The notes under the pieces were generated by a model. It saw nothing but the letters and a program-made list of their open reading frames with translations. It ran no database searches and had not been told where the DNA came from. The translations under genes were made by a program, and so were the position numbers. Positions 1 to 64,000 of a stretch of DNA of 64,000 nt are shown here, piece after piece. Each line of letters begins with the position of its first letter. The stretch's first letter is position 1. The DNA comes from an uncultured Actinomycetota bacterium. Its GTDB lineage: Bacteria > Actinomycetota > Actinomycetes > JAFAQI01. The stretch spans positions 67,979-131,978 of the forward strand of contig CAVYQE010000007.1 of assembly GCA_963770565.1 (NCBI GenBank), given 5' to 3'.

Positions 1-1665
1 GCGCACACCGTCATGGCCGAGGGCGGCATCGCCGCCTCGATGGGCAACGTCTGGCCCGAGGACAACTGGCAGGTGCACTTCCGCGACACGATGCGCGGCG
101 GCAAGATGCTGAACAACTGGCGGATGGCGCAGCTGCATGCCCAGGAGGCGCCGGACCGGGTCTGGGAGCTCGAGGAATGGGGTGCGCTGTTCGACCGGAC
201 CGCTGAGGGCAAGATCTCCCAGCGCGACTTCGGCGGCCATCGTTACGCCCGGCTCGCGCACGTCGGCGACCGTACCGGCCTGGAGATGATCCGCACCCTG
301 CAGCAGCGTGCGGTGGATCTCGGCATCGACGTCTACATGGAATGCACGGTCACCCGGCTGCTCAAGCACGGCGACGCGATCGCCGGCACCTTCGGCTACT
401 GGCGCGAGACCGGCTCGTTCATCCAGCTGAACGCACCCGCGGTGATCATCGCCACCGGGGGCATCGGCAAGTCGTTCAAGGTCACCAGCAACTCGTGGGA
501 ATACACCGGTGACGGGCACGCGCTCGCGCTGTCCACCGGCGCATCGCTGATCAACATGGAGTTCGTGCAGTTCCACCCGACCGGCATGGTGTGGCCACTG
601 TCGGTGCGCGGGTTGCTGATCACCGAGTCGGTGCGTGGCGAGGGCGGCGTACTCCGCAACTCCGAGGGCAAGCGGTTCATGTTCGACTACATCTCCGACT
701 ACTTCAAAGCGGAGACCGCCGACACCGAAGAAGAAGCCGACCGCTGGTACGACGACCACATCAACAACCGGCGGCCGCCCGAGTTGCTGCCGCGCGACGA
801 GGTCGCGCGCGCGATCAACTCGGAAATCAAGGCCGGGCGTGGCTCGCCGCACGGCGGGGTCTTCCTCGACATCGCGACCCGGCGGAGCGCGGCCGACATC
901 CACAAACGACTCCCCTCGATGTATCACCAGTTCAAGGAGCTCGCCGACGTCGACATCACGACCGACCCGATGGAGGTTGCGCCGACCGCTCACTACGTGA
1001 TGGGCGGGGTCGAGGTCGATCCCGAGACCCAGGCCGCGACCATTCCGGGCCTGTTCGCCGTCGGCGAGGCCTCCGGCGGCATGCACGGCTCCAACCGGCT
1101 CGGTGGCAACTCGCTGAGCGATCTGCTGGTGTTCGGCAAGCGGGCGGGGGAGTTCGCCGCGGACTACGCGGCCAAGCTCCCGGCCCGCCAGGCGGCGACC
1201 GCGGCGGACGTCAACGACGCGATCGCCGAGGCGCTGAAGCCGTTCTCGACCAACGGCGGCGAGAACGCCTACGCCGTACAAGCCGAGTTGCAGGACGTGA
1301 TGTTCTCCCTGGTCGGCATCATCCGCAATGCCGGCGAGCTGACCCAGGCGTTGGCGGAGATCGAGAAGTTCAAGGCCCGGGCCGCCGCGGTCAGTGTCGA
1401 AGGCGGCCGCGCCTACAACCCGGGCTGGCACGTCGCGCTCGACATCCACGCGATGCTGACCGTCTCGGAAGCGTGTGCGCGCGCGGCGCTGGAGCGAACC
1501 GAGAGTCGTGGCGGTCACACCCGCGAGGACTACCCCGCCACCGACCCGGCCTGGGGCAAGGTCAACCTCATCGTCACAGAGAGGGACGGGGCGATCACGA
1601 TCGAGCACAAGCCGTTGCCGCAGATGCCCGCCGAGTTGGCCACGTTGTTCGAGGAAGGCCACTGA
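1..1665 (+). CDS. sdhA: Succinate dehydrogenase/fumarate reductase flavoprotein subunit (5' partial; mycobacterial Sdh1-like)
   Basis: AHTVMAEGG FAD-attachment motif, RDFGGH, MEFVQFHPTG, HGSNRLGGNSL, RTESRGGH. The frame is open from base 1. Confidence 0.95.
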   Translation, partial: AHTVMAEGGIAASMGNVWPEDNWQVHFRDTMRGGKMLNNWRMAQLHAQEAPDRVWELEEWGALFDRTAEGKISQRDFGGHRYARLAHVGDRTGLEMIRTLQQRAVDLGIDVYMECTVTRLLKHGDAIAGTFGYWRETGSFIQLNAPAVIIATGGIGKSFKVTSNSWEYTGDGHALALSTGASLINMEFVQFHPTGMVWPLSVRGLLITESVRGEGGVLRNSEGKRFMFDYISDYFKAETADTEEEADRWYDDHINNRRPPELLPRDEVARAINSEIKAGRGSPHGGVFLDIATRRSAADIHKRLPSMYHQFKELADVDITTDPMEVAPTAHYVMGGVEVDPETQAATIPGLFAVGEASGGMHGSNRLGGNSLSDLLVFGKRAGEFAADYAAKLPARQAATAADVNDAIAEALKPFSTNGGENAYAVQAELQDVMFSLVGIIRNAGELTQALAEIEKFKARAAAVSVEGGRAYNPGWHVALDIHAMLTVSEACARAALERTESRGGHTREDYPATDPAWGKVNLIVTERDGAITIEHKPLPQMPAELATLFEEGH

Positions 1666-2627
1666 TGGCGCGCGACCTTCACCTCCGGGTATGGCGCGGT
1701 GACGCGACCGGCGGCGACTTCGTCGACTACACGGTCGCGGTCGAGGACGGCGAGGTCGTCCTCGACGCGCTGCACCGACTGCAGGCGACCCAGACCGGCG
1801 ACCTCGCGATCCGCTGGAACTGCAAGGCCGGCAAGTGCGGCTCGTGCAGTGCAGAAATCAACGGCAAGCCGCGCCTGATGTGCATGACGCGGCTCTCGAC
1901 GTTCGACCCGGACGAGACCATCACGGTCAACCCGATGCGCACGTTCCCGGTCATTCGTGACCTGGTCACCGATGTCTCCTTCAACTTCGAGAAGGCGCGC
2001 GATGTGCCCGCGTTCGCACCGCCGTCCGACAACGTCGGCGGCAAGTTCCGGATGTCACAGGTCGACGTCGACCGCAGCCAGGAGTTCCGCAAGTGCATCG
2101 AATGCTTCCTGTGCCAAAACACCTGCCACGTGATCCGCGACCACGAGGAGAACAAGCCGGCCTTCGCCGGCCCGCGGTTCTTCATCCGGTACGCCGAGCT
2201 CGACATGCATCCGCTCGACACCCAGGACCGCAAGCAGATGGTGCAGCAGGAAGAAGGGCTCGGCTACTGCAACATCACCAAGTGCTGTACCGAGGTCTGT
2301 CCGGAGAACATCAAGATCACCGACAACGGGATTATCCCGCTCAAGGAGCGCGTGGTCGACACCAAGTACGACCCGATCCTGTTCCTCGGCTCGAAGATCG
2401 GCATGCGCAAGCAGACCCGCACCCCGGTCGGCCCGGCGGCCTCTCGTGCCGTCAGTCCGATCAAGCACCCGGAGAAGTCCGCCGGTGACGAGGTCGCCGC
2501 GTCGGTCGCCGTCGACCCGGGCGGTGACAGCGTGCTCCGCAAGGCCGCGATTCCGGCCGGCGCGACCGGGGCTGCGGCGGGCGTCGGCTTCCTCGCCTGG
2601 TTGATGCGAAAGCGGCGGACCAGCTGA
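1665..2627 (+). CDS. sdhB: Succinate dehydrogenase/fumarate reductase iron-sulfur subunit with C-terminal extension
   Basis: ATG overlaps the sdhA stop (TGATG). Cys clusters CKAGKCGSC...C, CIECFLCQNTC, CNITKCCTEVCP. Confidence 0.95.
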   Translation: MARDLHLRVWRGDATGGDFVDYTVAVEDGEVVLDALHRLQATQTGDLAIRWNCKAGKCGSCSAEINGKPRLMCMTRLSTFDPDETITVNPMRTFPVIRDLVTDVSFNFEKARDVPAFAPPSDNVGGKFRMSQVDVDRSQEFRKCIECFLCQNTCHVIRDHEENKPAFAGPRFFIRYAELDMHPLDTQDRKQMVQQEEGLGYCNITKCCTEVCPENIKITDNGIIPLKERVVDTKYDPILFLGSKIGMRKQTRTPVGPAASRAVSPIKHPEKSAGDEVAASVAVDPGGDSVLRKAAIPAGATGAAAGVGFLAWLMRKRRTS

Positions 2628-3442
2628 GCGACCCGCTCGCCGAGGAGCTGCTGGCGCTGGCTCGTGACCTGGCCCGGGCCGCCGGGGAAGAATTACGCGC
2701 CCGGCCCGACGATCTCGGCGTGACGACCAAGTCCGGACCGACCGACGTCGTCACGGTCATGGACAAGTCAGCCGAGAAGGTCATCCTCGCCGGGTTGGCG
2801 GAAGCCCGCCCCGACGATGCGATCGTCAGCGAGGAGAGCGCCGAGACCGCCGGCAGCTCCGGGGTCCGCTGGCTCATCGACCCGCTCGACGGGACGGTCA
2901 ACTACCTGTACGGAATCCCGCGTTATGCCGTGTCGATCGCCGTCGAGATCGCCGAGCAGGCGGCCTGTGGAGTTGTCCTCGACGTCGTGCTCGGCCAGGA
3001 GTACACCGCGATCCGCGGGGCGGGTGCCTATCGCGACGGCGTCCGGCTCGCCTGCTCGACCCAGACCGACCCGGCTCAGACGCTGCTCGCGACCGGCTTC
3101 GCCTACGACGTCGATCGCCGTACCGCTCAAGCGCGGACGATCGCGAGCGTCCTGCCGGCCGTCCGTGACATCCGGCGCTTCGGGTCGGCCGCGCTCGACC
3201 TCTGCGATGTGGCGAGCGGCCGGGTGGACGCGTACTACGAGGCCGGCATGCACCCATGGGACTGGGCGGCCGGGGCACTGATCGCCCGCGAGGCCGGTGC
3301 CCGGGTCGACGGCCTGTCCGGGCGGCCGCCGGGCAACCACACCACCCTCGCCGCGAACCCGGTCCTGTTCGATGTGCTGCATCATGTATTGGTAGCCGCA
3401 AACGCGGATGCGACGCAGACCAGGGGCGCGACAGGAGGCTGA
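2624..3442 (+). CDS. suhB: Inositol monophosphatase family protein
   Basis: WLIDPLDGTVNY, RRFGSAALDL, WDWAAGALIAREAG. Homology extends upstream of 2720 to a CTG overlapping the sdhB stop, so the start is uncertain. Confidence 0.85.
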   Translation: MSDPLAEELLALARDLARAAGEELRARPDDLGVTTKSGPTDVVTVMDKSAEKVILAGLAEARPDDAIVSEESAETAGSSGVRWLIDPLDGTVNYLYGIPRYAVSIAVEIAEQAACGVVLDVVLGQEYTAIRGAGAYRDGVRLACSTQTDPAQTLLATGFAYDVDRRTAQARTIASVLPAVRDIRRFGSAALDLCDVASGRVDAYYEAGMHPWDWAAGALIAREAGARVDGLSGRPPGNHTTLAANPVLFDVLHHVLVAANADATQTRGATGG

Positions 3443-3443
3443 G

Positions 3444-4587
3444 ATGCCCACCGGCCGCAAGGCGACGACGGTGGTCTGGATCAGCGCAGCCGTGTTGTTG
3501 GTCGGGACTGTTCTCGGCACGGTCGCTGTCGCGCTGATCCGGGCCAACTCGCAGCAGGCGGCCGCGGCGTCGTCGGCGCTCCCAGTCACCACCCCCACCC
3601 CGGTCGAGGCGACGACGCCCCCGGCTGCCCCCACCGTTCCGCCGCTTGGCCGGCTCACCCCGCCCGACGCCGTCGTGACCCTGCCGCACGCGGCGAGCAT
3701 CGGCGCGACCGGTCGGCTGAGTGCGATGGCGGGGGTGCGCATCGTGGCGGTCGCCTCGCGCGGCGTCGTACGGGTCGGCGGGACCATGTTGCACGTGCTC
3801 GGCGTGCCGCTGAACACGGTCCGCGGGTTCACCCCCTCGCTGACCGCGTCCTCCACGCCGCTATGGCAGTCGATTGCCCGAGGCGAGCTCACCGTGGCCT
3901 ACGCCCACAGCCGTACGTTGCGGCACCGGCTCGGCGCGACGCTGGCCGCCCGAGGTGCGCGCGGCACGGCCGGCCGGCTCCGGATCGGCGCGTTCGCGAC
4001 GATCGGACTGCCCGGCGCGCAAGGGATGCTGTCCGCGAGTGCCGGGTCCGCGCTCGGTTTCGCGCCGGCCCGCGAGATCCTGATCTCGGCGCCGAAGATC
4101 TCGGTGACCACGTTGCGCGACGACGTACGGACCGCGCTCGGGCCCAAGGCGGCCGTCGACATCACCCGGGTCGCGCCGGTCAACCAGTCGCTGTCGAGCA
4201 ACTACGCGCTCTCGACCATCCCGCCGACGTACCTCGCGTTGTACCGCCGGGCGGCGGTCGACCTGCCCCGGCCTGCCGTGGACGGTCCTCGCCGCGGTCG
4301 GCACGGTCGAGACCGGCAACGGCCGGGACGTCCACCGGTCGGTGGCCGGCGCCGAAGGCCCGATGCAGTTCCTGCCGTCGACCTGGGCGGTCTGGGGGTA
4401 CGACGCCGACGGGGACGGTAAGGCCGACATCCACGATCCGGTCGACGCGGTCTTCTCGGCCGCGCGCTACCTGTGCGCCGCGGGCGCCGGCCGCGGCGGC
4501 CAGTCGCTCGACGACGCGATCTTTGCCTACAACCACGCCTGGTGGTACGTCCGAGAAGTGGTTCTGATCGCCAATCAGTACGCGTGA
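3444..4587 (+). CDS. Membrane-anchored lytic transglycosylase (SLT-like C-terminal domain); apparent +1 frameshift near 4258
   Basis: N-terminal TM segment. After the shift the frame reads TCPGLPWTVLAAVGTVET...GAEGPMQFLPSTW...DAVFSAARYLC...AIFAYNH. Confidence 0.8.
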
Positions 4588-4599
4588 GAGGCTCGCGGC

Positions 4600-6210
4600 A
4601 TGGCGGACTATGTGATTGTCGGCGCTGGATCCGCGGGTTGTGTGCTGGCCGCCCGCCTCACCGAGGATCCCTCGGTCTCGGTGACCTTGCTGGAGGCCGG
4701 TGGCCGCGACACCGCGCGCAACATTTCGATCCCAGCTGCCTTCGGCCAGCTGTTCCGGACCGACGTCGACTGGGACTTCGCCACCGACCCTGAGCCGGGC
4801 TGCGACGACCGCGAGATGTATTGGCCGCGTGGCAAGGTGCTCGGTGGCTCCTCGTCGATCAACGCGATGATCTACATCCGCGGCAACCGGGCGGACTTCG
4901 ACGGCTGGCGCGACGGTGGCTGCGACGGCTGGGGGTACGACGACGTCCTGCCGTACTTCCTGCGGTCCGAGGGCAATGAGCGCGGCCGGTCGCAGTTCCA
5001 CAATGCCGACGGCCCGCTGACCGTCTCCGACCAGCGATCGCCGCACCTGATCTCGCAGGCGTATGTGGAGGCGGCCGGCCAGGCCGGGCTGCCGATAAAC
5101 CCGGATTTCAACGGCGCTACGCAGGACGGCATCGGGATCTACCAGGCGACGCAGCGCAGCGGTCGCCGCTGCTCGACCGCGACCGCGTTCTTGAAGCCGG
5201 CGCTCAACCGGCCGAACCTCTCGGTGGTGACCGGCGCACCGGCCGGCCGGGTCGTGGTCGAGCGCGGCCGGGCGACCGCAGTTGAGGTGCTGATCGACGG
5301 GCGACGGCAGGTGTTCCGGGCGGATCGCGAGATCGTGCTGGCTGGCGGCGCCATTGGCACCCCCCAGCTGCTCCTGCTCTCCGGGATCGGCCCGGCTGAC
5401 GAGATCCGCGCGCACGGGATCGACGTCGTCGTCGACTCGCCGAAGGTCGGGCGCAACCTGCAGGACCACGTCGTCGCCGGCGGCGCCTGGCACACCCCCG
5501 AGCCGATCACGATGGTCGGCGCGGACAAGAACATCAAGCACATCGCCAACTACCTGCTGCGCCGGCGCGGGCCGTTCTCCTCGGTCGTCGCCGAGGCCGG
5601 CGGGTTTATCCGGACCGATCCGTCGTTGCCGGCACCGGACATCCAGCTGTTGTTCGCGCCGGCGATGTTCCTCGATCACGGGTTCACCGATCCGCCCGGG
5701 CACGGCATCGCGTTGGCGCCGTACCTGCTCACGCCCGAGAGCCGGGGGAGCATCACGCTCCGGTCCGCCGACCCGGCCGCCAAGCCGCACATCCAGGCCA
5801 ACTACTACGCCGAGCGCGCGGACCTCGATCGGATGCTGGCCGGCCTGCGGGTCTGCTTCGACATCGCCGCTCAACCCGCGCTTGCGCCGTACGTCAGTGG
5901 GCGCTTCCTGCCCACGGACGGCGCGGACGACGACCAGGCGCTGACCGAGTTCCTGCGGGCGAAGAGCGAGACGATCTACCACCCGGCCGGCACGGCGGCG
6001 ATGGGGTCGGGCGACACCGATGTGTGCGATCCCCAGTTGCGGGTACGAGGGGTCAGTGGGTTGCGGGTCGCCGATGCGTCGGTCATGCCGACCGTCACCC
6101 GCGGCAACACCAATGCGCCGGTCATCATGATCGGCGAGAAGGCGGCCGACCTGCTCCGAGCTGGTTCGAGCTCGTCGCAGACGGTCGCGACCGGCTCGCC
6201 GGCGGCCTAA
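4600..6210 (+). CDS. GMC family oxidoreductase (choline dehydrogenase-like)
   Basis: GAGSAG FAD motif, RGKVLGGSSSINAM, GRNLQDH, GNTNAPVIMIGEK. Confidence 0.92.
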   Translation: MADYVIVGAGSAGCVLAARLTEDPSVSVTLLEAGGRDTARNISIPAAFGQLFRTDVDWDFATDPEPGCDDREMYWPRGKVLGGSSSINAMIYIRGNRADFDGWRDGGCDGWGYDDVLPYFLRSEGNERGRSQFHNADGPLTVSDQRSPHLISQAYVEAAGQAGLPINPDFNGATQDGIGIYQATQRSGRRCSTATAFLKPALNRPNLSVVTGAPAGRVVVERGRATAVEVLIDGRRQVFRADREIVLAGGAIGTPQLLLLSGIGPADEIRAHGIDVVVDSPKVGRNLQDHVVAGGAWHTPEPITMVGADKNIKHIANYLLRRRGPFSSVVAEAGGFIRTDPSLPAPDIQLLFAPAMFLDHGFTDPPGHGIALAPYLLTPESRGSITLRSADPAAKPHIQANYYAERADLDRMLAGLRVCFDIAAQPALAPYVSGRFLPTDGADDDQALTEFLRAKSETIYHPAGTAAMGSGDTDVCDPQLRVRGVSGLRVADASVMPTVTRGNTNAPVIMIGEKAADLLRAGSSSSQTVATGSPAA

Positions 6211-6223
6211 GGAGTCGTTCGTC

Positions 6224-7060
6224 GTGACGGCAGTACCCGAGATCACCCTCAACAACGGGCAGAGCATTCCGCAGTTCGGCTTCGGCGTCTTCCAGGTCAA
6301 GCCGTCGGACACCGTCGACGCGACGCTGACCGCCCTCGAGGCGGGCTACCGTCACCTCGACACCGCCGAGATGTACGGCAACGAGCGCGAGGTCGGCGAG
6401 GCCATCGGCAAGTCGGGCCTCGATCGCTCGGACGTGTTCGTGACGAGCAAGCTCGACAACGGCTTCCACGAGCCGGCCGACGCGCGCCGCGCGTTCGATG
6501 CCTCGCTCGCCGCCCTCGGCTTCGACTACGTCGACCTGTTCCTCATCCACTGGCCGTTGCCCACCCGGTACGGCGGCGACTTCGTGTCGACCTGGGCGAC
6601 GCTCGAGGAGTTCTACCGGGACGGTCGGGCCCGCTCGATCGGCGTCTCGAACTTCCAGGCCAACCACCTTCGCCGGCTCCAGCAGGAGTGCACCGTCACT
6701 CCCGCGGTGAACCAGATCGAGGTGCATCCGTACCTGATCCAGGACGAGCTGCGTGCGGTCTGCGCCGAGCAGCAGATCGCGGTCGAGGCGTGGTCGCCGA
6801 TCGGTCGGGGCCGGGTGCTCGACGACCCGACGATCGGCACGATCGCGGCGCGGGTCGGCAAGACGCCGGCTCAAGTCGTCCTGCGCTGGCACGTGCAGCG
6901 CGGTGACATCGTCTTTCCCCGGTCGGTCCGCCCGGAGCGGATCCGGGAGAACATCGCAGTCTTCGACTTCGAACTCTCCGGCGACGACATGGCCGCGATC
7001 AGCGCGTTGAACCGCAACGAACGGGTCGGCCCCGACCCCGACACCTTCGAAGGCGTCTAG
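6224..7060 (+). CDS. Aldo/keto reductase (2,5-diketo-D-gluconate reductase-like)
   Basis: GYRHLDTAEMYGNE, LFLIHWP, IGVSNF, NQIEVHP. Confidence 0.92.
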   Translation: MTAVPEITLNNGQSIPQFGFGVFQVKPSDTVDATLTALEAGYRHLDTAEMYGNEREVGEAIGKSGLDRSDVFVTSKLDNGFHEPADARRAFDASLAALGFDYVDLFLIHWPLPTRYGGDFVSTWATLEEFYRDGRARSIGVSNFQANHLRRLQQECTVTPAVNQIEVHPYLIQDELRAVCAEQQIAVEAWSPIGRGRVLDDPTIGTIAARVGKTPAQVVLRWHVQRGDIVFPRSVRPERIRENIAVFDFELSGDDMAAISALNRNERVGPDPDTFEGV

Positions 7061-7085
7061 CGCGCACTGTCGCCAAACTCCCGCC

Positions 7086-7149
7086 GATCTTCGCCCCATG
7101 ACCACTTCTCCGGCGTGTCGCGCGAATTCCGGTATCGAGAACGACGATC
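7086..7149. repeat. REP-like imperfect palindrome, family A
   Basis: Bounded by GATC at both ends, between convergent genes. Its reverse complement aligns with 59650-59714 and shares a TCGCGCGAC(A/C)CGCCG core. Confidence 0.6.
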
Positions 7150-8422
7150 AGCTGCTGTGCGCAGTTCCTGCGGCGCGGGCGCGAGCTTCGGACAACGCTC
7201 GCTCTCGGGCGTTCTCGGTGAGCACGGCCGCGCGCTCGAACTCGGCGCGCGCCTCGTCGAGGCGGCCGAGCTTCCACAACAGGTCGCCACGCACGCTCGG
7301 CAGCAGGTGATATCCGGTCAGCTCCCTTGCGTCCGCGATCGCGTCGACGACGTCGAGACCGGCTTGCGGACCTGATGCCATCGAGACCGCAACCGCGCGG
7401 TTGAGCTCGATGATCGGCGACGGTCGGATCGCGACAAGTTCGGCGTACAGATCCGCCATCCGCGTCCATTCGGTGTCCTCGGCGCGGAAGGCGCGCGCGT
7501 GGCAAGCGGCGATCTCGGCCTGCAGCAGGTAAGGGCCTGAGCGCGCGCCGAGCGCCTCGGCCCGGGCGATCGCGGCGAGCCCGCGGTTGATCAGCAGCCG
7601 GTCCCAGCGCGTGCGGTCCTGGTCGAGCAACAGGATCGGCGTACCGTCCGGGGCGGTTCGCGCCGCGAACCGCGACGACTGGATCTCCATCAGCGCCACC
7701 AGACCGTGAACCTCCGGCTCATCGGGCATGAGCTCGGCAAGCACCCGTCCGAGCCGCAGCGCGTCGTAGCAGAGCGCGGGCCGCATCCAGTCCTCGCCAG
7801 CCGTTGCTGAGTAGCCCTCGTTGTAGATCAGGTAGATCACTTCGAGTACGGCGGCGAGTCGCTCGTTGCGCTCCGCGCCGGCGGGCACCTCGAATGGCAC
7901 GCCCGCGTTCGCGATCGCCTTCTTCGCCCGGACGATGCGTTGGGCGATCGTCGGCTCCGCGACCAGATAGGCGCGGGCGATCTCGGTCGTGGTGAGACCG
8001 CCGAGCATCCGCAGCGTCAGCGCGACCCGCGAGGGCATCGGCAGGACCGGATGGCAGGCGACGAACAGCAGCCGGAGCAGGTCGTCGTCGATGTCCTCGT
8101 CGACCACTCGGTCGAGGTCGGGATCGTGGCCGGCGTCGGCCGCGGCGAGGTCGCGTCCGATCTCGGCGTACTTGCGTTCGAGCCGGCGGTTGCGCCGGAA
8201 CAGGTCGATCGCGCGGCGTTTGGCGACGCTCATCAGCCAGGCGCCTGCGTTGCGCGGCACGCCGGAGGTCGGCCACTGCTCGAGCGCGGCGACGACCGCG
8301 TCCTGGGCGAGGTCCTCGGCGAGGCCGACGTCACCGGTGTAGCGGGCGAGACCGGCCACCAGACGCGGGAACTCGATCCGTACGACGGACTCGACCGCGG
8401 CCGAGGTGATGGAGTCCGTCAC
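7148..8422 (-). CDS. ECF sigma factor with C-terminal TPR-like extension (ECF42-like)
   Basis: Region 2 AEDLAQDA...WL..AKRRAID, region 4 LLFVACHPVL...GGLTTTEIARA, long C-terminal extension. Lies downstream of a DGPF/YciI gene. Confidence 0.88.
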   Translation of the reverse strand: MTDSITSAAVESVVRIEFPRLVAGLARYTGDVGLAEDLAQDAVVAALEQWPTSGVPRNAGAWLMSVAKRRAIDLFRRNRRLERKYAEIGRDLAAADAGHDPDLDRVVDEDIDDDLLRLLFVACHPVLPMPSRVALTLRMLGGLTTTEIARAYLVAEPTIAQRIVRAKKAIANAGVPFEVPAGAERNERLAAVLEVIYLIYNEGYSATAGEDWMRPALCYDALRLGRVLAELMPDEPEVHGLVALMEIQSSRFAARTAPDGTPILLLDQDRTRWDRLLINRGLAAIARAEALGARSGPYLLQAEIAACHARAFRAEDTEWTRMADLYAELVAIRPSPIIELNRAVAVSMASGPQAGLDVVDAIADARELTGYHLLPSVRGDLLWKLGRLDEARAEFERAAVLTENARERALSEARARAAGTAHSS

Positions 8423-8495
8423 GACACCCGATCAGACCATCCGCTGCCGGCTACCACCAAACTTGCGCACGGAGTGGCGCCGAGCCGCGCGCGGC

Positions 8496-8531
8496 GGCCG
8501 GCTGGCTGCGCTCTATGACAGCGAACCGGCC
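8496..8531. repeat. REP-like palindrome, family B
   Basis: GGCCGGCTGGCTGCGCTCTATGACAGCGAACCGGCC. The first 17 bp are identical to 53715-53731. Confidence 0.55.
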
Positions 8532-8569
8532 GCGGCGCGCGCAGTCGTGTCGGGCCCGTCAGTGCGCGA

Positions 8570-8920
8570 CTACTCCGGGCCCATCACCGGGCGGATTCGC
8601 GACTCGCCGCCGCCGGCGACGGTGAGGAACCGCTTGGTCCACTCGATCGCCTCGTCCTTGTCGCGGCACTCCATCAGCGCCCAGCCACCGACCAGCTCCT
8701 TGGCCTCGGCGAACGGGCCGTCGGTGACGGTGAACTCGCCGTTCGTGTAGCTGATCTTGGTGCCCATCGAGCTCGGCGCGAGGCCGCCGGTTGCGAGCAG
8801 TACGCCGGCCTTGGTCGCCTCTTCGACGAAGGCGCCCATCTGCTCGTACATTTCCGGCGTCGGCTCGGGCATCGGGAGCGGCTCGTTCTCGCTGGCGAGG
8901 GTGTAGCCGAAGAATCGCAT
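8570..8920 (-). CDS. YciI/DGPF family protein
   Basis: VTDGPFAEAKELVGGW motif; 116 aa. Confidence 0.9.
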   Translation of the reverse strand: MRFFGYTLASENEPLPMPEPTPEMYEQMGAFVEEATKAGVLLATGGLAPSSMGTKISYTNGEFTVTDGPFAEAKELVGGWALMECRDKDEAIEWTKRFLTVAGGGESRIRPVMGPE

Positions 8921-9013
8921 CGCAGTCGTCTCCGTTTCATCGGTTCGCGGCGCACCGCCGCGGTGCTCCGAGGATCCGGCCCGACGGGACGTCGTACCCG
9001 ATCCTGCCCGTGC

Positions 9014-9040
9014 GTCGAACCAGCCGGACTCAGATCGACA
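9014..9040 (-). promoter_or_regulatory. Putative ECF42-type promoter
   Basis: The minus strand reads TGTCGA-N16-TCGAC upstream of the yciI-sigma pair, matching the TGTCGA/CGA motif I recall for ECF42. Confidence 0.65.
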
Positions 9041-9072
9041 TCATCGCGAAACTTTCTTTGCGAGGTGCCGGC

Positions 9073-10068
9073 CTACGGTGCCGCGCCCGACGCGGGTTTC
9101 GATGTCGAGGCCGATGACGCCGACGGGAATCCGGCGTAGTAGCGGCGCCAGATCAGCCGGTGGATCGGGATCAAGCGCGGGATCGACCGCACCCCAGGGA
9201 GGAACGGGATGAGCACGAACCCGAGGCTGAGGATCGCCATGATCCCCCACACCAGTGCGTCGGCATTGCCCGATGTGGTGAACGGCGACACCTGATACCA
9301 GAACGTGTAGAGCCACAACCAGGCTTGACCGGGGTAGTTGCCGGTCTCGTTCATCATTCCCCACTGGTCGCCGCCAAGATGCTGGGCGTCGGCGGTGTTC
9401 TCCAGGTACGCGCCGTCGGCGATGAACAGCAGCGGTTGGGTGTAGTTGGTCTGGAAGAAGCCGCCGTGCAGCAGCAGGTCGCCGTCGAGGCCGCCGGACT
9501 GGGCCAGCGAAAGCAGCGAGCTGAGCATGACCGGAACCGGTCCGTAGCCGCCGCTCGCGACCTTGGCCGGATCGTTGCCCGGCGCCTTCGCCAGCGCGTC
9601 GTCGTACGCCGATGCCCACGTCTGCTGCTGGCCGGCCGTGGCGGAGTTCCACGCGCTGAGCGCGCTCGTCAACGCCGGGTTGCCGGGCACCTGCTTGAGC
9701 GGTCCGACCACGAAGTCGTTCGCGGTGTCGATCGGCTGGGTGACTCCGACGATGTGCTGCAGGGAGACCGGCCCGATCTTCTGGGCTGCGTCCGGGGTGT
9801 GGCTGTATGGCGCGCCGTACGTCGCGGTCCCGCTGGTTCCGTCGAGCTCGGTTGCGGCGGTGGCGACGAAGTCGTTCGGGTCGGCATGGCTCCAGCCCGA
9901 CAGGGTGATCTGCTTCTCGTCCGGTGACGAGAACACGAGCGCTAGTACGACCGTGAGCAACGCGACGACGACGACGGCGATCACGAACTCCTTCACGATG
10001 TCGAAGTCGTGATAGCGGCCGCTCCACTCCGGAGTGTCAGCGGAGTTGCGGTGCGTAGCCCTGGTCAC
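9073..10068 (-). CDS. Membrane protein coupled to cytochrome b (subunit IV-like, large extracytoplasmic insert)
   Basis: GTG overlaps the cytochrome b stop. N-terminal TM (DIVKEFVIAVVVVALL), YPGQAWLWLYTFWYQ, C-terminal TM; no CxxCH. Confidence 0.75.
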   Translation of the reverse strand: MTRATHRNSADTPEWSGRYHDFDIVKEFVIAVVVVALLTVVLALVFSSPDEKQITLSGWSHADPNDFVATAATELDGTSGTATYGAPYSHTPDAAQKIGPVSLQHIVGVTQPIDTANDFVVGPLKQVPGNPALTSALSAWNSATAGQQQTWASAYDDALAKAPGNDPAKVASGGYGPVPVMLSSLLSLAQSGGLDGDLLLHGGFFQTNYTQPLLFIADGAYLENTADAQHLGGDQWGMMNETGNYPGQAWLWLYTFWYQVSPFTTSGNADALVWGIMAILSLGFVLIPFLPGVRSIPRLIPIHRLIWRRYYAGFPSASSASTSKPASGAAP

Positions 10069-10709
10069 GACGCCACCTCCTCGGTGCCGATGTCCCGTGG
10101 ATCGCGCTCGAAGGGTGGGACGACGCCTCGCCGGCGTACCTGCAGGACGTGGACCACGGTGAACAGACCGATGACGAGCGGCAGCAGCACGATGTGCCAC
10201 ATCAGCATCTGGCCGAAGTTCAAGACGTTGAAGTAGGCGCCGATGCCGACCGAGTTCAGGCCGTCCTTCGCCTGGGTGCTGATCCACTGAGAGTCGAAGT
10301 TGGACTGCACGAGGTAGCCGGTGAAGGCGGTCCCGATCGAGGTGAGGAAGCAGATCGAGCCGGTGATCCAGGTGCGCGCCCGGTGGCCCCGCCACGCGGC
10401 CATCCAGAACTTCCCCCACAGGTGGATGACCATGAAGGCCATGAACAGCTCGACACTCCACAGGTGCAGGCTGTTCACGAAGTGCCCAAGCCTCGCGCTG
10501 TGCCACCACTGGGGCCCGGCGATCGCCAGGATGCCGCCGGAGATGAGTACGACGAGGAACGCGGCAATGGTCAGGACGCCGAAGACGTAGATCCACGACG
10601 CCACATAGATCGGTTGGCGGTCGGGCAGCAGGCGATCCGGCGGCAGGCTTCGCAGCGCACGTCCACGCAGCCGGCCGGTCCAGTTCGAGTCGGCGGCGGG
10701 CGCGGTCAT
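10065..10709 (-). CDS. Cytochrome b N-terminal domain protein (b6-like, 214 aa)
   Basis: Four heme-ligand His (SLHLWS...VIHLW; MWHIVLLP...VVHVL), TWITG, AFTGY. Confidence 0.9.
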   Translation of the reverse strand: MTAPAADSNWTGRLRGRALRSLPPDRLLPDRQPIYVASWIYVFGVLTIAAFLVVLISGGILAIAGPQWWHSARLGHFVNSLHLWSVELFMAFMVIHLWGKFWMAAWRGHRARTWITGSICFLTSIGTAFTGYLVQSNFDSQWISTQAKDGLNSVGIGAYFNVLNFGQMLMWHIVLLPLVIGLFTVVHVLQVRRRGVVPPFERDPRDIGTEEVAS

Positions 10710-10870
10710 GGCCGATCGCGCTTCGTCGGGAACGGCAGGAGGATCGCGAGCACGAACACGACCACCATCAAGATGATGACGGTCAGGTTCGCGACCGAGA
10801 TCTGGATCACACCCCAGTGCACATAGTGCCCGAGGTGGTTCAAATTCACCGGTGCTGAGACCAGGCTCAC
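10706..10870 (-). CDS. Small single-TM protein (54 aa), absent from the ORF track
   Basis: GAGAGG RBS then GTG. MSLVSAPVNLNHLGHYVHWGVIQISVANLTVIILMVVVFVLAILLPFPTKRDRP. The stop overlaps the cytochrome b ATG (ATGA). Confidence 0.75.
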   Translation of the reverse strand: MSLVSAPVNLNHLGHYVHWGVIQISVANLTVIILMVVVFVLAILLPFPTKRDRP

Positions 10871-10979
10871 GGCGGACCTCTCAAGACGGCCTACTACAAA
10901 GAGTCGGACTCCCTGTCAGGCTGAGCCAAGCCCGTTGCCGCCGGTCCCGCTAGGGCCATAGGTCCCGAGTGCGTTGAGG

Positions 10980-12023
10980 TCAGGCCAGGATGCGGTCGGC
11001 GATGTCGGCGCGATGAGCACGCGCGGTGGCGTCGAAGCCGAGATTCCACTGTGCGCGCTTGTAGTAGCGATGAAGCACGTGCTCCCAGGTGAAGCCGATC
11101 CCGCCGTGCACCTGGATCGACTGCTCGCAGGCGAACACCGCGCCTTCACCGCCCGCGACGCTCGCACCGGCGACCGCGAGGTCGGCGTCTGGGTCGTTCG
11201 CGCTCACTGCCCACGCCGCCCAGTACGCCATCGAACGCGCGAGCTGGAGGGCGACAAAGGTGTTGGAGACCCGGTGCGAGACGCCCTGGTAGGTGCCGAT
11301 GACCCGCCCGAACTGCTGGCGTTCCTTCGCGTGCGCCGCGGCCAGGTCGAGGGCTTGCTGCGCGACGCCGACCGACTCGCACGCCAGCAAGGCCAGTGCC
11401 TGCCGTCGCGCGGCGGCGAGCTCGTCGGCGGTGGTGTCGAGCCGTCGCGCGGGCGTGGCGTCGAGCCGCAGTTCGCCGAGCCGGCGGGTGCGGTCCATCG
11501 TCGAGCGGCTGACCACGACCTCGGGATGGGCCGCGACGTCGACGGCGTACAGCCCATCGGCGGTGACGACGACGACGTCGGTCACCGAGGTCAGGTCGGG
11601 CACCAGGATCTTGGTGCCGGTCAGCGCGCCGGCCGCGGTCGCGGCGGTCGTGCTGTTGGTGCCGGCCGCGCGCAACGACGCCGGTCCGCCCGGCTCCGCC
11701 CAGGCGACGGTCGCGCTTCGCTCGCCGGCGCTGATCGCCTTGCGCAGCTCGTCGTCGAGCAGTGGCCAGGCCAGCCCCATGCTGGACCACCACGGCGCCG
11801 GCAGCAGTGCCTGACCGGTCTCCTCGGCGAGGACGGCGTGCTCGAGCAGGCCCAGGTCCGGGTCGAGCCAGCCGAGCTCGGCCAGCTCGCGCCAGGTGGC
11901 GGGATCCCAGCCAGCGTCGGAGTCGGCCAGCTCAACGATGCGGGCCGGCGGGAACCGGTCGTTGAGGTAGTCGCGAGCCGCCGCACGAAGCTGCTCCTGC
12001 TCGTCGGAAAACGCGAAGTCCAT
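10980..12023 (-). CDS. Acyl-CoA dehydrogenase family protein (short partner subunit)
   Basis: MDFAFSDEQEQLR, ERQQFGRVIGTYQGVSH, QVHGGIGFTWEH. Confidence 0.9.
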   Translation of the reverse strand: MDFAFSDEQEQLRAAARDYLNDRFPPARIVELADSDAGWDPATWRELAELGWLDPDLGLLEHAVLAEETGQALLPAPWWSSMGLAWPLLDDELRKAISAGERSATVAWAEPGGPASLRAAGTNSTTAATAAGALTGTKILVPDLTSVTDVVVVTADGLYAVDVAAHPEVVVSRSTMDRTRRLGELRLDATPARRLDTTADELAAARRQALALLACESVGVAQQALDLAAAHAKERQQFGRVIGTYQGVSHRVSNTFVALQLARSMAYWAAWAVSANDPDADLAVAGASVAGGEGAVFACEQSIQVHGGIGFTWEHVLHRYYKRAQWNLGFDATARAHRADIADRILA

Positions 12024-12032
12024 CACTGTCTC

Positions 12033-13214
12033 CTAGCGGGAGCGGGGCAGGCCGACGACCCGCTCGGCGATGATGTTGCGCAGCACCTCGGACGTGCCCG
12101 CCTCGATCGTGTTGCCGCGGCTGCGCAGCTGCAGGTAGGCCCAGTAGCCGTCCCACACGCCACCTTCGGCGTCGAGCTGGGCGGCCAGGCCGGACACCGA
12201 CTGGGCCAGCGAGGTGAGCCGCTGGTTGGTCTCGCTCCAGTGCAGCTTCGCGACCGAGCCCTCCGGCCCGGGTACGCCGGTCTTCTGCAGCGCGGTCAGC
12301 GAGCGGTAGTTGGTGAACCGCAGTGCCTGCAGGTCGATCCACAGCTGAGCGACCTGGTCGCGGACGACCGGATCGTCGGCCGGCCGATCGCCGTCCGCGG
12401 CGGGCAGCTTCACCAGCTCGATCAGCCGATTGACCGAACGCTCGAGACCGGCGGTCAGCGCGAAGCCGAGCGTTCCCCGCTCGTGCAGCAGCGTCGTCAT
12501 CGCGACGTTCCATCCGTCGCCGGGCGCGCCGAGCATCGACTCCTTCGGCACCCGGACATCGGTGAAGAAGATCTCGTTGAACTCCGGGTCACCAGTGATC
12601 TGACGCAGCGGTCGCACCTCGACGCCCGGGGTGTGCATGTCGACCAAGAGGTAGGACAGCCCGCGGTGCCGCTCGGCGTCCGGGTCGGTGCGCACGACGA
12701 GAATGCACCAGTCGGCGATATGCGCCCAGCTCGACCAGACCTTCTGCCCGTTGACGACCCACTCGTCACCGTCGAGCTCGGCGCGGGTCTTGGCGCCGGC
12801 CAGGTCGGACCCGCTGCCTGGCTCCGAGAAGCCCTGGCACCAGACCTCCTCGCCGGACAGGAGTGGCGTGAGATACCGCTTCTTCTGCTCGTCGCTGCCC
12901 CACGCGATGATGGTCGGGCCGGCCATGCCGAGCCCGATCCCGCCGATGTGCTCGGGCGCGCCGATCCGGGCCGACTCCTCGAGGAAGACGCCCTGGAAGG
13001 TGTGCGGTGCGCCGCCGCCGCCGTACTCGGCCGGCCAGGTCAACCCGACGTACCCGGCGTCGTAAAGGCGCCGGCTCCACTCTCGCGAGTCCGCCTCCCG
13101 GGAGCGCCCGACGGTGGGGGCGCGAGTGGTCCAGTCTGCGGGCAGCGCGTCGAGCAGCCAATCACGTAGTTTCGCGCGGAATGCGGCTTCTTCGGGGGTG
13201 TCCCGGAAGTCCAC
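12033..13214 (-). CDS. Acyl-CoA dehydrogenase
   Basis: WCQGFSEPGSGSDLA, NGQKVWSS, EFNEIFF, GTSEVLRNIIAER. GTG start with GGAGG RBS. Confidence 0.92.
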   Translation of the reverse strand: MDFRDTPEEAAFRAKLRDWLLDALPADWTTRAPTVGRSREADSREWSRRLYDAGYVGLTWPAEYGGGGAPHTFQGVFLEESARIGAPEHIGGIGLGMAGPTIIAWGSDEQKKRYLTPLLSGEEVWCQGFSEPGSGSDLAGAKTRAELDGDEWVVNGQKVWSSWAHIADWCILVVRTDPDAERHRGLSYLLVDMHTPGVEVRPLRQITGDPEFNEIFFTDVRVPKESMLGAPGDGWNVAMTTLLHERGTLGFALTAGLERSVNRLIELVKLPAADGDRPADDPVVRDQVAQLWIDLQALRFTNYRSLTALQKTGVPGPEGSVAKLHWSETNQRLTSLAQSVSGLAAQLDAEGGVWDGYWAYLQLRSRGNTIEAGTSEVLRNIIAERVVGLPRSR

Positions 13215-13262
13215 GCCGACCTCCTCGTGCGTCCGAACCTCGTTCGGTGCACAGTAGTCGAC

Positions 13263-14801
13263 ATGACAACGACACTCGCGACCGCTCCGACCGGTGCCAG
13301 CCTGCAGCGGCTGGCCGAGGCGGCCTGGGAACGGGTCGGCGACCGATCGCTGCTGATCTTCGAGGGCGAGAAGTTCGACAGCGCGACGCTGGCCGCACGT
13401 ACCCGCCGGTTCTCGCAGGGCTTGCGCGACGCCGGGTTGCGCCCGGGCGAGCGGGTGGTCGTCTGCATGTCGAACTGTGCCGAGGTCGGGATCACCTACG
13501 CCGCGGTCTGGCGGGCCGGCGCGGTGACGACGCCGGTGCTGTTCCTGCTCAGCGAGGACGAGCTCCGGCACGTGCTGGTCGACAGCGAGGCCGCGTTCGT
13601 CGTGACCACGCCGGAGTTCCTGCCGAAGGTGCAATCGGCCGGTGCCGGGGTCGCGACCCTGCGCGGGATCGTGCTCGCGGGAGATCCGGCTGAGGGAACG
13701 CTGTCGTTCGCCGAGCTCGAGTCGGCGGCCGACGGCGATATCGTCGACACCGACCCCGCCGACCTGGCCGCCCTGCTCTACACCGGTGGCACGACCGGCC
13801 GGTCGAAAGGCGTGATGCTCAGCCACAACGCGATGTCGGCCTCGGCCTGGGCGGCCACCACGGTGGGGTACGACCCGCAGCTGCACACCTCGCTGTTACC
13901 GCTGCCGCTGTCGCACGCGTTCGGGCTGTTGGTGTCGACGTTGAGCCTGCACGCTCCCGATCCCGGAACCGCGATCCTCATGCGATGGTTCGACCCGACC
14001 GGGTGGCTGACCCTCGCGGCGCAGCACCAGGTGCAGGTGGGCGCCGTCGTACCGTCGATGTTGCAGATGCTGCTGGCCCATCCGGTCGAGGACTACGACC
14101 TGAGCGCGCTGAGGCGGATCGCGAGCGGCGCCGCGCCGTTGCTGCACGAGACCCGCGACGAGGTGAGCCGGCGGTTGCCGTGGGTCGAGCTCGGCGAGGG
14201 CTACGGCTGCACGGAGTCCGCGGCGTTGATCGCCACTTCACCCCCTGGCGCGGTCCGGCCGGGCAGCGTCGGCAAGCCGGTGCCAGGCGTGGAGGTCCGG
14301 ATCGAGACCCCTGACGGCCGCGACGGCGGGGTCGGCGAGGAGGGCGAGATCTGCATGCGCGGGCCGAGCCTGATGACCGGCTACTGGCACAGCGAGGACG
14401 AGACCGCCTACGCGCTGCGGGAAGGCTGGCTGCACACGGGCGACGTCGGCCGGATCGACGCCGACGGCTACCTCTATGTGATCGACCGGCTGAAGGACCT
14501 GATCATCCGTGGCGGCCTCAACGTCTACCCGCGCGACGTCGAGGACGAGATGCTCGGCCACCCGGACGTGGTGGCCGCGGCGGTCGTCGGCAAGCCGGAC
14601 CCGATGTACGGCGAGGAGGTCGTCGCCTTCGTCCAACTGCGACCTGGTGCGGAGGTGACGGTGGAGGACCTGGTGGCTTATGCGCGGGAGCACATCTCGA
14701 AGGCGAAGTACCCGCGCGACGTACGGATCGTCGAGCAGATCCCGCTGACCAGCGTGCTCAAGACCGACCGCAAGGCGCTCCGCGCCCAACTCACCCCCTA
14801 A
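13263..14801 (+). CDS. AMP-dependent acyl-CoA ligase
   Basis: YTGGTTGRSKG, GYGCTE, WLHTGD, DRLKDLIIRGG. Confidence 0.92.
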   Translation: MTTTLATAPTGASLQRLAEAAWERVGDRSLLIFEGEKFDSATLAARTRRFSQGLRDAGLRPGERVVVCMSNCAEVGITYAAVWRAGAVTTPVLFLLSEDELRHVLVDSEAAFVVTTPEFLPKVQSAGAGVATLRGIVLAGDPAEGTLSFAELESAADGDIVDTDPADLAALLYTGGTTGRSKGVMLSHNAMSASAWAATTVGYDPQLHTSLLPLPLSHAFGLLVSTLSLHAPDPGTAILMRWFDPTGWLTLAAQHQVQVGAVVPSMLQMLLAHPVEDYDLSALRRIASGAAPLLHETRDEVSRRLPWVELGEGYGCTESAALIATSPPGAVRPGSVGKPVPGVEVRIETPDGRDGGVGEEGEICMRGPSLMTGYWHSEDETAYALREGWLHTGDVGRIDADGYLYVIDRLKDLIIRGGLNVYPRDVEDEMLGHPDVVAAAVVGKPDPMYGEEVVAFVQLRPGAEVTVEDLVAYAREHISKAKYPRDVRIVEQIPLTSVLKTDRKALRAQLTP

Positions 14802-14807
14802 CCCGCT

Positions 14808-14892
14808 CCAAGCAATGTCACGTTGCCCAGGGGTTTCTTGGGGTGATGTCACATTGCCCCCACGAAGTGCGGGGCAATGTGACATTGCTTGG
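14808..14892. repeat. REP-like composite palindrome
   Basis: Perfect 14-bp terminal IR CCAAGCAATGTCAC/GTGACATTGCTTGG plus an internal third copy ATGTCACATTGCCCC. Lies between convergent genes. Confidence 0.75.
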
Positions 14893-14894
14893 GG

Positions 14895-15416
14895 CTACTC
14901 GTCGAGGCGGCGGAGGTCGGTCTTGTAGCGGTGGCCGTTCTCGACGTAGAGGTCGACCGCGTGCTGGATCGCCTCGGGGGACGCGGACTCAGGCTTGATC
15001 TTGGCGGGGACTCCCAGCGCCATCGCAGCAGCGGGTACGACGGTGTCGTTCGGCACCACCGCGCCGGCTCCCACGAGCGCCCCGGAATGGACGACCACCC
15101 GGTGCAGCACGACCGAGCCGGACCCGATCAGCGCCCGGTCCTCGACCGCGCAGCCCTCCAGGTGCGCATTGTGACCAACAACACAGTCGTCACCGATCGT
15201 GGTCGGGTGGCTGTGTGTGGCGTGGATCACCGTGCCGTCCTGGATCGAGGTCCGGGCCCCGATCGTGATCGAGCCGTAGTCGCCGCGCAGGACCGCACCC
15301 GGCCAAACCGACGAGTCCGCACCGATCGTCACCGACCCGATGACCACGGCGTCGGGGTGGACATAGGCACGCGGGTCGATCGACGGCACCTGATCGCCCA
15401 GGGCATAGACGGTCAC
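14895..15416 (-). CDS. Gamma carbonic anhydrase family (hexapeptide repeat) protein
   Basis: AVLRGD, IQDGTVIH, VGHNAHLEG, GVPAK. Confidence 0.9.
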   Translation of the reverse strand: MTVYALGDQVPSIDPRAYVHPDAVVIGSVTIGADSSVWPGAVLRGDYGSITIGARTSIQDGTVIHATHSHPTTIGDDCVVGHNAHLEGCAVEDRALIGSGSVVLHRVVVHSGALVGAGAVVPNDTVVPAAAMALGVPAKIKPESASPEAIQHAVDLYVENGHRYKTDLRRLDE

Positions 15417-15605
15417 TGAACCTCCTGAGTCCTCAGCAGCGTGTCTTGGGCAGGCATTCAGATGCCCGGCGTAGCCTCACAATCCGCTCAACATCATGTA
15501 CCGTGCGCCCGCGCGGTGGGATCACCGCCTGCCAGCGGGCATAAATCGGCCGCTGTGGCGTTACGTCTCGCGCAAGGACTACTTACTGAGGCAGGTATAG
15601 AGCAG

Positions 15606-15896
15606 ATGGCAACCGACTACGACACCCCGCGCGCCACGGACGACGAGGCCACGGAAGACAGCATCGAGGAGCTGAAGGCGCGCCGCGATGCCCAGGCTGG
15701 CGCGGTTGACGTCGACGAGGCCGAGCTGGCCGAATCGCTGGAGCTCCCGGGCGCGGACTTGTCCGGAGAGGAGCTCACGGTCCGGGTCGTCCCCCGTCAG
15801 GCCGACGAGTTCACCTGTAGCCGATGCTTCCTGGTCCGGCACCGCAGCCAGCTCGCGGACGAGAAGAAAGGCATCTGCCGGGAGTGCGCGGCCTAG
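15606..15896 (+). CDS. DUF4193 family protein
   Basis: MATDYDTPR...LELPGADLSGEEL...DEFTCSRCFLVRHRSQL...CREC. Confidence 0.9.
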   Translation: MATDYDTPRATDDEATEDSIEELKARRDAQAGAVDVDEAELAESLELPGADLSGEELTVRVVPRQADEFTCSRCFLVRHRSQLADEKKGICRECAA

Positions 15897-16645
15897 GCGC
15901 CCGGCGGGCTTCCGCCGACGACGAACCGGGCGATCTGCCCGGCGTCGTCGTACGCCTGATCGACGGCACTCCGCTCGACGCCCGCACCCGGGCCAGCCTG
16001 CTGCGCCGGCTCACGATCGGGCTGGCCGCCAGCGCCCGGGCAGCCGGCGCGCTCGCGGTGGGCAGCGGGCGCTGGCTCACCGACCTGGTCGTCGACTTCG
16101 CCCCCCACATCCCGATCAGGGACGCGACCACGCTGCGCGCCCACTACGACGGCAAGTTCGGTGACGAGCTCGCAAGTGCACTGATCGACAACGCGGCGCG
16201 CGCCACGGCAGCCGTCGGCGCCGCGGGCGGCATCATCTCCTCGCTCGAGTTCGCGACTCCGCCGTTGCTGCTGACCTCGCCGGTTCAGGTCGCTGCCGAG
16301 ACGATCGCCGTGGTCGCGATCGAGCTGAAGCTCGTCGCCGAACTGCACGAGGCGTACGGCTATCCGGCGACCGGCACCCCGGCGGTGCGCACTGCGGCCT
16401 ACCTCGGCGCCTGGACCAGGCGGCGCGGGCTCGACCGCTCGCTCGGCGGGTCCGGCCTGCCCGGGCTGGTGACCGGTGCGGCCCGCAGGTCGTTGCGCAA
16501 CCGGCTGGTCCGCCGGGCGGGGGAGAACGCGGTGACCGTCATGCCGTTCATGACCGGTGCACTGGCCGGCGCTTCGCTGAACTCGCGGGAGACCCGCCGG
16601 CTGGGCGAGCAGATCGCCGGCGACCTCGGCGGTCACCCGCACTGA
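15884..16645 (+). CDS. Conserved hypothetical protein (EcsC-like helical protein); start uncertain
   Basis: LAHIPIRD-like APHIPIRD segment, AAETIAVVAIELKLVAELHEAYG, GALAGASLNSRETRRLG; GC3-rich frame. Confidence 0.65.
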   Translation: MRGLGARRASADDEPGDLPGVVVRLIDGTPLDARTRASLLRRLTIGLAASARAAGALAVGSGRWLTDLVVDFAPHIPIRDATTLRAHYDGKFGDELASALIDNAARATAAVGAAGGIISSLEFATPPLLLTSPVQVAAETIAVVAIELKLVAELHEAYGYPATGTPAVRTAAYLGAWTRRRGLDRSLGGSGLPGLVTGAARRSLRNRLVRRAGENAVTVMPFMTGALAGASLNSRETRRLGEQIAGDLGGHPH

Positions 16646-16654
16646 CCGGTCCGC

Positions 16655-17881
16655 TCAGGCGGTCAGGAAGCCGCGGACCAACGCGGCGGTCTCGTCCGGG
16701 TGCTCGAACTGCGGCACATGCCCGCACTCGGCCAGCACGACCGACTGTGACAGCGGCAGCGCCGAGGTGATGTGCCGCTCGAACGACGACGGCACCACCC
16801 AGTCGTGGTCGCCCCACACGAACAACGCCGGCGGCTCCAGCCCCGGCAGCCGCTCCCAGAAGCCGTCTTCGCCGTACGCCGCCTCGAGGTAGATCTCCCG
16901 CATCGCGGAGTAGAAGGCGCGACGGTGACCGTAGTTCCTCATCAGCCGCCGGTACTCATCGGCGGCTGCGTCGTACCACGCGTCCGGCAGCCGGTCCGGC
17001 CGGGCGAACAGCGAGCGGATCCCGAACACCACGGCCCGATGGGGTATCGGGTAGGGAAGCACGAGCGCGCCGGGCTGCAACAGGCGGACGAGCGGCACCA
17101 GCTGCCGCATCCGCCGAAACGCCGGCGACGGGCAGAGCAGCACCAGCCGGGACACCAGGTCGGGCGCGCTCAGCGCGGCCTCGATCGCGACCCGCCCGCC
17201 GAGCGAGTTGCCGACCAGCGTCACCGGACCGGCGCCGACCGCGGCGCAGAACGCCTCCAGCCAGCTGGCCAGCTCGTGCGCCTGGTAGCGCCAGCGCGGC
17301 GCCGCCGATCCGCCGAATCCCGGGAAGTCCGGGGCGAGGACCCGATGGTCGCGCACGAGGTCCGGCAGCAGCGGCAGCATCGAGGCGTTCGTTGCGCCGA
17401 GGCCATGCAGCAGCACGACCGCCGGCGCGTCTCTGGGCCCGGCCTCGAGGTACGACGAACGAACCCCGCGCGCGGTCACGACGTTGACCACCGGGTGCGA
17501 GTCCGGCCGCTCGCCGACGTCGAACGCGCTGTCGATCTGAAGCGCGAACGCCAGATCGCCGCGCACGGTCAGGCCGTGGTCGAGGAAGGCGCCGACGCCG
17601 GACAGCTCGCCCTCGAGGACGGCGGCCAGGGTCACCGGATCGGCCGTGATCGTCGCCCGTGGGCGCGCGACCCGCCCGCGCTGCAGCCGCACCCGGCCCC
17701 GGTCGAGCGCAACCGTCCACGATCCGACCGGCGGCGCGTCGAAGACCACGGCGCCGCGTTCGGTCGCGAGGGCCGACTGCACGCCGTCACTGACTCGGGC
17801 CGCGAACAGCGCGTCGAGGTTCGGGATAGCCGCCAATGTGCGCAGCGCGCTACCTCGACGGCCTAGCACGTCCGAGCTCAC
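16655..17881 (-). CDS. SCP2 sterol-binding domain fused to an alpha/beta hydrolase
   Basis: N-terminal AFLDHGLTVRGD (SCP2-like), LLHGLG, GNSLGG nucleophile elbow, WGDHD, CGHVPQFE. Confidence 0.85.
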   Translation of the reverse strand: MSSDVLGRRGSALRTLAAIPNLDALFAARVSDGVQSALATERGAVVFDAPPVGSWTVALDRGRVRLQRGRVARPRATITADPVTLAAVLEGELSGVGAFLDHGLTVRGDLAFALQIDSAFDVGERPDSHPVVNVVTARGVRSSYLEAGPRDAPAVVLLHGLGATNASMLPLLPDLVRDHRVLAPDFPGFGGSAAPRWRYQAHELASWLEAFCAAVGAGPVTLVGNSLGGRVAIEAALSAPDLVSRLVLLCPSPAFRRMRQLVPLVRLLQPGALVLPYPIPHRAVVFGIRSLFARPDRLPDAWYDAAADEYRRLMRNYGHRRAFYSAMREIYLEAAYGEDGFWERLPGLEPPALFVWGDHDWVVPSSFERHITSALPLSQSVVLAECGHVPQFEHPDETAALVRGFLTA

Positions 17882-18219
17882 CGGGCCGGTTCGTCCATCC
17901 CCGGGGGAAGCGTGCCCGACGCCCGCCGCCAGGTCGCGGCGACCCGGCGCTGCGCCATCAGCTTCGCCGCCGCGATCACCGCCGCCGACGCGACCACCCA
18001 GGACGCCGCCTCGGCCCACCGGACGTCAGGGTGCTCGGGGTTGGCCGGCGGCTCTTTGCCGGTCGCCTGCTTCCAGCCCACGGTCAACGCCCGCCGGGCG
18101 ACCGCCGTACCGAACGCGGTGCCGATCCCGGCGAAGATCTTGTAGCCGAGCTTGCCGGGGTTCTTCGGCGGATCCTGCTTCTCGGCAGAGGCTGGATCGC
18201 TGTCGTCGTCGCGGGCCAT
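17878..18219 (-). CDS. DUF4235 family protein
   Basis: WKQATGKEPPANPEHPDVRWAEAASW...LPPG. Confidence 0.8.
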   Translation of the reverse strand: MARDDDSDPASAEKQDPPKNPGKLGYKIFAGIGTAFGTAVARRALTVGWKQATGKEPPANPEHPDVRWAEAASWVVASAAVIAAAKLMAQRRVAATWRRASGTLPPGMDEPAR

Positions 18220-18312
18220 GGCCAACAGCCTGGCACGACCGGGCCGGATAGCGTGGGAGATCGAGCGAGGGTGCGGCAAGAACTGACAGTGGGGTAGTCC
18301 AGGATTGCGAGG

Positions 18313-19512
18313 ATGCGCTCACTGTCGGTCGGCCAGGCCAGACGGCTGGCGATCGATGCGCAGGGCCTGAGCGGCGCCCGTCCGACCGTCACGCCCGATC
18401 GCCGGCATCTGCGCCGAGTGCTCAAGCACACCGGCCTCCTGCAGATCGACAGTGTCAACGTGCTGGCGCGGGCCCACTACCTGCCGGCCTTCTCCCGGCT
18501 CGGCCCCTACGACCCGGCGCTGGTCGACCGGATGGCGTTCACCCACCGCGAGCTGTTCGAGTACTGGGGCCACGAGGCAGCCCTGCTCCCGGTCGAGCTG
18601 CACCCGCTGATGCGCTGGCGGATGGCGTACTGGGAGCGCCGGCTGACCAGCTGGGCCCGGTTGGCCAAGGTGGTCAAGGAGCGGCCCGGCTACGTGGAGT
18701 GGGTGTACGACGAGGTCGTCCAGCGCGGCCCGGTCTCGGCCGGCGAGGTCGCCGAGGACCAGAAGCGGGGCACCGAGGAGTGGGGCTGGAACTGGACGGA
18801 CGCGAAGACCGCGCTGGAATACCTGTTCTTCGTCGGCCGGGTCACCACCGCCGCCCGCCGCAACTTCGAGCGGCTCTACGACCTCCCGGAGCGGGTCCTG
18901 CCCGAGCGGATCCTCGCTCTGCCGACCCCCGACGAGCACGACGCGCAGCGCGAGCTGCTGCTGCTCGCGGCCCGGCTGCACGGCATCGGCACCCTCGGCG
19001 ACCTGGCCGACTACTTCCGGATCAAGAACCCGCAGGCCCGGCCGCGGGTCGCCGAGCTGGTCGAGGACGGCCGGCTAGAGGCGGTGGAGGTCCGCGGCTG
19101 GACCCAGCCGGCGTACACAGTGCCGGGCGCGATCGTGCCGCGGCGGAAGTCCGGCGGCTCGCTGCTGGTGCCGTTCGATCCGCTGATCTGGGAGCGCGAT
19201 CGCACCGAGCGGCTGTTCGGGTTCCGCTACCGGATCGAGATCTACGTGCCCGCTCACAAGCGGGTGCACGGCTACTACGTGTTGCCGTTCCTGCTTGGCG
19301 ACGCGCTGGTCGCGCGGGTCGACCTCAAGGCGGATCGTGCGGCCGGTGTGCTGCGGGTCCAGGCGGCCTGGCGCGAGCCGGAGGCGCCGGGTCACACCGC
19401 CGAGGCGCTCGCCACCGAGCTGTCGCTGGTCGCGCAGTGGCTGGGTCTCGACGGCATCGTGGTCGAGCCGCGTGGCGACCTGGCTGCCGACCTGGCCCGC
19501 GCTCTGGGCTAG
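18313..19512 (+). CDS. YcaQ/AlkZ-like winged-helix DNA crosslink repair glycosylase family
   Basis: LQIDSVNVLARAH, LFEYWGHEA, PFDPLIWERDR, YRIEIYVP, HGYYVLPFL. Confidence 0.88.
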   Translation: MRSLSVGQARRLAIDAQGLSGARPTVTPDRRHLRRVLKHTGLLQIDSVNVLARAHYLPAFSRLGPYDPALVDRMAFTHRELFEYWGHEAALLPVELHPLMRWRMAYWERRLTSWARLAKVVKERPGYVEWVYDEVVQRGPVSAGEVAEDQKRGTEEWGWNWTDAKTALEYLFFVGRVTTAARRNFERLYDLPERVLPERILALPTPDEHDAQRELLLLAARLHGIGTLGDLADYFRIKNPQARPRVAELVEDGRLEAVEVRGWTQPAYTVPGAIVPRRKSGGSLLVPFDPLIWERDRTERLFGFRYRIEIYVPAHKRVHGYYVLPFLLGDALVARVDLKADRAAGVLRVQAAWREPEAPGHTAEALATELSLVAQWLGLDGIVVEPRGDLAADLARALG

Positions 19513-19970
19513 CGGGCCGCGCGGATCTGGTTTCGGGACTGCTTGATCGCGGCCGCGAGCTCGTCCGGGTGACGGGTCGACACGACCCAGTACGGCACCG
19601 GATCGGGGTTGGCCAGGCGCAGCATCACCGAGGTGCCGATCCAGCCACGGACGACGGTGTGCGCCGCCGGGTCGGCCTGCGGCCCGAGCCGGAGCCTGGT
19701 CTCGGCCCGGTCGAGGGCGGAGACCGAGGTGACCTGCATGACCGGCAGCTCCTCGTCACCGGCGATCAGGACGCCGTCGCGAAGCTGGACCCGGGCCCGG
19801 CCGCTCAGCGCAAGCGGCACGATGAAGAACCCGATCATGAAGATCAGCACCGGGACGAGGACGACGTAGGAGAACCCCGAACCGACCTCGAGCGCGCCGA
19901 ACACGACGATGCAGACGACGACCGGCCACCACGTCCACGGCACCCGGAGGCGTTCGTCATGAGTCGGCAC
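19509..19970 (-). CDS. DUF3093 family membrane protein
   Basis: [10 protein letters not shown], two TMs, [13 protein letters not shown]. Divergent from dut. Confidence 0.85.
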
Positions 19971-20020
19971 GGCGCCCAGGGTATGCAGTGACCTCGCGGG
20001 TCGGTATGGTGCCGCCGACG

Positions 20021-20530
20021 ATGAGCCCCGATTCAACGGCCGACCCGAGCAGCACCGTCACGGTGCTGCTCCGGCGGCTCGACCCCGACCTGCCGGCGCC
20101 GGCGTACGCGCACTCCGGCGACGCCGGCGCCGATCTCGTCAGCGCGGTCGACATCGAGCTCAAGCCGGGGGAGCGCGCGGTCGTGCCGACCGGTATGGCG
20201 ATCGCGCTGCCGGCCGGGTACGTCGGGTTCGTCCACCCCCGGTCGGGGCTGGCCGCCCGATCCGGGTTGGCCATGGTCAATGCCCCGGGCACGGTCGACG
20301 CCGGATATCGCGGTGAGCTCCGGGTGATCCTGATCAACCTCGATCCGTCGAACCCGATCCAGCTGCGGCGCGGCGATCGGATCGCCCAGCTGATCGTCCA
20401 ACGGGTCGAGCGGGCCGGCTTCGTCGAGGTCGACGAGCTGCCCGACTCGGCACGCGGGGACGGCGGGTTTGGTTCCACGGGCGGCTGGGCGGACCATGGA
20501 GCAGGGCTTGAGCGCTCGAGGAGGAGTTGA
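20021..20530 (+). CDS. dut: dUTP diphosphatase
   Basis: [36 protein letters not shown]. Confidence 0.96.
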
Positions 20531-21360
20531 CGGTGTTCCGACGGCGTCGCGCAGTCGAAGAGCCGCTGGATCCTGACGATCCGGACGGCATCGGCCAGTT
20601 CTTCGACGACGAACCGAACGGCGAGGACGACGTCGACGACGCGACCGGCCAGCCGGCCGACGACGCGGCTGCCGAGGAACCGCACGACGACGAGCCGGCC
20701 GGCGAACCCGAGCCGGCGGCGCCCTCGTCCGCGCCGTCCTACGCGGTTGAAGTCCCTGGCCACCCCCAGGGCCCTTGGGACTCCCACGACGTGCCGCACG
20801 ACGACCCGACGCCACGGGTCGATCTCGGTGGCCTGCTGGTGCCGATGCCCGACGGCATCGAGGTGCGGGTCGAGGTCCAGGACGAGACGCCGGTGGCCGC
20901 GACCCTGGTCGACGGCGCGAGCCAGCTTTCGGTGCACGCCTTTGCCGCGCCGAAGTCGAGCGGGCTGTGGGCCGAGGTGCGAGCCGAGATCGCCGAGTCG
21001 CTCACCGGAGCCGGGGGCTCGGCCCAGGATGCCGAGGGCCCGTTCGGCACCGAGCTGCGGGCCCGGATCCCGACCGAGAACGGAACCCAGCCGGCCCGGT
21101 TCATCGGCGTCGACGGCCCACGGTGGTTCCTGCGCGGTCTGTTGACCGGACCGGCGTCGACCGATCCCGCCCAGGCCAGCCGGCTCGAGGGCGCGTTCCG
21201 CGACATCATCGTCCAACGCGGCGGCGATGCCATGGCGCCGCGGGACCTGTTGCCGCTGCACCTGCCGCGCGAGGCGCGCGAGGTACTCGCGCCGCCACCC
21301 CCGCCCGATCGATCGCTGTCGCTGCCCGAACGCGGACCGGAGATCACGGAGCTGCGGTGA
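20527..21360 (+). CDS. DUF3710 family protein
   Basis: [38 protein letters not shown]. Confidence 0.88.
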
Positions 21361-21370
21361 GCGGGTACCG

Positions 21371-21754
21371 ATGAGCAAAGCCGATGAGGGGGGCCGGCTG
21401 CGCCGAGCGGTGCGCCGGTTGGCGAGTGAGGATGCCGAGCTCGAGGCGGACGACCTACAGCGTCAGTCGGCGGAGGACGGCGCGACGACGGTTGCCCAGT
21501 GTCCCGACCGCGGGATCGTCACGGTCTTCGGCCGGGTGCGATCGCTGACCCTGCGGCCGCGAGCCGGCACGCCCTCGCTCGAGGTCGACCTGTACGACGG
21601 CAGCGGCACCGTGACGCTGGTGTGGCTCGGCCGGCGCGAGATCGCCGGCATCTCGGCGGGTCGCCAGATTCGCGCGACCGGCCGGATCACCTTGAGCGGA
21701 TCTCGTCGGGTGATCTTCAACCCGCGCTACGAGCTAATCCTCCGCGACGGCTGA
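21371..21754 (+). CDS. OB-fold nucleic acid-binding protein
   Basis: LYDGSGTVTLVWLGRREIAGI...IFNPRYEL. Confidence 0.85.
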   Translation: MSKADEGGRLRRAVRRLASEDAELEADDLQRQSAEDGATTVAQCPDRGIVTVFGRVRSLTLRPRAGTPSLEVDLYDGSGTVTLVWLGRREIAGISAGRQIRATGRITLSGSRRVIFNPRYELILRDG

Positions 21755-22453
21755 CTCGCGGTCGATCGGTTCGCCGATCTGGCTCGGAGCGGTCGGCTGG
21801 GTGGCCAGCACGTCGTGCAGGGCGTCCTCCTGGTCGGGTGCCGCGACGAACAGCAGCTCGTCACCGCCCTCGAGCGGGTCGTCGGGACTCGGCACCATGA
21901 CCCGGGCGTCCCGGAGGATCGCCACGAGTGCGACATCGGCCGGCCAGGCGATCGACCCGACTCGTTGGCCGGCGTGCTCGGTGTCCTGGGGCAGGGTGAC
22001 CTCGACCAGGTTGGCCTCGCCGTGCCGGAACGACAGCAGCCGCACCAGGTCGCCGACCGTCACGGCTTCCTCGACGAGGGCGGAGAGCAGCCGGGGCGTC
22101 GAGACCGAGACGTCGACGCCCCACGACTCGTTGAACAGCCACTCGTTGCTGGGATGGTTCACCCGGGCGACCACCCGCGGTACGCCGTACTCGGTCTTGG
22201 CCAGCAGCGATACGACCAGGTTGACCTTGTCGTCGCCGGTCGCCGCGATGACCACGGTGCAGTCCTGCAGCTGAGCCTTCTCGAGTGAGCTGATCTCGCA
22301 GGCATCCGCGAGCAGCCACTGCGCGCCTTCGACCGTGTCGGTCTTGAACGCCTTGGGCTCGCGTTCGATCAGGACGACGTCGTGGCCGTTGCCGATCAGC
22401 TCGCGGGCGATCGAGCGCCCGACGTTGCCGGCTCCGGCGATCGTGACCTTCAT
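21734..22453 (-). CDS. trkA: TrkA family potassium uptake protein (CeoC-like)
   Basis: GAGNVG, ATGDDKVN, RCK-C domain. Confidence 0.92.
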   Translation of the reverse strand: MKVTIAGAGNVGRSIARELIGNGHDVVLIEREPKAFKTDTVEGAQWLLADACEISSLEKAQLQDCTVVIAATGDDKVNLVVSLLAKTEYGVPRVVARVNHPSNEWLFNESWGVDVSVSTPRLLSALVEEAVTVGDLVRLLSFRHGEANLVEVTLPQDTEHAGQRVGSIAWPADVALVAILRDARVMVPSPDDPLEGGDELLFVAAPDQEDALHDVLATQPTAPSQIGEPIDRESAVAED

Positions 22454-23118
22454 CCGTGCTCACCCGGGGCCTCGGCAAGAACGCCTTCGACTCGCTCGAT
22501 CTCGCTGCGCAGCACGAGGACGTGCAGGAGGTCGCCGTCCTGGATCGCGGTCATCCGGGTCGGCAGGAGCGCCTCGCCGTACCGGGTCACGAACGCGACC
22601 CGCAGGCCCTCCGTGGCGTTCTGGACGTCGCCGACCGAATGGCCGACCCAGCCCTGGTGATAGGCCACCTCGGCCAGCGCAAGATGGCCGGTCGGGTCGG
22701 TCCACTCCGCGTGCGCGCCGTCGGGAACGAGCTGGCGCAGCATCGCGTCCGCGGTCCAGCGCACCGTTGCGACGGTGGGGATGCCAAGCCGGCTATAGAC
22801 CTCGGCCCGGCGCGGGTCGTAGATCCGGGCGACCACGTTGTCGATGCCGAACGTCTCCCGCGCCACTCGCGCCGAGATGATGTTGGAGTTGTCGCCGCTG
22901 GAGACCGCCGCGAACGCGGACGCCTCCTCGATGCCGGCTTCGATCAGGGTGTTGCGGTCGAACCCGACGCCGACCACCTGGCTCCCGGCGAAAGTCGGCG
23001 GCAGCCGCCGGAAAGCGGTCGCGTCCTGGTCGACGATGGCCACTGAGTGGCCCGCGGCTTCGAGGCTGTTGGCGAGGGTCGACCCGACTCGGCCGCAGCC
23101 CATGATCACGACGTGCAC
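22450..23118 (-). CDS. trkA: TrkA family potassium uptake protein (CeoB-like)
   Basis: GCGRVG, SSGDNSNI, VARIYDPRRA. Confidence 0.92.
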   Translation of the reverse strand: MHVVIMGCGRVGSTLANSLEAAGHSVAIVDQDATAFRRLPPTFAGSQVVGVGFDRNTLIEAGIEEASAFAAVSSGDNSNIISARVARETFGIDNVVARIYDPRRAEVYSRLGIPTVATVRWTADAMLRQLVPDGAHAEWTDPTGHLALAEVAYHQGWVGHSVGDVQNATEGLRVAFVTRYGEALLPTRMTAIQDGDLLHVLVLRSEIERVEGVLAEAPGEHG

Positions 23119-23162
23119 CGGCCTGACGCTACACGGAACCGGCGGGCCGTACGCTTGCCGTC

Positions 23163-25169
23163 GTGCGATCGCTGGGGGACTTGTCCAAGACAGTCTTCAT
23201 CGGGCGACCCCTGCGCAGTACCCAACTCGGCGAGACGCTGCTGCCGAAGCGGTTGGCATTGCCGGTGTTCGCCAGCGACGCGCTGTCCTCGGTCGCGTAT
23301 GCAACCGAGGAAATCCTGCTCGTGCTCTCCCTCGGCGGGCTGACCCTCATCCACTTCACCTGGTACGCCGCCGCCGGTGTCGCGTTCCTGATGCTCGTCG
23401 TGGTCGCGTCGTACCGGCAGAACGTCCACGCCTACCCCAGTGGTGGCGGCGACTACGAGGTCGCGACCACGAACCTCGGCAAGCGGGCCGGCCTGACCGT
23501 CGCAAGCGCGTTGATGGTCGACTACGTCCTTACCGTCGCGGTGTCGGTCAGCTCCGGGGTGGCGAACATCACGTCGGCGGTCACTTCCCTGCAGGGCCAC
23601 GCCGTCTTGCTGGCGGTGGCGGTCGTGTCGATCATCATGCTGCTCAACCTGCGCGGCGTGCGGGAGTCGGGGACCGCGTTCGCGATCCCGACGTACGCGT
23701 TTGTCGCCGGGGTCACTGCGCTGATCGCGGTGGCCGCATTCAAGCTCGGCGCCGGCCACCACCTCAGTGCCGAGAGCGCGCACTACCGGGTCGTCCGCGC
23801 TCGCAACTACTCCGGCCTGGCGCTGATCTTCCTACTGCTCCGTTCGTTCGCCTCCGGCTGTACGGCGCTGACCGGCGTCGAGGCGATCAGCAACGGCGTG
23901 CCGGCGTTCCAGAAGCCGAAGAGCAAGAACGCGGCGACCACGCTCGCGCTGCTCGGAGGCATCGCGGTCAGCATGTTCCTGGCGATCACGACCTTGGCGA
24001 TCGTGACCCATGTCCATGTCGCCGCGGCATCGACCAATCTGGTCGGACTACCGCACGGCCAGGCGCAGAAGACGGTCATCGCGCAGGTCGGCGCCGCGGT
24101 CTTCGGGAGTGGCTCGTTCGGCTTCTACTACCTGCAGACCATGACCGCGTTGATCCTGGTGCTTGCCGCCAACACCGCGTTCAACGGCTTTCCCGTGCTC
24201 GCCTCGATCCTCGCGCGCGACGGATACCTGCCGCGCCAGCTGCACACGCGCGGCGACCGGCTGGCGTTCAGCAACGGCATCCTGATCCTGGCCGGCTTCG
24301 CGATCCTGTTGATCGTGGCCTTCTCGGCCTCGCCGACCCGGCTGATCCAGCTCTACATCATCGGTGTGTTCGTGTCCTTCGTGAACAGCCAGATCGGCAT
24401 GATCCGGCACTGGAACCGCAACTTGCCGCTGACCGAGGATCCCGCCCGGCGGCGACAGATGAAGCGGTCCCGGGTGATCAACAGCATCGGCGCTGTCGTC
24501 ACCGCGCTCGTGCTCGCCATCATCTTGATCTCGAAGTTCACCCAGGGAGCGTGGATCGCGATCGTGGCGATGGTGGTGCTGTTCACGATGATGCGCGGCA
24601 TCCGTCACCACTACGACGTGGTGCAGGAAGAGCTCGCACCCGACGACGCCGACGACGTGCTGCCGTCGCGCGTGCACGCGGTCGTGCTGGTGTCGCGGGT
24701 GCACAAGGCGACCCTGCGCGCGGTGAACTACGCCCGGGCCACCCGCCCGTCGACGCTGGTCGCACTGACCGTCGACGTCGACCACATCGCGACCGAGGCG
24801 TTGAAGAGCGAGTGGGAACGCCGCGGAGTGCCGGTGCCGCTGCAGATCCTCGACTCGCCGTACCGCGAGATCACCCGGCCGATCGTCAAGTACATCAAGG
24901 AGATCAACCGCGAGAGCCCGCGCGACGTCGTCTCGGTCTTCATCCCCGAGTACGTCGTCGGGCAGTGGTGGGAGCAGTTGCTGCACAACCAGCACGCGCT
25001 ACGGTTGAAGGGCCGGTTGTTGTTCACCCGCGGTGTGATGGTGACCAGCGTTCCGTACCAGCTCGCCTCATCGGGCCGGGTGGTCGAACGAGCTAGACCG
25101 GTCGCCGGTGACGTCCGGCGCGCGGTCGAGGTCAAGGTCAAGCCGGCGGCGCCGCCACCTCCCCGGTGA
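23163..25169 (+). CDS. APC family permease (KimA-like K+/amino acid transporter)
   Basis: ASDALSSVAYA, GCTALTGVEAISNG, about 12 TMs, cytoplasmic C-domain with LLHNQ. Divergent from the trkA pair. Confidence 0.9.
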   Translation: MRSLGDLSKTVFIGRPLRSTQLGETLLPKRLALPVFASDALSSVAYATEEILLVLSLGGLTLIHFTWYAAAGVAFLMLVVVASYRQNVHAYPSGGGDYEVATTNLGKRAGLTVASALMVDYVLTVAVSVSSGVANITSAVTSLQGHAVLLAVAVVSIIMLLNLRGVRESGTAFAIPTYAFVAGVTALIAVAAFKLGAGHHLSAESAHYRVVRARNYSGLALIFLLLRSFASGCTALTGVEAISNGVPAFQKPKSKNAATTLALLGGIAVSMFLAITTLAIVTHVHVAAASTNLVGLPHGQAQKTVIAQVGAAVFGSGSFGFYYLQTMTALILVLAANTAFNGFPVLASILARDGYLPRQLHTRGDRLAFSNGILILAGFAILLIVAFSASPTRLIQLYIIGVFVSFVNSQIGMIRHWNRNLPLTEDPARRRQMKRSRVINSIGAVVTALVLAIILISKFTQGAWIAIVAMVVLFTMMRGIRHHYDVVQEELAPDDADDVLPSRVHAVVLVSRVHKATLRAVNYARATRPSTLVALTVDVDHIATEALKSEWERRGVPVPLQILDSPYREITRPIVKYIKEINRESPRDVVSVFIPEYVVGQWWEQLLHNQHALRLKGRLLFTRGVMVTSVPYQLASSGRVVERARPVAGDVRRAVEVKVKPAAPPPPR

Positions 25170-26272
25170 TCGTCGATGTCGGCGCGGTCGGCAACGGCGG
25201 GATCTGTATCGCGCACGCGCCCGACGGCCGAGCCGTCTTCGTCCGCCATGCGCTGCCGGGCGAGCGGGTGCGGCTCGAGATCACTGAGGAGCGGTCGTCG
25301 TACCTGCGTGCGGATGCGGTCGAGGTGCTGACCGCGTCGCCGCACCGGGTGGTGCCGCCGTGCCGGTGGGCCGGTCCGGGGCGTTGCGGCGGATGCGACT
25401 GGCAGCACGTGGCACTCGACGAACAGCGCCGGTTGAAGGCGAGCGTGGTGGCCGACCAGCTTCGGCGAATCGCCAAGCTCGACGTCGATGTCGAGGTCGA
25501 AGCGGTGCCCGGCGATGTCGACGGCCTGCACTGGCGGACCCGGGTCCGGCTTGCGGTCGACGAGAACGGGGTCGCGGGCCTGCGGCGGCATCGCTCGCAT
25601 GTCGTCGAGCCGATCGACGACTGCCTCCTGGCTCATCCGGACCTGCCGGTCGCCTCGGTCCTGGCGCAGCGCTGGCCGGACACCGACGGGGTCGACCTGG
25701 TCGTCTCGGACGTCGAGCACGCCATGGGCCGGGACTGGCAGGTGCCGCCCGGTGGCTTCTGGCAGGTCCATCCGGGCGCGGCGGAGACGCTGGCCCGCGC
25801 GGTCATCGATGATGCCGAGGTGACCCGTTCCGATCACTGCCTCGACCTCTACAGCGGGGTCGGCCTGTTTGCCGGCTCGCTCGCGCCGCTCGCCGTCGAG
25901 GGCGAGGTGATCGCGATCGAGAGCGATCGGTCCGCGTCGGCCGCGGCCCGGGCAAATCTCGCCGATCTACCGAACCTGACGGTAGTGGCGTCTCGGGTCG
26001 ACCGCTGGCTGGCGCGGACCAGACCGAGTGCCGACGTGGTCGTGCTCGACCCGCCGCGCAAGGGCGCCGGCCATGGGGTGGTCGACGGCATCGCGGCGAC
26101 GTCGCCGCGACGGGTGGTGTACGTCGCGTGCGAGCCGTCCTCGCTGGCGCGCGACCTCGCCCGGTTCGCCGAGCACGGCTATCGGCTCGACCGGCTGCGC
26201 GCATTCGACCTGTTCCCGATGACGGCGCACGTCGAGTGCGTCGCCTCACTGGCTCGTGCGGACGCGGCCTGA
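25166..26272 (+). CDS. TRAM-domain SAM-dependent RNA (uracil-5) methyltransferase
   Basis: C...CGGC, FWQVH, DLYSGVG, DPPRKG, YVAC, FDLFPMTAHVE. Confidence 0.9.
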   Translation: MIVDVGAVGNGGICIAHAPDGRAVFVRHALPGERVRLEITEERSSYLRADAVEVLTASPHRVVPPCRWAGPGRCGGCDWQHVALDEQRRLKASVVADQLRRIAKLDVDVEVEAVPGDVDGLHWRTRVRLAVDENGVAGLRRHRSHVVEPIDDCLLAHPDLPVASVLAQRWPDTDGVDLVVSDVEHAMGRDWQVPPGGFWQVHPGAAETLARAVIDDAEVTRSDHCLDLYSGVGLFAGSLAPLAVEGEVIAIESDRSASAAARANLADLPNLTVVASRVDRWLARTRPSADVVVLDPPRKGAGHGVVDGIAATSPRRVVYVACEPSSLARDLARFAEHGYRLDRLRAFDLFPMTAHVECVASLARADAA

Positions 26273-26634
26273 TGGCGACTCCGAGCGGCTGGCCGGCCGA
26301 GGTCCCCGATCCGGCCGTCGAAGGGTGGGAGCGGCATGCAACGGCGTGGCTGTTCGACCAGTGCCCGCCGGACTACCGGGCGTACGACGTGTTCCGTCGC
26401 CACCCGATCGTGCTCGCCCACGTCGCCAAGGCGTCGCTTGCCGCCGCGGTCGAGGCGGCCGAGTCCGGCGTACGGCTGGTTCGTCACGACCTGCGCAACG
26501 TGGTGCAGCCGGAGACGATCGAGGAAGCGGTTGCGGCGTACGAGCACGAGCGACACCGGTTGCGCGCGGCCGGCGCGGCGGCCGAGCTGATCTGGCGCGC
26601 CCTGCGCGGCGAACGCTGGTCACCCCAGCTGTAA
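26272..26634 (+). CDS. Conserved hypothetical protein
   Basis: ATG overlaps the upstream stop. WLFDQCPPDYR...RRHPIVLA. Confidence 0.7.
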   Translation: MATPSGWPAEVPDPAVEGWERHATAWLFDQCPPDYRAYDVFRRHPIVLAHVAKASLAAAVEAAESGVRLVRHDLRNVVQPETIEEAVAAYEHERHRLRAAGAAAELIWRALRGERWSPQL

Positions 26635-26691
26635 TTTGCGCTTGCCGATCGACGTGACCGTCTGTCGGCGCTTGGCGGTACGGTCGCGGGC

Positions 26692-27192
26692 ATGCAAAGG
26701 GTTCCCCCGTTCGGCGATGAGAAGGAGTCGTTGTCCGTCGCGCTCGATCGGCATCGCGACGTCATCCGCTGGAAGCTCCAGGGCCTCGACGACGAGCAGG
26801 TGCGCCGCCCGATGACGCCATCCGGGACCAGCATGCTCGGGCTGGTGAAGCACTTGGCGGCGGTCGAGTACGGCTGGTTCTGCGAGACCTTCGGGAGGGA
26901 GGTGCCGAAGTTCAGCTTCGACGTCGACGCCGACCCGGACTCTGACATGCGGGCCGAGCCGGACGAGACCACCGAGTCGATCCTGACCTTCTACCGCGAC
27001 GCGTGCGCCGCGGCGGACGAGGTGATCGCTGCGGAGCCGCTCGACGCCGTGGGAACGTCCTGGGCGGGCGAGCAGGTCTCGATGCGCTGGGTGCTCATCC
27101 ACATGGTCGAGGAGACCGCCCGCCATGCCGGTCACATGGACATCCTGCGCGAGCTGATCGACGGCGCCACCGGGGACCACAACCGAGGGTGA
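26692..27192 (+). CDS. DinB/DUF664 family protein
   Basis: [36 protein letters not shown]. Confidence 0.9.
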
Positions 27193-27225
27193 GGGACGCG
27201 CGATTGCGGACAAAGCCGACAGACC

Positions 27226-27231
27226 TAGACT
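27226..27231 (+). promoter_or_regulatory. Putative -10 element of a leaderless dxs transcript
   Basis: TAGACT 7 nt upstream of the GTG, with no RBS. Confidence 0.5.
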
Positions 27232-27238
27232 GAGCGCC

Positions 27239-29138
27239 GTGACCGACCTGCTCCAGACGATCGATGGCCCTTCCGATCTCAAGCGGCTCGAGCCGGCGCA
27301 GCTGGCCGACCTCGCCCAGGAGATCCGGGACTTCCTGGTCGACGCGGTCGCCAAGACCGGTGGCCACCTCGGGCCCAACCTGGGCGTGGTCGAGCTCACG
27401 ATCGCACTGCACCGGGTCTTCGACTCGCCGCGTGACGCGATCGTCTGGGACACCGGCCACCAGTCCTACGTCCACAAGCTGCTGACCGGCCGGCGCGAGG
27501 CGTTCACGTCGCTTCGGCAGTCCGAGGGGCTGTCCGGCTACCCATCCCGGGCGGAGAGCGAGCACGACTGGGTCGAGAACTCGCACGCCTCGACCGCACT
27601 GTCGTACGCCGACGGGCTCGCGAAGGCGTTCGCCGTCCTCGACCAGACCGACCGCGCGGTCGTCGCCGTCGTCGGCGACGGGTCGCTGACCGGTGGGATG
27701 TCCTGGGAGGCGCTCAACACGATCGCGGCCAACCCGCAGCGCCCGGTCATCATCGTCGTCAACGACAACGGCCGCTCCTACGCGCCGACCGTCGGCGGTC
27801 TCGCGGCGCATCTCGCGACCCTGCGGCTTTCCCCGTCGTACGAGCAGATGCTCGAGATGGTGAAGACGTCGCTGGCCCGCACTCCGGTCGTCGGTGCACC
27901 GATCTACGAGGCCCTGCACGGCATGAAGAAGGGCCTGAAGGACCTGATCCAGCCGCAGGCGATGTTCGAGGACCTGGGCCTGAAGTACGTCGGACCGATC
28001 GACGGGCACGACACCGCGGCGGTCGAGCGAGCGCTGCGCAACGCCCGCGACTTCGGCGCGCCGGTCATCGTCCACTGCCTGACCGAAAAGGGCCGCGGCT
28101 ACCCGCCGGCAGTCGAGGACGAGGCGGACCAGTTCCACGCCGTCAGCGTCATCGACCCGCTCACCGGCCGGCCGGTCAACCGATCCGGCCCGACCTGGAC
28201 GGACGTCTTCGCCGACCAGATGCTCGCGCTGGGGCACGAGCGCGACGACGTCGTCGGCGTGACCGCGGCGATGTTGCGCCCGGTCGGTCTCTACCGGTTC
28301 GCCGAGCGCTTCCCGGACCGGGTCTTCGACGTCGGCATCGCCGAACAGCACGCGGTCACCTCCGCGGCCGGCATGGCGATGGGCGGGCTGCATCCGGTCG
28401 TCTGCATCTACGCGACCTTCCTCAACCGCGCGTTCGACCAGGTCCTGATGGACGTCGGGCTGCACAAGCTGCCGGTCACCTTCGTCCTCGACCGGGCGGG
28501 TGTCACCGGCGAGGACGGCGCGTCGCACAACGGGATGTGGGACATGGCGCTGCTCGGTATCGTGCCGGGCATTCGGGTCGCCGCGCCCCGCGATGCGACC
28601 CGGCTGGCGGAGCTGCTCCGCGAAGCGGTCGACGACGACTCCGGCCCGACCGCGTTGCGCTTCCCGAAGGCGACCGTAGGCCCGGACGTCGTGACGGTGG
28701 ACCGGGTCGGCGAGATGGACCTGCTGAGGCGCGACCCGGACAGCCAAGTGCTGATCGTGTCGGTCGGCGCCCTCGCGCCGTTGTGCCTGGACGTGGCCGA
28801 ACGTGTTGCGGCACAAGGGGTCGGGGTCACCGTGGTCGACCCGCGCTGGGTGCTTCCGGTCGATCCCGGACTGCCCGCATTGTGCTCCGCGCACGAGCTG
28901 GTCGTCGTGATCGAGGACGGTGTCGTTGCCGGCGGGATCGGCTCGGCGGTGTCGTCGGCGCTGCGCGTCGCGCGGCATCACGATGCCGGTGCGCGACATC
29001 GCGCTGCCGCATGAGTTCCTCGGGCACGGTCGCCGGGCGGACGTGCTCACCGGCGCCGGGTTGTCCGCGCAGGAGATCGCCCGCGAGGTCGTCGAGGCGG
29101 CCGCCAAGGTCGCGGTCGACCCGGTGGCGCAACGCTGA
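27239..29138 (+). CDS. dxs: 1-deoxy-D-xylulose-5-phosphate synthase; apparent +1 frameshift near 28965
   Basis: [27 protein letters not shown]...[13 protein letters not shown]. The C-terminus ([13 protein letters not shown]...GLS) continues in the next frame. Confidence 0.93.
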
Positions 29139-29146
29139 ACAAGGTC

Positions 29147-29940
29147 GTGGCCGTGCTCGCCCTGGCCACGTCGGTCGGACTCGCGAGCTCCGGCCCGATC
29201 GTCCTGGCACACGCGGCGACGCATCATTCGACGACGCCGACGTCGTACCACTTCAACGGCACGCCGACGGTCGGCGCGTTGTTCGTCCCCGGCGCCTATC
29301 CGGCCTCGCTCCACACCTGCACGGCCAGCGTGATCCGCAGCACCAGCCGCGACCTGATCATGACCGCGGCGCACTGCGTGACTGGCACCGGTCGCGGGTA
29401 CGTGTTCGTGCCGGGATACCGCAACGGCAAGGCACCGTACGGCGTCTGGCACGTGGTGGCCGCCTACGGCAGCCCGCAGTGGGTGCACCATCCACACCAC
29501 CAGGACACCCAACGCGACTGGGCATTCCTGCGGGTCGCCAACAAGACCGAAGCGGCAGAGTCGTGCATCTGCAGGACGTCGTGGGCGGCAACCGGCTCGG
29601 CGCCGCTGCCACTGCGGGCACGGCGATCCGGGTGCCCGCCTACCCGGTCGGCCGGAGCGACCGGCCGATCAACTGCCTCACGCGTGCCTACCGGCACGGC
29701 GGCTATCCGGCGTTTCACTGCACCGGCTATGTCGGCGGCACGAGTGGCGCACCATGGTTGGCCGGGCGTGGTCGGCATCGGATCGTGATCGGAGTGATCG
29801 GGGGGTTGCACCAGGGCGGATGTACGCCGGCAACGTCGTACTCGGCGCGGCTCGGCAAGCCGGCACATACCGCCTTCGAGCGGGCCGAGCATCATCGGCG
29901 CGCTGACACCTTCCCGCCACCACAAGGAGATGGCTGCTGA
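29147..29940 (+). CDS. Secreted trypsin-like serine protease; apparent frameshift near 29552
   Basis: Signal peptide, TAAHC and DWAFL in one frame, GGTSGAPW in the shifted frame. Confidence 0.8.
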
Positions 29941-29951
29941 TGCCTAACGTC

Positions 29952-31004
29952 ATGGGGTCAACGAAGGCGGCGGTCCTCGCCGCATCGGCAGGGGTATGAT
30001 TGCGATGGTCGGGCTGTCGGCCCCGACTGCGGCCGTCGGCCAAGGCGCCGTCGACGAAGCCGCTCTCGTCGGTCGAGATCAACAGCCCGTCGATCACGGT
30101 CACGACGTCGACGCACCACACGCTGAAGCTGAAGGTGAGTGCGTCCGACTTCGTCTCCCTCGGCAACCCGGACAACAGCCCGGGCTCGATCGACGTCCAG
30201 CTCGGCACGCCGAACGGGCGTGAGGCGCACGGCTGGATCTTCGCGCTCGCGGCTGGTTCGATCACCGACCACGTCAGCACCAGCACCGGCGTGGCGACGA
30301 CCGGCCCGCATCAGATCTCACCGTTCGGCCGGGTCCGCCTTACCTTCAGCCCGGACGGCCCGAGCTCGACACTGAAGTGCGGCAAGACCACGGTCGTTAC
30401 CCGGCACGTCAAGATCGCGGCGGCGATGTCGTTCGACACCTCGTCCGCGTGGGGGAGCGTCGGCAGCTACCCGGCCAAGACCCACTTCGGCCGCGGCACG
30501 CTACGCACCCAGTACGGCGGCGCGCCGTGCCCCGCACCGGCCGAGTTCACGACCTGCGTCACCAACGTCACGTGGGGCGCGCAAGGGACTCCGCTGACGC
30601 TGACCGGCGGCTGGACCCGCCGGCACGGCAAGAAGCACGGCACGATCACCGGGGAGCGGGTCGTGAGCCTGTCGACCCCGGCCGACGCCGACCGGATCGA
30701 CCTCGTGACGCTGCCGGCGCCACTGCCGAAGCTCACCGACGTGGGCGGGATCCCGACCCTGGCCGTCACGACCTCCGGCGGGCAATCGGTCGGCAGCGCG
30801 ACGCTCGCATCGACGACCGCCGAGCATCCGAGCAAGGTGACCTGCAACTCCACGCACCATCACGACCTGCAGACCACCTGGACGTCGGCGTCGTACACCA
30901 ACGGCACCACGCCGCTCGCCGTACACGAGCAGATCGAGGGCACGCTGACCCTGCCGGACTCGGCCACGGACGGCTACATCCAGCGCAACACCAGGCTGAA
31001 CTGA
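29952..31004 (+). CDS. Secreted Thr/Ser-rich hypothetical protein; 5' end disrupted by apparent frameshifts (about 29995 and 30032)
   Basis: A signal-peptide-like N-terminus can be pieced together across frames, followed by a long GC3-rich ORF to 31004. Confidence 0.6.
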
Positions 31005-31020
31005 CGAAGGACTGCAGCCG

Positions 31021-31872
31021 CTACTGGCGGTGGTAGAGCACGTCGCGGATGTCGATGACCGGCGCGATCCGGTCCTCGATCGCGGCCCTGACCACGTTGC
31101 CGTCCGGCCGGGCGATGACGACCTCGTCGCGGGTGACGAGCAACGGTCGGTCGAAGCCCCGGTCCTCCATCGTCGTGAGCCGGGCGGCGGCCGCCGAGAA
31201 CGCCGGATCGATCCGGTTGAGGTCGAGCCAGCCCCGGTTGCGCATCGGTACCGCGACGGTGCGCATGCCGTCCGGCAGGCCGTCGACGATCGCGTGCCGC
31301 AAGGTGCGCGAGCCGAGCAGGGTCACGACGTCGCAGTCGCCCATCGGGCGCAGTTGCGAGTGCCGCTCCAGCCGTTGGGCGGCCATCTCGCCCATCCGCT
31401 CGAGGTAGACCACGGCGGTCGGCCACCACGGCGAGGGCTCGATCCCGGCCGATCGCAGAAGCTGGTGCGGGATCGGCAGGACCAGGTCGGGTTGCTCGAC
31501 ATCGAGCCCGACGAAGCCGAACCCGAGGTCGAGGGTGTCGCCGAGGATGCGGCGGCGGACCCAGTCAAGGCCGGGATGAAGCGGCGACTCGACCCACGCG
31601 CCGTACGGCCGGGCCCGCTCGGCCAGGTCCTCCAGCGGCCGATCGGCGAGGGAGCGCCTGAGCTGAAACCAGCGGCGCAGTCGCAGCCGGGCCTGCTCGG
31701 TCGAGGGCGGTGCTCCGGCGAGTGCGCGCCGGCACTCGGCCCAGGTGATCAGGATGTCGACGGAGCCGGGCAGGAGGACGCCGTCCGGTGCCGGCAGCAC
31801 GTCGACGTCATGCATGACGGCAACGGCGAGCGCGCACTGGCGAAGGTGTTGGGCCTCCGGCCAACTCGACAT
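31021..31872 (-). CDS. Hypothetical protein
   Basis: 283-aa GC3-rich ORF; no motif recognised. Confidence 0.7.
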   Translation of the reverse strand: MSSWPEAQHLRQCALAVAVMHDVDVLPAPDGVLLPGSVDILITWAECRRALAGAPPSTEQARLRLRRWFQLRRSLADRPLEDLAERARPYGAWVESPLHPGLDWVRRRILGDTLDLGFGFVGLDVEQPDLVLPIPHQLLRSAGIEPSPWWPTAVVYLERMGEMAAQRLERHSQLRPMGDCDVVTLLGSRTLRHAIVDGLPDGMRTVAVPMRNRGWLDLNRIDPAFSAAAARLTTMEDRGFDRPLLVTRDEVVIARPDGNVVRAAIEDRIAPVIDIRDVLYHRQ

Positions 31873-31903
31873 GTCGGGACGGTATCCAATCCGCCGCAGG
31901 TGC

Positions 31904-32419
31904 TTAATACATCGACCGGGTGAATGTCCCATTTTCGCCGCGTGAAAGGGGGAACTTTCGGGAAGGTTGCTCCGGTTGGCCCACGATGTCGAGCCGATCG
32001 CGGTGGTAACCCGGACTCGGGGATCCGATCTGGCGGAAGCCGAGCCGCTCGAGCAGTCGCCACGACGGGATGTTCCCGACGTGCACCTCCGCCTCGATTG
32101 CCGTGACCCCGGGTTGTTCGGCAAGCCACTCGACCAGCGCCGCGACGGCGCGGCCGCCGAGTCCCTGACCCCGGCTCGACGGGGCGAGTCCGTAGCCGAT
32201 CTCGACCGTGCCGGATGCATCCGGTGCGGCCTTCGTGCCGCACTCGCCGGCCACCCGCTCGTCGTCGTCGATGATCAGGAAGCCCCAGCCGCCCGTGGAG
32301 AGGAAGCTCAAGCCCGGCGCGGTGTCCTCGTGCGGCCATCCCGGCGCGGCGTCCAGGCTGCCGAGGTCCCCGCGGAGGGCGGCGTCTCGGCCCGCGCGGT
32401 CGAGCGGCAGCAACCTCAC
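31904..32419 (-). CDS. GNAT family N-acetyltransferase (RimJ/RimL-like)
   Basis: VEIGYGLAPSSRGQGLG, NIPSWRLLERLGF. GTG overlaps the rnd stop. Confidence 0.85.
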   Translation of the reverse strand: MRLLPLDRAGRDAALRGDLGSLDAAPGWPHEDTAPGLSFLSTGGWGFLIIDDDERVAGECGTKAAPDASGTVEIGYGLAPSSRGQGLGGRAVAALVEWLAEQPGVTAIEAEVHVGNIPSWRLLERLGFRQIGSPSPGYHRDRLDIVGQPEQPSRKFPLSRGENGTFTRSMY

Positions 32420-33636
32420 GACTCGTCGGCCATCGCGGTGCTCAAAGGTCCCGCGGTGAGTGCGACCTGCCACCGTCTCGCCCCGCCGTCGGTGAGGTAG
32501 GCGGCGATCTCGTCCACCTCGGTCGACGGCGGCGACCAGGCCAGCCGGCGGACCAGGTCAGGGGTCAGCAAGTTCTCGACCGGGACGTTGTGTTTCTCCG
32601 CCAGCTCCGCCAGCACGGTGCGGGCCCGCGCGAGCCGGCCCGCCGCGGCCGGGTCGCGGTCCGGCCAGCGGCTGGGCGGTGGTGGCCCGTCGCCGGCCGG
32701 TGCCGGCCGGGGAAGGGCGCTGTCGGCGAGCTCGTACGTCGCGGCGACCGTCGGCCACAGCTCGCCCACCAGCCGCCGGGTCGACCGCCCGCCCCAGCCC
32801 GGCAGCTTGCCGAGCTGTTCGGCGCTGCTCGGCGACATCGCCGCCGCAGCAATGATGGCGCTGTCGGGGAGCACCCGCCCGGGCGCGATGTCACGGGTCC
32901 TGGCCCGCGCGTCGCGCGCCTCCCACAGGGCCCGAACGAGCGCGAGCTGGCGGCGGTTGCGGAGCCGGTGGATCCCACTGGTACGCCGCCAGGGGTCCGC
33001 GCGTGGCGGCGGCGCGACCGCGTTGAGCACCGCCTCGAACTCCTCCCGAGCCCACTCGAGCTTGCCCTGGTCGCGGAGCTCGGTCTCGAGCGCGTCGCGA
33101 AGGTCGATCAGGATCTCGACGTCGAGAGCGGCGTAGCGAAGCCACGGTTCGGGAAGTGGCCGGCGGGACCAGTCGGCGGCCGAGTGCTCCTTGGCGAGCG
33201 CGACGCCGAGCAGCACTTCGGCCATGGTCGCGAGGCCGACCCGTTCGAAGCCGGCCAGCCGGGCTGCCAGCTCGGTGTCGAACAGCCGGGTCGGATGCAG
33301 GCCGGCTTCCCGGAGCGACGGCAGGTCCTGCGACGCCGCGTGCAGCACCCACTCGCTGTCCCGGATCGCGTCGGAGAGCGCGCTGAGGTCGCCGAACGCG
33401 GTCGGGTCGATCAGGACCGTTCCGCTCGGCTCGCGCCGGAGCTGGATCAGGTAGGCCCGCTGGCCGTAGCGGTAGCCCGAGGCGCGCTCGGCATCGACGG
33501 CGATCGGCCCGGTGCCGGTGGCGATGGCCGCGATCGCGGCCTGCAGCGGCGGGAGGGTGTCGATGACCGGGGGGACGCCGCCGCGCGGTTCAGTGAGCGG
33601 TATCGGTGGTGCTGAAACGTCCGCGGTCTCGCTCAC
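32416..33636 (-). CDS. rnd: Ribonuclease D (DEDDy exonuclease + HRDC)
   Basis: AVDAERASG, LHAASQDL, LFDTELA, YAALDVE, HRDC domain. Confidence 0.92.
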   Translation of the reverse strand: MSETADVSAPPIPLTEPRGGVPPVIDTLPPLQAAIAAIATGTGPIAVDAERASGYRYGQRAYLIQLRREPSGTVLIDPTAFGDLSALSDAIRDSEWVLHAASQDLPSLREAGLHPTRLFDTELAARLAGFERVGLATMAEVLLGVALAKEHSAADWSRRPLPEPWLRYAALDVEILIDLRDALETELRDQGKLEWAREEFEAVLNAVAPPPRADPWRRTSGIHRLRNRRQLALVRALWEARDARARTRDIAPGRVLPDSAIIAAAAMSPSSAEQLGKLPGWGGRSTRRLVGELWPTVAATYELADSALPRPAPAGDGPPPPSRWPDRDPAAAGRLARARTVLAELAEKHNVPVENLLTPDLVRRLAWSPPSTEVDEIAAYLTDGGARRWQVALTAGPLSTAMADES

Positions 33637-33667
33637 AGCCCAGACGTTAGTGGAAGCCTGCCAGCGA

Positions 33668-34348
33668 CTAGCGGATCACGCCGGCGCGCATCGCCATGGC
33701 GACCATCTCGGCGCGGTCGCCGGTGCCGAGCTTGCGGGCGATTCTGGCCAGGTGGCTCTTCACGGTGAGTGCGGACAGTCCGAGCGCCTCACCGATCTCC
33801 TTGTTGGACCGACCGTCGGAGACCAGGTGCAGGACCTCGATCTCGCGGCCGGACAACTCGGCGACGCCGTCCTGTTGGGGGCCCCCACGCAGGCCGGCGG
33901 CGAGCAGCGAGGCAACCGACGGGTCGGCGTACACGCCGCCGTCGAGCACCCGGCGGACACCATCGGCGACCACGAGCGGCGAAGCGGACTTCAGCAGGTA
34001 GCCCTGGGCACCGGCCACGAAGGCCGCCCGGACCGAGTAGGGGTCGTCCGCAGCGGACAGTACGACGAGGCGCGGCCAGCCGGCGGCGCGAAGGTCGCTG
34101 AGCAGGTCGAGCCCGGAGCCGTCGGGCAAGCCGACGTCCAGGACGCACAGGTCACGGGTGCCACCGGCATGGGCGCGCGCACGCGCCTCGGCGATGCTCG
34201 CCGCCTCGACGACGTCGCGGGCACCCATTGCGGTCAGTCGGGCCACCATCGACTCGCGCACCAGCGGGTGGTCGTCGACCACCATGGCGGTGAATCCACC
34301 CGCGGGATCCGCGGCAGTGGCGGCAGCGCGCTCGGCGAGTGCTGACAC
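33668..34348 (-). CDS. NarL/LuxR family response regulator
   Basis: VVDDHP, LDVGLPDG phosphoacceptor, LSA, GYLLK; HTH LSGREIEVL...SNKEIG...TVKSH. Confidence 0.93.
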   Translation of the reverse strand: MSALAERAAATAADPAGGFTAMVVDDHPLVRESMVARLTAMGARDVVEAASIAEARARAHAGGTRDLCVLDVGLPDGSGLDLLSDLRAAGWPRLVVLSAADDPYSVRAAFVAGAQGYLLKSASPLVVADGVRRVLDGGVYADPSVASLLAAGLRGGPQQDGVAELSGREIEVLHLVSDGRSNKEIGEALGLSALTVKSHLARIARKLGTGDRAEMVAMAMRAGVIR

Positions 34349-34629
34349 CGAGTCCTCCTCCGTCTTGGCCGTCTGTTGGCGGCGCCGTCATTTAGCGCTT
34401 GGAGCATTCTTCGGTTGCGATTGAGCCTTCCTGTAGCCCGGCGGGGGTAGTCGTTGCTCCGTCCGGCCCAATTTCTCATCGACCTGTTCTCTGCGGCGAT
34501 TACTCGGCAGATGGCCCTATCCCCACTACTCCAAACGGGGGATTGGGCCGAACGGACCCCAAGTATGAGGACGCGTGTGCCGACAGTCAGGGAAGCGTGG
34601 AATGAGTCTGCGCCGGGTCGGGAGGACGC

Positions 34630-36162
34630 GTGCTCGTGCACCGAGTGAAATGGGCACTTGCCGCCTTGGCTGTCAGTGCCCTCGCGCCAGTGCTTTCGAC
34701 CGGTTCCGCAGCGGCCTCGGCGCCGGTCGCCAAGGGTCCTGCGGTCCGGGCGATTGTCACCGTCCGGCCCGGTACGGCGCTGCCGTTGGCGGTCCCTGGT
34801 GGCCGTGTGCTCGACTCGTTCAGCCACGTTCGCGCCGAGCTCGTCTCGGCGCCGCGGGCGGCGCTCACCGCCCTCGCCCTCAACCCGGCCGTGCTCGGCA
34901 TCTCGCCCAACTGGCGTGGCCAGGTCATGGGCCTCGGTCGCTTCCACGGCGGTCACTTCCACGGCGACGACAGCGTGCTCGCCCCCCAGTCGGTCGGCGG
35001 CGACGCCGGCCAGCCGGGCGTCGGCGCGGGTGTCACGGTCGCGTTGCTCGACACCGGGGTCAACAACACCCCGGCGATCAACCGGGCATCGGGCCGGCTG
35101 ATCGACGGCATCAACTTGGCGCACCTCTCGGCCGGCGGTCCGGCCTTGACGGTCGGGCCGTTCCACGATGGATATGGCCACGGCACGTTCCTCGCGTCGC
35201 TGATCGCCGGCGGCCCGGTGCCGGGGAGCAACGGTCTCGGCGTCGGCGTCGCTCCCGCGGCGCACATCATGGTCGTCAAGGTGGCCGGCGCGCGCGGGCG
35301 GACCAGCCTGCTGCAGGTGCTGGCCGGCCTCGACTGGGTCGCGACGCACGCCAATGAGATCCAGGTCGTCAACCTCTCGCTCGCGGTCGAGCGCCCGACC
35401 GCCCCGGCGTACGGCGCCGACCCGCTGAACGCCGCGATCGAAGCGGTGCGCGCCGCGGGTGTCCTCGTGGTCGCGGCCGCCGGCAACACCCCCGGCCAGG
35501 TCGGCGACCCGGGTCTCGACCCGCAGTCACTGACCGTGGGTGCCCTCGACCTCAGTAGCCATTGGCCACAGGTCGCGTCGTTCTCCGGCAGCGGTGTGGT
35601 CGACGGCGTGGTCAAGCCCGACGTCGTCGCCGCGGGCGTCCACGTCCTCGGCGTGATGAGCCCGCACACCCTGATCGCTCAGCAGAACCCGATCGCCTGG
35701 CAGCCCGACGGGCTGTTCCGCGGCTCCGGGACGAGCGAGGCGACCGCGATCACCTCCGGTGTGGCGGCGGCATATCTGGCCGACCACCCGGGCAGCACTC
35801 CGCTTCAGGTCAAGACCGCATTGCGCACCGGCGCGCAGCCGCTCTGCGGCTGGGGCTCCGGTGCGGGCGCAGTCACGATGAATGACTCGGGTAACCACCA
35901 CGGGTGCTGGCGGGGCCGGGGTCACGGCTCGCCCGATCCAACCGGCGAGGCGTCGTTCAACCCGGTCGAGTGGGAGGCGAACTCCTGGCTGCACGGCGCC
36001 TGGGTGCCGTGGCTGGCCTCGTCCTGGTCGGCGTCCTCGTGGTCCGCGTCCTCATGGTCAGCCAGCTCCTGGTCGGCCTCGTCCTGGTCGGCCAGCTCCT
36101 GGTCCGCCTCGTCGTGGTCGGCGTCGTCGTGGTCCGACGAAGGCTGGGGTCCGGCCGGATGA
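34630..36162 (+). CDS. Secreted S8 subtilisin-like peptidase with C-terminal Trp pentapeptide repeat tail
   Basis: Signal peptide, prodomain, LDTG, DGYGHGT, AAAGN, GTSEA, then (ASSWS)x8. Confidence 0.92.
   Translation: MLVHRVKWALAALAVSALAPVLSTGSAAASAPVAKGPAVRAIVTVRPGTALPLAVPGGRVLDSFSHVRAELVSAPRAALTALALNPAVLGISPNWRGQVMGLGRFHGGHFHGDDSVLAPQSVGGDAGQPGVGAGVTVALLDTGVNNTPAINRASGRLIDGINLAHLSAGGPALTVGPFHDGYGHGTFLASLIAGGPVPGSNGLGVGVAPAAHIMVVKVAGARGRTSLLQVLAGLDWVATHANEIQVVNLSLAVERPTAPAYGADPLNAAIEAVRAAGVLVVAAAGNTPGQVGDPGLDPQSLTVGALDLSSHWPQVASFSGSGVVDGVVKPDVVAAGVHVLGVMSPHTLIAQQNPIAWQPDGLFRGSGTSEATAITSGVAAAYLADHPGSTPLQVKTALRTGAQPLCGWGSGAGAVTMNDSGNHHGCWRGRGHGSPDPTGEASFNPVEWEANSWLHGAWVPWLASSWSASSWSASSWSASSWSASSWSASSWSASSWSASSWSDEGWGPAG
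36016..36135 (+). repeat. 8 x 15-bp coding tandem repeat encoding ASSWS
   Basis: Units such as GCCTCGTCCTGGTCG, GCGTCCTCATGGTCA and GCCAGCTCCTGGTCC encode an identical peptide with variable codons. Confidence 0.95.
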
Positions 36163-37568
36163 GCGCCTCCGCGCAGGTACGACTCCTCGCCGTCGCCGCA
36201 ATCGTGGTGACGGCGCTGACTGCCGCCCTGAACGGCTGGGGCGGCCCCGAGTGGTACGCCGTATTGATCCTTGCGGTCGCGGTCGGCGCCGCTGAGACCG
36301 CCGTCGTCCACCTCTCGTTCGGTCGCCAGCGCTGGACCTTCAGCCTCACCGAAGCCGCGATCGCGATCGCATTCGTGCACTCGCCACGGGCCTGGACCGT
36401 GCTGGCCGTGACCGTCGGCGTGCTGGCCGCGCAGCTGATCCGCCGCCAGGAGTCGCTCAAGGTCTTGTTCAACGTGTCTCAGTTCGCCGCGGCGACCGCG
36501 CTCGGCGCCGGGTTCGCGGTGCTCGTGGGGTCCGGCGTGCCAGGGGCGATCGGCGGCATGGGCATCTTCTGGCTGGTCAACAACCTGATGATCGCCTCGG
36601 CGATGTCGGTGATGACCGACCAGGGCTTCCGCTCGCTGCTGTGGGCGAGCGCCCCGCTGGCCTCGATCCACTCGGTCGGCACTTCGGGCATCGGCATTCT
36701 CGCCGCGTGGCTGGCCGTCAATGCGCCGCTCGGCCTGCTCGCCCTGGTGATCCCGCTGCTCCTGCTGTGGATCTCCTACGACGAGCAGACCACGTCCGCG
36801 GCGGAGGCCCAGCTCTACGCGGAGCTGGCCCGGCTGCAGGAACGCGCGAGCGGTCGGTCCGTCGACGTGTCGGCGCGAGTCGTCCTGACCGCCGCCGCCC
36901 GGCTGTTCGACAGCGACGACGTCGAAATGGTGCTGCTCGCCGAGGACGGGCCGGTGCGTTACGCCGGCAACGTCGACGGCGTGGTCCGCCAGCGGGTGGA
37001 CCCGGAGGCACTCGACGTTCCCTGGGTGCTCCGCGCGCTCGGCGAACGTGGCGCGGTCACCGGCAGCGACGCCGGCCGGCCGTGGTGCGCCACCGTGCTC
37101 GGTGGCCACGAGGCGCCGCTCGCCGTGCTGGTCGCCCGGCGCCCGGTCGGCGGATCGGGCTTCGGTCGGCGCGAAATGATGCTCGCCGAAGTGCTGGTCC
37201 AGCAGGCCGAGTCATGGCTGTCGATCGCGGAGCTCGCGGCCTCCCGGGACGAGGCGCTCGCCCACGCCGAGGCGGCCGAAGACGCGGCCCGTGCGCTCGG
37301 CGACCTCGGCGCCGACACCGCTCCCTCACTCGTCGTACTCCGCGAGTCCGCCAACCGGTTGGCCCGGCTCGCCGCCACCGAAGGCCCGGCGTCGGTCCAC
37401 GAGATCGTCGACGAGCTGTACGCCGTCGAGCGAGCGGTGGCCTCCTTGCTCGGCGCGATCGCGCTCGCCGCCGAGCCCGACCTCGGGCGGCTCACGATCG
37501 ACGACGACGAGCTGCCGGCGCAGCGCGGTTCCTCGGAATGGACGACCACCGGGGTGCTCACGTCATGA
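36159..37568 (+). CDS. Multi-TM sensor-like membrane protein with GAF-like and helical C-terminal region, no catalytic output domain
   Basis: ATGA overlap with the peptidase stop. About 6-7 hydrophobic segments in the first ~205 aa, then ...LAVLVARR...GFGRREMMLAEVLVQQAESWL. Confidence 0.75.
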   Translation: MSASAQVRLLAVAAIVVTALTAALNGWGGPEWYAVLILAVAVGAAETAVVHLSFGRQRWTFSLTEAAIAIAFVHSPRAWTVLAVTVGVLAAQLIRRQESLKVLFNVSQFAAATALGAGFAVLVGSGVPGAIGGMGIFWLVNNLMIASAMSVMTDQGFRSLLWASAPLASIHSVGTSGIGILAAWLAVNAPLGLLALVIPLLLLWISYDEQTTSAAEAQLYAELARLQERASGRSVDVSARVVLTAAARLFDSDDVEMVLLAEDGPVRYAGNVDGVVRQRVDPEALDVPWVLRALGERGAVTGSDAGRPWCATVLGGHEAPLAVLVARRPVGGSGFGRREMMLAEVLVQQAESWLSIAELAASRDEALAHAEAAEDAARALGDLGADTAPSLVVLRESANRLARLAATEGPASVHEIVDELYAVERAVASLLGAIALAAEPDLGRLTIDDDELPAQRGSSEWTTTGVLTS

Positions 37569-38575
37569 GGCTGCTCAGGGGTCGGGTCGCACCAATCGCC
37601 GCGCTGGTCTTCCTGCTCGCGCTCGCAGCAAGTTGCTCGGTGGTCGCCGCCTCCGCATCGTTGTTGAAGGTCACCGGTCACGTCCAGGTGCCGATGTGGG
37701 AGGCGCTGCTCGCCGCCGCGCCGGCCGGCCTGGTCATCGCGGGGATCGCGACGATCGCCAACGTGCAGGCAACCCGCGCGGTCCAGCGGATGCAGTCGCG
37801 GGCCCGGACCGTCGACGCGCTGCAGCGCCGGGTCCGGATCGCGGACGAGGTCGCCGAGCGGCATCGCCGCAACGCCGAGACCGCGAGCGCCGGCATGTTC
37901 GAGCTGCTCTCCGGCCTGGTGGCCGCCGAGGAGGGCGCCCGCGGCCAGCTCGCGGCCGAGTTGCACGACACCGTGGCGCAGTCGCTCACCACCGCCCAGG
38001 TCATGCTCAACGACTACGACAACCCCGACAGCGTCCGGCGCGCGAGGGACCTGATCAGCGAGGCCGAGGAGCAGGTTCGCGCGGTGATGGCCCGCACCCG
38101 GCCGCCGGCGCTGCGCGACGGCGACCTGGCCCGGGCGGTGTCCAGCCTGCGCGACGATCTCCGCAACCGCTACGCGATCGAGGTCGAGCTGTCCTGGCCG
38201 GGTGAGGCCTACCCGCTGCCGCTGGTGACCGCGGTGACGACGTACCGGTTCTTCCAAGAAGGCCTGCTCAACGTCGTGAAGCACGCCGACGTCGACAGCG
38301 CCCGCGCCCAGCTCTGGGTGGACGAGGACTGGGTAGTCGCCACCGTCGTCGATACCGGGCTCGGCTTCGACCCGGACTCGGTCCGCTCGGAGGGCGGGCG
38401 GCACGTCGGGCTCGGCCTGCTGCGCGAGCGGGCCCGGCTCGTCGGGGGATCGTTGGACGTGATCTCGAACCCGGTCCGCGGTACGACGCTGACCCTGCGG
38501 CTGCCAAGGTCGAGCGGTGCGGTCGGCTCGGTGAGCCGCACCCGGGCGCCGGTCGTGGTCAGTGAGCGCGTCTGA
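37565..38575 (+). CDS. Sensor histidine kinase (HisKA_3 type)
   Basis: H-box AELHDTVAQSL, N-box QEGLLNVVKHA, DTGLGF, GLGLLRER, GTT. Two N-terminal TMs; ATGA overlap. Confidence 0.92.
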   Translation: MRLLRGRVAPIAALVFLLALAASCSVVAASASLLKVTGHVQVPMWEALLAAAPAGLVIAGIATIANVQATRAVQRMQSRARTVDALQRRVRIADEVAERHRRNAETASAGMFELLSGLVAAEEGARGQLAAELHDTVAQSLTTAQVMLNDYDNPDSVRRARDLISEAEEQVRAVMARTRPPALRDGDLARAVSSLRDDLRNRYAIEVELSWPGEAYPLPLVTAVTTYRFFQEGLLNVVKHADVDSARAQLWVDEDWVVATVVDTGLGFDPDSVRSEGGRHVGLGLLRERARLVGGSLDVISNPVRGTTLTLRLPRSSGAVGSVSRTRAPVVVSERV

Positions 38576-39149
38576 TCAGTCGCCGTTTCGGGATCGCCAC
38601 CACGCCGGGCGGGATCGGCGGCAAGCCGGCCGCCAGGCAGAGCACCTCACCGAACGCGACCAGATGCGGACCGAGATCGCCATCGGGTGACCACGAGGCG
38701 CGGATCTCGACGTCCGAGGCGATCGGCTGGTCGGTCAGGGCGCCGAAGCGCTCGGAGGTCGTCCGGGTGACCGTCCCGCCTTCCGCGGTGTAGACCGCGC
38801 CGGCCGCCTCGAGCGCTTCGATCAGCCAGCTCCAGCCCACGCCCGCGAGCATCGGGTCGTTCGCGATCTCCGGGTCGACGGCGGCCTGCACATAGGCGAC
38901 GCAGCGGGTGTCGCCGGCCCAAACCTCCTGGCCGTCCGGGTCGTGGAGCACGACCAGCCGGCCCTCGGCCAGCTCCTCGTCGCCGGACATCGCGGCGGCG
39001 TGCAGGGCCACGGCGTACGGCGCCAACCGCTGCGGCGCGGGCAGCTCGTGGATCACGATCTCGGGTCGGAGCTCAACGCTGGTAAGGCCGGCCAGCGCCG
39101 CGCGGAATGCGGGCGGTAGGTCGGCCGGCGCGGACAGCTCCACCGACAC
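38559..39149 (-). CDS. DUF3000 family protein
   Basis: PAPQRLAPY, GRLVVLHDPDGQEVW, VGWSWL, GTVT, EIRASWSP. Confidence 0.9.
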   Translation of the reverse strand: MSVELSAPADLPPAFRAALAGLTSVELRPEIVIHELPAPQRLAPYAVALHAAAMSGDEELAEGRLVVLHDPDGQEVWAGDTRCVAYVQAAVDPEIANDPMLAGVGWSWLIEALEAAGAVYTAEGGTVTRTTSERFGALTDQPIASDVEIRASWSPDGDLGPHLVAFGEVLCLAAGLPPIPPGVVAIPKRRLIRRAH

Positions 39150-39245
39150 CCGGTCACTGTAAGCGCCCGGATCGCGGTGATCACCACGACACGCGACCCT
39201 CGCGGCAGACGTTCACTTGGTGCCGCGGCATTAGCCTGACCCGTT

Positions 39246-40100
39246 GTGGCCACGGTCCTGGCGTTGCTCTCCAGCGCGCTGTGGGGGACCGCGGACTTCC
39301 TCGGTGGGACCGCCTCGCGGCGCCTTCCGCTGGTCGCTGTGGTGGCGATCAGCGAGACCTTCGGCCTCTGCGGGTTGCTGGTCGCGGCCGCCGCGACAGG
39401 TGCCTTCGGCGCACCGGACGGGTACGTGGTCTGGGCGCTGCTCGGCGCGGTCGCGGGGACCGGCGGGCTGCTCGCCTTCTACGAGGCGCTCGCCACCGGC
39501 AAGATGGGCGTCGTCGCCCCGATCGCGGCGCTGGGCGTCGCGGTGCCGGTCCTGGTCGGGATCGGGCAGGGCGACCGGCCCAACCTGCTGCAGGGGGCCG
39601 GGGTCGTCGTCGCCGTACTCGGGGTGGTCCTGGCGAGCGGTCCGGAGCTCCGCTCGGACGGCGCCGCCGGCACCCGGGCCGCCCGGCCGCTGGTGCTCGC
39701 GGTCATCGCCGCGATCGGCTTCGGCGGGGTGTTCGTCACGATCGCCCATGGCGCCGAGACCAGCACCTTGATGACGCTGGTCGTGATGCGAGCCACCTGC
39801 ATCGTGTTCCTGTTCGGCTTCGGTCTGCTGACCGGGCGCGAGAAGCTGGCGGTCGGGATCCGCGACCTGCCGATGCTTGCCACCATCGGTGGGTTCGACG
39901 TCACTGCCAACGTCGCGTTCGGCTACGCCAGCCAGCACGGGCTCCTCTCGCTCGTCGCGGTCCTCTCGTCGCTCTACCCGGCCGTGACCGTGGTGCTGGC
40001 CCGCACCGTGCACGCGGAGCGGCTCAAGCGGGTGCAGCTGACCGGAGTCGTCGCCGCGCTTGCCGGGGTGGCATTGCTCGCCGCCGCCGGGGCCGGCTGA
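39246..40100 (+). CDS. DMT/EamA family transporter
   Basis: WGTADFLGG, about 10 TMs, LSSLYP...ERL. Confidence 0.88.
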   Translation: MATVLALLSSALWGTADFLGGTASRRLPLVAVVAISETFGLCGLLVAAAATGAFGAPDGYVVWALLGAVAGTGGLLAFYEALATGKMGVVAPIAALGVAVPVLVGIGQGDRPNLLQGAGVVVAVLGVVLASGPELRSDGAAGTRAARPLVLAVIAAIGFGGVFVTIAHGAETSTLMTLVVMRATCIVFLFGFGLLTGREKLAVGIRDLPMLATIGGFDVTANVAFGYASQHGLLSLVAVLSSLYPAVTVVLARTVHAERLKRVQLTGVVAALAGVALLAAAGAG

Positions 40101-40131
40101 GTGGGCGCGGGCCGCGTGACACGATCGAGGA

Positions 40132-41191
40132 ATGCCCGACCTCGCTGACAGTGCGTTCCTGCGTGCCTGCCGTGGCGAGCCGGGCCCGCACACCCCGGTG
40201 TGGTTCATGCGGCAGGCCGGGCGCTCGCTGCCGGAGTATCGCAAGGTCCGCGAGGGTGTCGGGATGCTCGAGTCGTGCCTGCGGCCCGACCTCGTGGTGG
40301 AGATCACCATGCAACCGGTCCGCCGGTATGGCGTGGACGCCGCGATCCTCTTCAGCGACATCGTGTTGCCGGTCAGGGCGGCCGGCGTCGATCTCGACAT
40401 CCAGCCCGGCGTCGGCCCAGTGGTCGCCGAGCCGATCCGCACCGCCGCCGACGTCGAGCGGATCGCGCCGCTCGACCCCGACACCGTCTCGCCGGTCGCC
40501 GACGCCGTGCACAACCTGGTGGCCGAGCTGGGTGGCACCCCGCTGATCGGGTTCGCCGGCGCCCCGTTCACGCTCGCGTCGTACCTGGTCGAGGGCGGGC
40601 CGAGTCGTGATCACGCCCGCACGAAGGCGCTGATGTACGGCGACGAAGCCACCTGGCATGCGCTCGCCGGCCGGCTCGCCGACATCGCGGCGGCCTACCT
40701 CCGGGTGCAGATCGATGCCGGCGTTGCGGCGGTCCAGCTGTTCGACTCGTGGGCCGGCGCGTTGTCGGCAGCCGACTACGAGCGCTACGTGCTTCCGCAC
40801 AGCCGTCGGGTGCTCGACTCGGTGGCCGATGTGCCACGGATCCACTTCGGGGTCGACACCGGCGAGCTGCTCGGCGCTGATGGCGGGGGCCGGCACCGAG
40901 GTGGTCGGCGTCGACTGGCGGGTGCCGCTCGACGTGGCAGCGCAGCGGGTCGGGCCGGGTGTCGCGCTGCAGGGCAACCTCGACCCGGCCACCGTCTTCG
41001 CGCCGTGGCCCGTGGTGGCCGAACGCGCACGTGCGGTGCTGCGCAGCGGCCGGTCCGCGGCCGGGCACATCTTCAACCTCGGTCACGGCGTGCTGCCCGA
41101 GACCGATCCCGACGTGCTGATGCGGCTGGTCGAGCTGGTCCACGAGGACTCCGCGAGCTACCCGGTCGGCGAGGACTCGGCCTCCGCGTGA
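40132..41191 (+). CDS. hemE: Uroporphyrinogen decarboxylase; apparent +1 frameshift near 40873
   Basis: [27 protein letters not shown]; after the shift QGNLDP and IFNLGHG. Confidence 0.93.
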
Positions 41192-42578
41192 GCCGGGTTG
41201 TGGTCGTGGGCGCCGGTATCGCCGGTCTCGCGGCCGCGCACGCCCTCGCCGGCGACGGAGCCGACGTCACCGTCGTCGAGGCGACCGACGTGGTCGGCGG
41301 CAAGCTGCGGATTTCCGAGGTCGCCGGCGTGCTCGGTCGACGAGGGCGCCGAGATGTTCCTGCGCCGGGTGCCGGAGGCGCTCGACCTGGTCGACGCGCT
41401 CGGCCGGTCCGGCGAGCTGGTGTCTCCGCGTACGACGACCGCGAGCGTGTGGGCCCGCGGCGCGTTGCGCCCGATGCCGCCGCGCACGGTGATGGGCGTG
41501 CCGAGCGACCCGGCGGCGCTGCGCGGGGTGCTGTCCGGCGCGGAGGTGGCCCGCGTCGAGCTGGACCGCGTGCCTGCCCGGCCGCCACCGGCCGCGGCTC
41601 CCGACGGTGACGTCTCGGTTGGTGCGTGGGTCGGTCGGCGAGTCGGCCGGGCGGTCGTCGAGCGGCTGGTCGACCCGCTGCTCGGCGGGGTCTACGCCGG
41701 GCGGGCCGACGAGCTGTCGCTGGCCGCGACGATCCCGCAGCTGCCGCGCGACGAGCGGTCGGTGCTGGCCGCGGCGCGGCGGATCGTGCCGGCCTCCGCT
41801 CCGAGCGAGCCGGTCTTCGCGACCGTGACCGGCGGGATGGGCTCGCTGCCGAGCAGCGTGGCCGGCGGCGATTCGCGCGCGCGGCGGCGTGGTCACGACC
41901 GGACGAGCGGTGCGCCGGCTCGAGCGGGTCGAACGCGGCTGGCGGATCGTGCATGGCGCGACCACGGACGAGCAGTCGATCGACGCGGACGCGGTGGTGC
42001 TGGCGGTGCCGGCCGCACCCGCTGCGCGCCTGCTTGCCGACATCTCGCCCTCGGGCGCGGGCGAGCTGGCCTCGATCGACGCCGCCAGCATGGCGATCAT
42101 CACCACTGCGTGGCGGCCGGCCGACGTCCCGGAGCTCGACACCAGCGGCTACCTGGTGCCGGCCGTCTACGGCCGCACGGTGAAGGCGGTGACCTTCACG
42201 TCCTCGAAGTGGCGGCACTTGGCCGGTGCGGACGCGGTGATCGTGCGGTCCTCGATCGGGCGGCAGGGCGACGTCGCCGACCTGCAGCGCGACGATGCCG
42301 AGCTGGTCGAAGCGGCGGCCGCGGAGCTCACGACGTACGCCGGGTTTGCGGGTATGCCGATCGATGCCCGGGTCAGTCGCTGGGGTGGCGGGTTGCCGCA
42401 GTACGCGGTCGGTCACGTCGCGCGGGTGGCCCGGATCCGCTCGGCGGTTGCCGCGGTGCCCGGCCTCGCGGTGTGCGGCGCGACGTACGACGGTGTCGGC
42501 GTGCCGGCCTGCATCCGGACCGGTCGAGCCGCCGCTGAGCAGGTGCTGGCGAGCCTCAGGAGCCGCGAAGACCGGTGA
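41188..42578 (+). CDS. hemY: Coproporphyrinogen/protoporphyrinogen oxidase HemY; apparent +1 frameshifts near 41332 and 41864
   Basis: [40 protein letters not shown] and GVGVPAC, spread over successive frames. Confidence 0.9.
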
Positions 42579-43956
42579 CGCCGTTGAGGGTCGGCACGAA
42601 GATTCGCTTGCCGTCGACCACCTCGGACGGGAAGTGGGTGAACGAGCCGACGTTGATCGAGGTGACCTCGTGTCCGGTGGCCAGCGAGAGGACGACCAGG
42701 TTGCCGGAGTTGGCGTCCGCGACGTAGACCCGCTTGCCGGACACCACCGGCGAGCCGTAGACCCCGGAGTTCCAGTTCCAGTGCAGCGAGTGCGGACCGA
42801 CCGACAGCTCTCGTACGCCCCCGTGGCACGGCATCAGGACGAGGTGCCCGTCATGCGCCGCACCTCCGAAGGCGCCGCCGCTGCATCCCGGCAGGTTGCG
42901 GACCGCGTGCCCGACGCCGCCCAGGCTGGTTCGCAGCAGGTAGACGTTGCCGCGCTTGCCGGAGATCACCATCCGGCCGGCCACCGGCACCGGCGACGAG
43001 GACCCGAGGTCCAGGTCGTCGATGTTGTCCTGCTTCCACACCGACGGCGCGAACACCGCGACCCGATGCAGTGACACCGGCTTCAGCTCGGTGACCGAGT
43101 CGCTCTTGTCCCACCTGCCGCTCTCCTCGGCGCCGTTGCCGCTGGCGACGTAGATGTTGCCGTTGGTGCCGACCACCGCCCCGGCCGGCGACCACATGCC
43201 GGCCTCGCGCGCGGTCGGAACCGCGTAGTGCGTGGTCTTGCCCTTGCCGGTGGTCGAGGTGGAGGTGATGTAGCCGTCGTAGTTGCCGCAGTCGCCGGCC
43301 AGCCCGCCGTACTGGGTGAAGACCCGGCCGTCGCTGACCAGGAGCGCGGAGCGTTCCTGCTCGGCCCGGCGGTCACGGCTCGGCAGCACGTCTGTCGTCT
43401 TGTGCCAGCGCCGATGACCGTTCGCGGCGTTGAGCGCCCACAGCGTGTGGTGCCCGCCGAGGGTCTCCGCGACGACGAAGACCGAACCGGTCTTCGCGTC
43501 GTACGCCGGGGTGCCGGTGATGCCGAGCGGGAAGATGTCGCCACAGCCCGGCTGGTCGCCCTGGATGTCGGACTGCGACTCCGGGGTGGCCAGGTGAGTC
43601 CGCCATTTGGTGTGGCCGGTCGCCGGGCTGAGCGCGTAGACCGAGTCGTTCTCGGTCGCGACGATCAGCGCACCGTTGACCACGAGTGGCTCGCCGTAGA
43701 CCGCGCCGTCAAGGTTGGCGGTCCAGGAGTGGTGCAAGGGCAGCGAGATCGACGCCGCCGCGACGCCCGAGCGACCGTTGGTTCGGTGGTACGTCGGCCA
43801 GTTCGAAAGTTGGCTCTTGCCGCTCTCCTGGACCGGAGCGGCTCCGGCCGCGATCGCCCCGGCCGGGCTGCTGGAGTGGCCGCCCGAGGCGCAGCCGGCG
43901 GAGAGGAGGACGGGCAGAGCGACTATGGCAGCGGTAACGGTTATGAGGCGGTGCAT
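42556..43956 (-). CDS. PQQ-binding-like beta-propeller lipoprotein
   Basis: Lipobox LSAGC; WPTYH; ALSPATGHTKW and ALNAANGHRRW repeats; DLDLGSSSP. Confidence 0.8.
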   Translation of the reverse strand: MHRLITVTAAIVALPVLLSAGCASGGHSSSPAGAIAAGAAPVQESGKSQLSNWPTYHRTNGRSGVAAASISLPLHHSWTANLDGAVYGEPLVVNGALIVATENDSVYALSPATGHTKWRTHLATPESQSDIQGDQPGCGDIFPLGITGTPAYDAKTGSVFVVAETLGGHHTLWALNAANGHRRWHKTTDVLPSRDRRAEQERSALLVSDGRVFTQYGGLAGDCGNYDGYITSTSTTGKGKTTHYAVPTAREAGMWSPAGAVVGTNGNIYVASGNGAEESGRWDKSDSVTELKPVSLHRVAVFAPSVWKQDNIDDLDLGSSSPVPVAGRMVISGKRGNVYLLRTSLGGVGHAVRNLPGCSGGAFGGAAHDGHLVLMPCHGGVRELSVGPHSLHWNWNSGVYGSPVVSGKRVYVADANSGNLVVLSLATGHEVTSINVGSFTHFPSEVVDGKRIFVPTLNGVTGLRGS

Positions 43957-43991
43957 AAGGACAGTGTCCCCGTCCGGAGGACAATGGATGC

Positions 43992-44699
43992 ATGGCTCAG
44001 GGTGAATCTGCCGGGAAGCGGGCGCGCGCGCTCAACGACACGATCAGCTACGTGATGTGGGCGGTGTTCAAGGTGCGCACCGGGCTGCCCGCCGACGGCC
44101 GCGACGCCGTGGCCGCCGAGCTCGCCCAGCTCGTCGACCAGCTCGGCGAGAAGGGCGTCGTGACCCGCGGCCTCTATGACGTCGCCGGCTTCCGGGCCGA
44201 CGCCGACTTCATGATCTGGTGGGTCGCGCCGACCTCGGACGACCTACAGGAGGCCTGGTCGCGGTTCCGCCAGACCGGGCTCGGCCGCGCCTGCGAGCCG
44301 GTCTGGTCGGCGATGGCATTGCACCGGCCGGCCGAGTTCAACAAGAGCCACGTCCCGGCGTACCTCGCCGGCGAGGATCCGAAGCGATACGTCAGTGTCT
44401 ACCCGTTCAACCGGTCATACGAGTGGTATCTGCTGCCCGACGAGGAACGCCGCTCGATGCTTTCCGAGCACGGCGTGATGGCGCGGGACTACGCCGACGT
44501 GCGCGCCAACACTGTCGCCGCGTTCGCGCTCGGCGACTACGAGTGGATGTTGGCGTTCGAGGCCGACGAGCTGTACCGGATCGTCGACCTCATGCGGCAC
44601 CTGCGGGGCGCGACCGCACGCCGGCACACCCGGCTGGAGATCCCGTTCTACACCGGTGCGCGCAAGGCCCCGGCCGACCTGGTGGCTGCGCTGCCCTGA
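43992..44699 (+). CDS. hemQ: Coproheme decarboxylase (chlorite dismutase family)
   Basis: [38 protein letters not shown]. Confidence 0.93.
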
Positions 44700-44720
44700 C
44701 CAGACCGGCCGGCGCGCGGC

Positions 44721-45131
44721 TTAGCGGAGCGCCGCGATCGCCTCGACCTCGACCAGCTGGTCGGTGTAGCCGAGGACGGCGACGCCGAGCAGGGTGCTCG
44801 GCACGTCGTGCGCACCGAATGCCGCGCTGACCACGTTCCAGGCCGCGACCAGGTCCTCCTGGCGGTCGGTCGCGACATACACGGTGGTCTTCACCACGTC
44901 GGTCAGCTCCGCGCCGGCCGCCCGCAGCGCGGTGACCAGGTTAGCCATCACCTGCTCGGCCTGGCGGACGACATCGCCTGGCGCGACCGTTCGGCCGTCC
45001 TCGTCGAGTGGGCAGGCGCCGGCGGCGAAGACCAGCCGGGAGACGTCGTGCGCGACCGCGGCGTAGGCGTACGGCGCCTGATCGGTGAGCGCCGCGGTGC
45101 GGATCAGCTCGACATGCGAAGGTGGGGTCAC
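44721..45131 (-). CDS. RidA/YjgF family protein
   Basis: AGACPLD, DVVKTTVYV, STLLGVAVL...LVEVEAIA. Confidence 0.88.
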   Translation of the reverse strand: MTPPSHVELIRTAALTDQAPYAYAAVAHDVSRLVFAAGACPLDEDGRTVAPGDVVRQAEQVMANLVTALRAAGAELTDVVKTTVYVATDRQEDLVAAWNVVSAAFGAHDVPSTLLGVAVLGYTDQLVEVEAIAALR

Positions 45132-45224
45132 GACCCCAGCCTGACACGAGGCTGCGCTCGGGTGGAACCGATTTGGGCCACCCCTGCGTCCAACCACCGT
45201 CACTGCCGTCTGGAGGAGAAGCCG

Positions 45225-45692
45225 ATGAACGATCGTCGTACGACGACCCGCCGGGTCGGACAACTCGTGGTCGCCGGTGTGGCGCTCGCGTCCGTCTTCC
45301 TCGGGCTGGCAGCGAGCGGGGGAGTTGCCGCTGCGTCCGCGGCCGCCAAGCCGAAACCGCACATCGTCGCGACGCCGAACAACGTCATGGTCAACTCGAC
45401 CGTGAAGCTGGTCGGCACGCACTTCCCGGCCAACTCCACGATCGTGCTTAGGGAGTGTGGCAAGTCGCTGTGGATCGCGCCGCAGAACCCCTGTGACAAG
45501 AAGAAGATCACCGTCAACACGAACAAGCACGGCCGGTTCACCAGCTCGATCAGCATGAGCCTGTGCCCACGCAGCCCCTGGCCCGGGCATCCGGTGACCG
45601 AACTGCGTTGCTACATCGGCGAGCCGAAGCCGACCGGCGTCGACGTCATCGAGCTCCTCGGCCACGTGCGGGTCATCGTCACCTACCCCTGA
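45225..45692 (+). CDS. Secreted small beta-rich protein (four Cys; neocarzinostatin apoprotein-like layout)
   Basis: GGAG RBS, signal peptide, VATP...GTHFPAN...EC...C...GRF...C...C. Confidence 0.7.
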   Translation: MNDRRTTTRRVGQLVVAGVALASVFLGLAASGGVAAASAAAKPKPHIVATPNNVMVNSTVKLVGTHFPANSTIVLRECGKSLWIAPQNPCDKKKITVNTNKHGRFTSSISMSLCPRSPWPGHPVTELRCYIGEPKPTGVDVIELLGHVRVIVTYP

Positions 45693-45707
45693 TCCCTCGC
45701 CGGTTGC

Positions 45708-46775
45708 TCAACCGGTGGTGACGACCGAACCCTTGGTCTGGGCCGCGCCGATGGCGGCGAACAGCCCGGTCGTGGGTTGGGCGACGCCCTCGAGTCCGTC
45801 GCTCGCGCCGGCGACCTGGGTCGAGGTGACCGCGCCGTTGGTCATCGACACAACCACGCCGACGAACGCGTCGGTCTGCGGATAGCTCGGCGGCGGCAGC
45901 TCTTCACCGACCGCAGTGCAGACGTTGAGGTGACAGGCAATCGCGAACAGGTCGGCCTGCGCCGGCGCCACGCTGACCACCTTGGTGTTGGTCAGCGTGG
46001 CGATGAATCCGCCGGTCTGCGAGTAGCCGACGACGAAGCAGCGGGTGGCCGTCGTACACGCGACACCGGCGAGGCTCCGATTGGGCACCTTGGTGATCGC
46101 CCCGGGCTGTCCGTGGTGGACCGGTACGACGACGCCGGTGGTCTTCGCGACGTCGAGGGCGTAGCCGACGACCAGGCAGCTCGACCCGTGGCATCCGACG
46201 CCCTGGATCGACATCGTGCTTCCCTTCAGCCCGTGCACCTTGTGCACCGTCAGCTGGTGGCCGTTCCACGTCGCGACCGCGATCGACGCAGGCTTCGTGA
46301 ATACGTCGTTGCCCACGACCTCGCAATTGGTCAGCGTGATGCACGCGATCCGGCTGAGGCTCACTCCGGTTGGCGCCTTTGGCCGGGCGATGCGGGTCGG
46401 GCTGCCGTTCTTGCCGATCGTCACGATGGTCGGGCCGCCGGCCTTGTTGGACTGGCCGACCGCGACGCACCCCTTCGCAGCCACGCAGCTGACGCTGAAG
46501 AGCGCGGCCGAACCCGGCACCACCGACACATGGCCGGGCACGCCGTTGTTCAGTGCGACGACGTCGGCCTTGCTCGCGTTGTTGTAACCGACCGCCACGC
46601 ACAGCTGCTTGCTCACGCAGGAGATGTCGGACTGGATTCCGGCCACGTGGTGAGTGGTCAGGCCGGCTGCGGCTGCGGTGGCCTGGCCGAGCGCAACTGT
46701 GCTCAGACCGATTGCGACCGAGCCGGCGAGGGTTGCGGCGCGGCGTACGGCGGACTTTGCAATCACCCCTCGCAT
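45708..46775 (-). CDS. Secreted Cys-repeat protein (probable beta-propeller)
   Basis: Signal peptide; six C-x4/5-C-x2-VG repeats. Confidence 0.75.
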   Translation of the reverse strand: MRGVIAKSAVRRAATLAGSVAIGLSTVALGQATAAAAGLTTHHVAGIQSDISCVSKQLCVAVGYNNASKADVVALNNGVPGHVSVVPGSAALFSVSCVAAKGCVAVGQSNKAGGPTIVTIGKNGSPTRIARPKAPTGVSLSRIACITLTNCEVVGNDVFTKPASIAVATWNGHQLTVHKVHGLKGSTMSIQGVGCHGSSCLVVGYALDVAKTTGVVVPVHHGQPGAITKVPNRSLAGVACTTATRCFVVGYSQTGGFIATLTNTKVVSVAPAQADLFAIACHLNVCTAVGEELPPPSYPQTDAFVGVVVSMTNGAVTSTQVAGASDGLEGVAQPTTGLFAAIGAAQTKGSVVTTG

Positions 46776-46776
46776 G

Positions 46777-47331
46777 CTAACGATCGCCGATGCGGCGCCG
46801 CATGCAAACGCGAGGCCATGCATCGAGCCCCAGCGCGGCCTCGTGCCGGCGAATCGCGGCGAGGCCGGGCGTCACCTCATCGTCGGGTATGGCGGTGAAG
46901 CCGAGCAGCTCGTAGTACGGGCCATTCCACGGGACGTCGCGGTAGGTGGTGAGGGTCAGCTGGACGTACCCGCGTTGGAACGCGACCGAGGCGGCGTGGT
47001 CGATGAGTGCGCGGCCGTGTTGCTGGTGCGCATGGTCGGGGTGGACCGACACCTGCTCGATGTGCGCAGTGCCGTCGACGGTATCGATCAGGATGAAGGC
47101 GATCGCGTCGTCGCCGTCATCGGTGACCACCCACGCGCGCTCGGTGTCGATGTACGGCAAGAGCTCCTCGTCGGTGGGGAGCTCGCCGTCAGCGACCAGC
47201 TGCATGCCGATCTCGCCGAACATCGCACCCGCGGCCGCCTCGATCGTTCGGATCACGGGCATGTCGGTTGCTCGCGCGAATCTGATCAGACCCCAGTGTG
47301 ACGACTCCGGCATCGGGAGATCGTCCCGCAT
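46777..47331 (-). CDS. GNAT family N-acetyltransferase
   Basis: HIEQVSVHPDH...GRAL, TLTTYRDVPWNGPYY..LGF. Start could be 47313. Confidence 0.88.
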   Translation of the reverse strand: MRDDLPMPESSHWGLIRFARATDMPVIRTIEAAAGAMFGEIGMQLVADGELPTDEELLPYIDTERAWVVTDDGDDAIAFILIDTVDGTAHIEQVSVHPDHAHQQHGRALIDHAASVAFQRGYVQLTLTTYRDVPWNGPYYELLGFTAIPDDEVTPGLAAIRRHEAALGLDAWPRVCMRRRIGDR

Positions 47332-47335
47332 CGGG

Positions 47336-48133
47336 TCAGCCGCAGTTGTGACCGGCATCGACCTGCCAGGTGCGGTCCGATCCGCGTACGACGTGCAGCG
47401 TGCTGTGGCTCGCGGCCAGCGCGGCGGTTGTCGGTGAGCGCCTGACCACGAGCCAGCCGCTTGCAGGGACCGAGACGGCGCCGTGTGCTGCAAACCAGTT
47501 TGCCGCCGCGACCGGCGAACGCTCGCCGTTGCGGCCCGAGACGAGTGACAGCGCGAAGTGGGCGTGGCACGACGGCGTGGGCCGGCCCGGTGCCGCCGTG
47601 GCGTTCACCCGTTGGGCGAAGATCGTCGCCTGCGACGGGTAGCCCATCACCTTGGCGAAGTCGCGCTCGATCGGTGTGGTCGTCAATGCGGCCGGCCCGG
47701 CGAGCATGGTGCTGACGCGATGACCGGAGACGGTGAGATCCAACATCTGGCACCCGCTGGCCGACCATTCGAAGCTCGCGACAGGTACGCCGTCCGCCTC
47801 GAACGTGCCGGTGTAGTTCAGACCGAAGTCCTCCGGGCAGCTGATCGCGCCGGTCGGGTGGACCTGAATGATTTCGGTCCGGCAGAAGTCATCGAAGAGG
47901 TCGCGGGCCAGCGGCCCTTGTCGCTGGGCGCGCCAGGCACCGCGGAGCAGGTTGCGGTCGCTCGTGATGCTCAGCGTTCGCGTGACCGTAACCCCGTTCG
48001 GGGCCGGCACTTTGCCGCACTCCGACCAGCGGCCGTCCGCCCCCGCAGTCACCACGCCGGACCCGCAGCCGGCGATCAGCGCCGCCACGAGCGCCGCGAC
48101 AACGACGAGCGGGCCGATCCGGCGTACCTGCAT
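47336..48133 (-). CDS. Hypothetical lipoprotein
   Basis: Lipobox IAGC after a hydrophobic stretch; several Cys pairs. Confidence 0.65.
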   Translation of the reverse strand: MQVRRIGPLVVVAALVAALIAGCGSGVVTAGADGRWSECGKVPAPNGVTVTRTLSITSDRNLLRGAWRAQRQGPLARDLFDDFCRTEIIQVHPTGAISCPEDFGLNYTGTFEADGVPVASFEWSASGCQMLDLTVSGHRVSTMLAGPAALTTTPIERDFAKVMGYPSQATIFAQRVNATAAPGRPTPSCHAHFALSLVSGRNGERSPVAAANWFAAHGAVSVPASGWLVVRRSPTTAALAASHSTLHVVRGSDRTWQVDAGHNCG

Positions 48134-48170
48134 GCCGGTTGGACGCGCCGCGCGCCCCTAGCGTTCCTGG

Positions 48171-50066
48171 CTACGTCTTCCTCGGGTCGGGCCCAGGTTG
48201 CAGCGCCGAGGTCCAAAGCGCGCCGCCGCACGGTCCGATGACGTAAGGGCCGTAGTGGTTGCCGTGGCCCAGCCGCACGGTGATCAGGCCGGCGCCGTCA
48301 GGCAGCGCGATCCGGAGATAGCCAACCGCACGACACCGTTGGGTCCTGCCGTCCTTGGTGACCGCGTTGTCGTCCCAACCGATTTCCGTGCTGGCGATCC
48401 GCCCCGGCTCGAGACGTACGACGCGGGGTCCCGGGTCGATGAAGGCGCTGAAGACACCGCCGTGGTCGGTGGTCGTCGGCCGTGGCTGGCGATGCCGGCT
48501 GAGGAAGGTGATCCCGACATAGCCCTTGAGCGTGCAGGCGTGTGCCGAGGTGTTGATGAGCCGGACTGGCGTGCCGCCGGCTCCGGCGGCCGCGTCGAAC
48601 GGTCCGGTCGTGACTGAGACGTCATGGGCTGTGCACCGATGGGCCGGTGCGCCTTTGGAGGCGGCGGGCTCGCGGTCGATGGCATGGACCCGAAGCCAGC
48701 TGTGTCCACCATCGGTCGTGCGGAACAGCAGGTCGTGAAGGTTGTGGTGTGGCAGCGGCACCAATTCCGTCAGTGCTGCGTCGTCGGCACTGACCGCGTG
48801 CAGTGCCTGTGGCGTTCCGTCGAGGCGGATGAAACCTTGTCGAGACCAACTGCGGCCTGCGTTCGTCGTACGCCAGAGCGTGAGCGCGGACGGGTGAGGG
48901 ATCCCGACCCACCAGACGTCGGATGACGCGACCGAGACCAGGGGGAGGCTCGGATGGCGTGCGTTCTCAGAAGGCACTCTCGCGGGCCCGCCCGAGCTGG
49001 GCAGGTGCAGACGTGATGCCGACTGCCAGGCGAAGCCGCCGTCCGTGGTGGTGTCGAAGCCCACGGTGGTCGACCTGCGGGTCTGGCTGACATACGGCAG
49101 GACGCCGTGCTCGGCATCGCTGAAGGTCGGCGTCGCGAACGGACAGGTCGACACCGAGGCGAGCGAGGTATGGCAGTGGCCGGCCCGCGGCGGGTGCAAG
49201 CGGGTCCAGCGCCGGCCACCGTCGAGGGTCATGAACAGCAGGCCAGGGGTCGGCACGCTGATCGACGACGGCGGACCCACCCCGTCGGCCGCGAAGCCGG
49301 TGGTCGGAGTCGTAAAGTCGAGCGGCACGTCGAACGGTCCCGTCACGCGCTGCCCAGGGTGTCGTGGCAGCGGACCGGTCCACACCGTGTCCCAGTGCTC
49401 GCCGCCGTCTGTGGTGACCGCGAGATCTTCGCCCGGCCCGGTCGGCTGCTGCGTGTCGCGGTAGGCCATCGTGCCCGAAAGTGCGTCGAGCAGGGTGATG
49501 CCGCCTGCGGATGCGGTGTGATAGCCGCCGGCGAACGTCGACCAGGTCCGTCCGCCGTCGATGGTGCGATAGATCGTCACCCTGACGTCGGCCGGGTTCC
49601 ACGACTCGACCCAGCCGACGTCGGCGTTGACGAACGAGGCACTTTCGAAGAACCCGAAGCCCTCATGCCGGCGGGCCGGGCGCCGAGCGGTGGGTGGGGT
49701 GATGTCGCGCCAGGTCCTCAGGTTGGTCGAGATCAGCAGTCGCGGTGGCCGGGTGCCCTCGTAGCCACAGCAGTCCGGCGAGAGCCCGACCACATCGAGC
49801 CCCGGATGGAGGTCGACGAGCGTCACCTCGACTTCCCGCGCCTGCCGGCGTTGCCGGGCGAGCGCGGCGCGGGCTTGAGCCACGGTGCCGCCCGAGGTGG
49901 TGGTGCGCGCCGGCTGGACCGTGGGTCTCACGGATGGGGATTGGGCCGCAACTGACGGACTCGAGTCGTGCCCCGCCGTCGGTGCGGACGCCGTCCCGCT
50001 GCAGGCCGCTAACGCGGCGACGAGCGCAGCCGCGAGCAGAACGCCGACCCGCCGACCCGCCCTCAC
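48171..50066 (-). CDS. Lipoprotein with Asp-box (BNR) repeats and C-terminal DUF4232-like domain
   Basis: LAAC lipobox; seven TxDGGxxW-type repeats; C-terminal C...NTSAHACTLKGY...LEPG. Confidence 0.75.
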   Translation of the reverse strand: MRAGRRVGVLLAAALVAALAACSGTASAPTAGHDSSPSVAAQSPSVRPTVQPARTTTSGGTVAQARAALARQRRQAREVEVTLVDLHPGLDVVGLSPDCCGYEGTRPPRLLISTNLRTWRDITPPTARRPARRHEGFGFFESASFVNADVGWVESWNPADVRVTIYRTIDGGRTWSTFAGGYHTASAGGITLLDALSGTMAYRDTQQPTGPGEDLAVTTDGGEHWDTVWTGPLPRHPGQRVTGPFDVPLDFTTPTTGFAADGVGPPSSISVPTPGLLFMTLDGGRRWTRLHPPRAGHCHTSLASVSTCPFATPTFSDAEHGVLPYVSQTRRSTTVGFDTTTDGGFAWQSASRLHLPSSGGPARVPSENARHPSLPLVSVASSDVWWVGIPHPSALTLWRTTNAGRSWSRQGFIRLDGTPQALHAVSADDAALTELVPLPHHNLHDLLFRTTDGGHSWLRVHAIDREPAASKGAPAHRCTAHDVSVTTGPFDAAAGAGGTPVRLINTSAHACTLKGYVGITFLSRHRQPRPTTTDHGGVFSAFIDPGPRVVRLEPGRIASTEIGWDDNAVTKDGRTQRCRAVGYLRIALPDGAGLITVRLGHGNHYGPYVIGPCGGALWTSALQPGPDPRKT

Positions 50067-50192
50067 ATCGCTGAGACGAACGGACCTACTCGTTCGTTGG
50101 GCTGGGGTGGCTGCGACTCAACTGCGACCGTCCTCGGGAACTCTTGCTTTGGCGCGTGAGGTCGCGCCGTGTGTCCCACCTGGAGGTGCCCG

Positions 50193-50810
50193 ATGGCTGC
50201 ATCGACCCCCCGTCGCCGGATCATCGTCGCGCTCGGCGCGGCCGTGCTGGTCGTCGCCGCGACCGGAGTTGCGTTCGCGGCGTCCGCCCGCCCGCACGGG
50301 GCGAAAGCCTGTGTGCGGTCAAACGGCTATCTTGCGCTTGCGTCAGCCAACGGCAAGTGCCCGGCGCATGCAAAGCGCGTGACGCTCGGCAAGCAGGGCA
50401 AGACCGGGCCGAGCCACGGGTATATCGACACCCAGGCCACGGCGCTCAGCCTCGACTCCACTCCGACCGTCGCCTCGCTCACCCTTCCGGCCGGGTCCTA
50501 TCTGTTCACTGGGATCGTCCAACTGGAGAACTCCAACACGTCGGCCGCAGTGCCAATCGTCTGCAAGCTGATCAATGGCAGCAAGGGCACTGCTGCGTAC
50601 GTCACGACCGTCCCGGCCGGCGAGATGATCTTCACAGTCTCGATACCTGGCGAGGCGACCGCAATGGTGACCGGCGCTGGCCACTTCGCCGCTGGGACGA
50701 CCGCGCTGGCTTGTGACGACGTCGCGACCACCGGGGCCCAGGCGTTTGGGTCGCTTAGTGCTCAGCTCGTCGGCTCGCTGTCGTCGACCGGATCTCCCAG
50801 CTTCAGCTGA
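50193..50810 (+). CDS. Secreted hypothetical protein
   Basis: GGAGG RBS, signal peptide, ACV...C..., GKQGKTGP, LPAGSY. Confidence 0.65.
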   Translation: MAASTPRRRIIVALGAAVLVVAATGVAFAASARPHGAKACVRSNGYLALASANGKCPAHAKRVTLGKQGKTGPSHGYIDTQATALSLDSTPTVASLTLPAGSYLFTGIVQLENSNTSAAVPIVCKLINGSKGTAAYVTTVPAGEMIFTVSIPGEATAMVTGAGHFAAGTTALACDDVATTGAQAFGSLSAQLVGSLSSTGSPSFS

Positions 50811-50830
50811 CCCGCCGACCCGTGAGCGTT

Positions 50831-50891
50831 GTTGATCATGGCAAAGCGAGCGAAAAATCGCGGTTCGAACGCGCATTTCGCCATGATCAAC
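50831..50891. repeat. REP-like palindrome with GTTGATCATGG termini
   Basis: GTTGATCATGGC...GCCATGATCAAC is a perfect 12-bp IR between convergent genes. Confidence 0.75.
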
Positions 50892-50912
50892 CGCGGGTTA
50901 CCGGGGTCGCGG

Positions 50913-51386
50913 CTACAGGTCGCGGCTGAGGAGGCGTCGTCCCTCGTCCTTGAAGTCGAGCGACGTGTAGTAGGAAACGAGGCGCTCGACGTCGTACCCG
51001 TTTGGCGCCACGACCACCTCCACCAGCGAGGCCGATTGTGAGCGGGCCCACGATGCGGCGTCTTCGATCAACGTGCTGGCGATCCCTTTCTTGCGATGCT
51101 CCGGGTCGACGAAAAGGTCTTGAATCTCCGCGACCGGGCCCGACTCGAGGATGAGTCGGACGGTCGTGAGCGCGAACCCGTACGACGCAGCGCCGTCAGT
51201 CGCGACCGCGACCCGCGCGTCACTTGCGGTGAGAAAAGTCTCGAAGCGGCTGCGGATGTCCTCGTCAACCGTGCTGAAGCCATCCTCGTCGTAGAACGCG
51301 CGAGTCAGCCGGACAAGATCTGGCAGATCGTTGAGGTTCGCCGTTCTGACGATCGGCCTGCCTTGATCACCACCGCTGTCGCTCAT
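50913..51386 (-). CDS. GNAT family N-acetyltransferase
   Basis: IQDLFVDPEHRKKGIASTLI, YYTSLDF. Confidence 0.85.
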   Translation of the reverse strand: MSDSGGDQGRPIVRTANLNDLPDLVRLTRAFYDEDGFSTVDEDIRSRFETFLTASDARVAVATDGAASYGFALTTVRLILESGPVAEIQDLFVDPEHRKKGIASTLIEDAASWARSQSASLVEVVVAPNGYDVERLVSYYTSLDFKDEGRRLLSRDL

Positions 51387-51409
51387 GGACCCATTCTCGA
51401 TGACGAACG

Positions 51410-51586
51410 TCAGGAGGGGCTGATCAGCTCGTCGAGGAGCGCACGGACCCGGCGGTCGATCTCGTCGCGGATCGGGCGGACCTACTCGACCCGAAACCCG
51501 GCCGGATCGTCGAGGGTCCAGTCGAGGTAGCGCTTGCCCGGAAACACCGGACAGGTGTCGCCGCAGCCCATCGTGATGCCGACGTC
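51410..51586 (-). pseudogene. arsC: 3' remnant of an LMW-PTP family arsenate reductase
   Basis: DVGITMGCGDTCPVFPGKRYLDWTLDDPAG...*VRPIRDEIDRRVRALL. In-frame TAG at 51482-51484; the N-terminal CX5R P-loop is absent. Confidence 0.85.
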
Positions 51587-51696
51587 GGTGGGGCTGTTAG
51601 TGCCGGGGCGTTTGGAGCGGGTTTCGGGTCCTTGGTCCCTGTACGGCGACGTCCGGGCGGATCGACCGTGGGGTGAACACCGTGGAGGTGACGGCG

Positions 51697-52536
51697 ATGC
51701 GCCGGAACCCTTCGACCGTTGGCATCGGCCTCGGACCACTGCGCCGCGTGACCCTCGTTGTGCTGGTAGTGCTGGCCGGCTTCCTCCTCGTGCCGGCTGC
51801 GCTCGCGGCAACACCGCAGGCCCTCCACAAGACCAGCCCCGCCAACGGTGCCACCCACCGGCCGACCGCGCTGAGCCTCAAGTGGGGGACTAGCGCCCAT
51901 GCGACGGGCTACCGGTACTGCGTTGACCGCTCCAACAACAGCCGCTGCGACAAGCGCTGGGTGCCGACTCACACCACGCGCTCAGCCCGGCTGACCGGGC
52001 TCAAACGCGGTACGACGTACTACTGGCAGGTGAAGGCGGTCACAGCACACGGAAGCGTCACGGCCGACCACGGCAAGTGGTTCTCGTTCAAAGTTTCCGC
52101 CGCGGCATCGAAGCTTCCCACGCCACGGGCAGGGCATTGGACGATCAGCCTTCCTGCAACCGGCGGGAGCGGGACGGCGGGCTCGATCGACATCACCGGT
52201 GCGGACTTCACCGTCGCCGCCGACCACAGTGCGGTCGTCAGTTTCGGCTTCGCTTATACCTACTCCGGTCCCGCGTCGCCACCTACCGGCTCCTGCATGG
52301 GCGCAGGCTCGAGTTTCGAAAGTGCTCGGTCACCGATCAGCAGGGACCACTTCTCGACCCCGGGGGAGACGGGATCGTGGACCGGTTCCGGTTCGGCCAC
52401 CTTCGACGGGACCTTCAAGACCGCATCCAGCGCGCATGGCAGCGCGACGTTCCAGGTGTTCATCAGCGGCCCGAGTTGCATGTTCAGCAGCCAGGTGAGC
52501 ACCGGAACGGTGTCGTGGACAGCGAGTGCAGGCTGA
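51697..52536 (+). CDS. Secreted protein with fibronectin type III-like domain
   Basis: Signal peptide; LSLKW...ATGYRYC...LTGLKRGTTYYWQVKA. Confidence 0.75.
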   Translation: MRRNPSTVGIGLGPLRRVTLVVLVVLAGFLLVPAALAATPQALHKTSPANGATHRPTALSLKWGTSAHATGYRYCVDRSNNSRCDKRWVPTHTTRSARLTGLKRGTTYYWQVKAVTAHGSVTADHGKWFSFKVSAAASKLPTPRAGHWTISLPATGGSGTAGSIDITGADFTVAADHSAVVSFGFAYTYSGPASPPTGSCMGAGSSFESARSPISRDHFSTPGETGSWTGSGSATFDGTFKTASSAHGSATFQVFISGPSCMFSSQVSTGTVSWTASAG

Positions 52537-52627
52537 GCAGACGGACGCTCGACCTGGATTGGCTGGATCGAGCCCACTGGGGAGCGACTGACTTGCCTGC
52601 GTTCCGGTGCTCGGGCAGCCTGGGCTG

Positions 52628-52855
52628 GTGACCAAGAAGCAGTGGAACGACCTCAGCCCAGGTACCCGTCGGTTCATCCTCACGGGTGGCGCCTTCGAGG
52701 GGGTCCTCAAGATCGCCGCCCTGATCGATCTTGCCCGTCGGCCGGCTGAAGAGGTACGGGGTTCGAAGGCGCGCTGGGCAGTCGCGATCGTCCTCATCAA
52801 CTCGGTCGGTGCGGTTCCGATCGCCTACTTCGCCTATGGGAGGCGGAAGCGCTGA
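52628..52855 (+). CDS. Small membrane protein (PLDc_N-like)
   Basis: KKQWNDLS...ALIDLARRP..VRGSKARW...VPIAYFAYGR. Confidence 0.75.
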   Translation: MTKKQWNDLSPGTRRFILTGGAFEGVLKIAALIDLARRPAEEVRGSKARWAVAIVLINSVGAVPIAYFAYGRRKR

Positions 52856-53022
52856 GGCTCAAACAGCGGCCGAAGGTCTGGTCGACCGCTAGCACGCGCC
52901 ACGCTCTTGGTGCGCCTCGCGCGCTTGTAGGCCTTTCGACCCTGTTCGCGGGCGGGTCATCCCCGATTGGGTGGGTGCAGACCGCGTCGTACGCGGGCCG
53001 GATTGATCTTCGGGAGGGTCTC

Positions 53023-53286
53023 ATGACGTACGGCCACGCGGAACGGAACCTGCTCGCGGTTCGATCGCTCGATCGGCAAACCGAACATCTACTACGGGAG
53101 TTGGAACGAACGAATCCTGATCGGGCGGCGTCGCTCCGCACCCTGTTCGCGGACTCGGCACCTGGCGCGGACACAACGACGCCGGTGACCGGTGTGCTTC
53201 ATGGCATGGTGGCTGAGACCGAGTCCGCGAGGGCCGGCTATTCGGCTGCTGGCTCGAAGGTGAGGCTGATCGAGTTCATGCAGTAG
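53023..53286 (+). CDS. Hypothetical ORF, possibly a fragment; its 3' end runs antisense into the duplicated msrB tail
   Basis: GGGAGG RBS before the ATG; no motif recognised. Confidence 0.35.
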   Translation: MTYGHAERNLLAVRSLDRQTEHLLRELERTNPDRAASLRTLFADSAPGADTTTPVTGVLHGMVAETESARAGYSAAGSKVRLIEFMQ

Positions 53287-53304
53287 CGGTCGCCGGTCGG
53301 AGTC
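53238..53304 (-). repeat. Duplicate of the msrB 3' end (direct repeat with 53769-53835)
   Basis: 67 bp with 3 mismatches and a 59-bp identical core; encodes TPTGDRYCMNSISLTFEPAAE*. Confidence 0.95.
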
Positions 53305-53403
53305 GCGTGCGAACCACAACGTTCGATCGACCAGACGCGAGTCACGGTACGCGTCGGGAGCATCTGAGCCCTCGATGTGGCGACCGCATGACATCGTCGA
53401 TGC

Positions 53404-53703
53404 GTGCAGGTTGGCGATGCGGTCGAATGGGTCGGGCTCGAGGATTCGGATCACAATCTCTGGTCCGGCCTTCCTGGCCGAATCATCGACGTTGGACCCC
53501 TTGCGAAAGACGTGAGTGTCTCGTTTGTCAACGGGCCTTCGATCGAGACTTCAGCCGACACCGTTCGTCTTCTTGACGAGGCGGAGTACGTGCGTCGGGG
53601 TCGCCGCGCTGTGACCCTCGGTCACCCCCTTCGTGACGTGCCGATCGCCGGTGTCATGCTCGATGGTCAAGAATGGCCCGAGGGCGAGCCTCCTGAGGCT
53701 TAG
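53404..53703 (+). CDS. Hypothetical protein (99 aa) between the msrB repeats
   Basis: ORF starting MQVGDAVEWVG (SH3/KOW-like look); lower GC3 than core genes. Confidence 0.5.
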   Translation: MQVGDAVEWVGLEDSDHNLWSGLPGRIIDVGPLAKDVSVSFVNGPSIETSADTVRLLDEAEYVRRGRRAVTLGHPLRDVPIAGVMLDGQEWPEGEPPEA

Positions 53704-53712
53704 GGCGGTGCG

Positions 53713-53752
53713 ATGGCCGGCTGGCTGCGCTAGAGCGCAGCCAAACGGCCAT
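53713..53752. repeat. REP-like palindrome, family B (may also act as a terminator)
   Basis: ATGGCCGGCTGGCTGCGCT-AG-AGCGCAGCCAAACGGCCAT; shares 17 bp with 8496-8512. Confidence 0.65.
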
Positions 53753-53768
53753 GATCTTGAAGCGCTTG

Positions 53769-54173
53769 TTACTCGGCTGCTGGCTCGAAGGTGAGGCTGA
53801 TCGAGTTCATGCAGTAGCGGTCGCCGGTCGGGGTCTGCGGGGCATCGTCGAAGACGTGGCCGAGATGTGAGCCGCAGTTCTTGCAGCGCACCTCGACCCG
53901 GCGCATGCCGAGCGTGTTGTCCTCGAGCAGGTCGACGGCGTCGGAGTTGCTCGGGTCGTAGAAGGACGGCCAGCCGCAGTGCGACTCGAACTTGGTCGTG
54001 CTCCGGAACAGCTCGTTGCCGCAGGCGCGGCAGTGGTAGACGCCGACCCGGTGCTCCTCGAGCAGTGGACCTGTAAACGGGCGCTCGGTGCCGGCCTGGC
54101 GGAGTACGGCGTACTCCTCGGGGCTGAGCTCGGCGCGCCACTGCTCGTCGGTCTTCTGGACAGGGTGGGTCAC
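53769..54173 (-). CDS. msrB: Peptide-methionine (R)-S-oxide reductase
   Basis: GTERPFTG, CRAC, GWPSF, CKNCGSHLGHVFDD, RYCMNS. Confidence 0.96.
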   Translation of the reverse strand: MTHPVQKTDEQWRAELSPEEYAVLRQAGTERPFTGPLLEEHRVGVYHCRACGNELFRSTTKFESHCGWPSFYDPSNSDAVDLLEDNTLGMRRVEVRCKNCGSHLGHVFDDAPQTPTGDRYCMNSISLTFEPAAE

Positions 54174-54342
54174 GGTGGAAGTCTCGCTTTCAGGGGTGTT
54201 CTTCGGGCGGATCAGCCCGCGGGTGATTCTCACGCTCGATTCAACACAGCGGCAATGCATTCAGTTCCCGTTCCCGACGGGCGGCTGCACGCCACCTCTC
54301 GAAGGGGTCTCACCCACGGTCGGCGACGGCTAAGGTGCGGCA

Positions 54343-56157
54343 ATGACCGCGCCTGTCAGGCTCGCTGCGGTGGCTGCGCTGCTGGTCTCTGCTCTCATCG
54401 CGACACCGACCGGGCTCGCAAGAGCCAGCCGCTCATCCTTGCCAACGGCTTCCTTGGTTCAGCTCTCCGCGGCGAGCACCGACCCGGTCAGCCCGGTTCG
54501 GCTGGACGGGATTTCCCTGACGATGGTCGGCGACCTCAACGGCGACGGCCGCCGCGATCTGGTGGATTTCCGCACCGTGGAGCACCGAGACCGGACGCTG
54601 CGGTACGGCGTGACCGCGCGTGACGGCCGAACCGGCAAGGCGCTGTGGCATCACGTCGTCGCTGAGCCCCACGGGGGCCTTCTCTCGGGCTCGTTCGGCG
54701 TTGTCGTGCCAATCGTCGTCGGTACGCCCGGTCGTCCAGGCATTCTGTTCGTTCACAGCGAGGACGTCGCGCATGGCCACACCGACCAGATCACCCTGAC
54801 CCTCACTGCATGGGCGGGCGCGACCGGCGTGAGGGTCTGGTCGCGGGTGTTGACCGGCTCGTCGACGACCAGCGGCCTTGGGGTCAGTGAGACCGCGGTG
54901 CCCACCCTGATCGGAACCTTCCATGACGTTCGCAGTCCGGATCGCGACGTACTGGTGAGCGAGGCGACCGACGACGGCGTTGATGGCGAGACGGTCACGC
55001 CGGTGGTGGTGTCGGGGCGGGACGGCACGGTGAGCACCCGGCCGCCGATCACCGCGCCGACCGAATCGATTGGCGTGCTCGGCCAGCCGGGCCAGGTCTA
55101 CCTGGCCGCTGAGCCCGACCTCAGCGGGGACGGTCTCGATGACATTCTCGCGATCGCGCCCGGCCTGGGGCGCAGCCAAGGCAGCTTCCACAACGTCGCC
55201 TTTGCGCGGGCGATCGCCGGCAACACTGGCAAGACCATCTGGACCAACCATGGTCTCGACTTGCCTGACCTGCTCGATGGCGCTGACTCCGTTCAGGTCG
55301 CCGGGCCGCTCAGCGGCGGCCGGGTGACCGACCTGATCTTCGTTACGATCGGCGGCGACGGTGACCCCGCGCGCGCTCTCACCTTCACGCTCGTACGCGG
55401 ACGAGACGGCAAGACGTTGTGGCGCAAGGCCGCATCGTCCGACACGATCCTCGGCAAGGCCGGACGGCATTTGGTCGGCGCGGTGGGCCTGTTTGATGAG
55501 CCCGCGTACGACCACAAGAACGGCCGAACCATCGACCAGTTCACGACGCTGGCCTATCGCGCCAACGGCAGCCAGGTCTATCGCAAGACGTATCGCCTCT
55601 CGGTCAAGACGATCCCGCACGCCAAGCCGCGGTACGGCGGCTTTGACTTCGAATCGGGGCCGTTCGACATCCAGCCCGACGGCTCAGCCGACTTCAGTGT
55701 GGCGATGACGGCTCATTCCGGCGCCCACGACCGTCACCGCGACGGCATCATCAGCGGCCGTTACGGAAACCTCATCCCGCTACCCTTCGGCGATCCCGCC
55801 GACGGCAGCTTGCACCATGGCCACGCCACCGACATCGTGCGCAGTAGCGAGCCAAGCGGCCGCCTGGTGATCTCCGGGTTCAGCAGTCGTAGCGGCCGTT
55901 CCTACTTCACGACCTCGCTGCGTCGGCCCAACCAGACGCCGCTCGAGGTGACCGGTGCGCGGGTCACCGGGCACCCCTGCAGCGACCTGGTTGTCGATCC
56001 GAATCAGCAGGTGCTGCTGAGTTCCGAGCACTACCCGGTCACCGAGGCGGTCATTTCGGGCTCGGGTCACGTGCTGTGGACCCTCCGGTTCCGCGCGGAT
56101 CACGCGCTGGGTGGCTCGCTGGTCGACCGAACGCCGCCAAAACGGTTCTGCGCCTAG
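54343..56157 (+). CDS. Secreted protein with FG-GAP/VCBS-like and propeller repeats
   Basis: Signal peptide; GDLNGDGRRDL, DLSGDGLDDI, DIQPDGSADF; DGRTGKALW-type repeats. Confidence 0.7.
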   Translation: MTAPVRLAAVAALLVSALIATPTGLARASRSSLPTASLVQLSAASTDPVSPVRLDGISLTMVGDLNGDGRRDLVDFRTVEHRDRTLRYGVTARDGRTGKALWHHVVAEPHGGLLSGSFGVVVPIVVGTPGRPGILFVHSEDVAHGHTDQITLTLTAWAGATGVRVWSRVLTGSSTTSGLGVSETAVPTLIGTFHDVRSPDRDVLVSEATDDGVDGETVTPVVVSGRDGTVSTRPPITAPTESIGVLGQPGQVYLAAEPDLSGDGLDDILAIAPGLGRSQGSFHNVAFARAIAGNTGKTIWTNHGLDLPDLLDGADSVQVAGPLSGGRVTDLIFVTIGGDGDPARALTFTLVRGRDGKTLWRKAASSDTILGKAGRHLVGAVGLFDEPAYDHKNGRTIDQFTTLAYRANGSQVYRKTYRLSVKTIPHAKPRYGGFDFESGPFDIQPDGSADFSVAMTAHSGAHDRHRDGIISGRYGNLIPLPFGDPADGSLHHGHATDIVRSSEPSGRLVISGFSSRSGRSYFTTSLRRPNQTPLEVTGARVTGHPCSDLVVDPNQQVLLSSEHYPVTEAVISGSGHVLWTLRFRADHALGGSLVDRTPPKRFCA

Positions 56158-56184
56158 CCGCCGAGCTCCCGGTACGGTCACGGC

Positions 56185-57201
56185 ATGGCGTCTCCCTTTG
56201 TCGAAGTGCCGGTCGGGGATCGGGTCGTCAAGATCACCAATCCGGATCGGGTCTACTTCCCGACCCGCGGCGAGACGAAGCTCGATCTGGCCAACTACTA
56301 CCTGTCGGTCGCTGACGGGATCGTCCGGGCCTTGCACGACCGGCCATGCATGCTGCATCGCTATCCGGAAGGTGTCGGCGGGGAGAAGATCTACCAGAAG
56401 CGGCTGCCCAAAGGCGCGCCCGACTGGGTGCAGACCGCCGAGGTCAGCTTCCCGTCCGGGCGCACCGCCGACGAGCTGTGCGTCACCGAGATCGCGTCGG
56501 TGATCTGGGCGGTGCAGATGTCGACGGTCGAGTTCCACCCGTGGCACACCCGCCGGCCCGACGTCGAGATGCCGGACGAGCTGCGTATCGACCTCGACCC
56601 GCAGCCGGGCACCGACTTCGAGGACGCCAAGCGGGTCGCCGGCCTGGTGCACGAGGTGCTCGACGACCTCGGCGCGATCGGCTGGCCGAAGACCTCGGGC
56701 AACCGCGGCGTCCACGTCTACGTCCGGATCTCGCCGGACTTCGGCTTCCGTGAGGTACGCCGGGCGGCGCTCGCGTTTGCCCGTGAGGTCGAGCGGCGTG
56801 CGCCCGAAGAGGTCACGACCGCATGGTGGAAGGAAGAACGCGGCGCAAAGATCTTCGTCGACTTCAACCAGAACGCAAAGGACCGAACGATTGCAGCGGC
56901 GTACTCGGTGCGCGGATTCGACTACGGGCCGGTGTCGGCGCCGGTGACCTGGGCGGAGCTACCCGATGTCGAGACCTCCGACTTCACGATCGCGACGATG
57001 CCGGAACGGTTCGCGCGGCTCGGCGACGTGCACGCCGAGATCGACGACGTGCAGTTCGACATCCGGCCGTTGTTGGAGTGGGCTGATCGTGACGAACGCG
57101 ATCGCGGCCTCGGCGATGCGCCGTACCCGCCGAACTATCCGAAGATGCCCGGCGAACCGATGCGGGTGCAGCCGTCGCGGGCCAAGCGCCCGACCAGCTG
57201 A
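56185..57201 (+). CDS. Stand-alone LigD polymerase-domain protein (Prim-PolC-like)
   Basis: TNPDRVYFP, RYPEG, IDLDP, KTSGNRGVH, FVDFNQN, YSVR. Confidence 0.92.
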   Translation: MASPFVEVPVGDRVVKITNPDRVYFPTRGETKLDLANYYLSVADGIVRALHDRPCMLHRYPEGVGGEKIYQKRLPKGAPDWVQTAEVSFPSGRTADELCVTEIASVIWAVQMSTVEFHPWHTRRPDVEMPDELRIDLDPQPGTDFEDAKRVAGLVHEVLDDLGAIGWPKTSGNRGVHVYVRISPDFGFREVRRAALAFAREVERRAPEEVTTAWWKEERGAKIFVDFNQNAKDRTIAAAYSVRGFDYGPVSAPVTWAELPDVETSDFTIATMPERFARLGDVHAEIDDVQFDIRPLLEWADRDERDRGLGDAPYPPNYPKMPGEPMRVQPSRAKRPTS

Positions 57202-57212
57202 CCTCTGAACGG

Positions 57213-57452
57213 TTAGACCCGCACGGACACATCGAGGCGCAGGGTTAGCCGCTCGCCGCTGACCGGGCCGAGCGCTTCGAGCGTGCCGTCTGCGCGTTGG
57301 AGGAAGACTTCGGCCAGTTCGATGTCATCGGCCAGCGCCTTGACGTGTTCGATCGCTGCACTCAACGTGGCGTGGACGTCGTAGTCCTCGGACCCGCGTC
57401 TGCACGCCCATCCGCCATCGGGTCGCTCAACAACCCGGATGTACCGAGTCAT
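57213..57452 (-). CDS. Small hypothetical protein (DUF2188-like)
   Basis: VVERPDGGW...ATLSAAIEH...EVFLQRADG. Confidence 0.6.
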   Translation of the reverse strand: MTRYIRVVERPDGGWACRRGSEDYDVHATLSAAIEHVKALADDIELAEVFLQRADGTLEALGPVSGERLTLRLDVSVRV

Positions 57453-58068
57453 AGGCGGCAGTGTGTCCCAGAAACGGCCAACGCGAAAGTGCCGAAGGTC
57501 CCGATGTCGGCACCGGGCTAGGCCACCCGGGTGAGGCGCACTCCGGGTGGATCGGTCGCGCTCGGCCGCCCGCACGCAATCGGTGCGCGACGTGAACACG
57601 GACAAATCTCACCCGGCCGCCGGGCGGAGTGTTGCTTGACTCAACGTTCAGTCAGTGTGAGTCTTCGCGGGTCACTTGCGACGTCGCGTTGTGCCGCTCG
57701 GCACAAGGGGGGCGGTCCCGGCCGCCGCGCATCCAGTAGCAAGCGGCCGGGACCTTGGTCGTCCACCGAGAAGGACTGGGCGAGCGACCCGCGACTGACG
57801 ATAGCCCTGCCTCCGGAAGTTACCGAGAGTCAAACGCCGTCTCGCCTAGGCAAAAATCGGGTATTACCGCCGACACGGTCCGAGCACTACGGCGGACGGG
57901 TGTGGGCGTGTCACGATGTGGGTAACGTCTTGAGTGTCACGCCCTGGACCTTGGAGCGACACGAAGTTCCGGTCGGCTTGTGCCATCCCCGACCGGAACC
58001 TTTGTCTTCTTGCGGTTCAGGGGGCGGCACTTCAGACCCGGCGCGAACACGCAATGGAGGACCTGGCC

Positions 58069-58308
58069 TTGGTCGAATCGCGGGATCGACTGTTAACCCC
58101 CGGTGAGGTCGCGACGTTGTTTCGGGTAGACGCGCGGACGGTGACGCGCTGGGCGGCGGAGGGTCGGGTCAAGAGCATCCGTACGCCCGGCGGACGACGC
58201 CGCTTCCGCGAGTCAGATATCCGCGAGCTTCTTCGCGAGGACGGCGCCGGCGCGTTCCAGCGCGACGAGGACGAGGACGACGACGAAGGCTTGGTCGCGA
58301 GCAACTAG
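58069..58308 (+). CDS. BldC family MerR-like transcriptional regulator with acidic tail
   Basis: LLTPGEVATLFRVDARTVTRWA..GRVKSIRTPGGRRRFRE. GGAGG lies 8 nt before the TTG; alternative ATG at 58054. Confidence 0.88.
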   Translation: MVESRDRLLTPGEVATLFRVDARTVTRWAAEGRVKSIRTPGGRRRFRESDIRELLREDGAGAFQRDEDEDDDEGLVASN

Positions 58309-58512
58309 TCGCGCCGGATCATCGATGGCCCCAGGCCCATCGAGGCTCAGCCTCGGCAACCGTCTTGGCCCGGAATGACGCAGGGACGCGCTCGCCGTGT
58401 CCAACCTCCGGGGGGAGGGGTTGGACGAGCCGGATCGGTAGCTACACCAGCGAGCACGCCCTGCAACGCTCACTAAAACGGCCGAACCTGAAGAGCCGCT
58501 GAAGGCGCGGTC

Positions 58513-59565
58513 TCAGGATTGCAGCACGTCGGCCAGCGCGAACGTGAGCGGGCGTTCGAGCTGGGCGAACGTGCACGAGTGAGGGTCGCGGTCGTCGCGC
58601 CACCGCCGGAACTGCGCGGTATGCCGGAATCGCGCGCCTTCCATCTGGTCGTAGGCGACCTCGACCACCCGCTCCGGCCGGAGGGGCTCGAACGACATGT
58701 CCTTGCCCGCGTTCCACCGGTTGGGGACCCCGCCCGGGCCGAACTCGTTACCGCGCCACGGATGGTCGTCGTCGGGACCGAGCCGGAGCGGTGCCAGCTC
58801 CTCGACCAACTCGGCCCGACGCTTCATCGGGAACGACGCGGCGACCCCGACGTGCCGAAGCTGGTCGCCTTCGTACAGCCCGAGGATCAGCGACCCGACG
58901 ATCGGTCCGCTCTTGTGCCAGCGAAACCCGGCGAGGACGCAGTCGGCCGTGCGGTCGTGCTTGATCTTGAACATGACCCGCTTGTCCGGCTGGTAGAGGC
59001 CGTTGAGCGGCTTGGCGACGACGCCGTCCAGACCGGCACCCTCGAACGTCGTGAACCACCGGTTGGCAACTGCTGCGTCTCGGGTCGCCGGCGTGACATG
59101 CACGTCCGTGGTTCGAGTGATCGCTTCTTCCAGCGCGCTGCGCCGCTCACCGAACGGTCGGTCCATCAGCGACTTGTTGCCGAGGGCGAGCAGGTCGAAG
59201 GCGATGAACTGCGCCGGCGTCTCGGCTGCCAGCTTGCGAACGCGTGATTCGGCTGGGTGGATGCGCTGCTGCAAAGTCTCGAATTCGAGCCGCCCGTCCT
59301 GGGGTACGACGATCTCGCCGTCGACGACACACTTCGCCGGCAGCGCGACCTTGACGGCCTCGACGATGTCGGGGAAGTAGCGCGTCATCGGCTTTTCGTT
59401 ACGTGACCCGATCTCGACCTCGTCGCCGTCGCGAAAGATGATCGAGCGGAAGCCGTCCCACTTCGGCTCGTAAAGCAGGCCGCCCTCGACATCGCTCGGT
59501 GAGGGGACCGACGGCACCGACTTCGCCAGCATCGGCGCGACCGGCGGCATGACGGGCAGGTTCAT
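58513..59565 (-). CDS. ligC: ATP-dependent DNA ligase LigC
   Basis: PMLAK, YEPKWDGFR, DGEIV, FDLL, DGVVAK, KIKH..TADCV, RFRH. Confidence 0.93.
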   Translation of the reverse strand: MNLPVMPPVAPMLAKSVPSVPSPSDVEGGLLYEPKWDGFRSIIFRDGDEVEIGSRNEKPMTRYFPDIVEAVKVALPAKCVVDGEIVVPQDGRLEFETLQQRIHPAESRVRKLAAETPAQFIAFDLLALGNKSLMDRPFGERRSALEEAITRTTDVHVTPATRDAAVANRWFTTFEGAGLDGVVAKPLNGLYQPDKRVMFKIKHDRTADCVLAGFRWHKSGPIVGSLILGLYEGDQLRHVGVAASFPMKRRAELVEELAPLRLGPDDDHPWRGNEFGPGGVPNRWNAGKDMSFEPLRPERVVEVAYDQMEGARFRHTAQFRRWRDDRDPHSCTFAQLERPLTFALADVLQS

Positions 59566-59647
59566 GCAGGCGATTCTTCCACCCGGGCCCGGGGATGGAT
59601 GGCGCGCTGTGGCAGGACCGCGAGAGCCGGCGTCCGCGCACGGCCGA

Positions 59648-59716
59648 TTGGTCTTCGCTCTCGTGACCAGTTCTCGCGCGACCCGCCGCCGAACTGGTCG
59701 TGAGCGCGAAGATCAA
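59648..59716. repeat. REP-like imperfect palindrome, family A
   Basis: TTGGTCTTCGCTCTCGTGACCAGTTC...GAACTGGTCGTGAGCGCGAAGATCAA; most mismatches are G-U compatible. Confidence 0.65.
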
Positions 59717-59721
59717 CGAAG

Positions 59722-60921
59722 TCAAAACGCACCGATCCCGTCCGGAGTGCCCCAGCCGGTCGGGCCATCCCAGCCGCGACGCGCGGTGCACCACTGAGTC
59801 GTCGTGCAGTCACCGTTGCTCCCACTGATGACGTCCCGCAACCCAGCGTGATGTACCCAGAGGTACGAGCCGTCCTCAACGTCCGCGGTGTTGCCGGCCA
59901 GGGCGTAGACGGCGGCGATGATCGGCGCGGCCGCGCTGGTCCCTCCGAAGGTGAGCCAGCCGCTGGTCGACTCGAAGGCGTAGCTGTCATACACAGCGAC
60001 CCCGGTGGCTGGATCGGCCACCGCTGAGACGTCGGCGACCGCGCGGCGGCCGCAGCCGGTGATCGACAGTGCTTGCCAGGTCGTCGTGTTCATCGTCGAA
60101 CAGCCGCTGCCGGTGTCCGACCATGCCGTCTCGATGAAGCCGCGCGCCGCCGACGACCGGGTCAAGGTCGTGCCGCCGACTGCGGTCACCCACTTCGACG
60201 CGGCGGGGTACTCGACGCCGTAGCCGCTGTCGCCGGCCGACGCCGTGATCGCCACGCCGGGGTGGTGGTAGTAGCGGCCGTAGCTGCGGTCGGAGGCGTC
60301 GGGACCGCCGTAGCTGTTGCTGACTGCGTCGGCGCCCAGCCGTACTGCCGTGTCGACCGCTGCGCCTAGGTTGGCCATCGAAGCGGTGTCGGCCTCGACG
60401 AGCAGGACGTGACACCGCGGGCAGGTCGCCGACACCATGTCGAGGTCGAGCGAGATCTCTTGCGCCCACCCGCCGTCGGGATCGGGATAGGAGTGCCCAC
60501 CGGTCTGGTCGACCTTCCGGAAGCAACCGCCCGCCGTCGTACACGGGGGCAGGCCGTACTGCGCGCGATACACGGAGATGTCATGCGCGGCATCGGGGTC
60601 GTCGTAGGCGTCGACCACCGCGACCGTCTCACCGGCACCCGCGGTGGCGGACGGCAACGAGTAGGCGGCCTGCAGATCGGCCGGGCCGTAGCCGATCGGG
60701 GTGGACTCGTGCCGGACCCGTCCGCGCCTGATGTGGTCGACCCGGATCGCCAAGCATCGCGACCGAGCGCGGTGCGCGTGCTTGCACACGCTGCGGTCCT
60801 TGACCACCGACTGGGCCCTGACGGATGACGCTGACGTGGCTGGCGAGGCGCCAGCGACGGAAGCGACCACCAGACCGGCGGTGATGAGAAACGACACGAG
60901 CACTAATCGGCTGCGATGCAC
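59722..60921 (-). CDS. Secreted S53 (sedolisin-like) peptidase
   Basis: EISLD (ExxxD), SNSYG, SAGDSG, GGTSAAAP, GWDGPTGWGTP; GGAGG RBS. Confidence 0.9.
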   Translation of the reverse strand: MHRSRLVLVSFLITAGLVVASVAGASPATSASSVRAQSVVKDRSVCKHAHRARSRCLAIRVDHIRRGRVRHESTPIGYGPADLQAAYSLPSATAGAGETVAVVDAYDDPDAAHDISVYRAQYGLPPCTTAGGCFRKVDQTGGHSYPDPDGGWAQEISLDLDMVSATCPRCHVLLVEADTASMANLGAAVDTAVRLGADAVSNSYGGPDASDRSYGRYYHHPGVAITASAGDSGYGVEYPAASKWVTAVGGTTLTRSSAARGFIETAWSDTGSGCSTMNTTTWQALSITGCGRRAVADVSAVADPATGVAVYDSYAFESTSGWLTFGGTSAAAPIIAAVYALAGNTADVEDGSYLWVHHAGLRDVISGSNGDCTTTQWCTARRGWDGPTGWGTPDGIGAF

Positions 60922-61084
60922 GACAGAACCTCCGCAGTTGGAGAACATGACCCGACAACGGTCGCGGGGTGGCGGCGTACCTGGGGCGATCAACGACAGG
61001 TTGTGGACCACCGCGAGACGGCAGTGGTCTGTGGACGGGGTGCGGCGGGCGTCGGCGCGCCGATCGGCTCGAGAAAGGAGACCC

Positions 61085-61696
61085 GTGAGCGATCACCATC
61101 GGTTGAGCGGTCGGCAGATCACGATCATGGTCGTCGCGGTATGCGCCGCGCTGGTGCTGGCGCCGGTCGGGGTGTTCGCGGCGAGCCGCTCCTCGGTGTC
61201 GGTCTCCGACGGGAAGCACCCCTCGCAGCTGGCGGCCGTCACCAAGAGCGGCGCCCAGGTCATGACCGTCACCGGCACACCGAGCGTGCGGATCGCCGGG
61301 GTCCCCAGAGTGCGGGCAACCGTCACCACCGTCGCCGGCCTGCCCGGCACGCCGTTCGCCAAGACCGCGTCCACTGCGAGCGACACGGTCTCGGTGACCG
61401 CGCCGGCCGGAAAGCACGACGTCGTCCAGACCATCAGCGTCAAGATCACCGTCGACAACTCGGTGTCGCTGACCGGCGCCGAGATCACCTACCTCGATGG
61501 CGGCGTGCTACAGCGGCTCGACTTCCCGACCCCGAAGATGGCGACGGGTGACTCGCTGACCAACGCGGTCTTCGGCAACACGGTCGCGGTCACGATCTAC
61601 CCCGACCCGGGTACGCCGATCAGCGTCCTGCCGCAGTTCAACTCCGCCGACCTCAGCAACACCCAACTCAGCGTGAGCGGCTACACGGTCAGCTGA
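61085..61696 (+). CDS. Secreted hypothetical protein
   Basis: GAAAGGAG RBS, signal peptide, Thr/Val-rich, ends VSGYTVS. Confidence 0.7.
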   Translation: MSDHHRLSGRQITIMVVAVCAALVLAPVGVFAASRSSVSVSDGKHPSQLAAVTKSGAQVMTVTGTPSVRIAGVPRVRATVTTVAGLPGTPFAKTASTASDTVSVTAPAGKHDVVQTISVKITVDNSVSLTGAEITYLDGGVLQRLDFPTPKMATGDSLTNAVFGNTVAVTIYPDPGTPISVLPQFNSADLSNTQLSVSGYTVS

Positions 61697-63308
61697 CCTT
61701 CGGCGCCGCCCGCTCGACGATCGCGCGCGTGTCGACGCCGGGCGGCAGCGTGCCGAAGGTGTGGCCCCAGTCGGCACCGAGTCGCGACGCGCAGAACGCG
61801 TCGGCGACCGTCGGGGGAGCGAACCGCACGAGCAGCGATCCCTGCAATACCAACGCCATCTGCTCGACCAGTCGGCGCGCCCGCACCTCGACCTCCGTGG
61901 TGTCGGCGAGCGCCGCATCCAGCGCCGCGATCGCCCGGTCGAGTCGCGGGTCCGCGCCGGACGCGAGGGTCACTTCGTCGCGGAATGCCTCCCATGCGCC
62001 GAGCTCGCGACTCAGGGCGCGCAGGACGTCGAGCGCGTTGACGTTGCCGGACCCCTCCCAGATCGAGTTCAGGGGCGCCTCGCGATAGATCCGGGCCATC
62101 GGGAAGTCCTCGACGTACCCGTTGCCGCCCAGGCATTCGAGTGCCTCCACGGCGACTGCAGGCCCGCGCTTGCAGACCCAGTACTTGCCGGCCGCCAGGG
62201 CCAGCCGCTTGAACGCCGTCTCGTCGTTGTCGATCGCCGCCGCGAGTCGCACCATCAGCGCGGTCGCGGCCTCCGACTCGACCGCGAGATCGGCGAGCAC
62301 GGAGAGCATCAGCGGCTGGTCGATGAGATAGCGGCCGAAGGCCTTCCGGTGCCGCGCGTGATGGGTCGCCTGCGCGACCGATGCTCGCATCACCGTGACC
62401 GTCCCGATCACGCAGTCGAGCCGGGTCATCGCCACCATCTCGATGATCGTGGGCACGCCGCGGCCTTCGTCGCCGAGCCGCCACCCGACGGTCTCGTCGA
62501 ACTCCGGCTCGCTCGACGCGTTCGACCGGTTGCCGAGCTTGTCCTTCAACCGCTGGATCCGGAACGTGTTGCGCTCGCCGTCGGGCAACACCCTCGGTAC
62601 CACGAAACAGGTCAGGCCGCCCGGTGCCTGCGCCAGCACCAGAAACAGGTCGCACATCGGCGCCGAGGTGAACCACTTGTGGCCGGTCAGCCGGTACGTG
62701 CCGTCGGGGGCCGGCACCGCCCGGGTCGTGTTCGTGCGGACGTCCGAGCCGCCCTGCTTCTCGGTCATCCCCATGCCGGCGAGGCAACCGGCCTTGGTGT
62801 CGGGCCGGCGCAGGCCGGGGTCGTAGGTCAGCGAGGTCAGCCGCGGCACCCACTCGGCCGCGATCGTCTCGTCGACCCGAAGCGCCGGCACCGCGGCATG
62901 GGTCATCGAGATCGGGCAGCCGTGGCCGCCCTCGGTGTGGCTCCACACCGCGAACCCGGCCGCCCGGGCCACCTGCGCTCCGGGCTTCGGGTCGATCCAG
63001 GACGAGGCGTGCAGCCCGGCGCTGACCGCGACCGTCATCAACGAGTGCCACGACGGGTGGAACTCGACCTCGTCGATGCGGTGGCCGAACCGGTCGTGGG
63101 TGAGCAGACGCGGCGGGTTGGTGTTGGCCAGTCGGCCCCATTCCTGGGCTTCTGCGCTGCCGGCCCGGCGCCCGAGGCCGGCCAACTGGTCGCTCGCCCA
63201 GCCCGCTTCATGCCGCTCAACACCCTCGACGAGGGCCAGGTCAGAGCCGAAGACGTCGTAGTCGCAGAGCGGCGGCGGCTGGTTGCTCACGTCGTGCGTC
63301 GTGGCCAT
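61689..63308 (-). CDS. AidB-like acyl-CoA dehydrogenase
   Basis: THDVSNQPPPL, GHGCPISMT, GMTEKQGGSDV, LKDKLGNRSNAS, EAPLNSIWEGSGN. Confidence 0.9.
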   Translation of the reverse strand: MATTHDVSNQPPPLCDYDVFGSDLALVEGVERHEAGWASDQLAGLGRRAGSAEAQEWGRLANTNPPRLLTHDRFGHRIDEVEFHPSWHSLMTVAVSAGLHASSWIDPKPGAQVARAAGFAVWSHTEGGHGCPISMTHAAVPALRVDETIAAEWVPRLTSLTYDPGLRRPDTKAGCLAGMGMTEKQGGSDVRTNTTRAVPAPDGTYRLTGHKWFTSAPMCDLFLVLAQAPGGLTCFVVPRVLPDGERNTFRIQRLKDKLGNRSNASSEPEFDETVGWRLGDEGRGVPTIIEMVAMTRLDCVIGTVTVMRASVAQATHHARHRKAFGRYLIDQPLMLSVLADLAVESEAATALMVRLAAAIDNDETAFKRLALAAGKYWVCKRGPAVAVEALECLGGNGYVEDFPMARIYREAPLNSIWEGSGNVNALDVLRALSRELGAWEAFRDEVTLASGADPRLDRAIAALDAALADTTEVEVRARRLVEQMALVLQGSLLVRFAPPTVADAFCASRLGADWGHTFGTLPPGVDTRAIVERAAPKVS

Positions 63309-63347
63309 ATCCCCAGTGAACCCCATTCGGACCCTTACCGTTGCCGG

Positions 63348-64000
63348 GTGACGTCGCTCCCGAGGCTGGTCTGGTCGGCCATGCGCCGGTCCTGGCAGGA
63401 CCGGATTCTCGGCCTGGCCGCCGAGGCCGGCTTCTGGCAGCTGCTGTCACTGCCGTCGGCGATCCTGGCGATCCTCGGCATCATCGGCTTCTTCAACGGC
63501 GTGTTGGGTGCCGACAACCTCAACCACCTCCAGCGCTCGATCGACAACGCGATGGCGCACGTGATCGTGCCGAGCGCGGTGCAGTCGACGATCGCGCCCG
63601 CGCTGCATCGGATCCTGTTCGGTGGCCGCGCGGACATCGTCTCGATCAGCTTCGTGGTCTCGCTGTGGACCGGGTCGTCGGCGATGGCGACCTACGTCAA
63701 TACGATCACGATCGCCTACGGGCTGCGGCACCACCGAAGTGCGGTGCGCAGCCGCCTGCTCGCGCTCGGTCTATACGTCGGTTTCGTGCTCGCCTCGATC
63801 GTGTTGCTGCCGCTGCTCATCCTCGGGCCGTCGGAGATCGTTGACGTATTCCCGGACCGGTGGCATCACGTCGTACATGTGGTGACGACGATCGGGTACT
63901 GGCCAGTGGCGGTGTTGGTGTCGCTCGCCTTGCTGGCCACGCTGTATCACCAGGCGGTGCCGGTCCGTACGCCGTGGCGCCGCGCGTTGCCGGGCGCCGT
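63348..64000 (+). CDS. YihY/virulence factor BrkB family membrane protein (3' partial)
   Basis: DRILGLAAEAGFWQLLSLP, SLWTGSSAM...AYG, WRRALPGA. Open to the window end. Confidence 0.85.
   Translation, partial: MTSLPRLVWSAMRRSWQDRILGLAAEAGFWQLLSLPSAILAILGIIGFFNGVLGADNLNHLQRSIDNAMAHVIVPSAVQSTIAPALHRILFGGRADIVSISFVVSLWTGSSAMATYVNTITIAYGLRHHRSAVRSRLLALGLYVGFVLASIVLLPLLILGPSEIVDVFPDRWHHVVHVVTTIGYWPVAVLVSLALLATLYHQAVPVRTPWRRALPGA

What the first reader, a model, noticed from the sequence alone, without database searches (positions are those of the whole stretch)
33668..38575. Candidate self-processing peptide signalling system: repeat-tailed subtilisin, stand-alone membrane sensor, kinase and divergent regulator
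Seen: three genes chained by ATGA overlaps at 36159 and 37565. They encode a secreted S8 peptidase with an intact D/H/N/S site and an (ASSWS)x8 tail, a 469-aa multi-TM protein without catalytic motifs, and a HisKA_3 kinase whose two TMs enclose almost no sensor loop. Head-to-head across about 280 bp is a NarL-type regulator with all phosphorylation-pocket residues. Established: S8 proteases mature peptide precursors (LanP, PatA/G), and peptide quorum systems pair precursor, processing enzyme, receptor kinase and regulator. Inference: precursor and protease are fused here. The released Trp peptide(s), or the tail itself, would be bound by the multi-TM protein, which controls the kinase and so the regulator. 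I know of no characterised system with this layout.
Basis: partly seen in the sequence, partly recalled or inferred. Interest (0 to 1): 0.88.

Follow-up and report, generated by a model that had tools for sequence, protein, structure and literature searches.

The report
Trp-repeat-tailed protease paired with membrane sensor
A secreted subtilisin-type protease carrying a tail of eight identical Trp-containing five-residue repeats sits in one operon with a membrane sensor protein, a sensor-less kinase and a regulator, and the same protease-plus-sensor pair recurs across many actinobacteria wired to different signalling outputs, which points to an undescribed way for these bacteria to sense their surroundings.

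Summary
W-x4 repeat tails were found only on S8 peptidases. In sampled actinobacterial genomes such a gene is almost always followed directly by a protein with the same 8-TM (weakly MASE9-like) + GAF module. That module is either stand-alone and followed by a HisKA_3 kinase (this locus and its orthologues), or fused to GGDEF-EAL, PAS-HisKA-HATPase or PAS-SpoIIE-HATPase_c_2. The tail peptide is under strong purifying selection: 7 DNA versions encode the 8 identical units here, and 68 DNA versions of SASSW occur across 15 orthologues. Repeat type tracks the clade of the membrane domain. The AlphaFold model of the membrane domain resembles ECF-transporter S-components, which are ligand-binding membrane proteins. 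What is not shown: that tail and sensor touch, that the tail is cleaved, or which way the signal flows. Best reading: a protease-coupled membrane sensor module feeding an intramembrane-type kinase and a very conserved regulator. I found no description in print. It is a new variant of accessory-protein-dependent sensing, possibly more.

The parts
33668..34348 (-). NarL/FixJ-type response regulator (REC + GerE HTH), 226 aa, divergent from the operon
   Evidence: Pfam Response_reg 64.4 bits and GerE 63.6 bits. Nearest solved relatives by sequence are DevR, ChrA, VraR and NarL. It is 85-100% identical in 19 related loci. In loci of other families it is 83-88% identical in 5 of 6 and 54% in the sixth. 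Its neighbours diverge to 42-60% over the same loci.
34349..34629 (.). Divergent intergenic region with sequence blocks conserved across genera: CTGTAGCCCG 34431-34440, TTGCTCCGTCCGGC 34454-34467, CTCCAAACGGGGGA 34529-34542, AAGT 34561-34564, TGCCGA 34578-34583. An inverted repeat lies at 34513-34524 / 34538-34549.
   Evidence: Alignments of 15 loci and the inverted-repeat scan. No Rfam match. No pair with compensatory change in the consensus fold. No sigma-70 consensus promoter. Calling these regulator or promoter sites is inference.
34630..36162 (+). Secreted S8 (subtilisin-family) peptidase, 510 aa. Signal peptide about residues 1-31, I9-like prodomain fold 38-98, catalytic domain 132-409, conserved pre-tail motif about 436-462, Trp-repeat tail.
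   Evidence: Pfam PF00082 120.7 bits. D141/H184/N286/S369 invariant. In the AF2 model the prodomain and catalytic domain are confident and the tail has pLDDT about 24. Nearest solved relatives are subtilisin-like proteases 9ues/3afg (E about 1e-24) and subtilisin BPN'. The signal peptide is read by eye (AAASA|P). There is no lipobox and no C-terminal TM.
35971..36147 (+). Trp-every-fifth-residue region of the S8 protein (residues 448-506). Its core is (ASSWS)x8 at nt 36016-36135 (residues 463-502), followed by the ending DEGWGPAG.
   Evidence: The Trp columns are invariant in 25 sequences. A W-x4 tail is present in 19 of 19 orthologues. In 15 ASSWS-type orthologues, 121 of 172 units are exactly SASSW, encoded by 68 DNA versions.
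36159..37568 (+). Stand-alone transducer, 469 aa. It has an 8-helix membrane domain (residues 3-229, nt 36165-36845) with a beta-hairpin at 50-61, a GAF-like domain (235-327, nt 36861-37139) and a helical bundle (337-438, nt 37167-37472).
   Evidence: AF2 with 55 sequences gives pLDDT 90.6. GAF matches: Foldseek E 3.4e-4 and VIA Z 15.6. The membrane domain matches ECF S-components: 4hzu_S Z 14.1, rmsd 3.4, 159 of 164 aligned; CbiM/NikM-type 4m5c_A Z 13.9, 184 of 214 aligned. MASE9 hit is below cut-off. The start codon overlaps the S8 stop (ATGA).
37565..38575 (+). HisKA_3 histidine kinase, 336 aa. Two N-terminal hydrophobic helices with a loop of about 9 residues (nt 37586-37765), H-box ELHD with H134, HATPase_c 227-315.
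   Evidence: Pfam. H134 and the juxtamembrane stretch 85-135 are invariant or nearly so in 17 orthologues. The start codon overlaps the transducer stop (ATGA).

Best explanation
This is one member of a widespread, uncharacterised actinobacterial sensing module. It consists of a Sec-secreted subtilase coupled to a membrane transducer encoded immediately downstream and translationally coupled to it. I infer that the protease's C-terminal Trp-pentapeptide repeat tail is the coupling element. The tail is disordered on its own. It would dock, probably multivalently through its Trp side chains, at the outer-leaflet face or ligand pocket of the 8-TM domain. That domain has almost no extracellular loops and an ECF-S-component-like fold. 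The state of the protease or tail (docked, substrate-engaged, or clipped) would pass through the TM domain to the GAF domain and helical bundle. In this locus the transducer has no output of its own. It would control the adjacent kinase, which has two TM helices and no sensor loop, and the kinase would phosphorylate the divergently encoded NarL-type regulator. The regulator would act on the conserved divergent promoter region and probably elsewhere. Shown: the genes, their conservation, the tail's selection, the recurrent S8-tail/TM-GAF pairing with four output types, and the folds. Inferred: the physical contact, the direction of signalling, the kinase partnership and autoregulation. I favour a tethered tail over released peptides at about 2:1.
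For: (1) Synteny. S8 lies directly upstream of the transducer in 19 of 20 related loci, the kinase is downstream in 20 of 20 (partial at a contig end in L013) and the divergent regulator is seen in 19 of 20 (L022 is cut by a contig end). The same four-gene layout occurs in 6 of 6 loci from other families. (2) Translational coupling. The S8 stop overlaps the transducer start by 4 nt here and in 14 of 19 orthologues. (3) The tail is S8-specific. A search with the tail gave 225 proteins, and all 120 listed carry PF00082. All 25 shorter hits are S8 fragments. (4) Forward association. Of 30 loci returned by a six-Trp DNA pattern search of 301 genomes, 20 are in-frame C-terminal W-x4 tails, and 19 of those 20 are followed by an ORF matching my HMM of the TM domain. 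Six further S8 paralogues found by homology are followed by one in 6 of 6 cases. (5) Reverse association, chosen without regard to Trp. 11 of 14 and 15 of 20 TM-domain homologues have an S8 gene with a W-x4 tail directly upstream. (6) Promiscuous outputs behind the same TM-GAF module: 7 GGDEF-EAL, 5 PAS-HisKA-HATPase, 2 PAS-SpoIIE-HATPase_c_2, plus the stand-alone form with a separate kinase. The kinase-fused forms argue that the stand-alone transducer works with its neighbouring kinase. (7) Purifying selection on the tail peptide, although the S8 protein as a whole is only 42-94% identical by tblastn. (8) Repeat type follows the TM-domain clade, and co-resident systems in one genome use different repeat units. 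(9) The fold of the TM domain resembles ligand-binding ECF S-components.
Against: No result shows contact. The tail is predicted disordered. Adjacent genes are inherited together, so agreement between repeat type and TM clade does not prove co-evolution. The coupling is not obligatory. 6 of 32 assessable TM-domain homologues lack an upstream S8. The two weaker homologues in this genome lack one as well. One lineage, genera g6/g11, keeps transducer, kinase and regulator at the orthologous locus without any S8. The residues conserved across all S8-coupled TM domains (E45, E64, K100, F103, N104) lie towards the cytoplasmic side by my topology, not on the outer face. The S-component match (Z 14.1) is only just above the level that helical bundles reach by chance, according to the tool's own note. 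Loci were sampled, not censused, and related genomes are not independent.
Confidence: 0.55

Rival explanations
1. One reading: a self-processing peptide signal. The protease cuts its own tail after each Trp and releases many copies of one pentapeptide (SASSW here). The peptide is bound in the membrane-embedded pocket of the transducer as an autoinducer or as a read-out of protease activity.
For: All interior repeats within a protein are identical at the peptide level while the DNA drifts. Copy number varies from 6 to about 20 between relatives, as expected for a multi-copy precursor. Trp is the only invariant position, so it could be the P1 site. From recall: subtilisins prefer large hydrophobic P1 residues, and Bacillus Phr pentapeptides are released by subtilisin-type proteases. 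The catalytic residues are invariant. An S-component-like fold suits a small ligand. Different repeat units in co-resident systems would give orthogonal channels.
Against: Nothing shows cleavage. There are no spacer or recognition sequences between units. No unfused precursor exists among the hits examined. No peptide exporter or importer lies in the locus. Some relatives carry a further 20-60 residues after the repeats, which fits a structural tail better.
Confidence: 0.17
2. There is no direct contact. The protease is simply a co-expressed or regulated product, such as a nutritional or envelope-maintenance exoprotease. Its Trp tail anchors it non-covalently to the wall or membrane surface. 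The TM-GAF protein senses something else within the membrane.
For: From recall: protease genes sit beside two-component systems that regulate them (MprAB-PepD, CssRS-HtrA). MASE9 was proposed to bind ligands inside the membrane (passages read in 10.1101/2021.11.05.467447). Some TM-domain homologues, and one orthologous lineage, work without an adjacent S8. Trp-rich segments favour membrane interfaces (recall).
Against: It does not explain why this particular tail was found only on S8 genes next to this particular TM domain, whatever the output (c-di-GMP enzymes, kinases, PP2C phosphatase). It also does not explain why the stop and start codons overlap.
Confidence: 0.17
3. Inside-out control. 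A cytoplasmic signal read by the GAF domain changes the TM domain, which holds or releases the protease by its tail. This would work like LapD controlling the periplasmic protease LapG (recall).
For: The transducer has a cytoplasmic ligand-type domain (GAF). Many relatives carry GGDEF-EAL domains. The protease has no anchor of its own.
Against: The C-terminal domains are typical transmitter outputs (HisKA-HATPase, SpoIIE), which argues for outside-in flow. Here a kinase and regulator follow. Nothing in hand tests the direction.
Confidence: 0.07
4. The membrane protein is an enzyme or sorting factor that processes the tail, in the manner of exosortase or rhombosortase acting on C-terminal sorting signals (recall).
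For: An 8-TM protein is encoded next to a protein with an unusual C-terminal signal. Glu45, Glu64, Lys100 and Asn104 are conserved within the membrane.
Against: There is no conserved Cys/His/Ser set. There is no Pfam or NCBIfam hit to any sortase-like or CPBP family. The domain is followed by GAF and signalling outputs. The tail lacks the TM helix and basic cluster of known sorting signals.
Confidence: 0.03

Closest known systems
Intramembrane-sensing HisKA_3 kinases that depend on an accessory membrane protein (LiaFSR, BceRS-AB type; recalled, not looked up)
   Same: The kinase has two TM helices and almost no loop. The regulator is NarL-type. The accessory membrane protein is encoded in the same operon and presumably supplies the stimulus.
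   Different: The accessory protein here is an 8-TM + GAF + helical-bundle protein with no similarity to LiaF or to ABC transporters. A secreted protease is a fourth, conserved component.
MASE9 membrane sensor domain (PF20972; Galperin and co-authors' HD-GYP preprint, passages read)
   Same: There are eight membrane segments with a short hairpin, charged residues lie in the membrane, periplasmic segments are very short, and the outputs are promiscuous.
   Different: The score is below Pfam's cut-off here (18.1 against 24.3). Only 2 of the 120 listed homologues carry the family. The passages I read report no link to a protease. The outputs here are HisKA, GGDEF-EAL, SpoIIE or none, not HD-GYP.
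Bacillus Phr/Rap and other Gram-positive peptide signalling (recalled)
   Same: A subtilisin-type protease and five-residue units occur in an extracellular signalling context.
   Different: There is no separate precursor gene, no Opp importer and no Rap-type receptor. The repeats are fused to the protease. The candidate receptor is a membrane domain. Cleavage is not shown.
Protease genes attached to envelope-stress two-component systems (MprAB-PepD, CssRS-HtrA; recalled)
   Same: A secreted serine protease is encoded with a kinase-regulator pair.
   Different: Those are S1C/HtrA proteases with PDZ domains, and they are outputs or feedback elements. Here the protease is S8, carries a unique tail, and pairs with the sensor domain rather than with one particular output.
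ECF-transporter S-components (structural resemblance only)
   Same: The fold of the membrane domain matches: 4hzu_S Z 14.1, 159 of 164 residues; FolT, ThiT, RibU and CbiM at Z 11.5-13.9.
   Different: There is no sequence family match. The ORFs of 30000-42000 and the Pfam scans of the six flanking ORFs show no EcfT or EcfA genes. The domain is fused to GAF and signalling domains. The Z value is near the level seen for unrelated helical bundles.
GW/WG 'Ago-hook' repeats of GW182-type proteins (recalled; biophysical analogy only)
   Same: Both are disordered tandem repeats in which only Trp is invariant, flanked by small residues. In the known case each Trp fits a pocket on the partner and many copies give avidity.
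   Different: That system is eukaryotic and cytoplasmic and is unrelated by descent. The strict period of five and the identical units are not features of Ago hooks.

Membership tests
Peptidase S8 (subtilase) | Pfam PF00082 above the gathering score | tested here: met
   120.7 bits against 21.8, residues 132-409
Peptidase S8 (subtilase) | Asp-His-Ser triad in that order, plus the oxyanion Asn | tested here: met
   D141, H184, N286 and S369 are invariant in 25 sequences
Peptidase S8 (subtilase) | N-terminal I9-type propeptide | tested here: inconclusive
   The AF2 model shows a confident beta-alpha-beta unit at 38-98, but Pfam gives no I9 hit at E <= 0.1
Mycosin (type VII secretion subtilase) | NCBIfam TIGR03921 above its cut-off | tested here: not met
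   103.6 bits against 278.75
Mycosin (type VII secretion subtilase) | C-terminal TM anchor | tested here: not met
   The C-terminus is the polar Trp-repeat tail, with no hydrophobic stretch in the translation
MASE9 (PF20972) | Pfam score above the gathering cut-off | tested here: not met
   18.1 bits against 24.3, E 0.0027. Two of the 120 listed homologues carry it. Weak hits also occur in two fused relatives.
MASE9 (PF20972) | Eight membrane segments including a short hairpin, with very short outer loops | tested here: met
   The AF2 model has helices from 3 to 229 with a hairpin at 50-61. The description of the family comes from the passages read.
GAF domain | GAF fold | tested here: met
   Foldseek 3jab_B E 3.4e-4, TM 0.71 on the target. 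VIA Z 15.6, rmsd 3.0, 158 of 161 aligned. No Pfam hit in this protein itself, but GAF hits occur at the same position in 13 of the 14 fused relatives.
HisKA_3 sensor kinase | HisKA_3 and HATPase_c domains with a conserved phospho-acceptor His | tested here: met
   25.0 bits (cut-off 24) and 44.4 bits. H134 is invariant in 17 orthologues.
Intramembrane-sensing kinase | Two TM helices with a linker too short to form a sensor domain | tested here: met
   Hydrophobic stretches at about 8-34 and 44-67 with about 9 residues between them, read by eye. No TM predictor was run.
NarL/FixJ response regulator | Receiver domain with acidic pocket, plus a GerE helix-turn-helix | tested here: met
   Response_reg 64.4 bits and GerE 63.6 bits. 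DD25-26, D71, S98 and K120 read. It is below every NCBIfam equivalog cut-off (NarL 104 against 250), so it is not assigned to a named orthologue.
Gram-positive peptide quorum sensing (Agr, Com, Phr types) | Separate small precursor gene | tested here: not met
   The repeats are fused to the protease. All 25 short hits are S8 fragments.
Gram-positive peptide quorum sensing (Agr, Com, Phr types) | Released mature peptide | not testable with these tools
   Needs mass spectrometry
ECF S-component | S-component fold | tested here: inconclusive
   Z 14.1 (4hzu_S), 13.9 (4m5c_A) and 11.5-12.7 for five other S-components, each covering nearly the whole chain. The tool warns that helical bundles reach about 13 by chance.
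ECF S-component | EcfT/EcfA partner genes nearby | tested here: not met
   None among the ORFs of 30000-42000 or the six flanking ORFs scanned against Pfam
LapD-LapG inside-out system | LapG-type cysteine protease and a LapD receptor with HAMP and degenerate GGDEF-EAL | tested here: not met
   The protease is S8. The transducer here has neither HAMP nor GGDEF-EAL.

The most novel reading that the evidence does not exclude
Actinobacteria possess a previously unrecognised family of signalling channels. In each channel a secreted subtilase cuts its own tail into many copies of one Trp-ending pentapeptide. A receptor domain derived from the ECF S-component fold binds that peptide within the membrane. 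Up to about ten orthogonal channels per genome, each with its own repeat 'word', would feed two-component, c-di-GMP and partner-switching outputs. The signal would report cell density or how busy the protease is with outside substrates.
Probability: 0.15. Interest if true: 0.92.

Novelty: new variant of a known kind. Interest (0 to 1): 0.8.

Why it matters
Membrane-embedded sensor domains of the MASE type are common, yet almost none has a known stimulus. Here a whole clade of such domains comes with a fixed, genetically linked extracellular partner. The clade was found in 85 of 121 sampled genomes of the class, with up to 10 copies per genome. The partner's tail is one of the most strongly conserved short peptide repeats I have seen in a bacterial protein. 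That makes the stimulus question directly testable with simple constructs: tail deletion, catalytic mutant, tail swap between co-resident systems, synthetic peptide. If the coupling holds, it defines a new input module for kinases, c-di-GMP enzymes and PP2C phosphatases in actinobacteria. It would also give a role to many genes now annotated only as 'S8 family peptidase / AprX' and 'hypothetical protein', and it could supply orthogonal sensor-ligand pairs. The regulator of this locus is 83-100% identical across families in all but one locus (54% in L093), which suggests an important but unknown regulon.

Tried and rejected
Complex prediction of the tail (residues 436-510) with the TM domain (1-232), each with its alignment, returned 'no answer' with score 0.00 and controls not run. 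It counts neither for nor against binding.

Alternative frame. The frame of the transducer is open across the tail (35904-37568, 554 aa) and reads as a hydrophobic stretch. I rejected it as coding. The upstream extension is closed in most orthologues, whose open frames are 471-483 aa. Also, the repeat's DNA variation is synonymous only in the S8 frame.

Structured leader RNA or riboswitch in the intergenic region. There is no Rfam match, and the consensus fold has 10 pairs with no compensatory change. Rejected for now.

The transducer's C-terminal bundle as a degenerate HisKA_3 dimerisation domain. The 'ELH' His is present in only 31 of 55 sequences, and the profile-profile comparison with the kinase gives probability 0.2. 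Rejected.

Mycosin/type VII, anti-phage IteS, PatA/G and germination protease readings of the S8 are all far below their NCBIfam cut-offs.

Test for relaxed selection on the outer face of the transducer in the S8-less lineage. The protein is more diverged overall than in sister lineages (TM 53% against 71-74%), but the outer-face residues are not specially affected. This is a single lineage and is only suggestive.

Literature. Six searches found nothing that links a subtilase to a MASE-type domain or describes these repeats. Of 10.1101/2021.11.05.467447 I read only the passages on MASE9. Of PMC2605481 I read one passage, which lists a different Trp-rich C-terminal Pfam domain, PF07483. Pfam did not report PF07483 for this protein at E <= 0.1. 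All other papers I saw as search listings only. Supplementary files were not consulted. Figure S5 of the preprint (MASE9 alignment and architectures) could bear on membership.

The ESM Atlas gave only the protein's own clusters ('hypothetical protein', Actinomycetota). Leads below 0.9 were GAF/HisKA_3 and PrsK-type kinases. I did not follow these up.

Unpublished genomes. The tallies include G278, G032, G060, G055, G067, G057 and G049. Locus L056 (from G278) is one of the 20 tail loci. Without it the forward count is 18 of 19. No sequence from these genomes is quoted.

Full report
What is there. The window is high-GC (about 0.70-0.75 around the locus). Its closest relatives in public genomes are metagenome-assembled genomes whose record titles read Frankiaceae, Frankiales, Mycobacteriales or Actinomycetota. 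An RNase D-like gene lies at 32416-33636 and a DUF3000 gene at 38559-39149. Between them lie four genes:
- a NarL-type response regulator, 33668-34348 on the minus strand;
- after a 281-bp divergent gap, an S8 peptidase, 34630-36162;
- a 469-aa membrane protein, 36159-37568;
- a HisKA_3 kinase, 37565-38575.
The last three are chained by ATGA stop/start overlaps. Pfam assigns Peptidase_S8, HisKA_3 + HATPase_c, and Response_reg + GerE. It finds nothing above cut-off in the membrane protein. D141, H184, N286 and S369 are invariant in 25 aligned sequences. The tail is exactly (ASSWS)x8.

The tail is real and selected. Tandem Repeats Finder sees a 15-nt period with only 77% DNA identity, yet the eight peptide units are identical. 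Seven different DNA units encode them, all differences are synonymous, and two units use AGC where the others use TCN for the same serine. In 15 orthologues with this repeat type, 121 of 172 five-residue units are exactly SASSW, and the exceptions are mostly the first two and the last unit. Those 121 units are written in 68 DNA versions. Meanwhile the S8 proteins as a whole are 42-94% identical (tblastn). All 19 orthologous S8 genes examined carry a tail with Trp at every fifth residue. More distant orthologues have a different but internally uniform unit: AMSWS, AATWS, TRTWS, SNGWG. Only Trp and the period of five are universal. In this genome the six-Trp pattern occurs nowhere else.

The locus is conserved. 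The membrane protein has a full-length orthologue in 23 of 24 other genomes of the same family, in 2 of 2 of a second family of the order, and in 2 of 14 further families of the class. In 20 fetched loci, S8 precedes it in 19 and the kinase follows in 20. The divergent regulator is present in 19; the remaining locus is cut by a contig end. The same four-gene layout is present in 6 of 6 loci from other families. The regulator is strikingly conserved, at 85-100% identity in the first set and 83-88% in five of the six others. S8 falls to 42-60% and the membrane protein to 50-60%. In 56 genomes from other classes of the phylum I found no orthologue at E <= 1e-20 with this query.

A search with the tail alone found 225 proteins. 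All 120 listed carry the S8 domain. The 25 shorter hits are C-terminal pieces of S8 genes, not free-standing repeat peptides. A DNA pattern of six TGG codons at 15-nt spacing matched in 214 of 301 genomes of the class. A reversed control pattern matched less often, but not never. Of the 30 loci returned, 10 were unrelated repeats or out of frame. The other 20 were in-frame C-terminal W-x4 tails, and 19 of them showed S8 homology (the twentieth is cut by a contig start). In 19 of the 20, the next ORF matches an HMM I built from the membrane domain, with E from 7.6e-12 to 2.3e-82. The exception lies beside what looks like a mobile element close to a contig end.

These loci fall into two groups. 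In one group the downstream protein is a stand-alone orthologue of ours, followed by a HisKA_3 kinase. In the other group, where the S8 is 30-45% identical to ours, the same TM-plus-GAF module continues into an output domain. The outputs are GGDEF-EAL in 7 loci, PAS-HisKA-HATPase in 5 and PAS-SpoIIE-HATPase_c_2 in 2.

The reverse question was asked of homologues picked only by similarity to the membrane domain. An S8 gene with a W-x4 tail lay directly upstream in 11 of 14 and in 15 of 20. Two of the misses have too little upstream sequence to judge. With a profile of the protein, 85 of 121 genomes of the class have at least one match at E <= 1e-5, and some have ten. The 20 listed genomes without a match have no excess of the Trp pattern over its control, except one whose hit is out of frame.

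So the protease-with-tail and this membrane domain form a recurrent gene pair, whatever the output.

Limits of that result:
- The pairing is strong but not absolute. Six of 32 assessable homologues lack the protease.
- The two weaker homologues in this genome lack it too (a 675-aa EAL protein and a 1251-aa protein).
- In genera g6 and g11 the orthologous locus has lost the S8 gene, while transducer, kinase and regulator remain. There the transducer has diverged faster than in sister lineages, but throughout its length rather than at its outer face.
- My loci are samples and related genomes are not independent. Adjacency also makes the two genes co-inherit, so the neat agreement between repeat type and membrane-domain clade is compatible with co-evolution but does not prove it.
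- Co-resident systems in one genome always had different repeat units in the cases I saw. This fits insulation between channels, or simply old duplications.

What the proteins look like. The S8 model has a confident prodomain-like unit (38-98) and a confident catalytic domain. The tail from 454 onward has pLDDT about 24, so it is disordered on its own. The protein has a Sec-type signal peptide by eye, no lipobox and no C-terminal membrane anchor.

The transducer model is confident, with pLDDT 90.6. It has eight membrane helices with a beta-hairpin at 50-61, a GAF-like domain at 235-327 (Foldseek and VIA matches to PDE and DosS GAF domains), and a helical bundle at 337-438. The bundle is the best-conserved part of the protein, at 80-94% identity within the family. 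By the positive-inside rule (my reading) both ends are cytoplasmic and the four outer loops are only 3-6 residues long.

A search of about 48,000 representative solved chains that does not rely on Foldseek placed ECF-transporter S-components among the best matches for residues 26-190. These were 4hzu_S (Z 14.1, rmsd 3.4, 159 of 164 residues) and 4huq_S, FolT, ThiT and RibU (Z 11.5-12.7). CbiM/NikM-type proteins matched residues 3-191 (Z 13.9 and 12.0). The tool warns that helical bundles can reach about 13 by chance, so this is a lead. It is an apt one, because S-components are membrane proteins built to bind small ligands from outside (recall).

Sequence similarity to Pfam's MASE9 is below cut-off. 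MASE9 was defined as an 8-TM sensor domain thought to bind its ligand within the membrane (passages read). The residues shared by all S8-coupled membrane domains are E45, E64, K100, F103 and N104.

The kinase has two hydrophobic helices about nine residues apart, an invariant H134, and a highly conserved helical stretch between the membrane and the H-box. It is an intramembrane-type kinase that must receive its stimulus from a partner.

How it most likely works. I commit to a protease-coupled sensor. The secreted subtilase stays at the cell surface through its Trp-repeat tail, which engages the cognate membrane domain. The transducer reports the state of that engagement through GAF and the helical bundle to the loop-less kinase, and so to the regulator. 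The regulator probably acts on the conserved blocks of the divergent promoter region.

The gene pairing, the translational coupling, the selection on the tail and the fused-output relatives are shown. Contact, direction and stimulus are inferred. Whether the tail acts intact or after self-cleavage into pentapeptides is open. Uniform units, variable copy number and Trp as a plausible P1 residue speak for cleavage. The lack of spacers, the extra C-terminal extensions in some clades and the absence of any unfused precursor speak for a tether.

The rival readings are laid out with odds in their own sections: a merely co-expressed protease with a wall or membrane anchor, inside-out control of the protease, and a sortase-like role for the membrane protein.

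Comparison with what is known. The kinase-regulator pair with an accessory membrane protein works like LiaFSR- or Bce-type systems (recall), but the accessory protein is unrelated to those. Protease genes beside two-component systems are known (MprAB-PepD, CssRS-HtrA; recall), but as HtrA-type outputs. Phr pentapeptides cut out by subtilisins are the nearest peptide analogy (recall). Disordered Trp repeats that dock by their Trp side chains are known from eukaryotic GW182 proteins (recall). None of these is a family to which this module belongs; the membership table gives the tests.

Six literature searches found no description of the repeats or of a subtilase-MASE pairing. All listed homologues that carry a name are called 'hypothetical protein', 'S8 family serine peptidase' or 'serine protease AprX'. 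The library covers open-access papers and preprints only.

Verdict. I rate it a new variant of accessory-protein-dependent sensing with a real chance of being something more, and of high interest because the decisive experiments are simple.

Noticed in passing
window 34431-34583: Several short blocks in the divergent intergenic region are conserved across genera: CTGTAGCCCG, TTGCTCCGTCCGGC, CTCCAAACGGGGGA, AAGT, TGCCGA. There is no Rfam match and no covariation. They are probably promoter or regulator sites, but no binding motif was identified.
   Followed up: partly
window 35904-37568 (+): The transducer's frame stays open upstream through the tail repeat and reads there as a hydrophobic stretch (554-aa ORF). 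The extension is closed in most orthologues, so it is probably a by-product of the repeat's composition.
   Followed up: yes
window 33668-34348 (-) and loci L013-L032, L090-L095: The response regulator is far more conserved (83-100% identity; 54% in one divergent locus, L093) than its three neighbours (down to 42-60%). This suggests a constrained regulon or partner set beyond this operon.
   Followed up: no
L030 (G009) and genomes G014, G019, G263, G279: In two genera the orthologous locus lacks the S8 gene, and the regulator sits directly divergent from the transducer. The best S8 homologues in these genomes are paralogues with other repeat units (WNASA, WDSNA, WNSSA), each next to its own TM-GAF protein. 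The transducer in this lineage is unusually diverged.
   Followed up: partly
G000 contig C8 193034-193720 (L125) and contig C2 348743-349432 (L126): The window's genome holds two weaker homologues of the membrane domain (E 5e-14 and 8e-9), in a 675-aa EAL protein and a 1251-aa protein. Neither has an S8 gene upstream.
   Followed up: partly
L085, L088, L089, L099, L100, L132: In the clade whose transducers are fused to PAS-HisKA, the protease tail continues after the repeats into a conserved extension of about 40-60 residues (motif FLTAFWG..P). In the WYG/WLG clade an acidic linker is followed by a last short Trp motif at the very C-terminus.
   Followed up: no
window 37167-37472 (transducer residues 337-438): The C-terminal helical bundle is the most conserved part of the transducer (80-94% identity within the family). 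It shows no profile similarity to the kinase. It is a candidate docking surface for the equally conserved juxtamembrane helix of the kinase (residues 85-135).
   Followed up: partly
window 30000-31004 (+) and 31021-32220 (-): Two long ORFs upstream of the GNAT and RNase D-like genes have no Pfam match at E <= 0.001. They were not examined further.
   Followed up: no
G039:C3:1238-2641: The orthologue of the transducer in this genome is interrupted by two in-frame TAG codons. The cause (broken gene, assembly error or recoding) was not looked at.
   Followed up: no
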